From Bigelowiella natans CCMP2755 (Eukaryota > Protista > Cercozoa), in assembly GCA_000320545.1 (NCBI GenBank), contig ADNK01001796.1, forward strand, positions 1 to 38,326: 38,326 nucleotides of DNA. Direction: 5' to 3'. The notes beneath the pieces are model-generated. The model made no database searches. It was not told where the DNA came from and saw only the letters and a program-made list of their open reading frames with translations. Position 1 is the stretch's first letter. Every line of letters starts with the position of its first letter. Shown here piece by piece: positions 1 through 38,326 of the stretch. Both the position numbers and the translations under genes were made by a program.

Positions 1-39
1 ACTCTCGCGCTCGATATCGAGACGATCTAACTCCTAAAT

Positions 40-98
<59 letters not shown>

Positions 99-125
99 TG
101 TGCTGTTGTTCTGTCCATTTTCCAG

Positions 126-280
126 CTATTGCAGTATTACTATCGTCTTCTCTTGGAATGCCAGTATCAACAAGCCATTGTCTGGTTGGATCTGTAATCG
201 GAGTCGGTGTGGCGCAAAATATCTCCTCAACACTCAAATTGCGAGTGAATGAGGCTGCTGATATTAATATCAGGTAGTAT

Positions 281-315
<35 letters not shown>

Positions 316-640
316 AACGATTAGCGGTTGTAGAAATGCACACATCATACTGCACTTATGATACTAGAGCAAAGAATATATAGAATTCCGCAAGATGAGG
401 GTGATTTACACACAGATCGTTATTCGTAATAAATGACTAATTTACCATCATCATCATATTACAAAATTATTAAGTGTTCTCATTGTTGCCGTCGTTGTCT
501 TGCGAATTATCATATACCACAGCATTATCAACAAGATCGTGATTGGCTGGTTGGTGACAATTCCTATAGCAATGTGTCTCTCTTTGGTTGCTTTTAATAT
601 CGTTCGTCCTTTTTCTGATTCATTTGCTGCCCAGCTTTGA
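126..640 (+). CDS. PiT/PHO4 (SLC20) family inorganic phosphate transporter, last two exons (gene starts upstream of window)
   Basis: Exons 126-273 and 523-640 are joined by a GT-AG intron in phase 2. They translate to [31 protein letters not shown]...[42 protein letters not shown]. This contains the PiT C-terminal signature GxPVSTxHxxVGSVxGVG and the final helix KIVxGWxxTxP. Stop TGA at 638-640. Confidence 0.92.
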
Positions 641-1235
641 GTGAGTGAAAGAATGAGTCAATGGATCAGGAATAAGCAGCAGACTAATAGATGGTGATAA
701 ATTATGACCGTCATATGTGAAAGAAGCAGCAGGAAAGAAGGGATAGGAATATCCTCTCATTATTAGGTGTGAGATTTTCTTCGTCTTCTCCTTCTTCCAG
801 CATAAATCTTATTCAGTATTGTAGTACAGCGATAAGTTAAATGCCAGCAACGAAGAAACTTACTTTTTCCACATGACACAACATCTTTATGCCTCATGAT
901 TCGGTATTAGCCCCAGTCCCATGTGTCTATCCCGCATCGTCCATCAACGATATAAGATATTGTAATAATTTGTAAATGAGATCTAGTGGATTGGCGGTTG
1001 TAAATACGATATAAGATATAAATAGTTTTAATTAAAAATATAATCAGAAAGTATCTAAAATGTCAGGAAAAGAATACTAAATTTTTATCACGCTATTACC
1101 ATCTTTCACATAACAACTATCATTTGTTGTTTTATGGTTTGTTGTGCTGTATAATTTTTCTATCAATTTGTAATATAAAAAGAATGAGGCCAAATAACTA
1201 AAGTTGGCAGAACAGAAGTTGGTAGTTAAAAATTA

Positions 1236-2340
1236 AATTTCTGCCACACTTGTCAATGAAGAGTGAAAAGTGATGCGGTCTTGATCGTTCACTAGATTGA
1301 TGAACAGACACATGTGAATGGAGAATGCACACACAAGCTCATTTCTACGATTTGTGTAGCTGCAGCAGCAGCTAGAGCAGCTAGGCAGGGCGAAATTGAT
1401 GCCAAGTCGTGTGCGGTTTCCTGTCATCTTGCTAGCTTGGCGCAGAACGTCACAATTGAGCACTCATTTGTCTCAAGGAACATGGAGTTTTGTTGGCATG
1501 TCAGCACGTCAGTGTGCACGATGTTGCACATTGGCATCATGCATGTGATGTTTGTTGTCTTTCAGTGTGGCTTGATGATGAGTTGCATCACATTTCGACA
1601 TCACGCAATGGTGCAACCGCCCAATTCACGTGCAAGCTAGCAAGTGTGGGGACAAAATGAGTCAGAAAGTTTCAGCACATTGGCACCCGCTAGCCCGCCG
1701 CTTCTAGCGCTTGCTAGCTTGGGCCAGCGCGACAAGGAAAGTGTTGGGTTGCAGAAGGGAATTTTTGCAGCACAAGTTGGTGAAGTGCTGCATCGTCGCA
1801 GGGAGAAGTGCTGGGTTTTCAATCTGAAAATGGCGTGTGATGTGATGTGATGCAACTAGGCCAGTTGCACCAAAGTGAAACGCGCGCGCAAAAGTCAAAA
1901 GACCCGCGTGCTGGCGTGCGAGCGGCAATGTCCCCTCAGGAGCTTGATTTGGCATGCATGCTTGCCAGCTTGAGCTCACAATGTGTTTTCATCATCAGGA
2001 TTGTGGTGTTCTGTTTTCAAGAGCTTTGCCAACATCAACGTGCATTTGCAAGCATTGCTAGATTGGCTAGCAGCGCGTCTGAGAGCGATTTGCATGTTCT
2101 GATGTGCAATGAAGCAAACTGTGTGTTTGGCAGCTGCCATCAGTCGATCATGCAAACAAATGATTGTCAGAACAATGAGAGGTTGCCTAGATGTGCAAAT
2201 CGATCATTCGTCGTGCGCACTCTGCAACTTTTCATCAGATTGAAGAACCAATTCCTTGAATGCCATCTTTGAAGCATCAAAGCCATCGTTTGGATCAGCA
2301 TGTGTGGGCGATGTCTGATGGAGTAGCACCATTTTGAGTG
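1236..2340. other. Intergenic TpA-depleted, TpG/CpA-rich tract 1
   Basis: Manual scan finds 15 TA dinucleotides in about 1.1 kb: 12 in CTAG, 1 in CTAC and 2 in GTAG. From 1360 to 2322 TA occurs only as CTAG. The flanks are TA-rich. Confidence 0.9.
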
Positions 2341-4197
2341 TTAACTTCTTCCATGGCATGAGAAACGCTTTGTTAGATGCAGAGCAGCAGCACATGGGAT
2401 GATGATGGCGATGTAGTGTACCACTGCCGAGGACACCGGAGACCCTGCCACGGGGGACAAGGGAGAGTCGAACTGAAAGCGGGAGCAAAAATTGATGTCA
2501 GGGCTATCGATGAGATGAGATGTTGACAGAATCCACATCTTAACTCATCATCATCATCATCATCATGTGCATGTTCCATCTCCTACCTTACGCCCAAAAA
2601 TGTTCGTCTGTATCCTTGGAAATCCTGTCAATATAGAAAGATATTTTGTTTATTACATCTCAGCTTTCTTCATCTCAATCGTATGATGAAAGGGAAATAT
2701 GTTGTTGAATACCGGAACAGTCTTTTGAAGATAACGTGGATTCATGAATGCTTAAAAATTGCGTCTCCGCTACTTTTACTTCATGATCTTTCAGCTTGTT
2801 GTAGGATGTATAACATTTGTCACTTAGTCTCTGTAAACCTGCACCAACATACAAATTTTCCAACAACTTTTTCTCGCTTACATTTATAAAAATAATGATT
2901 ATACAAACGGTGAGGGAACATTGTACCAGTCAGTTTGCACGAGGGCATTGATGACGACGACGATGATGATGACGATGGCACTGAAGAAGGTATCAACCGA
3001 TCCCTGTCGATTGTTGTACTGGGGATGAACAACATCACTGATGTTGACTAAAAAAATGGGCACGCACATTTAATCGATTTGGGACAAATTTGATACCTTG
3101 AAAATATTGCCATTCCATCCTTGGGAAGTTTCACTATATTTTTAAATTGTGAACTGCTGTGGCTGGTAGAGACGATTTTGCTCTTCATCTCCTGCTGCCC
3201 GTCAGTACCAGAGATTCCAAACACGGGTAGCCTAAGGGATGATCATGTTCCATCGTGAGTTTGCTGCAACAACAAAGTAACAGCTTGATGATGATCCCTG
3301 GATTTTGAAATTGACAAACTTAACAAGATCAATATTTGTTGCTGCTGTAGCGGCAGAGGCAGCATTTAGCGTAAATAAAAATAACCGTTGTTCTAGTTGA
3401 TTTCTCTGTCGGGACTCGGTTGTTTTGAGTGTCGACCGATGCGTAGAACTTTCACTCGAAGAATTTAAAGCAGCAGCAGCAGCAGCATTTCCATTGCTCC
3501 TGCCCCTGAAGCTTTTTGTACCCTCTACTGACCTCGACCTTGGTGGTAATTGTAATTAGTAATTGTAGTACTGTTAGTCGTAATAGAAGTTTTAGTAGTA
3601 GTAGTAGTTGTAGTACTAGTAGTAGTAGCAGTAGTAGTAGTAGTAATAGTAGCAGTAGCAGTAGCATCAGCAAACAAACATTAATCATCTCAACGTATCT
3701 CTATGCTCATAGGACATGGCTTATCGTCGTCCTACTCCTCCTCCTCCTCGATGTCCTCACCTACCTATTCACTACCTTATCAGTTTGTCAACCTTAGGAG
3801 TACTCGGTCTGAGCTTGGATGGTACACTACCAAATCTACTTTTAACTGTCCCGAAAGAGCGCGGAACACTTCGTCTTCTTCTCCTTGAAGTACCGTCAAT
3901 ATTGGCATCGAGATTATGTTCGACGAAAGATCTAGAGAAATTTCCAGGCTGCTAATATAATATTAGAACCATCAATTATTTATTTTACCACCTACTACTA
4001 TATAAAACATTGGTTTGAGTTGATCTTTCCTACTATCCTTACGCTAGTTTTCAACTCAAAGTATTTCTTCTACTAAATATGCAAGGTTTGCGATGTGATA
4101 TTATATTATCTATTTATCATATATTGTGGTTACCGAGTTCAAAGAATGTGATCGTTGGCAATTTCCTGCATTTTATATAAGAGCCATTGAATAAATT

Positions 4198-4231
<34 letters not shown>

Positions 4232-6605
4232 TACAAACAAACATGCTTAAATATATTACATATTATATTGCACTAATACACGTTTATTATTTACATGAAA
4301 CATGCATACATAGCAGTACAAAGAGGGTATTTTCTAGAAATTAAGTCTGATACCTTTCTTCTTACTCCTTTTGAATGCAGTAGCTACTCTCAATCGCGGT
4401 TTTCGCGAATATTTTTTTATCATCTCCTCTTCAATCTAATATGACAAATATCTTTATCGTCAAGCAGATATTCATCAATGACAGTACACATAAAGATCTG
4501 GTAAATATAATACTGTGAAATAAAACTATAAAACCACTTGATCAGAAGTGACTTTGAAATATAGACATTCATTAACGAAGAAAACCTTCTGAAGTGGAGC
4601 AGTAAGATCTTTCTTGCCAAATGGAGACACCTGTGTATATTCATCATATTTTGGACAACGACCAGCATCATCATTAGAGAAAAAATGCAACTTTAATACC
4701 TCGACTAAGCTTTTCCAAGTTCTCTGCTGTTTCTTAAAAGGGCAACTCTTTGTCACCTGACAACCGATGGTGGTGATTTACTCTACAGTAAGGGGTTTGT
4801 CAATATGGCACTTAACATATTTAATAATACGATTACGATAGCAATGACAAAAGACAACACCGTAATCCGCGCCAATAGCCGGAACAAAAATAATGCATAT
4901 TCCATCTCGTCAACTGAATCTGGATAAAGGCACTTAAATTATTTTTTTCACTCTCCAACAAGCAATGAGGAATTGAAATCAATGTGGTGATACCTGTCCA
5001 TTGATCTGCTAATTCGAAAAAAGAGCGGCGAAATTGAGGCAATGACATATTACTACCATGACGAGATCCTGAAGATAACGATTAAAAATTAGATAGTCAG
5101 TGCAAGATGCTAGTAGCTAGCGAAATGTCTCGCAAAATTCGGAAGCATCTAGCGTTTACTTGCCTGATGTGGACATCGAAAGCGAGGATGAAAGCTTCGA
5201 ATAAGACTGAGATCTCGCAAAAGAGCTCGGTTTCACATTGTGAGAACACGAATGAGACGATAAATCGAATTTATTCCTAGCGTCTAGGACAGCCTTAGCA
5301 TTCCCGTTGCGAATGAATAGCATGTTTTTCGGTATTTCAATAATGTGCCTAGCGCTGATATCTCTCCTGTAAGACAAAGTGAAGCCCTAAGCAAATTTGT
5401 CGGTGGAAACGTGTTCTTTTTACTTCCAGTCAGCCATTGCGTTGACAAAAGAATGATCTCGTCGAAACTTGGCGTCAAGGGCCTGCGGAACATAATCAAT
5501 CTTTAACACTAAGCCACGTTATTAATTATTTGAGTAACGATGGACAAATGAGTCACCATAAAATTTATAACGAATCCTCTAAGTCATTGAGAATGTATTC
5601 GTTGAAACCTTCAAACCTTGGACATAAGAGCATGAATGCGAATATATTCCCGTTTAGAGATTGTCTGATCTGGTCCCTTATTGAAAGCATCCCAGAAGAG
5701 TCTTATCTATTATTAGATTCAGACAACAGTTTATCGCATGAAGTGTCGTTTGGATTCATAACACTCAATTTAAACACCTGGCCATATATTAAAGGGCTCT
5801 CGTACAGATTTATCCGAGTTCTCATAAAATCTTCATTGTAAAACCTACACACATAGAAAGTACTTCTCAACAAAAGGGAAAGATATGGATACATCAAAGT
5901 ACCGTATATCTCCTTGCAGCTTATAATCCTTCTTCCTGGATGTTGTCCTTTTACCTCGGCGTTCATGACAGAACTGTAAGTAATTTTTCCCATGCAACTC
6001 TTTTCCTGAGAGAACCTGGATTGTGACGAACAAAAAGTAGAGCATTGAAACGATAACAAAGATTCACTTTTCGTCAAAATTCCTATGGACCTGATGCACA
6101 CTTCTGACAAATTTTCTCTCTTTTGCCTTTAGAGCATCTTCTACTTGGTGTCGGAAGAATGAAACCGCTGGAATATTCTTCTCTTGCAGTGGTGACTGTA
6201 AATAGCATAATATACCAGCATCGGTCGGTTTTGAAAATGAAATTAAATTTAATGAAGATGTATCTGTACCTTCCCAGAAATTTTCGAGCGAAAGCTCTTG
6301 CGACTTTTCACACTTTTAGGAGATTTTTTCTGGTCAGGGTTTGACACGTGCCATTTACTAATTTGGGGGCTTCCTCCAGAGAACGGCTTTGAAATTGGAC
6401 TGTTAAGTGCTAGTTCCAACTTATTCATCGCTTTGTCATCCTTCGTCATTGTGGCCAGAGAAGAAGGTGAGCGAGTAGGGCTCCTGGATCCATTCACTTG
6501 AAGCAAGCTATCAGGTTTCGAAAAACTATGCCGTCCATTACGCTTCTTTCTCAAGGGTTGTCTGTTAAGCTGACTTCTCTCCGTACTGTATACAGTCGAT
6601 GACAT
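2341..6605 (-). CDS. Multi-exon uncharacterised protein with an EF-hand-like helical domain and low-complexity termini (boundaries approximate)
   Basis: Splice-bounded exon peptides: MSSTVYSTERS...KISGK, SPLQEKNIPAVSFFRHQVEDALKAKERK, FYNEDFMRTRINLYESPLIYGQ, LFWDAFNKGPDQTISKREYIRIHALMSK, ALDAKFRRDHSFVNAMADW, MSLPQFRRSFFELADQWT, DSVDEMEYALFLFRLLARIT, IEEEMIKKYSRKPRLRVATAFKRSKKK. The FFELADxW...YxxFLxxL pattern resembles a protist EF-hand-like domain. The 3' exons (2341-3950), the true start and the true stop are tentative. Confidence 0.6.
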
Positions 6606-7089
6606 TGGGTTTCGGATTGGGGGATGGAGCTTGTTACTAGTTCTTTCCTTCTTTCTGCTACCACCTGCAGTGGCTACTGTGTTTTGCCAGGAGATTCATG
6701 GTGCCGAAAGACGGTAGTCATTCATCCTTCTTACTCTTAAATCTTAGCTATGTTGTTTCGTGTCGGCCTATTTTTATCATTATTCCTTTCTTTTGTGAAG
6801 ACGCAATCAGCAGATCGAGGTAATTATTCAACCTTTCTCAAATTCACCATTGATCTGCTGCACGTCTTTTTAAGCTTATTTGACCCACGAATTTTGGGTC
6901 TACTTACTAGCAGCGTCCCCATTTTGGTTCGATTTTGCGAAATAAAAAAAGTCCGAGTCTTAAAGTATAATTGAACATGTGGTGGTACTGTAAGAAAAGA
7001 ATTTTTCGGTCCTCCGTACAGGTACCGGACATGTCTGTCGTCGTAGTAACGTCATCAAACAACATTTCAAGAGAAGAGAAATCAATATC

Positions 7090-7858
7090 ATGGTGATTGG
7101 GGCATGGGGTATTTTGGCAGCCCTTCTGACCTTTGCACCGCCGTTGAGGGGTGAAAAAGGTGTGCAGGAGTTCTTCATCTCGGCCAAGAATGGTGATGAC
7201 TCTCATCCTGGATCGCGAGACATGCCGTTTCTATCGATATCTCGTTGCGTCGAGGAGGGTAAAACAGAGGCCCCGATTATTTGCACTATCTGCGAAGGGA
7301 TTTATCGAGAGACTGTATCGATAAAGCAGCCCCAGGCCCAGAACATCCTTATTCGGTCTGACACTCAAGCAAAATCTGCTGTTGAGCTCAGCGGGCTTCG
7401 AGTTTTGGATGTGAATTGGCAGCAGCTTGAAGATAGCCGTCTCACGGACGGACACTGCGTGTTCTCGGGGGAAGTTCCCTCCGAAGGGTATCCCGATAAT
7501 TTCCAACAGATATTTTTCAACGGGTCGATGATGGTGGAAGCTCGGTGGCCGAATCTAGATGTTGAACATGTTGCACAATCTGCCTTGTCCAGGTAACTAC
7601 ACCACATATGCAACGTCATCTTCTCTCTAAGGAAAGAAAAATCGGATGATGTGTGATGATTCTCGTATGATTAGGGACACGTGGGCTCCTACAGAAATGG
7701 GATCTATCTACGGCACGATAAAAAATGCTGACCTGAGGCAGCACCCATTCTCCTGGAACGGGGCTCTTGCAACACTTCAAGTAGCCCATCAGTTCTACAC
7801 ATGGACCAGACCAGTGGCCAATCACACAAAAGGTACCTGCATAAATAAGATTGATAAC

Positions 7859-7912
<54 letters not shown>

Positions 7913-9372
7913 TTACAGACTAACTTTTCTGGACTGTGAAATCAGGCTCGGATAGCTTCGAATACACTCGTGATCTTCCTGGATTGGCTGGCTGGGACGC
8001 TAACCCAAAAAAAGAAAAGAGCAAAGGTTGGGAGCATAACCAATTTTTCTTGAGCGGTAAGCTTGAAGCTTTGGATGCTCCTGGAGAGTGGTACCTCGAA
8101 ACCACGCCAAGCAACACAAAGATTTTGCACTTTTGGTCGCCTACATGCGCTAAACCACCGCAGGGCAGTGTGGAGGTGAAGGTTAGAGACTACGTATTGG
8201 ATGTTGGAGCTGATAGTTCTGGAATAGATATCCGTGGGCCTTTAACGATCCGTGGGGGGTCCGTGAGGATGGCAGGTTGCGACAGTTGTGCTGTGAGCAA
8301 CATCGACATTCTATATCCGACTTATAACCGGGAGATTCCAGAGATGTTTTCACAAAATAGGGGAGGAAAGCCACAATTTGTAAACAAGACGGGATTAATT
8401 GGCACACATCTAAGAGTTTCGAACGTGACCTTTTCTTACAGCAACAACAACGGCATTGAGTTAGTGGGGGACCACAACATCATTGAAAACTGTCTGGTTC
8501 GGTACACCGACTGGCTGGGAACCCTCACCTACGTTCCACTCTCTGTTAAGGGAAATAACGTCACGCTCACTCGTTGCACTGTACACGATTTTGGTAATGC
8601 TGGAATCACCGCTCAAATTCCCAATACCCCCCCTTCAGCACCTGGAGAGCCAGACCCTGTACCTAAGCCGATGAATGGACGGAGGCTCGAAGTCTCGTAC
8701 ACACACATCTATCGAGGAGGATTAGTAGGCAAAGACACAGCAGCTTTATACACTGGTGGTTGGAAGAGCGCGGGATTGCACTGGCATCACAATTGGGTGC
8801 ACGATGCCACAGAGAAGTGCGTACGCGCTGATGATCAGAGCCGGAACATGACGGTGCATCACAATGTCATATACAACTGTGGTGTGTCTCCGCTCGACGA
8901 CAGTCAATCGAACATTGCCGGCTTTGGACTCCTCCTGAAAGGCAATGGGCACTATATATTTGCCAACACCATCATGAATGCCAACTATTCTGAAATCTGT
9001 CTTCCATCCTGCATCGAGCCTTACAAGCCTTGGGCGAAACAATATCCCCTTCGCATTCAAAACACTAAACAGGGAACCCAAGTCTTCAACACGGTAGCGC
9101 GCTTCGATCTTGGGTTTCCTTGTTCGTGTCATAACTCGTCGTTTCTTCACCTGCCCGGCGGCAACCAGACTGCTATCTTCAATGGAACAAATTTGAAGCT
9201 CCAAGACCCTACTCACATGGACTTTCGTCCAGCTCAAGATTCACCTCTCGTCGATGCAGGGATAGAAGTTCCACCGTACACAAATGGTTTTGTCGGAAAA
9301 GCCCCCGACATTGGAGCTTACGAATACGGAGGGGACCGATGGATTGCCGGATGCAGCTTGCATGGCTGCTAG
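7090..9372 (+). CDS. Secreted right-handed parallel beta-helix (pectin-lyase fold, GH141-like) protein, about 695 aa, 3 exons
   Basis: Exons 7090-7592, 7675-7832 and 7946-9372 join in frame at GT-AG sites (2088 nt). Hydrophobic N-terminus MVIGAWGILAALLTFAPPLRG. Motifs FISAKNGDDSHPGSRDMPF, EGIYRETV, QIFFNGSMMVEARWPN, LEALDAPGEWY, HHNWVHD, VHHNVIYN and DFRPAQDSPLVDAG...APDIGAYEYGG are typical of bacterial beta-helix polysaccharide-active proteins. Confidence 0.88.
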
Positions 9373-9659
9373 CTGTTTTCCATATGCTCCTCCACCAGGT
9401 TATATTATCTAAATATGACGGATGTAAAGAAGTGATTAAATCTTTTCAATAGTCATCCTAATGTAGCTATGCAAAGCAGCAGCTACAGCGCTTATGTTGT
9501 ATCTGTGTTTCTGCTATTGTGTGCTAAAACATCCGTAGATAGTACTAGATGAGCAAGACCGCGATATATTTTGTACTGTGTATATCAAATACGCTTCGTC
9601 TCGTAATTTCGAACGAAATATATATGTGGCTAGCCGTTAGTTATTAGAGAAGGTACTTA

Positions 9660-10440
9660 ACATGTCACACATCTCAATAATAGCATTGTCTCACATCACT
9701 GCGCTGTTTAGGTGTTGCCTATCGATCGCGACAATCACAAACTGTTTTTGTGTTGGCAGTCATCCAATTGTGAGCTCATCGACCATGTTGCTCGACTAGC
9801 AATGCGCCATGGCATTGTAGCCTACTTATAGGGCTCTAAGTGGCACTGTGCGCATCAAGATCTAGAGATTGAACATATAATAGACACAGCAATACACTAT
9901 ATATATTGATGTATGTGTGATTGCCTCGCTTATGTGCGCATCTGTCGCTAGATCGTACATGCAAGCTCTTTGTTGTTATGCATGATTGCTGATCTAGCTC
10001 ACGGCTGCATGCTGTTGCATGTGTCGTACGGCTTGTATGCATCATCGTTTCCATATCATTTCCCTTGTGCTGCATGCACCACAATCTTGCAGTGACCGTC
10101 GATCATTGTCAACACAGCGCACGCGCTAGCGCGGGGCGCAAGGCCTTGTTGCCTCGTCACATCACTCAAAAATTCTGCAATGGCGTTATTACGCCTAGAC
10201 ATGCATGAGCTAATGAGTGTGCAATGACCTGTAGCGCTGCTCAGGGAGTTGCATCATTGACATATTTGGCTTCGACGTGTTTACTAAAATCTAGTAAAAC
10301 GGATCTCAGTTGCGGCAAATGAGCCTGGTTGATCATACAAAATGTACAAAAATAACTACGTACGTTCAGTGTAGCGTACGCACGTGGCAGGCCACAGTGT
10401 AGCAGTGGAGCATGAGCTGTGCAATGGTAGCTTGAATTAA
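9660..10440. other. Intergenic tract 2 with partial TpA depletion and TG/CA enrichment
   Basis: Abundant tgcatg, catgtg and tgtg words. At least seven CTAG sites (9796, 9862, 9948, 9994, 10126, 10195, 10291). Stretches such as 10060-10185 carry TA only as CTAG, but many other TAs persist elsewhere in the tract. Confidence 0.55.
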
Positions 10441-10637
10441 TTGGCATTACTATTACGAATGCTATAATAATGATGATGATGTTTTTAAAATCATGCTAAG
10501 AGGCATGCGACGCAATTACTACACTGTAAGCATGCCTTGTTTCTATTCTCACATCCAATCATATTTCCCCAAAAAAAGCCAAAAGAGAAAGGTACACACA
10601 TTCGCACGCACGCGCGCGCGCGCACACACACACACAC

Positions 10638-10687
<50 letters not shown>

Positions 10688-10904
10688 TATATATATATAC
10701 TATGAACAGAACCTTTTGTTGCATATGTTATATACTTCTGGTATTATGTCTCTAATTATTCAGGAACTTGATGAGCTCTGTTTTCATCTTAGTGACTCTA
10801 CTATTGTTGAACATGTACAGTGCTCATTCATCCATTCGCATCTTGCCACACTAGATGTACCATTCAGTAAAATATCAATTAAAGATTTGGAATGAGGTAA
10901 ACAC

Positions 10905-11064
10905 CTACTGAGTAAGACCCCAAGCCTCCACCACTACGCATTTAAAATGTTGCTTTTTCGTTCTTCGTTTGTCGCGTGTAAATGATGATGACGACAATGG
11001 CGGACTACCGAATAACGAACATGCCTAGAAAAGGAGGTTTAAAAGAAATCAAAAGGGCAAAGAA

Positions 11065-11096
<32 letters not shown>

Positions 11097-11280
11097 TTTC
11101 ACACACACACACATATTGAGCCTCCTACTACTCGTTATTCGGCATGTAAAGACAATGTAGCGCATGAATTTGTTACCTCTGTGAAGCCATGGTGCAATTT
11201 GTCATCAAGGAAGAATGCAGTTTCGTTTGGCCCTCCGAAAGCCTATGAAACAACACATCAAAAACACTGTTCTCACCATT

Positions 11281-11314
<34 letters not shown>

Positions 11315-12133
11315 TCCTTATCCAGGTTAGAAGACAACAAAAGGTATGATGACGAACGAAATCAGTTAGTAAGAGAAAGAGAGGATGCTCATAATATGCA
11401 TCAGTGCTTATCTCTATCAGAGGATGAGGAGGAAACATGCTGTTTTGAGGCTTTGGTTACAATAATTTAATCTCGCAACTAGCATAAGTGCAAAAATAAC
11501 ATAGAACATCATACTGGAACCCCCTCCAGTTTTCACTGCTACACACATTTCATTCATAATAACATTAGAAGGAGAAGAAGAAGAAGAAGAAGAAGAAGAA
11601 GAAGAAAGCTATGACCAATCTTGATTCGGAGAACTCAATCCACATGCTCTTAACGGATTTTATCATCCCATCATGATCTGGTGAGTGTTCGTCTGCCCCG
11701 TACTGATGCTGACCATCATCATCATGATCGTCCTCGTTACGATTCTTCTTGCCCATTTTTACCTCATTGAGCGTGTTACCGTTGTCTTCTCCTTCCTTAG
11801 CACTAATATATATAGCAGTCGTATATAGACCGTGTGTGTGTGTATGTGTGTATGTGCATGTGCATGTAGCAGCAGTAAGAGTTACACATAGATAAAGAAA
11901 TAAGAAGGGTGATGCGTCAGTGATTAAATCATCATTTGTTCTTCTTGTTGATGATCATCAACTATTAATGATATCGATAGAATACTACTTCCATACCTTT
12001 TCTTCGTGCAAGACGAAGAAGGAACATTTTGTTGTTGCTGGTGACGATAACGAGGACTGCGGCTGGTGGCAGGAGGCTGAGATACTGATCTAGAATGCAT
12101 TCCTACAACAACAACAACAACAATAGCAACCGC

Positions 12134-12178
<45 letters not shown>

Positions 12179-12948
12179 CTGGAATAATTAGGAAAAACAA
12201 AACAAGAACGATGGCAACAAGCTAGATGACGTTGTTGGTGGATAACGTCATCATCATACACACACATACGTCATCAAGTAAATATCCATTCTCACATTTA
12301 AGGAAATCATAATCGTCGTTTGGAAAATTGACACTACAGAAATATTAATATCGTGATTAAGTATCTTAAATAGAGAACAAACCAACCAGACACAAGCACA
12401 CATAGTACTGGTACTAGTACTACTGGTACTATACTATTACTGTTGGTCATGAGAGGTAAGGAGTCCCTACTACTACGTCTTCGTCTTCTTGTTCCCAAAT
12501 GGTGAACATCATTGTCATCATTAGCTTGCTGCTGTTGCTTCTCCCACTCACATGAAAGCTGCTCATATTAACACAGGAGTTGCAGTAGTAGTAGTAGTAT
12601 CAAATAGACCAACAGGACATTATAATGATAATGATCATGATGATGGTGATGATAATGATGGAGGTGGTGGTCATGAGAACGAATAAAACGACGATCATTC
12701 TTCAACTCGTGAACCCTAACCCCCCCCTCCCTCTCTCTGGCCATCTGTATATTTCAAAAGTGCAACAAGTACCTGACGCTGAGGAGTAATTTTGCTTCCT
12801 GCACTTCCATTTGGAATGATTCTATAGATCTTCGTTCTGTAGTTGTTTTATGATAACCACTATTATCCCCACACATCGTCGTAATCATCATCCATATAAT
12901 TGTGTCTAACGCTATGGTTGCAATCATCACCGTCGTCATCACCACCAC

Positions 12949-12982
<34 letters not shown>

Positions 12983-14171
12983 TCCTACACACAGTAAGCG
13001 GAAGTGCCATCATCATCCATGATTGCCTTCATCACACCTTGGTTCTTCAATTGTAAATAAAAAGGTTTGTACGCCGAGTCGTATGTAGTCCAAGCCCCTA
13101 TAATAGCACGAAATACAACAACGACCATAATAATGATGATGATGATGATGATGATGATGATGCTACTAAATGAGTAGAGATGTCAGCAGTAAGAGATACG
13201 ATGATTCATTTCTTGTTTCCAAAGGCAGCAAGAGCTTCCAAGTGAACGATGATAATACATACTCTTTGAACGCTCCTCCAACCAATTCCTCTTGCAACTA
13301 CCCTACCCCCCCTCCCCGCTCGTTGTTGTAGTCCACAATTTGCAGTAAAAGTAGCAGTTAGTACCGACGATGATGCTTTCTTCGTCAGAGACTGCTGTAA
13401 CTCCTCGTCACCAGCTTCACGTTTGTGCTTTTGCACACCACTGCTAACAACAACAACAACAATGATGATGATGATGATGATGATAATGATTACAGTGATG
13501 ATGATAATAATGATGATAAAATGTGTTGTTCCCAGCAACATAGCATTTACCCTTTTCTCGAAAACTAACGGTGGTTTTTTATCCTAGATGTTAATCGTCA
13601 TAATGATGACTATTACTTACTAAGCTTCATCTTCTTAGTTGAGGTCAGCACTACTATTTACTATTACTGCTTCGTTCTAGCACCAAATGCTACTACCTTG
13701 TGGTCTTTTTCTCTAGATGGAGGAATCCTCCAAACACTGCCCCCTAAATGACGAGGATACCAATGTCTTCTATTAGCATTTCTCACTGACGATTGATGCT
13801 GTTGATTGTATTGTTCATTGTTCCTTGTGGTGATGATGATGATGATGATGATGATGATGCAACTGCGTAGTACAACTCTTACTTATCGTAATCACATGAT
13901 ATCGTAATGGTGGATAGAGGAGGAGGAGGAGGAGGAGGAGGAGGAGGAGGAAGAAGAAGAAGAAGAAAGGCACCATCATCACACCTTAGAAGTCTTGAAT
14001 ACGAGCAACACCAGTGTATCCTGATGATATTGATGAAAATCATACTAAATTAGAAGACGGTGATGAATAATGACGATTTGTGCTGCTGATATATCATACT
14101 AACAATAAGATCATCATACATGATGACGATTAGAAGTAGTAGTAGTTGTAGTAGTAGTAGTAGACAAGTAT

Positions 14172-14203
<32 letters not shown>

Positions 14204-14675
14204 AATACACCAGCAGCAGTCTTTTGATGAATAACTTACTTTATTCTTTCCTGAAGATCCCCCCCCTCCCCATTTACTCATTATTGTTCTGGTGGAAAAA
14301 AGAAGATGGAAGACAGCAAGAAGGCAAAAAACAAAGTTATTGAATGGTGGTACGTTATGAATGAATGGAAACAAACGCTATATGGGCCATCATGTACCAC
14401 GTAACATCTTATTTTGCAGTTAGTAGGTTGGAAGAAAGGAGTGTATGTGATTATCATTATCATTATGAGTATTGCACCTTTGAAGCGAGGCAAGACTGTA
14501 TCCGTCCTCCTTGCTCTTGAATAAACATACAGGGTCCTACATACATAATAATAATCATAAATAACAATCATTATAGCATAATAGCGACGATCATGGATGG
14601 TGCTAATATCACATAATGCTGCTGCTAGTAGTAAAATAAATAGTAATAATTATTGCTATTACTAGTTTATTTGCC

Positions 14676-14709
<34 letters not shown>

Positions 14710-15732
14710 TATTGATACGCTGCTCCTATCACATGACACACATGCCGCCGTATATGTAAAGGAGGAGGAGGAGGAGGAGGAGTCTCTTCTTCTTCAGTAT
14801 ACTACTACTATTCTCTTGCCTGGATGCCATGGACCGGGTCAAGATTATTCCAAATTGCACGAATTACACCAATCTATATGGATAGATGTATCAACATCAG
14901 AGTCAATGGCTATAATATTAATTATAATAATAACAATAATAATAATAATTTTAATAAAAACATTAATAATAAGGACAGCCTTGATTGGTATGCATCTTCT
15001 GATGGATACATCTGCATTGGCTTAACAGCTTCCTGTGCAAACAAACGAACAAACACCTTGAGAAGATCTGACTCTTTTTCATCGAATGCAGGAGTATAGA
15101 AGACAGGCACCTAATATATGATGATGGACAACGGATACGGATAATGATGAGGGAGGATGATGGATGATGATGAATATAGTCGGTAAGTGATAGTAATAAT
15201 AATGATAAACACGATGATTCTCTCGCCAGCAAACCATCGTATCTACTCGTAATCCAAGAACGAATGATGACCTAACAGCAGCGCTAAAATAGCTACTGAG
15301 TTGTTAAGCAGTCGCCGCTACAAGCACCACCACCACCACAATCACAATCACAAGCACGAGCACAAGCACAAGCACAAACACAAAAACTATCAGCAAACTG
15401 CAGCAGCTACCTTCGCGAACGGAACTTCTGTGATCTTGTGTTGTGCGTGCATCCGTTTCAACATCTGATTCGATTGATAACAATAATCAGAATAATGCTG
15501 AGGAAGATAAATAGCAATAGAGAAACCACCACCTTCCTTGAGAAATAGGGCAATCCAAAAGCTATTTCGAACAACTCTTCCGTAGGTGTACTGACAACAA
15601 TAATAATACATAATACAACAACAACAATGGTGTGTTTATTAAGGAGCAGGAATCATCAAAAGAAAGTAATTTGTATGACCAAGGGGGGAGGAGAGGGAGA
15701 GGGGAAGAAGGAGGAAAAGCACAGAAAAGAGG

Positions 15733-15788
<56 letters not shown>

Positions 15789-17110
15789 GAGAGAAGTCTT
15801 GGCCTCTTCTCTATTCTGGTCGCGGAGGTTGATATTTAACATTATTTGCCTCTTCTCCTTCCCCCCTCCCCTTCTTCCTCCTCCTTATCATCTTCGTTTA
15901 TTCTTTCGCACTATCTTATATTTCGAGTCACTCACCCCCCTTAACGTTATTCTTGTTTACTATGAAAAATTTCTGCTTCTCTCCTCCTCCTCCTCCTCCT
16001 CCTCCTCTCCTCCTCCCAATCATCATCATCATTATTATCATCAACAACAACACAACAAAGACTACAACCACTACTATCATCATATTCTTCTTCACCATCA
16101 TCATCTTAAAAATAATTATCTGCATCATCATCATTACTTTTCCTTCATGAGTCTTGGGAGGATATGCTTAAATTGAGAGGCACTTTGACATCTGTTGTAT
16201 TAGAGTAGTAGTAGTAGTAGTAGTAGTAATAGTAGTATGATGATGATGTTGATGATGATGATGATGATGATGGTGATGATGATATTGATGATGATACTGA
16301 TGATGGTATTGATGATGATGATAATGATACCGTTAAAAAAGAACTACGCAATGAATATCGAAAGTATACAGATCTGGTAAGATATAATGCAATGATTGTC
16401 TAGCAACATTATCGTCTAAATGATCATAATCATGATCATGATCGTCGTCGTCGTACTTTAGCAAACGGTGTTGATGCATGATAAGAACTGCCAGTGAGAA
16501 GCGAAAGAGAACCTGTAACAAGTAGTAACAAATACAGATTGTTGTGCAAGGATTATAAATGTGATCAGTAAGTTGTAGGCTGCTGTAAAAAGGATGAGGA
16601 AGAGGGGAAGGAATAATGTATAAAATGAGAAAAATAGTAGTTGCAAATCATTTGACAATCATCAAAATGTATAAATTTTAAAAAAGGACCTTGCTTCCTT
16701 CAAGAAGGAATACGTCAATGATACGCAGCACGGTAGGGTAGCTTAAGAATTCTACACACACACACACACACACACACAAGTGATAACAACAACATTAATC
16801 ATAATGGATGTTTTTATCCATAGCTAGTTGTTGGAGCGATTAATTTGTCGTTCGTTCTTGTGAATACAAATACCGAAGTGTAGAGGGAGAGGGTGGGTAA
16901 TTGGATGGTAGCAATTTTAGGTAACAACATGTGGATGATAAACTTCGTTGATCATCGATAAATAAAGTATCATTCTCACCTACAAACAAGCGTGCTAGCC
17001 ACACCCTCAAAAGTCTCCACCATATCAATTTCCAAGCCTGAATTATGTATTCATTGATTAGCTAAATATAAATATGTATAAATAGATAAAGAAATATATT
17101 TATGTATATA

Positions 17111-17156
<46 letters not shown>

Positions 17157-17180
17157 CTACAATAGTGCATAACCCCAAAC

Positions 17181-17219
<39 letters not shown>

Positions 17220-17690
17220 CACACTCTAGATCATTGCCTGATACTACTGAATCTACTGCTACTATTGGTTTTATAGCCACCTTTTGATGTGTTTGGCTAG
17301 GGATCGGCATCTGACGAGATGTAAATCCACACATACAACACACAGCAGTTCAGAGACACAAAAATAAGAAAATACACACAGGCAAAAATGCTGCTGCGGT
17401 ATAAGATGTTTCCATGGAGGGGGGAGAGGACAAGTAACGTTTGTCGTGAAATGAGAAGAAGAAGAAGAAGAAGAAGAAGAAGAAGAAGAAGAAGAGAGAA
17501 GAGAGAAGAGAGAGAAAGACGACCCTTGAAAACTAGTATTATTAACACTAATGATATTATGTGTGCTCTTGCTATTAATAATGATGATGACGACGATGAT
17601 GATGATTATGATGATAAATACGATGATACTTCTTACACCTGGCCTCTAGCAAAAGCTGCAAACTCTCCACATGACACATGAATCTCTGAA

Positions 17691-17740
<50 letters not shown>

Positions 17741-18107
17741 GCGAAGAAAAGGATGATAACGATACTGATGAGGAATATCTAAATATAATAAGTATGCTGC
17801 TCTCTCAAGGATGATGATGATGATGATACTTGGTGTCGTTAGACAAAAGTAGTTGACATTCAAAGCATGAAGAAGGAGAGAAGTTTCTCCAACAACTAAT
17901 TGACTAGCAACTAACAAATAACAACAAGGACATGGAAAATCATCCTCACCTCTCCAGAAAGCGGCACGTAGAATTCGTCATCATCATCATCATCATCCTG
18001 AGATTGTTGGTTTGAGAGGAGGAGGAGGAGGAGGAGGAGGAGGAGGAGGAGGAGTAGGAGGAGAGGGGTTCACATCTAAATACTACAACATGCGGCGAAG
18101 AGAGTGA

Positions 18108-18156
<49 letters not shown>

Positions 18157-18922
18157 ACTTCTCACCTACCAGTTGATAGTATTACATAATGTTAGCAGAT
18201 TAATTCTTAGGAAGGAAGCAAGTATGGAAGAAGAACACACTACTTCTAACACACTAGGGAGGAGAATTAGTACATGACAATTGGTACATGACGGAGCACG
18301 ACTACCTTCGATCTGCGAAGTATCTCTTTAAGTAGTAAGAATGCTCGCCAATCTTCCATTGGTAAATGCTGCAGCACATGCCAACATAACAAGTGAGGAG
18401 TGGTGGGATGTTAAGCAGTACATGCACAATTATCCGCAACCATTGAAGAGTCAATCCCTGCTGCTACTACTACTACTACTACTACTACTACTGTCTTCTC
18501 ACTGTTTCTCACCAATAACAACGCTGCGAGATCAGGCAGCATTGGACAATATCTGAATTAGAATGAAAAAACAAAGAACAACACATCATGTATGATTGAT
18601 GTCGCACGTATTCACTCCCTCTTTTCCCCATTCACAATCTCCTCCTCAATTAGTTTTATTGCATGATTACGTGATATGAGGATGAAGTGTTTGAATGACG
18701 CAGAGTAGTCTTTTCACAGCGAGCTTTCCTACCGCTGTTGTGTTGTTAAAACATCATCATGATGATGATAATGATAATGATGATAATGATTAGTAGTCAT
18801 GAGGAGGAGGCGAATAACTACGAGAGAGTTATTGTATTTATGGTTTAATTGAAAGAACCAGGATCATCAATTGAAGCACGAATACGTAGTAGGAGTAGTA
18901 GTTATAGTTATATTAGTAGTAT

Positions 18923-18954
<32 letters not shown>

Positions 18955-19548
18955 AGAGGAGGAGGAGGAGGAGGAGGAGGAGGAGGAGAAGGAGGAGAAG
19001 ATACTTACGTGTGAGAGGGTGTGAATGCAGCAGCATCATCCCACCGAAATCTGGAACCTATGATGATGATGATGATGATGTAGTAGTAGTAGTAGTAGTA
19101 ATAGTATTATCGGATAAAAACAACAACACATCTTCATCATCACTGGCTACATTCATCTATCCATCCATCGGTCCATCTATCCATCCATCATCCGTGTTGA
19201 TAATAAATAGACAAATGCTGTTTACTTACTTACTACCCTCATCAAATGCATTTCATCTTCTTGCATAGGAATGTATCCGTGCCATAGAATCTGAAAATGA
19301 TGACAGTTCCACACAAAACAATAAAAATATTCATTATAAAATAGGTTAAGTTGGAAGTAGTGGATGGCGACGTGATGATAGTAGCAACGACATCAATAGA
19401 GGATGATGATGATGATGATAATGATGATGATAATGATGATTGATGATGAAAGTTCATTTCTATGTATCATTAAAAAATCTCCCATCATCTTCATCCTCAG
19501 CATCATCATGAATCAATTATTATCGTCATCATCATCATTATTTCGTCG

Positions 19549-19582
<34 letters not shown>

Positions 19583-19817
19583 TCTAGTACATGCAAACTG
19601 ATCATCCTCAACTCCTAACTACTAACTACCTCTTCTTCACTTTCAAGCTCATCCTCAAGAACTTCTGTATCCCCCTCCTCCTCCAACTCTCTTTTGCACA
19701 CCAGAAATGTCCACACGGCTTTTCGTGCCCTAAATTTATAACATAGATATATTTTCATAACAATAACAACAACAACAACAGATTCTTCTTCTTCTTCTTC
19801 TTCTTCTTCTTCTTCTT

Positions 19818-19861
<44 letters not shown>

Positions 19862-19930
19862 ACATGAGGTATGCCATGGCCTCGAATGGAAGCCTAAAAG
19901 ATGATGATGATGATGATGATGATCATGATA

Positions 19931-19963
<33 letters not shown>

Positions 19964-20145
19964 CAGGTCGCAGCAAGTGGCCTTCGAAGATTAAAGATAA
20001 AAGCACCACTAGCACCACACAGTAGTAGCAGTACCTTGAGATCCTTCTTGCTCATACAGATTATATCTTGAGCAATAGATGTAACAGCATCATCGTCAAT
20101 TGAAATGCTTGACATCATCACCCAGCTGTTAGAAGAAAAAGCCCT
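10905..20145 (-). CDS. TBC1D24: TBC1D24/Skywalker-like protein (Rab-GAP TBC domain plus C-terminal TLDc domain), >25 small exons
   Basis: TBC-domain exon peptides: KKDLK-ASIRGHGIPHVARKAVWTFLV; VPDFGG; GKLAVKRLLCVIQTLHPHIT-YCPMLPDLAALLL-HLPMEDWRAF; VWLARLFVG-FLSYPTVLRIIDVFLLEGSK-VLFRFSLAVL; TPTEELFEIAFGLPYFSRK. TLDc-domain exon peptides: IRAIWNNLDPVHGIQ-DPVCLFKSKEDGYSL; TLVLLVFKTSK-GAVFGGFL; GVQTFLFTIEEP; AFGGPNETAFFLDDKLHHGFTE-ACSLFGSPPL...FKCVVVEAWGLTQ*. Stop TAG at 10907-10905. The start is uncertain (ATG at 20118 or further upstream). Confidence 0.88.
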
Positions 20146-20150
20146 CTGTA

Positions 20151-20182
<32 letters not shown>

Positions 20183-20601
20183 ATATGTCAGTGATGGATG
20201 ATTACGATGACATCATGGATGGCAAAGGGAGAAAATATCAGTATTCTTGGCATCATCAGCACGCTTATTCTTGTATTCAGTAGCACCTCTAACTGTTTCA
20301 CACTATTTGGTTCTCCTCCTTTCCTTGTTGTTCTTCTTCTTCTCACATCCTCCTCCTCCTTTTCCTCCTTATCCTTCACACTACTGCTAGTAAATAGTCG
20401 TCGGTTGATAGTTGCAAAGCTTCTCCTATATTGAACAACATCGCACACAAAAGGCATAAAATGAAGAAAAAAAGAATGTAATACAACGCTAATTCTCAAG
20501 ACTACAAACAGACAATCCTTAAGTTATTACAATCTTTGCTTGGTTTTTCTATCTAACAGATGCTGACATTACTAACCAATGAATAATAATCGAGTAAGAT
20601 A

Positions 20602-20875
20602 TCATTGCAACGGTGATAAGCTACGTACAACAACAACAACTACTACTACTATTACTACTACTATAATTGCACATACATTTCTTTGAGCGCGGAAGTCTAT
20701 ATGGTGATGAACAATGATAGTACCAAAGGAACAGAGAATAACAACAGCAATATCAATGATAATTAGAGGAAGAATGACGACAGAGGGAAGTAAGGACGTT
20801 GCTACTGATATATCCCTAAGAAAGACTCCATTGGAAAACAACGCTAATCCCAAAATAAGAACTATCATCATCATT

Positions 20876-20913
<38 letters not shown>

Positions 20914-21696
20914 TAATAAATAATAGCGGTAGTTGATAGGTACGTAGTAGTTGTTACGTGAGGAATCAATTACTACTTTTGTAATGTCGCTATCCTCTTC
21001 TTGGGAGAGGATATTGCAATGGTAATCCTTATGATCGGTGGTAGCGTCATCACCAGCAGCAGCAGCGCCGGTGCTACCATTATTCCTCCTCCTCGTGAAT
21101 TCTGTCAACGATTTGTTCAATGTTGGCGGGGGGGGGGGTGGATATGTTGGACCCACAGCAAACGAGTCCCTTGTAGTAGTAGTAGTTGTAGTAGTAGTAG
21201 TAGTAGTGGCAGCCTTGTTCTTCTTCTTCTTCCTCTTCCTCTCCTAACGATAGGACAAATAAAAATAAGGAATGAGACAGCAAACACAAGAACGATGGTA
21301 CTTGCACACAACATAATTCAAAAACTAAGTAATCTATAGTTGATTCAGGTTGATGATATTCACTAGTAGTGACAACAACATAACCACGTTGGTTGTTGCA
21401 GAAATAATCCCCAGGTGTACAGAACGCTGTTTATCCAAAAAGCTAATGCTTCTGATAGGAGAAGAAATAAGTGATAACAATAATAAGAATAAGTTGATCA
21501 ACAAGATATTAAGACTGACAAACGAACGATTACAGGAAGGAGGAGAACAACTTGTTTTTTCCTCCTCCTCACTATTTGTCTAAGCGGTGCTGTGTACTAT
21601 TATTATTGTAATTATTATGATCTGTCTGCCTCTCTCTCTCTCTCTCTTTATTTTTCTCTCTATCTGTGCACCGGTTGAATAGATTGTATGCAGCAT

Positions 21697-21728
<32 letters not shown>

Positions 21729-21777
21729 ATTTGATATCTCTCTCTCCCCCCCCCCTCTCTCTTTTCTCATGCACACA

Positions 21778-21834
<57 letters not shown>

Positions 21835-21971
21835 ATATTTTAAGTCCGTCCACATCATCCACGAAGTAGCTTGTTCTACATATGCTGCTTCTCTTCTTCG
21901 TCGTCAAAGTACCTTCTCCTTGTGAGGCGCCTCCCAGACGACGTTGAGAAACGTCTTGATTCTGATATTAT

Positions 21972-22009
<38 letters not shown>

Positions 22010-22825
22010 TGACGATGATAATGAGGATGACGACTATCACAACACTTGTGCTAAATTGCACGTTAATTAACACGAACAAACAAGAGTTAGCTCTTCTTAC
22101 AGCATTAAGACAACAACAACAACGCATAACCACCATCCTCTGTAAACACGTACTACTACTACCACCACCACCACCACCACTACTACTACTACTACTACCT
22201 CTTCGTTTGAGAGTCTTTAGACGCTTGAGATAATTACCAAATCCATCCATTCCTTTTACCTTCGCCTGGATGATGATGATGGGGCGTGTGCCGTACAGAA
22301 GAAGAAGAAGAAGAAGAAGAAGAAGAAGAAGAAGAGGAGGAGGAGGAGAAGGAGGAGGGGAAGGAGGAATATATACGATATTCTCATAAAAAACGATCAT
22401 TTGTATTCTCTCACTCACTGTTTCTGTTAAATTGTACCTTTGTAAATATTTGAAATGGATGTTAACGGAATAATAATCGATGATAACAATGGTGAAATAC
22501 ATAGTGACGATATAATCCCCATCATCATCATCATCATCATCATCATTTAAATATACCCCCCACAGTGGTCCATTACTAGCATCAACCTCATCATTTATTA
22601 TATCCTCAACTGCACCCTACTAACAATCGTAGTAGTTGTTATAATCATTATCACATCTATTTACTATACAACTTTTATATATTATTACCATCCGGCACAT
22701 TTTCTCCAGCATCACAAGTGAAGCACCATCGTGATTAGGTGATATCATCTACACAACAAGAGTACTATCACTAGTGAAGCACCATCGTGATTAGGTGATA
22801 TCATCTACACAACAAGAGTAGTAGT

Positions 22826-22858
<33 letters not shown>

Positions 22859-24228
22859 TGTAATATCATATATAAATGGGACTGCTATATAGATAGCTGC
22901 TAATAATAGGGATGGATGATGATAGCCATTACTATTATTAATGTTATCATTATCCCCAGCATGAGCATTATTACTGTTGATTCCCCTGATGTTGTTTTGC
23001 CATCATCCTCCTTTTCATGTCGTATCCTGTAACAAATAACCGCAAAGTTTACGAACATTGCTAGCAATGTTATACCAGTTGTCAGGAATAACTAGTGGTA
23101 AAAACTGTTTGGAAGAATTTGGTCCTCCCTGCCCCCCCCCCCCCCTATCTACCTGTCGCTACTGACGATACGCACGAGTTTCCATGGGTGGATCGTAGTG
23201 AACAATCGAAACTTTTCAACGTAGCCTCCAAACTGAAGTAGTCAGCACCAAGAGCAATAGTGACCGCCACTATCATAAGTTAAATAATAGCAATAACCCA
23301 ACAAAGGACTAAAAGAGAAAGGAGAAACTGCATAATAAGTTCATTGCTGAAAAAAAAAACATCATAAGGGGTGTTTTTCAATGTTAGTCATGCGTTTGAT
23401 AATTAATTGACCTCTCCCTCCAAAAACGATTTGATGCGATACCTCTGCTACAGATGTAGATTGTATCATCATTGTCAGTACAAAACATGTAACATAATCA
23501 GACATCTTTTCATGTTAATAGCTCAATTCTGAATAATACCGGGGATATTCACCATCCATCCCTTTTCTGCTCGATCAGTCCTTACGCATAAGGGGGAGGG
23601 AGAACACATACTCAAAGGGAAGCATGCTACCTTTTTCTCGTGATGGCTCTCCCGTGCCTGTATTTCTCCATCATCTACCAGCTCTTGCACCAGCAGGAAC
23701 CGAATCGGCCTCCATGAATCTCGCTGCATTGCATGATAATAACCACCATTTTATGTGTGTGGGCGTGTGCTCGTGTGAGATGTGCAAGTTTATGATGGAG
23801 GGCTAATGATGCTGTTGACTAGTAATCATACATAAATGGCGAGCAGAAAGCACACATCGTTCAGGTATTGAAGAGTGATAGCAAACGATAGTAGCAAGAA
23901 TAATAATACTACATAGGGAAGAGTGGTATGCAAAATATGGCTCCCTCTTCATTATGTATGTATCCCAAATAATACCCTCTTATACCAATTCATATGGATC
24001 AGATCCCCTCACAATGCACATATCATGTCCCGATGTATAAGGATCTCTTATTCCGCTCATGCAGCTCGTACTACTTGTTATTGATTCATCGTGTGTTCTT
24101 TATGCTTGCATGGTGGAGAATAATGTGCTCGATGAGTAGCAATTTTGCATCGATGTCACCTTCCTATCCTTTGCCTGCTGTATGAGCTTGTCGGCAAGGT
24201 TCTGCGAAGGGTGAAACTTGGCCTCCAT
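20602..24228 (-). CDS. Probable multi-exon gene for an unknown protein with hydrophobic (membrane) segments; structure unresolved
   Basis: Non-repetitive segments, several bounded by AG/GT: AVTIALGADYFSLEATLKSFDCSLRSTHGNSCVSSVAT, IPDNWYNIASNVRKLC, MISPNHDGASLVMLEKMCRM, GAVEDIINDEVDASNGPLWG, IKTFLNVVWEAPHKEK, ALAFWINSVLYTWGLFLQQPTW, IVLILGLALFSNGVFLRDISVATSLLPSVVILPLIII. No family recognised, and the frames are not all reconciled. Confidence 0.35.
22717..22820. repeat. Perfect 48-bp direct repeat (period 56) duplicating a minus-strand splice acceptor and exon start
   Basis: agtgaagcaccatcgtgattaggtgatatcatctacacaacaagagta occurs at 22717-22764 and 22773-22820, with spacer ctatcact. Confidence 0.95.
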
Positions 24229-24275
24229 GAAGGATGTGGTTATTCACCTAGCTGCTTCTTCCGAGTATTTATTAT

Positions 24276-25440
24276 TCGACAGGATGAAGAGACGAAGGCT
24301 TGGACGTCAGCAGGAAGGAGGAGGAGGGAGAATGTCGGGCTGTTGTGCTTCTAGACGGCTCAGGCAAGCATGTCAGCTTCCATGCTCTGCATGCTGTCTA
24401 ATTGAAAGAACGGCTGTTGCGTTGCTGGTAGATCGATTCATCCGTCCTGTTGTTAGCCGACAATGCACACCGATGAGATTGTTGTTGCATGTGTTGCGAA
24501 TGGCAATGTTACACATTGTCGAGACAACATGCGCATTTTCGTAATTTTGCCACCGCCGATGGCAGGGAAACGAAATGTTGGGTGTGGTTCTGTGGAGTCC
24601 ATGCATGCACGGCGGCAAACAGCTTGCCATCCCCAATCCCCAACAGCCACACCCAAACCAAGACACTTCATGCATTTCATGGACCTAACGACCTCCGGAC
24701 ACCATCACAGAATCCCAAGATGGACACTTTTTGTTGTCGCAATGCATCAAAAGGATGGGAAACACATTGCTAGCAGAAGGGTCATCGTGCGCTTGAGTGC
24801 AAGCTCTTGCTGATTCATTTCCTGGACATGGGATTTCCGACGTTTCGTTCTACAAACAAGTGCGACCAATCGATGAACAAAGTTTCTTTCTTTTTTCCTT
24901 TCCAAGTGAGAGCCTACACACATGTAGATGTCATGCACATTGGGGCTCTCTCGTGCAAAGTTCTCTAAGACATGTGTGGTTAGCTACATGTGTCCGCATG
25001 GAACATGTGCACTTAATTACTTATGTTCGCATACCGGTTGTACGTGAGAGCCTACACATATATAGATATTATATACATTAGGGCTCTCTCCCAATTTGGC
25101 ATGTGGAGTTTCGAATTGAGACTCTGCGCTGTCGTCTGGCTTGTCATTGCGCAAGCTGTGCGATGATGCGCACATGAATGAGCAGCGGCCTGCCCCAGGA
25201 TGAAGCTCATCATCATCACGCACTAGCGCACAACAACGGCGCAGAACGGAGCATCCAACCCATCGCTAATTTATCAGTGATTTGAGTGCTTTGCGGCTGT
25301 GTGGTCCCGTGTGCCATCGCAATGTTGGCAACAGCAACATCCAGACTAGCAGATGTGCTACACATGTGGCATGCATGTAGGTTGATATTGTCAGCTCTAA
25401 CAAATGCCTAGATGTGTCGTGCGTGTGAATCCAACTAGTT
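24276..25440. other. Intergenic TpA-depleted tract 3
   Basis: 24276-24952 has 11 TA, 9 of them in CTA/TAG context. 25091-25440 has 10 TA, 8 in CTA/TAG context. The two parts are separated by a TA-rich island at about 25010-25080. Confidence 0.85.
24906..25090. repeat. Two diverged 47-bp direct repeats (24906-24952, 25044-25090) with inverted ends GAGAGCC...GGCTCTC, flanking a 91-bp spacer
   Basis: gtgagagcctacacacatgtagatgtcatgcacattggggctctctc versus gtgagagcctacacatatatagatattatatacattagggctctctc: 40/47 identical, no gaps. Confidence 0.93.
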
Positions 25441-26100
25441 TCTACATTTTTTAGACTTCAAGCTTGAAAGCCTTAGAATTCAAAATGTTTCGGTATTCAC
25501 TGTGAGAACGACAGAAACTGCGCTACGAAGAACATCACGGCTCGGCATATCCCATATCTTCTTTCTTCCTCTTTTTGAATTGCTAATTAATAAAAATATA
25601 CATATTAAGTTCAGTTGGAGCGACTCAACTTGCTATCATGCGTAACTTAAGTACACTACCTTAATCCCCTCCTTCTGGGCTACTGCATCTCTGCGTATTC
25701 CGGAGAAAATAAACAAGAAGTACACAGCAAGTCAAAACATGATCCAACATGTATATCTATCCGTAAACGAGTACAAATATTACATTCATTACTGCAATCA
25801 ATCTATACGTGCAGAAGAATGAAAACAAACAAACCTATAGTCGAAAAAATATGCTGATTCCACTACCACAACTATTACTAAAATCAGAAGTAAAAGGAAT
25901 CATCATCGTACTACAAATGTTCTTCTGAAGTCGCTACTACTACTCTGCAGCAATACCGCAATGCATCATAATGAATGCTCCCTGAGGTTCCAGCTTTTTA
26001 GAAAAGAGAAATTAAATTACTTCCATTATTTATTTATCGGTAACAACACAAATCCGTTTGTCAAGAATCATGAAAACTGCGACGGATATTCTTCCTCGTA

Positions 26101-26868
26101 TTACTGGATTCGTTTTTCTATATCTGTAACTTCGATTCAGAAGAAATTGTAGGTAGGAAGGAAGGTAGGTGGGTATAAATAATGATAACACTACATCTAC
26201 ATCCTGTAATTTTATGAAATGATGATAGTAAACTTTTCAGTCGTTGCATATTATTACCGTATAAGTCTTGCGCGTATCGTGCACCGTATTTTAGCATAAC
26301 GTTATATGCCATCATGTGAAGAGGAAGTATCAACGACATGTACCACTGACCATACCTTCAAATGATGAATATTGTATAATACAGGAGGGGAAATACCAAT
26401 CAGCACCCAAGGAAGGCATTTTGGCCTTATTTGGCTGTACATATTATCTATCTGATGCCTTTATATTTACTATCATGTTGCAAAATTTGCTCATTTAACT
26501 ATACTTATATGTTTCATATACATATAATATTATATCGTCGTCGCCTTCTTCCTTTCATTTTTCTTACGTTGTTTTTGGCAAAGCCTTAACTCCAAAGCAC
26601 GCATAGTACTTGTCACGATCGTGGCTTACACTGATTGCGTGATCATAATTTCAAATATAGAAAAGGCTCATAATCATCATCTTCATCATCATCATCATCA
26701 TCATCATAAATAAATTATAAAGCTATATTGCTATAATCGCATGATAATTACTACTACCACCACTACTACTGCCGCTACTACTGCTGCTACAAATAATTTT
26801 CAAAAAAAAAGCATCATCAACCTGGCTTGTACGAGGTCCAATCCGATGAATACGTCAATATCATTGCC

Positions 26869-26905
<37 letters not shown>

Positions 26906-28047
26906 GTAAGAGGTACCATCATATCATCAAAAGTGTCCGCCCCAGCACACTACTGCTATGATGTGTCAAATCATGATGACCGCTGTAGTGGTCATAACTT
27001 GGTGTCTTCTTCTTATTATAATTATTATTGTTGTTATTCTTCTTCCTCTCTTCCTCATCAACCTACCTGTCTTTGCGAAAACAATAGACTCTTGTGATTT
27101 GTGGAGTACAACAAAGTTTCCAACGGTTTCTCCCTCCTTAAGGACATGCGGACGGGTAGCCTGTAGTCGTCGTCGTCGTCGTCGTCGTCGTAGTAGTAGT
27201 AGTAGAAGGAGGAGGAGGAGGAGGAGGAGGAGGAGGAGGAGTAGGAGTGCAGTATCAATTATTTGTATCCACAAATATCCACCACTCACTATTGTCATGC
27301 TATGCTTTTATGAGGGAAAGAGTAGTAGAATGCGAAAAAAAGGAGTAATGATAATAGTGTTATTGTAGGTAAAAAGTACGTTGTTGAAGCCGGTGAGCCA
27401 TTGAGACCATTCTGTTTGTTCATATCCATCGAATCACCATAATACAGCAACACAGCAACAACACAACAACAACACAACAACAACAACAAAGCACGATGAT
27501 TACTTACTTATGCCGACAATTAGATGGTGGAAGATTTGATTAGTGTTTCTACTCAACCAGCAACAAATCATCCTCCGCCCCATTCATTTCTTCCACCATG
27601 TACTCGTTTACATATATTATTATTAAAATGGTAAATATTGCTGTTGTATGCAGTAATATGTAATACTTGCTGCGCCGAAGACCCAGCCGACAGCGAAGGA
27701 GGAGAGGGAGAGAGGTGCCTGTGTAGCTGACTTCTTCTTCTTTGTGAATATTCGCATCACCATGTACTTCTCCCATGCCTCCTCCTCGCCGGTTGAAGAG
27801 GAGGAGGAGGACAACTCTGAACAATGTAGATGAAATAATAATAAACACAATGAATTGGGTATCCTAATGATTACTGAAACACTAAGGAAAACTCATATCT
27901 CATCATGATAAACTACTCTCTATTCCTTCTTTTTCTTCTCCTCCTCTTTGTCCCCCTTCACCTTTATTTTCTTCTTTCGGATAAGAAGCGAGCGCTGAGT
28001 CTTCAGAAGTCCATTACCCAAGATCAAGTGATACGTTCGTCATACAC

Positions 28048-28087
<40 letters not shown>

Positions 28088-29062
28088 AAAACATGGATAT
28101 TGGTCAAAATTGCTATAGTTTTCAAGTTCAGTGTGGGGGGGGGGGACAAAAAATTCTTTCGCAATTCTGTTCATGATAATCGTTTTTTATTGCCAGAAGA
28201 AGAATTAATACGAAGAGTATTGGGATGATCCATTTTGATAGCAAACAGACCGTATGGAACTCCTCGCATTGGCTCAATATCGTACTTGATATTTGAGTAG
28301 GAAATACTCGTATAAAATAATCCGACACCCTAATCAACAGTAATTTGCAGTACCCATCAAGTACTCAAATGCATGTTTTAATATGCCAAATATTGATGCA
28401 TTTCCATACCATTGCGAACGTCGATCCGATCATTATGTTCCACCGCAGAGTCTAGTATTAGGTCCCAACAATTGGAATATTAGATCATAAAAGCTGTCAT
28501 TCATCATCATCATCGTCATCATATAAATATGTGTATCTACTCCTCCTCCTCCTCCTTCTCAAGGGCAAGGGGCTGATGATTTTGGGTAGATAACTATTTT
28601 ACCTTCCTTTCCAGATCAGACTCTTCTATAATCGTCGCCTGGAAAGTTTCGGTTCCACATGTGTTGTTATGAGAAATAAATAAGTAAATATAAGCGCCGT
28701 CGTCGTCGTAGTCACTTCACGTCACGTCGACTAGTATGTGGAAGCAGAATTGCGGACCACCTTCGGCTTCGTACTCATTCCCCTCCTAAATCTCGTCTGC
28801 AAATTTTTAATTGGACGAGGACGGCCTAGGCTTGCTGAGGAGGAAAACCTCTTCCACCATCCCGAGCGCGCTACTGTATGATGTCAGAAGACGCACAGAA
28901 AACTAATTAACCACGAAGAATCGAAACAAATATCCAAATCGCATTCGCTATATTCAATACGACGATGCTCTTGTGACAGGACTAAGCATGTGAATTCCTA
29001 CTTTGGGTTACAGCCTTCTTTGCTTCTGAGCTGACAAACGCCCGTCTTATCAGCAACGCCAT
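26101..29062 (-). CDS. Multi-exon DUF2867-like protein with probable mitochondrial targeting presequence
   Basis: ATG at 29062. Arg/Ser-rich, acid-poor N-terminus MALLIRRAFVSSEAKKAVTQ-IARSGWWKRFSSSASLGRPRPIKNLQTRFRRGMSTKPK. Later exons LKEGETVGNFVVLHKSQESIVFAKT-GNDIDVFIGLDL, YYACFGVKALPKT-YGQWYMSLILPLHMMAYNVMLKYGARY and VTDIEKRIQ* (stop 26103-26101) resemble the DUF2867 G..G.F.V...S..EI and GrlY...i.PfH..i...ML motifs. The middle exons are uncertain. Confidence 0.6.
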
Positions 29063-29149
29063 CCTCCTCCAGATTGCTTGGTGCACGTGTCCCGAACTTT
29101 AGTCGTAGATTTAATGGCCCTTTTTTTTACCAAATTTACCTACAAATGC
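29063..29149. promoter_or_regulatory. Candidate very short bidirectional promoter between head-to-head start codons
   Basis: The inferred minus-strand ATG at 29062 and plus-strand ATG at 29150 are only 87 bp apart. The spacer contains a GCACGTG (E-box-like) word at 29083-29089. Both starts are inferred. Confidence 0.4.
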
Positions 29150-31427
29150 ATGTCTCATAGTCGTTTTCAAGCTCTATTTCGTAAAATGACTGGTGAGCTC
29201 TCTGTTAGTTTTGGTTGTTGTTGTTGTTGTTGTTGTTGCGACTGGTGTTGCGATTGCCGATGGGATGTGAGATATTTGATGATGATGATGCCGATGATGA
29301 TGATGCTCTATTCCTAGTAACATGTAGTACAAATAACAATGAGGAAATTTCCTAGAACAAGCAGAAGAGTGTTTTCCTCTGCCTCATCCTCTCCCCATTC
29401 CTACCATTCCCAGCAACATGTAGTACAAATGATGATGAGGAAACTTCCTATAAAAAGCAGCAGAGTGTTTTCCTCTGCCTCACCCTCTCCCCATTATTCC
29501 TCAGATTTGCTGCTAGCCTACTCAGATCCAGAAGGAGGAGGAGGAACGAACGAACGAACAAACGAACGACCATCGGACGGACGAAGGAACAAACAACAAT
29601 CTCCAATTTCCTATCTCCACTTAATTGTACTTACAACAACTTCCTCTAAATGGCCACCGCGCATCAGGTCACCCTTGCACCTAAGTTGGATATCCTAACT
29701 AGCTCCTTCATTGACAGATGATCATCACAGGAATGTTGTTATACTACACATTGTAGTTTTGCCATTTTTCTCACTAGCCCTAGTACTTCTCATCCGGAGG
29801 AAGAACCCAAAGTAAATATCCTTCCTTCACACAGGTGGCACTGGTGCCTCTACACGTGCCTGTGAACAAGGTTTTGCAGTAGCAAGATGGTGTAGTGGAA
29901 TGAGTGACGATGAACATTTGCCTGTGGTTCTTTCTAAAGTTTATGAATATAAATTCATCGGTAGGATATTGTTAACTTTCTGCAAGGGGCATTGAAAGAA
30001 CACCCTAGAGCCTGGATAACTTCATGCTCTGGGGTTCTTTCCACAGTGAAATTCCGTGATGATAGTGGTGAGACTTCTCATGAGCAAAAGAGAAAAGAGA
30101 AAGATTCATCCGAGGCGGAGAAGCAAGGGTCTTTCCACGTCGTCTCTCTGCAGCTTCTGAACTCAAAAAATGGTCATTAGTATGGCTTGCTTCCACCACG
30201 TATATAAATATTGCATGAATAATCACATAAGGGTGCGCTGTTGAGTATTCTACCCAACGCTTAATTGCATAAACATCTCATCTCATGTTTTCCCTCCTTT
30301 CGCCACTGTTCTTAGAAAAGGCTCAGCGAACCACCCTCCAGGTAAATTATCACGACTTTCTGCTGTATGTTCAGTTGATGAAAATTGAAACTTTGTGGTA
30401 TCTTCCTATACAATGTATTGTTAATAAAAATCAATTCTTTGTGATGTCTTTCTATCAAATCCACCTAAAATAACGTCGAGTGCATTCAGGCTGTAGTGCT
30501 GGATCTTGGTCAAAATCAAAATGTAATGGGGGGTATTCTAGTTGGGGGAAGTGTGGCACCAGGAGGCCTAACAGTAACACTAGCGATAAACGGCAGCAGC
30601 AGCACTTCGACTCTTCCAGCTGCTACATCCGCTGAGCTCTCCCTCCACCCTAATGTTGAGGAGAAGGGGCGACCCGAGGAAAATGGCAAGAGTGAGAGCG
30701 TCGATGGTGGTGCCGTAATCCCACCTCCCCCCCCTGTTGGAAATCTGCTACCTCCGCCACCTCCTCCATTAGGTCATCGATGTGTGAAGATCTCGTTACA
30801 TTGACGACGACGACGACGACAACAACAACAATAATAATAATAATGATGCATTAGTACTGTCGAAACTCCCACATGTGATCATCATCGTACATATTTTTTC
30901 AAATCGTTGTTTTATTAAAAACGGTGTCACTTAGGATCTGGATTGGCTCCTCCTCCCCCTTCGGTCAAGTCACAGCAAAAGAATCAGCCAAAGGCAAATG
31001 ACAGTATTCATATTAATGATGACATCGAGGGGGTTGCAGGAAGCGGATTAAGGCCTTCAGGTACGTTTCTTCTTCTTCTACTACTAGTAGTTGCTGTTTT
31101 CTGCTGATACCACCATCACGAGCATGGTATCATCACCATTTCCTTGTGTTCCTTCCTCGCTTCTTTCTTCCTTCTCTGCGGCTTTACCATCTATCAATTA
31201 CAGTTTCTCATATAATTTCATTTGCAATTGTAAAGACGAAATCACCAAACAAACTAACTAATGTGCTGCTACTGTTTTGTCCTCAGATTTGCGGAAAAGG
31301 GAGAAGAACAAGAAGAACAAGACAAAGAGATCATTTAAGTACAACTTGTTAACATTTACGTTGTTGTGCTACACTTCTACTTCTCTAGCATTTACACAAA
31401 TCCGAGATTGCTGTAAGAATACTACAG

Positions 31428-31464
<37 letters not shown>

Positions 31465-33002
31465 TAGAGCATTTCTGATTGACTCAAAATCACTCCTTGT
31501 CCTCACCACCTACTATTCTTCTACTAACCCAATACTGCCTTATTAGGATAGTACGAAATAAATCCAAAAAAGGGAGGGGAAAGACAAATAAACAAGATGA
31601 CGTCTTCAATCCAAACGATACCAAATTGGATGTGGATAGGCTTTTTTATGAATTCAGGAAGGTACTAGTAATAAGACAATACTACTGTGCTGCTGCTGCT
31701 GCTGCTGCTGCTGCTGTGGGTATGAGCATGGAAGAAATTTAATAATACACAGAGCTGATATAATGTATATGGATAATCTAATCAATATTTATTTCTAAGT
31801 GGCTATGTGTATATCATCATCATCATCATCATCATCATCATTATCTCCCTTCTTCCTGGTTGGCTTGTAGTTACTCCTGAAGAATGAAATGCCGGCAGAA
31901 AAGGTGGTACGAGTAGTCGTCATAGTAGTAGTAAGGATGGTGCACAACAACTAAGAGTTGGCAAGAACAAAGACCTTCACTTGTACTACAACTACTACTT
32001 TTTACAGGAAGAATGGTTTGACCCTAAGCTAGTAACAGCTATCCGCTCAGCTGACGTTAACACAGGATCAGGCTACGTTTTAGAGACACAAGTGAGGATG
32101 ATGATGATGATGATGATGGTAGCTTGTTGGTGGTGGTTTGACGATGAATTGTTATCATATGCATACAGCTTCGTGACATCGTAGCAGATTGGGTACTTGA
32201 CCAAAGTGCCTTCTACCAGCTAAGGTATTAGGAGGTGTAGTAGTAGTAGTAGCAGCAGCAGTAGTAGCAGTAGTATTTCGGTGGAGATGAGGTAAGGAAT
32301 GAAAGGGAGGGGGAAGAAGGGCTCTTGTCCATTTATGGTCATTATCATCTTCATCCTCCTCCTCCTCTCATGGTGAATCATTCTAAGTAAGAATGAGCAC
32401 AATTTTACGAGTGGTAGCTGACTGACTGACTGCCCACCACATTACCAACAATCGCTCACTTAGATTTCTTACGCGCCATGTCACTCGTATGGTGATAGAA
32501 CGCTTCCTAAACAAATATCCCAAGGTCATCAATCACTGTTGTGTGCTGTCATCGTCGTCGTCGTATGTATCAATGTATTATTCAACAAATCATCATGTGC
32601 TGCTGCTGCTGCAACTATAAATATTACTACTACTACTACTACTACTTCTGCAGGTGAAAATTGACACATTGCTGGTAGATCCTGCTGTCGCTCGTATGAA
32701 TGAGATCCTTGACCGGTATAAACTACTACTACTACTACTACTACTAATGCTAATATTTGATGATGATGATGATAAAAACAACAACAGGTATAAAGGAGAG
32801 GGTGTTGACTCTCGAATTCGCATATTGGACAAAGACGCCTCACTGCAAGCGATTGTCCCATACGTTAAAAAGCCTAGACAGACAGTCATTGCCCTTGATT
32901 TTGATCAAACAATTACCCTGGTATGTAGGTGATGATGATGGTGATGATGATGATGATGATGATGATTATGCTCATGACGATGAAGCTTCTACATATTCCT
33001 GG

Positions 33003-33052
<50 letters not shown>

Positions 33053-33401
33053 GCCATTCATGTACCATCTCGTCAGACTTTGGTAATGCAATAAACTGTA
33101 GGTGGAGAAGGCAAAACCAGGACATAAAAAGGCTCGGAAGAGCTTAAAATTGAGAGGTTCTGATGTCATGTGTGCATCCCCCTCCTCCTACCCCCCCCCC
33201 CCCTCCCTCCTCCTCCTCGAATATTCAAGTTAGTATTCCGTCCTTTGCAAACATTGATGCTGCATGCAAGTTTTTGTGAATAATTTTGATATTTTGACAT
33301 CATTGTTTTCCTCCTCCTCTCCTTCATTCCTTCTCCCTCTCTACATTGCAGGTGGTGTTGAGTCTAAAAGAGCATTAGAATCGCTTGTCGATCAGGTACT
33401 A

Positions 33402-33436
<35 letters not shown>

Positions 33437-33812
33437 GAGACGCACACGCGTTGTGATTTCACGTGCACTGCCCCCCCCCCCCCCCTCTCGCACACACATT
33501 CAAATGTACACGCGCGCATTCTCCAATTTGTACCCAGCTCTCTGTCTTCCTCGACTATGTTGTATATGTAGATATAAATATCTCCTTTAACTTCTTACTG
33601 CTGCAATGCTCACATGAGATTTGTCGTGATACTACTTGATTCATGAATCGTTACCAACCCTTCATTTGGCTGTATTATGTACTATTGCGCATTATTATGA
33701 TAATAATAATAATAATTATTATTATTATTATTGTTATTGTAGGGTGCTATTTGCTGCATTGCCACCGCTCAGACACCTGGTGTAGAGGTAGCAGCATTAT
33801 TCATAGTTGTAC

Positions 33813-33846
<34 letters not shown>

Positions 33847-33863
33847 GTGATCAGATTGTTGAG

Positions 33864-33902
<39 letters not shown>

Positions 33903-34360
33903 GTCATCATCATCATCATCATTATCATCATTTAGACTTTGCTGCTGCTGCCTCAAACAACCCTATTAGTATTACTATTATTATTATTATTATTATTAGC
34001 CTTTGTTTCTCTATTATCAAGGGCCTCACCGTTGTCGTCTACTATTTGGTTATTTATCTACTTTTCCCCTACCACCACCAGCAGCTGCATGTGTGTGATG
34101 TGATTATTTAAGTATATTATAGCAATCATCATCATCAATGGTCATCATCCTCTTCTTTTTCGTCGTCGTATTCGTTACTGGTAGGTGATGATAAGTTTGG
34201 TTCAAGAAATACGACACCTTGGCCTTGCACGGGTATGATGACGGTGATGATTGATGTTGTCATTACTTTCTTTTGAGTATGCTATTATAAGAGGAAGAAT
34301 AGCACTATATGTGGATTGGTATATAATGACGAATTGTTGTCGTCGTGACCTGACATCATC

Positions 34361-34396
<36 letters not shown>

Positions 34397-34763
34397 GCCT
34401 CTTCAATTCTTCATCTTCTCTTCCTCAAAAGGTTTTCAATGTCGAGCTCTTTGACCAGGAGCCAATAAAATCTTTAATAAAGGTAATAATAGTAAAAGAA
34501 GAAGAGGAAGGGAGGGGGGGGGGGTTATTAGCGGGATGATACTAATCATTGTGTTGATAAAAGTAGCTGCTATGAATATAGCTAGATATTGACCATCAGT
34601 ATCTTCTTTTCTTTTCCTTCTTTTTTGTTCTTCACTTATGATGATAGCACTAATGGTTGAGTACTACTACTATTACTACTACTACTACTACTACTACTAC
34701 TTACGATAGAGTTGGGGAATGAATGAGACGATGAGTTTGAATAAACTCACTATCAAATTAGGT

Positions 34764-34795
<32 letters not shown>

Positions 34796-35206
34796 TATCG
34801 TCGCTTTCTTCATCACTTATATCACGTTGTCTTGGTAGCCTTTATTCATGACTAATAGCATCATAAACTTGTTGCTGGCTTGATAGTCGTTCTGATGTCG
34901 CTGAACACCAGTCGAAAACCAAAAGACATGGAGCGGATTGGTAACTATCAACTGTAATTAAATGTGCATTCTAGATGATGATGATAGTAATAATGATGAT
35001 GATGATGATGATGATAACTACTTTCTCATGCCGCACCTCACGACAAAGTCCGTATTAGCCAAGTGCTGCTAAATTGTTGCTTACTCCTACTAACTAGAAA
35101 TATTATTAGGTTACTCCATGCTTAAATTCGATACCAAATCGGACAGCAAGAATAAGTAGTTTACTCATATGTTTATTTGCCTATCTCATGTTCTCAAGAA
35201 TGAATT

Positions 35207-35237
<31 letters not shown>

Positions 35238-37467
35238 GTTCCATTACCATGAAAATAACAATGCAGAGCATTACACATTTATTGACACGTCGTGTTGTGG
35301 TTCTATTCATGTTCTCCAAGGTCTTCTTCTTCTTCTTCACCTTTGCGGCGTTGTCCATCCGTAAAGTTCCAATTATTTCATGACGCGACAGATAATCCAT
35401 CATTAGAGGTAGATAGTGTAGGTTAGGTTAGATTAGCCAATTCGTTTTATTAGCATTGTTGTTGCTTAGTAGTAATGACAATACTGCTGCTGATAATAAC
35501 AGAAATGTTGGGGAGCGGTACACGAGCTGAAAGGTAATTATCGTTGTTATTCTTCTTGTTGTTTTTGTTTTTGTTATTGTTAATATAATTGCAAGATATG
35601 TAGCAGTAGCAGTAGCAGTAGCAGTAGTAGTATAGTAGTAGTACCGTTCGGTCATCACTCAAGGGAGATGATTCTGTGTTGTGAAGAAGAAGAAGAAGAA
35701 GAAGTAGTAGTAGTAGTAGTAGTAAGAGAAAAGAAACAGCTCTACCTACATGCTCATTGTCCAAAACCATGCAGCATCTAGTGTTAGATAGCATTAGTAG
35801 TACTAGTAGTTGTAGGCGGTCAGATTTGTTTCTTTCTGTGTAATCGTAATGTTTGTTGCTCGTATAGCTTAAAATACGAGTAGTTATGTGTTGTTGCTAT
35901 GTTCTGCTGACTTCATCAATTATTTAATTTCTCCCCCCCCCCCCTCCTCGATCCTCCTCCTCCCCTTGCTATCATTATCGTCGTCATTATCACAGGGGTA
36001 TATGAGAAAGATGGGAACAACGACGACAACAACACTGGCGGTGCTGCTGGTGATGGATCAGGCTGGAAGAAGAATAATAACATTGATGGTAGTAGTGATG
36101 TGATGGGCTCTCCTATCTCCAATCCTACCTTACAGAGACAGAATTCTCTCGCTGCTGAAGGTAAATCAACGTGAATGATAATGATGATGGTAATGCTGAT
36201 GATAGCAATATTGGTGGTGGTGGTGGTGATAATAAAGAGGAGAAGTTCTTCCTTTGCGTCGTTTACTATTGTTCTCAAGATAAGATATCAATCGATCGAT
36301 CGTGCGAGGAGGATGATGCATCCACTCATAGCTAACATCCAACTCTACTACTACAACAGAATAAAGTAATATGATACATGTGTTTTATACTACTGCAACT
36401 ACCCATTCCATCAATTAGGCGACGTAACAATGTGCACAGTACGTTGCATGAAGGCATATGCTGAAAGGACCAAAGAGGTAGCTAGGTAGGTAGGTAGGTA
36501 GGTAGGTAGGTCGTTGTTATGTTATTAAAAGAAGGACGAGGGAGGACAACTGCTTTCCGTCATGGATTGGTGGATTAGGTTAGCAGTGTGGTGTGTCTTG
36601 TTATTGTAATACTGCTGCTGCTGCTGCTACTGCTACTGCTACTGCTGCCGGATGATCAGCTTCGACTAGCATTCCTTAAAAGCGTTAATGCACCCAAGAT
36701 ACCAAAGGTAGGTGTGTAAGAATACACTTGCAACTAACTACCCTATATCCTTCTCTTGCACTTCTTCTTGCTTGCTGCTGTTACGGGGATACACACACCT
36801 ACCACACACACACAGACAATGTGCTGCTGCTAGCATTGAATGAATCAATGAACCAACCAATCAACAGGTCTTTATAGAAGAAAAGATCAAAAAGCGAGAG
36901 GCGGACAAATCTAGACGTATCCAAGCAGGTAGTAGCAGGAATGATACGATAGATGAGTACCGAGTAAGGAAAAGGAAAGTAGAGAGGAGGACATCACGAT
37001 GAGGAGGAAGATTTATATATAGAGTACTTGTTATTGATTGATGATACTGACGATGATGATGATGATGATGATGACCAGGAGAGCTCTCGGAATTTCCACC
37101 TGAGGAAGAATCAAAGGAGGAAAAGGAGCTAAGAGAGGCAGAAGAAGACCGCATTCGGTACTACTAGTAGTAGTAGTAGTTGTTGTTGTTGTTGTCGTTG
37201 TAGTTATAGTAGTGGTGGTGGTGGTGGTGGTAGGTGTTGGCTTCTTCTGATTTGATTGATTTGAATGCAGTAGTAAATGCATGATGATTGGGTTATCAAT
37301 GGTTGGATGACCAGCATTCCTTATTTGTACCTATATAACGATGGTGATAACTATGATGATAATCATGATGATAGTAATGATGATAATGATGATCGATCGA
37401 TCATCACGTTATAGCATTCAGAATCAGTGTTGATTTTTTATTGTCACAATATATACATGTATATATC

Positions 37468-37507
<40 letters not shown>

Positions 37508-37764
37508 CTACCCCTCTCGTTTCTATATGTTCCGCGTTTGGTGGTTTTATCTTCCTATTTATTTAAAAAGAAGGGAGAAGTATTCCAACAACATATACCA
37601 GCATCAGCATCAGCATCATCATCATGCATATTGGTTGCTATTATTAGGTATGAGGAGGAAGCTATACGTGTTAAAGAAGAGGTAAACAAGATACCACTAA
37701 TTAATCATCTTTGTAATATTATTCTACTAATCTACAATATTTAGACCCAATGATATATGTGTAC

Positions 37765-37814
<50 letters not shown>

Positions 37815-38116
37815 TATATAAATAGGATGTCATATGTTAATCGTCGTCGTATGTAATTCAGGAAGCAAAGAATCACTGGTCAAACAGACTTTTCATTAGT
37901 GCGGATGGAAAAGGTGCTGCCTATCGCTAATGATACTCATAATCATGATGGTGATGGTGGTGGTGGTGGTGATGTAAAAGAGAAATAGCATGCATGATCA
38001 AAATCATCATCATCATCATCATCATCATGCACTAAAAAGGTCTCTTGGATGCTGATACGATTGATAAGATGACCAAGGTATTATTGCAGGGAGAGAAGAA
38101 ATAACACAGAGAGAGA

Positions 38117-38156
<40 letters not shown>

Positions 38157-38175
38157 GTTTATTGTAACATATGTG

Positions 38176-38221
<46 letters not shown>

Positions 38222-38326
38222 CAGCAGCGTTGATATGATGATATGTTGTTAATGAAGATGTGAATGATATTTGATAGGATGTGCTCAAAGAGGCCGGAGT
38301 ACCTCCTTCAAAGTTAAAGACACAGT
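29150..38326 (+). CDS. Large multi-exon protein: unknown N-terminus, polyproline segment, HAD-like phosphatase N-half, then a DIRS-type tyrosine recombinase (phage-integrase fold) domain; truncated by window end
   Basis: Exons join in phase at GT-AG sites: ...-32920, 33102-33156, 33352-33395, 33743-33787, 34185-34232, 34432-34482, 34710-34761, 34887-34940, 35110-35155, 35321-35408, 35503-35533, 35996-36160, 36419-36477, 36660-36707, 36868-36928, 37079-37157, 37648-37681, 37862-37913, 38040-38077, 38278-end. HAD motif I VIALDFDQTITL and motif II ICCIATAQ. Recombinase-like blocks SWGMNETMSLNKLTIKLVVLMSLNTSRKPKDMERI, DVTMCTVRCMKAYAERTKELR and RLFISADGKGLLDADTIDKMTKDVLKEAGVPPSKLKT. The 5' exons and the start (MSHSRFQALFRKMT) are less certain. 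Confidence 0.8.
29310..29495. repeat. Diverged 90-bp tandem duplication (period 96) in or near the first intron of the HAD-recombinase gene
   Basis: attcctagtaacatgtagtacaaataacaatgaggaaatttcc...ctctccccatt (29310-29399) versus attcccagcaacatgtagtacaaatgatgatgaggaaacttcc...ctctccccatt (29406-29495). Confidence 0.9.

What the first reader, a model, noticed from the sequence alone, without database searches (positions are those of the whole stretch)
34432..38326. DIRS-type tyrosine recombinase domain hidden in 15 micro-exons and fused to a HAD phosphatase: candidate domesticated recombinase
Seen: phase-consistent exons give VFNVELFDQEPIKSLIK-SWGMNETMSLNKLTIKL-VVLMSLNTSRKPKDMERI-GYSMLKF…GDVTMCTVRCMKAYAERTKE-LR…HWSNRLFISADGK-GLLDADTIDKMTK-DVLKEAGVPPSKLKT. 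Established (consensus recalled from memory): DIRS-retroelement tyrosine recombinases carry, in the same order, WDv..vl..l.sWg.N..Lsl..Lt.Kl..Ll.l....R.sdl, D..lCPVr.l..Y..RT..lR and LFis.......s..Ti....k.vl..aGi....f..HS.R. Inference: an element-derived recombinase has been captured in frame into a host gene. It is intron-rich, has no adjacent RT/RNase H or terminal repeats in the window, and carries two long low-complexity or charged insertions. It is invisible in the six-frame ORF track. I know of no described HAD + tyrosine recombinase architecture.
Basis: partly seen in the sequence, partly recalled or inferred. Interest (0 to 1): 0.85.

Follow-up and report, generated by a model that had tools for sequence, protein, structure and literature searches.

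The report
Recombinase-fold domain nested inside a phosphatase
The 15 tiny exons are real and expressed: they encode a catalytically dead fragment of a tyrosine-recombinase fold inserted in the middle of a HAD phosphatase domain, in a single-copy gene of the alga Bigelowiella natans with relatives in other protists. This domain combination appears undescribed.

Summary
The window is a whole contig of Bigelowiella natans. A transcript-derived protein, P0003 (957 aa, cDNA locus L020), maps exactly onto window 29517-38312 as 33 exons, and all 32 introns are GT-AG. Spliced RNA-type contigs from three studies show the same junctions.

- **Truncated and inactive.** Only the first two thirds of the catalytic domain is present. 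It stops before HxxR and has no catalytic tyrosine.
- **Nested, not appended.** It sits between HAD motifs II and III. Motifs III and IV lie beyond the contig end.
- **A host gene.** It is single copy, under purifying selection and shared with the amoebozoan Copromyxa and environmental eukaryotes. Relatives with the same HAD core but no insert exist.
- **Untested.** A specifically DIRS origin could not be tested, and the function is inferred.

I found no description of this architecture.

The parts
29517..38312 (+). The part of the gene inside the window: 33 exons (5' UTR plus codons 1-793 of the 957-codon protein P0003 = jgi Bigna1 89029). The rest lies in an assembly gap and on the next contig, C1940.
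   Evidence: Exact cDNA-to-genome chain; all introns GT-AG. Spliced RNA contigs. C1940 carries residues 847-957.
29650..29652 (+). Start codon of P0003 and P0001.
   Evidence: MATAHQ maps at 29650; gene at 134-3007 in L020.
29835..30772 (+). Exons 2-5: N-terminal PCC/DUF296-like domain (P0003 residues about 12-121), found in the chlorarachniophyte members only.
   Evidence: PF03479 E 8e-4 to 0.044, all below Pfam's cut-off. PDB 2nmu/2hx0 E 0.055 with the A1 profile.
32788..32920 (+). Exon 14 with HAD motif I (DFDQT at 32897-32911; Asp nucleophile D424).
   Evidence: The motif is invariant in all 15 family members.
33743..33787 (+). Exon 17 with HAD motif II (Thr472 at 33764-33766, in IATAQTP).
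   Evidence: T and A invariant.
34432..38312 (+).
   Evidence: Homologous to P0006 residues 139-330, which match Cre, XerH and XerA.
34913..34915 (+). Arg539 codon (in LNTSR), the only catalytic-type recombinase residue invariant across the family. Probable equivalent of Cre Arg173 (Arg I).
   Evidence: Invariant in the A3 alignment. Equivalence is inferred from offsets in the structural ranges: P0006 139-327 against Cre 133-292, with R178 in P0006. No residue-level superposition was available.
35996..36160 (+). Exon 25: N/D/G/S-rich low-complexity expansion in the loop after the beta-hairpin. Long in chlorarachniophytes, short or absent in other members.
   Evidence: Alignment A4. It has the highest pN of all segments.
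36419..36477 (+). Exon 26: helix with the conserved pattern C-x-V...Y-x-x-R-T-x-x-x-R.
   Evidence: C, Y, T and R are invariant among the seven insert-bearing sequences of A3. P0013 diverges here in A4. L028 reads ACPVRALRAYLEHTRGLR.
36868..37681 (+). Exons 28-30: E/K/R-rich charged helix, a chlorarachniophyte-specific expansion.
   Evidence: Alignment A4. Predicted as a long helix in the first AF2 model.
37862..38312 (+). Exons 31-33: RLFIS strand and the following helix (TIDKMTKDVLKEAG), the last elements of the recombinase-like fold before the chain returns to the HAD core.
38313..38326 (+). First 14 bases of intron 33 (GT donor), cut by the contig end.
   Evidence: RNA loose end at 38314. 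P0003 compared with P0001.

Best explanation
The locus is one single-copy, expressed nuclear gene of Bigelowiella natans. Its product is a HAD-superfamily phosphatase with a subfamily III type core, which normally has no cap. Between HAD motifs II and III, where C2-type caps are inserted, it carries a nested domain of about 310 residues derived from the catalytic domain of a tyrosine recombinase. The nested domain keeps the fold from its first helix through Arg I, the beta-hairpin and the next helices. It ends just before the HxxR box and lacks the nucleophilic tyrosine, so it cannot recombine DNA. All four HAD motifs are intact, so the phosphatase is probably active.

The most likely working model is inferred, not shown. 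The recombinase-derived module acts as the substrate-recognition or cap module of the phosphatase and most plausibly binds nucleic acid. This would parallel other catalytically dead recombinase folds (DUF3504 domains; Ndc10 domain II from my own knowledge). It would aim the HAD active site at a phosphate on DNA or on a chromatin-bound substrate.

The architecture is old. It is shared by chlorarachniophytes, the amoebozoan Copromyxa and uncultured eukaryotes, while close relatives keep the same HAD core without the insert.
For: Gene and splicing: exact exon-by-exon match of P0003/L020, all introns GT-AG. Spliced contigs in 3 studies link the HAD and insert exons.

Single copy: P0003 against the whole genome hits only C1941 and the adjoining C1940, apart from one marginal hit on C3604 (E 0.0015, residues 173-297, outside the conserved region).

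HAD:
- Motifs DFDQT, TAQ, NKPE and VDDNSDN are invariant or nearly so.
- HAD-IIIC matches in 12/15 members, HAD-IIIA in 10/15, phrog_1238 in 13/15 and DUF2608 in 7/15, all below their cut-offs.

Recombinase fold:
- AF2 model of P0006: pLDDT 88.4, pTM 0.80, no templates.
- Flp, Cre and lambda Int head the Foldseek list.
- Atlas shape neighbours include eukaryotic PF00589 clusters.
- Atlas feature neighbours of the insert alone are DUF3504, PF00589, NDC10_II and DUF3435.

Insert as a gained module: P0009-P0012 have the same HAD core with a short linker or none in its place.

Constraint: pN 0.29-0.38 in the insert against saturated pS of about 0.85, similar to the HAD N-terminal half.

Hints of nucleic-acid binding: PCC-like N-terminus in chlorarachniophytes, and a C2H2 finger in P0007 and P0014, all sub-threshold.
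Against: - No sequence profile (Pfam, NCBIfam, PHROGs, PDB sequences) links the insert to any integrase family.
- hhalign against the single sequences of Cre and lambda Int gave probability 0.1.
- The fold evidence rests on a model of the orthologue P0006, built from 15 sequences. The model of the chlorarachniophyte protein itself was unusable (pLDDT 41).
- Atlas feature scores of 0.83-0.90 are leads by the tool's own calibration.
- The Arg I equivalence is by offset, not by superposition.
- Nothing tested phosphatase activity, DNA binding or the substrate.
- All HAD family hits are below their curated cut-offs.
Confidence: 0.8

Rival explanations
1. The insert is a lineage-grown HAD C2 cap with no evolutionary link to tyrosine recombinases. 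The resemblance is a common alpha+beta arrangement or a bias of the predicted model, and the motif likeness is chance.
Confidence: 0.12
2. It is a working tyrosine recombinase or part of a mobile element (Crypton or DIRS-like) that happens to lie in or next to a HAD gene.
For: Recombinase fold. The recalled motif pattern resembles element-borne recombinases.
Against: Single copy. There are 32 spliceosomal introns and orthologues in other protists. The fold ends before HxxR, no tyrosine region exists and the chain returns to HAD motifs III and IV. The His of GHPVE is Asn in P0004. No PF00589 match turned up in the six-frame scan of the genome. I did not search the window separately for reverse transcriptase or terminal repeats.
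Confidence: 0.02
3. The HAD part and the recombinase-like part are two neighbouring genes joined by a faulty gene model.
For: Logan contigs break between exons 26 and 27, and the 3' contig has higher word depth. Gene model P0001 is wrong at the contig end.
Against: One Logan contig joins the HAD motif I exon to exons 19-26. cDNA L020 spans all 33 exons and continues to HAD motifs III and IV in one frame. The same order is seen in intron-free transcripts of other species (L021, L022, L025, L026, P0006-P0008).
Confidence: 0.01

Closest known systems
DUF3504 domains (PF12012) of KCTD1, ZMYM2-4, QRICH1, KIAA1958 and WOC: Crypton-derived domesticated tyrosine recombinases (PMC3212892)
   Same: A tyrosine-recombinase fold kept in a conserved host gene. 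[quoted passage not shown] DUF3504 is the second-nearest named cluster by ESM Atlas features (0.89).
   Different: PF12012 does not match. Here the fold is cut short before box II, and it is nested inside another enzyme's domain instead of standing as a separate domain. The hosts are protists, not animals.
Canonical tyrosine recombinases (Cre, XerH, XerA, lambda Int, Flp; Pfam PF00589)
   Different: No HxxR, no His/Trp III, no tyrosine and no core-binding domain. No profile match. The beta-hairpin lysine is not invariant.
DIRS, Ngaro and Crypton element recombinases
   Same: Atlas shape neighbours are animal PF00589 clusters of the kind that such elements encode.
   Different: No reverse transcriptase or terminal repeats were looked for in the window. 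The gene is single copy. No DIRS sequence was available to compare, so the subtype is open. Atlas feature hits point to Crypton-related families (DUF3504, DUF3435) rather than DIRS.
Ndc10 domain II (PF16787), a recombinase-like fold in a yeast kinetochore protein
   Same: A catalytically dead tyrosine-recombinase fold that, from my own knowledge, is reused for DNA binding. It appears among the Atlas feature neighbours (0.85).
   Different: Different protein context. No sequence relationship was shown here.
Capless HAD subfamily III phosphatases (MDP-1, T4 and eukaryotic PNKP 3'-phosphatase, GmhB; TIGR01681, TIGR01662)
   Different: These enzymes have no cap. Here a domain of 150-310 residues is inserted between motifs II and III. 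All family scores are below their cut-offs, so this is a separate and so far unnamed HAD family.

Membership tests
Tyrosine recombinase (PF00589, DNA breaking-rejoining catalytic core) | Catalytic-domain fold | tested here: met
Tyrosine recombinase (PF00589, DNA breaking-rejoining catalytic core) | Profile match above the curated cut-off | tested here: not met
   No PF00589 or integrase model at E up to 10 in any of 15 members, nor in the six-frame scan of the genome.
Tyrosine recombinase (PF00589, DNA breaking-rejoining catalytic core) | Catalytic residues R-K-H-R-(H/W)-Y | tested here: not met
   Only the first Arg is invariant. Lys is variable, HxxR is absent (GHPVE, GNPVQ, SLRNP) and the Tyr region is replaced by HAD motifs III and IV.
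DIRS-type retroelement recombinase | Lies in an element with reverse transcriptase/RNase H and terminal repeats, in many copies | tested here: not met
   Single copy in 91 Mb. It is an intron-rich host gene with orthologues. I did not run a dedicated search for reverse transcriptase or terminal repeats.
DIRS-type retroelement recombinase | Closer in sequence to DIRS recombinases than to Crypton, Ngaro or other recombinases | not testable with these tools
   No DIRS, Ngaro or Crypton reference sequences could be obtained. The consensus in the finding is recalled, not tested.
DUF3504 (PF12012) | Profile match | tested here: not met
   No hit at the locus or in hmmscan. Only an Atlas feature score of 0.89.
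HAD superfamily phosphatase | Motifs I (DxDxT), II (T/S), III (K) and IV (DD) in order | tested here: met
   DFDQT, TAQ, NKPE and VDDNSDN are invariant or nearly so in 15 sequences. In the window only motifs I and II are present; III and IV come from the cDNA L020.
HAD superfamily phosphatase | Rossmann-like HAD core fold | tested here: met
HAD superfamily phosphatase | Profile match above the curated cut-off | tested here: not met
   Only sub-threshold hits: TIGR01681 best E 3.6e-5 (12/15 members), TIGR01662 2.2e-4 (10/15), PF11019 (7/15), PF00702 6e-4.
HAD superfamily phosphatase | Phosphatase activity | not testable with these tools
   Needs an enzyme assay.

The most novel reading that the evidence does not exclude
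The recombinase fragment and the HAD core may form one composite active site. The invariant Arg I, which in recombinases holds the scissile DNA phosphate, would present a DNA-end phosphate (a 3'-phosphate or a 3'-phosphotyrosyl-type adduct) to the HAD aspartate. That would make this an undescribed class of DNA-end-processing phosphatase, built by nesting half a transposon recombinase into a capless, PNKP-like HAD. It would be old enough to be shared by Rhizaria and Amoebozoa.
Probability: 0.15. Interest if true: 0.85.

Novelty: new variant of a known kind. Interest (0 to 1): 0.66.

Why it matters
Domesticated tyrosine recombinases are known mainly from animals (the DUF3504 genes), where they are free-standing domains. 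Here half of the recombinase catalytic fold has been spliced into the cap position of a phosphatase and then kept under selection in distant protist lineages.

This is a clear example of an enzyme gaining a new specificity module from a mobile-element protein. It defines a HAD family that none of the libraries searched here names, with and without the insert. It also gives a direct test: does the phosphatase act on DNA ends or on chromatin-bound substrates?

The case also shows that such domains can be invisible to all sequence profiles and to ORF scans, here because of 52-nt exons, and still be recovered by structure prediction.

Tried and rejected
- **Six-frame family scans.** PF00589 and PF12012 scans of the genome gave nothing at the locus. 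The one PF12012 hit (C3304, 17 bits, L009) is an unrelated gene.
- **Looking for the next exon.** The 30-nt and two shorter pieces of the RNA loose end are absent from the assembly. Residues 794-846 lie in the gap between C1941 and C1940.
- **First AF2 job.** P0002 with 5 sequences gave pLDDT 41 and was unusable.
- **Atlas feature search with the P0002 insert.** No usable hit.
- **Profile of three chlorarachniophyte inserts (A2)** against 5.8 billion proteins of 165-525 aa: nothing at E up to 10.
- **hhalign of A2 against single Cre and lambda Int.** Probability 0.1.
- **Attempt to build a diverse recombinase profile.** The viral-contig scans returned only 99-100% identical copies of lambda Int and Cre, and the two-sequence alignment A5 was too poor to use. 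I abandoned this.
- **PDB sequence-profile searches with A1, A3 and A4.** No HAD and no recombinase, only chance rows such as syntaxin and cyclin.
- **dN/dS.** Synonymous sites are saturated, so only pN against pS could be reported.
- **Earlier findings of the scan.** They gave no fetchable recombinase locus.
- **Joined exons.** The spliced protein was taken by reference from database protein P0003 and cDNA locus L020. The only window query was the stop-free stretch 32654-32920, which is two exons with an in-frame intron.
Full report
**1. What the sequence is**

The 38,326-base window is a complete contig (C1941) of a 91.4-Mb assembly in 3,736 contigs. A stop-free window stretch covering two exons and an in-frame intron (32654-32920) retrieved two proteins from 1.84 billion representatives. 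P0001 (893 aa, 97% identical) carries the source name jgi/Bigna1/89029, so the organism is Bigelowiella natans. A word-indexed search added three more:
- P0003 (957 aa, JGI transcript assembly);
- P0004 (Logan);
- P0005 (Amorphochlora amoebiformis hypothetical protein).

All work on the spliced protein used these database proteins and their cDNA loci by reference: L020, L021 and L022.

**2.

P0003 and its cDNA L020 map on the window without a missing base as 33 exons between 29517 and 38312. All 32 introns are GT-AG, with a median length of 175 nt.

RNA-type Logan contigs from three studies show ten of the junctions. One contig of 2.1-2.2 kb joins the exon carrying HAD motif I (32788-32920) to the exons from 34432 to 36477.

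One correction is needed. The terminal 'LKT' is read-through into intron 33. The exon ends at 38312, and the RNA runs on with letters that translate to WNELLGHPVE, which equals P0003 residues 794-803. That next exon is not in the assembly. Residues 847-957 are on the next contig, C1940, so residues 794-846 fall in the gap. Gene model P0001 bridges the gap wrongly and lacks about 60 residues.

**3. Architecture: nested, not appended**

The chlorarachniophyte alignment (A1) shows this order:
- a PCC/DUF296-like N-terminus (PF03479 E 8e-4, sub-threshold; PDB 2nmu E 0.055);
- a basic linker and a conserved helical region;
- HAD motif I (ALDFDQTIT) and motif II (CCI.TAQTP);
- HAD motif III (ARYNKPEA) and motif IV (FVDDNSDN).

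They are in the transcript.

**4. The family is wider and has insert-free members**

A pattern scan of metagenome contigs with A1 found five distant relatives (L025-L029, 27-41% identical) with a shorter middle part of 150-215 residues. A profile search with these found two groups:
- P0006-P0008 and P0013, 433-477 aa, which carry the insert;
- P0009-P0012, 275-322 aa, which have the same HAD core with only a short linker, or none, in place of the insert. In P0012, LFGLE is followed within a few residues by VVTLEGG.

P0006 is from the amoebozoan Copromyxa protea (EukProt transcriptome).

Across the seven insert-bearing sequences of A3, the invariant insert residues are one Arg (LNT.R) and C, Y, T and R in the pattern C-x-V...Y...T...R. 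The added P0013 diverges in the second motif. There is no conserved HxxR:
- B. natans has GHPVE;
- P0004 has GNPVQ;
- P0006 has SLRNP.

**5. Is the insert a tyrosine recombinase?**

By sequence profiles it is not detectable. There is no PF00589, PF12012, NCBIfam or PHROG integrase hit in any of 15 members at E up to 10. PDB sequence-profile searches found nothing. hhalign against single Cre and lambda Int sequences gave probability 0.1.

By structure it is.
- The first AF2 job (5 sequences) failed with pLDDT 41.
- With the 15-sequence alignment A4 the Copromyxa orthologue folded with pLDDT 88.4 and pTM 0.80, without templates.
- Foldseek's list, although weak (E 0.02-0.2), is headed by Flp, Cre/Tre and lambda integrase, together with capped HAD phosphatases.
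- Residues 139-330 of P0006 are exactly the insert.
- All three matches stop at or just before the HxxR box of the recombinase. The box positions come from my own knowledge of those enzymes.

Two further searches, both in the ESM Atlas, agree.
- Its shape search returns eukaryotic clusters, led by one in which 75% of members carry PF00589 (Arthropoda) and including a mollusc cluster with some Phage_int_SAM_1, next to bacterial DUF2608 HADs.
- Its feature search with the insert alone returns an unannotated cnidarian cluster (0.90), DUF3504/ZMYM3 (0.89), a Tyr-recombinase cluster (0.88), NDC10_II (0.85) and DUF3435 (0.83). The four annotated families belong to one clan, but all are below the tool's 0.9 line.

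The B. natans insert is homologous to the modelled one. BLASTP of P0003 against P0006 gives 9e-24 across HAD motifs I and II into the insert up to ...RIG, and 2e-15 from RLF... to the HAD C-terminus. The C.V..Y..RT helix aligns at 43% identity.

I conclude that the insert is a truncated, catalytically dead tyrosine-recombinase catalytic domain, with about 85% confidence. Its invariant Arg (B. natans R539, codon 34913-34915) sits at the offset expected for Arg I (Cre R173). I could not obtain a residue-level superposition.

**6. Not a mobile element**

- P0003 searched against the whole genome hits only this locus and its continuation, apart from one marginal hit on C3604 that lies outside the conserved region.
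- The gene has 32 spliceosomal introns and orthologues in at least two supergroups.
- Nonsynonymous differences in the insert (pN 0.29-0.38) are far below the saturated synonymous differences (pS about 0.85). They are similar to the HAD N-terminal half, which has pN 0.25-0.34.
- The low-complexity exon 25 and the charged helix (exons 28-30) are chlorarachniophyte-specific expansions of loops.

**7. How it most likely works**

Shown: an intact HAD motif set on a subfamily III type core (HAD-IIIC in 12/15 members, HAD-IIIA in 10/15, phrog_1238 in 13/15, all sub-threshold), with a recombinase-fold domain at the position between motifs II and III where C2 caps are inserted.

Inferred: the recombinase-derived domain serves as the specificity module of an active phosphatase. 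Four points lead me to favour a nucleic-acid or chromatin-bound substrate:
- capless HAD-III enzymes such as MDP-1 and PNKP act on macromolecules (own knowledge);
- the only retained catalytic-type residue is the phosphate-binding Arg I;
- the lineage-specific N-termini are DNA-binding types, a PCC-like domain or a single C2H2 finger (all sub-threshold).

The strongest version of this idea, a composite active site for DNA-end phosphates, is speculative.

**8. Comparison and novelty**

The closest known case is the Crypton-derived DUF3504 domain of animal genes, which also lost the tyrosine and the second arginine (PMC3212892). The differences here are truncation, nesting inside another catalytic domain, protist hosts and no profile match.

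Full-text searches found no paper that describes a combined recombinase and HAD architecture (tyrosine recombinase with haloacid dehalogenase, with Bigelowiella, or integrase-like caps in HADs).

'DIRS-type' remains a recollection. I could not bring DIRS, Ngaro or Crypton sequences into the session.

I rate this a new variant of a known kind (domesticated recombinase folds), in an architecture I did not find described.

**9. Limits**

- The fold evidence comes from a predicted model of an orthologue.
- The family is small, with about 20 sequences.
- The function is untested.
- The taxonomy of most relatives is unknown. The insert-free P0017 lies on a compact, gene-dense contig of 28-41 kb of unknown origin.

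Noticed in passing
window 38278-38326 and G000:C1940:204-1126: The public gene model jgi/Bigna1/89029 (P0001) reads through intron 33 at the contig end (LKTQ) and jumps to the next contig. It loses about 60 residues, including HAD motifs III and IV. The true sequence is in transcript-derived P0003.
   Followed up: yes
window 30514-30516 and 35352-35354 (approximate codons): P0003 differs from the window at two residues (Asn to Ile in LGQNQNV, Cys to Tyr in RRCPSV). These are presumably strain or allele differences between the transcriptome and the genome.
   Followed up: partly
window 29500-38326, introns: Almost every intron of this gene carries a long trinucleotide or dinucleotide microsatellite (ATC/ATG/TAC/CAG runs, (CA)n, (GA)n, (TA)n, poly-C or poly-G). 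Read laying skipped 14 such tracts.
   Followed up: no
window 36478-36659: Logan RNA contigs from three studies all break between exons 26 and 27, and the 3' contig has higher word depth (75 against 15 in X7). This may reflect a shorter 3' isoform or an internal start, or merely an assembly-graph break.
   Followed up: no
L026:1300-1900: In this environmental relative the reading frame continues for a further 200 residues after the HAD domain, and a second 453-aa frame follows. Weak Foldseek rows to M17 aminopeptidases appeared for the P0006 model. Possibly another fused or neighbouring domain.
   Followed up: no
L190:4910-5776 (P0017): An insert-free member of the HAD family lies on a compact, gene-dense 28-kb contig without evident introns, whose genes mostly have no Pfam hit. 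The source could be a picoeukaryote or a giant virus.
   Followed up: partly
P0007 residues 11-30; P0014 residues 37-57: Non-chlorarachniophyte members carry a single N-terminal C2H2-type zinc finger (E 0.004-0.008, sub-threshold) where B. natans has a PCC-like domain. The accessory domain differs by lineage, but both are DNA-binding types.
   Followed up: partly
ESM Atlas row 5: A haptophyte cluster (751 aa, 69 members) aligns with the model over 242 residues spanning 1-425 (TM 0.46). The family may also exist in haptophytes.
   Followed up: no
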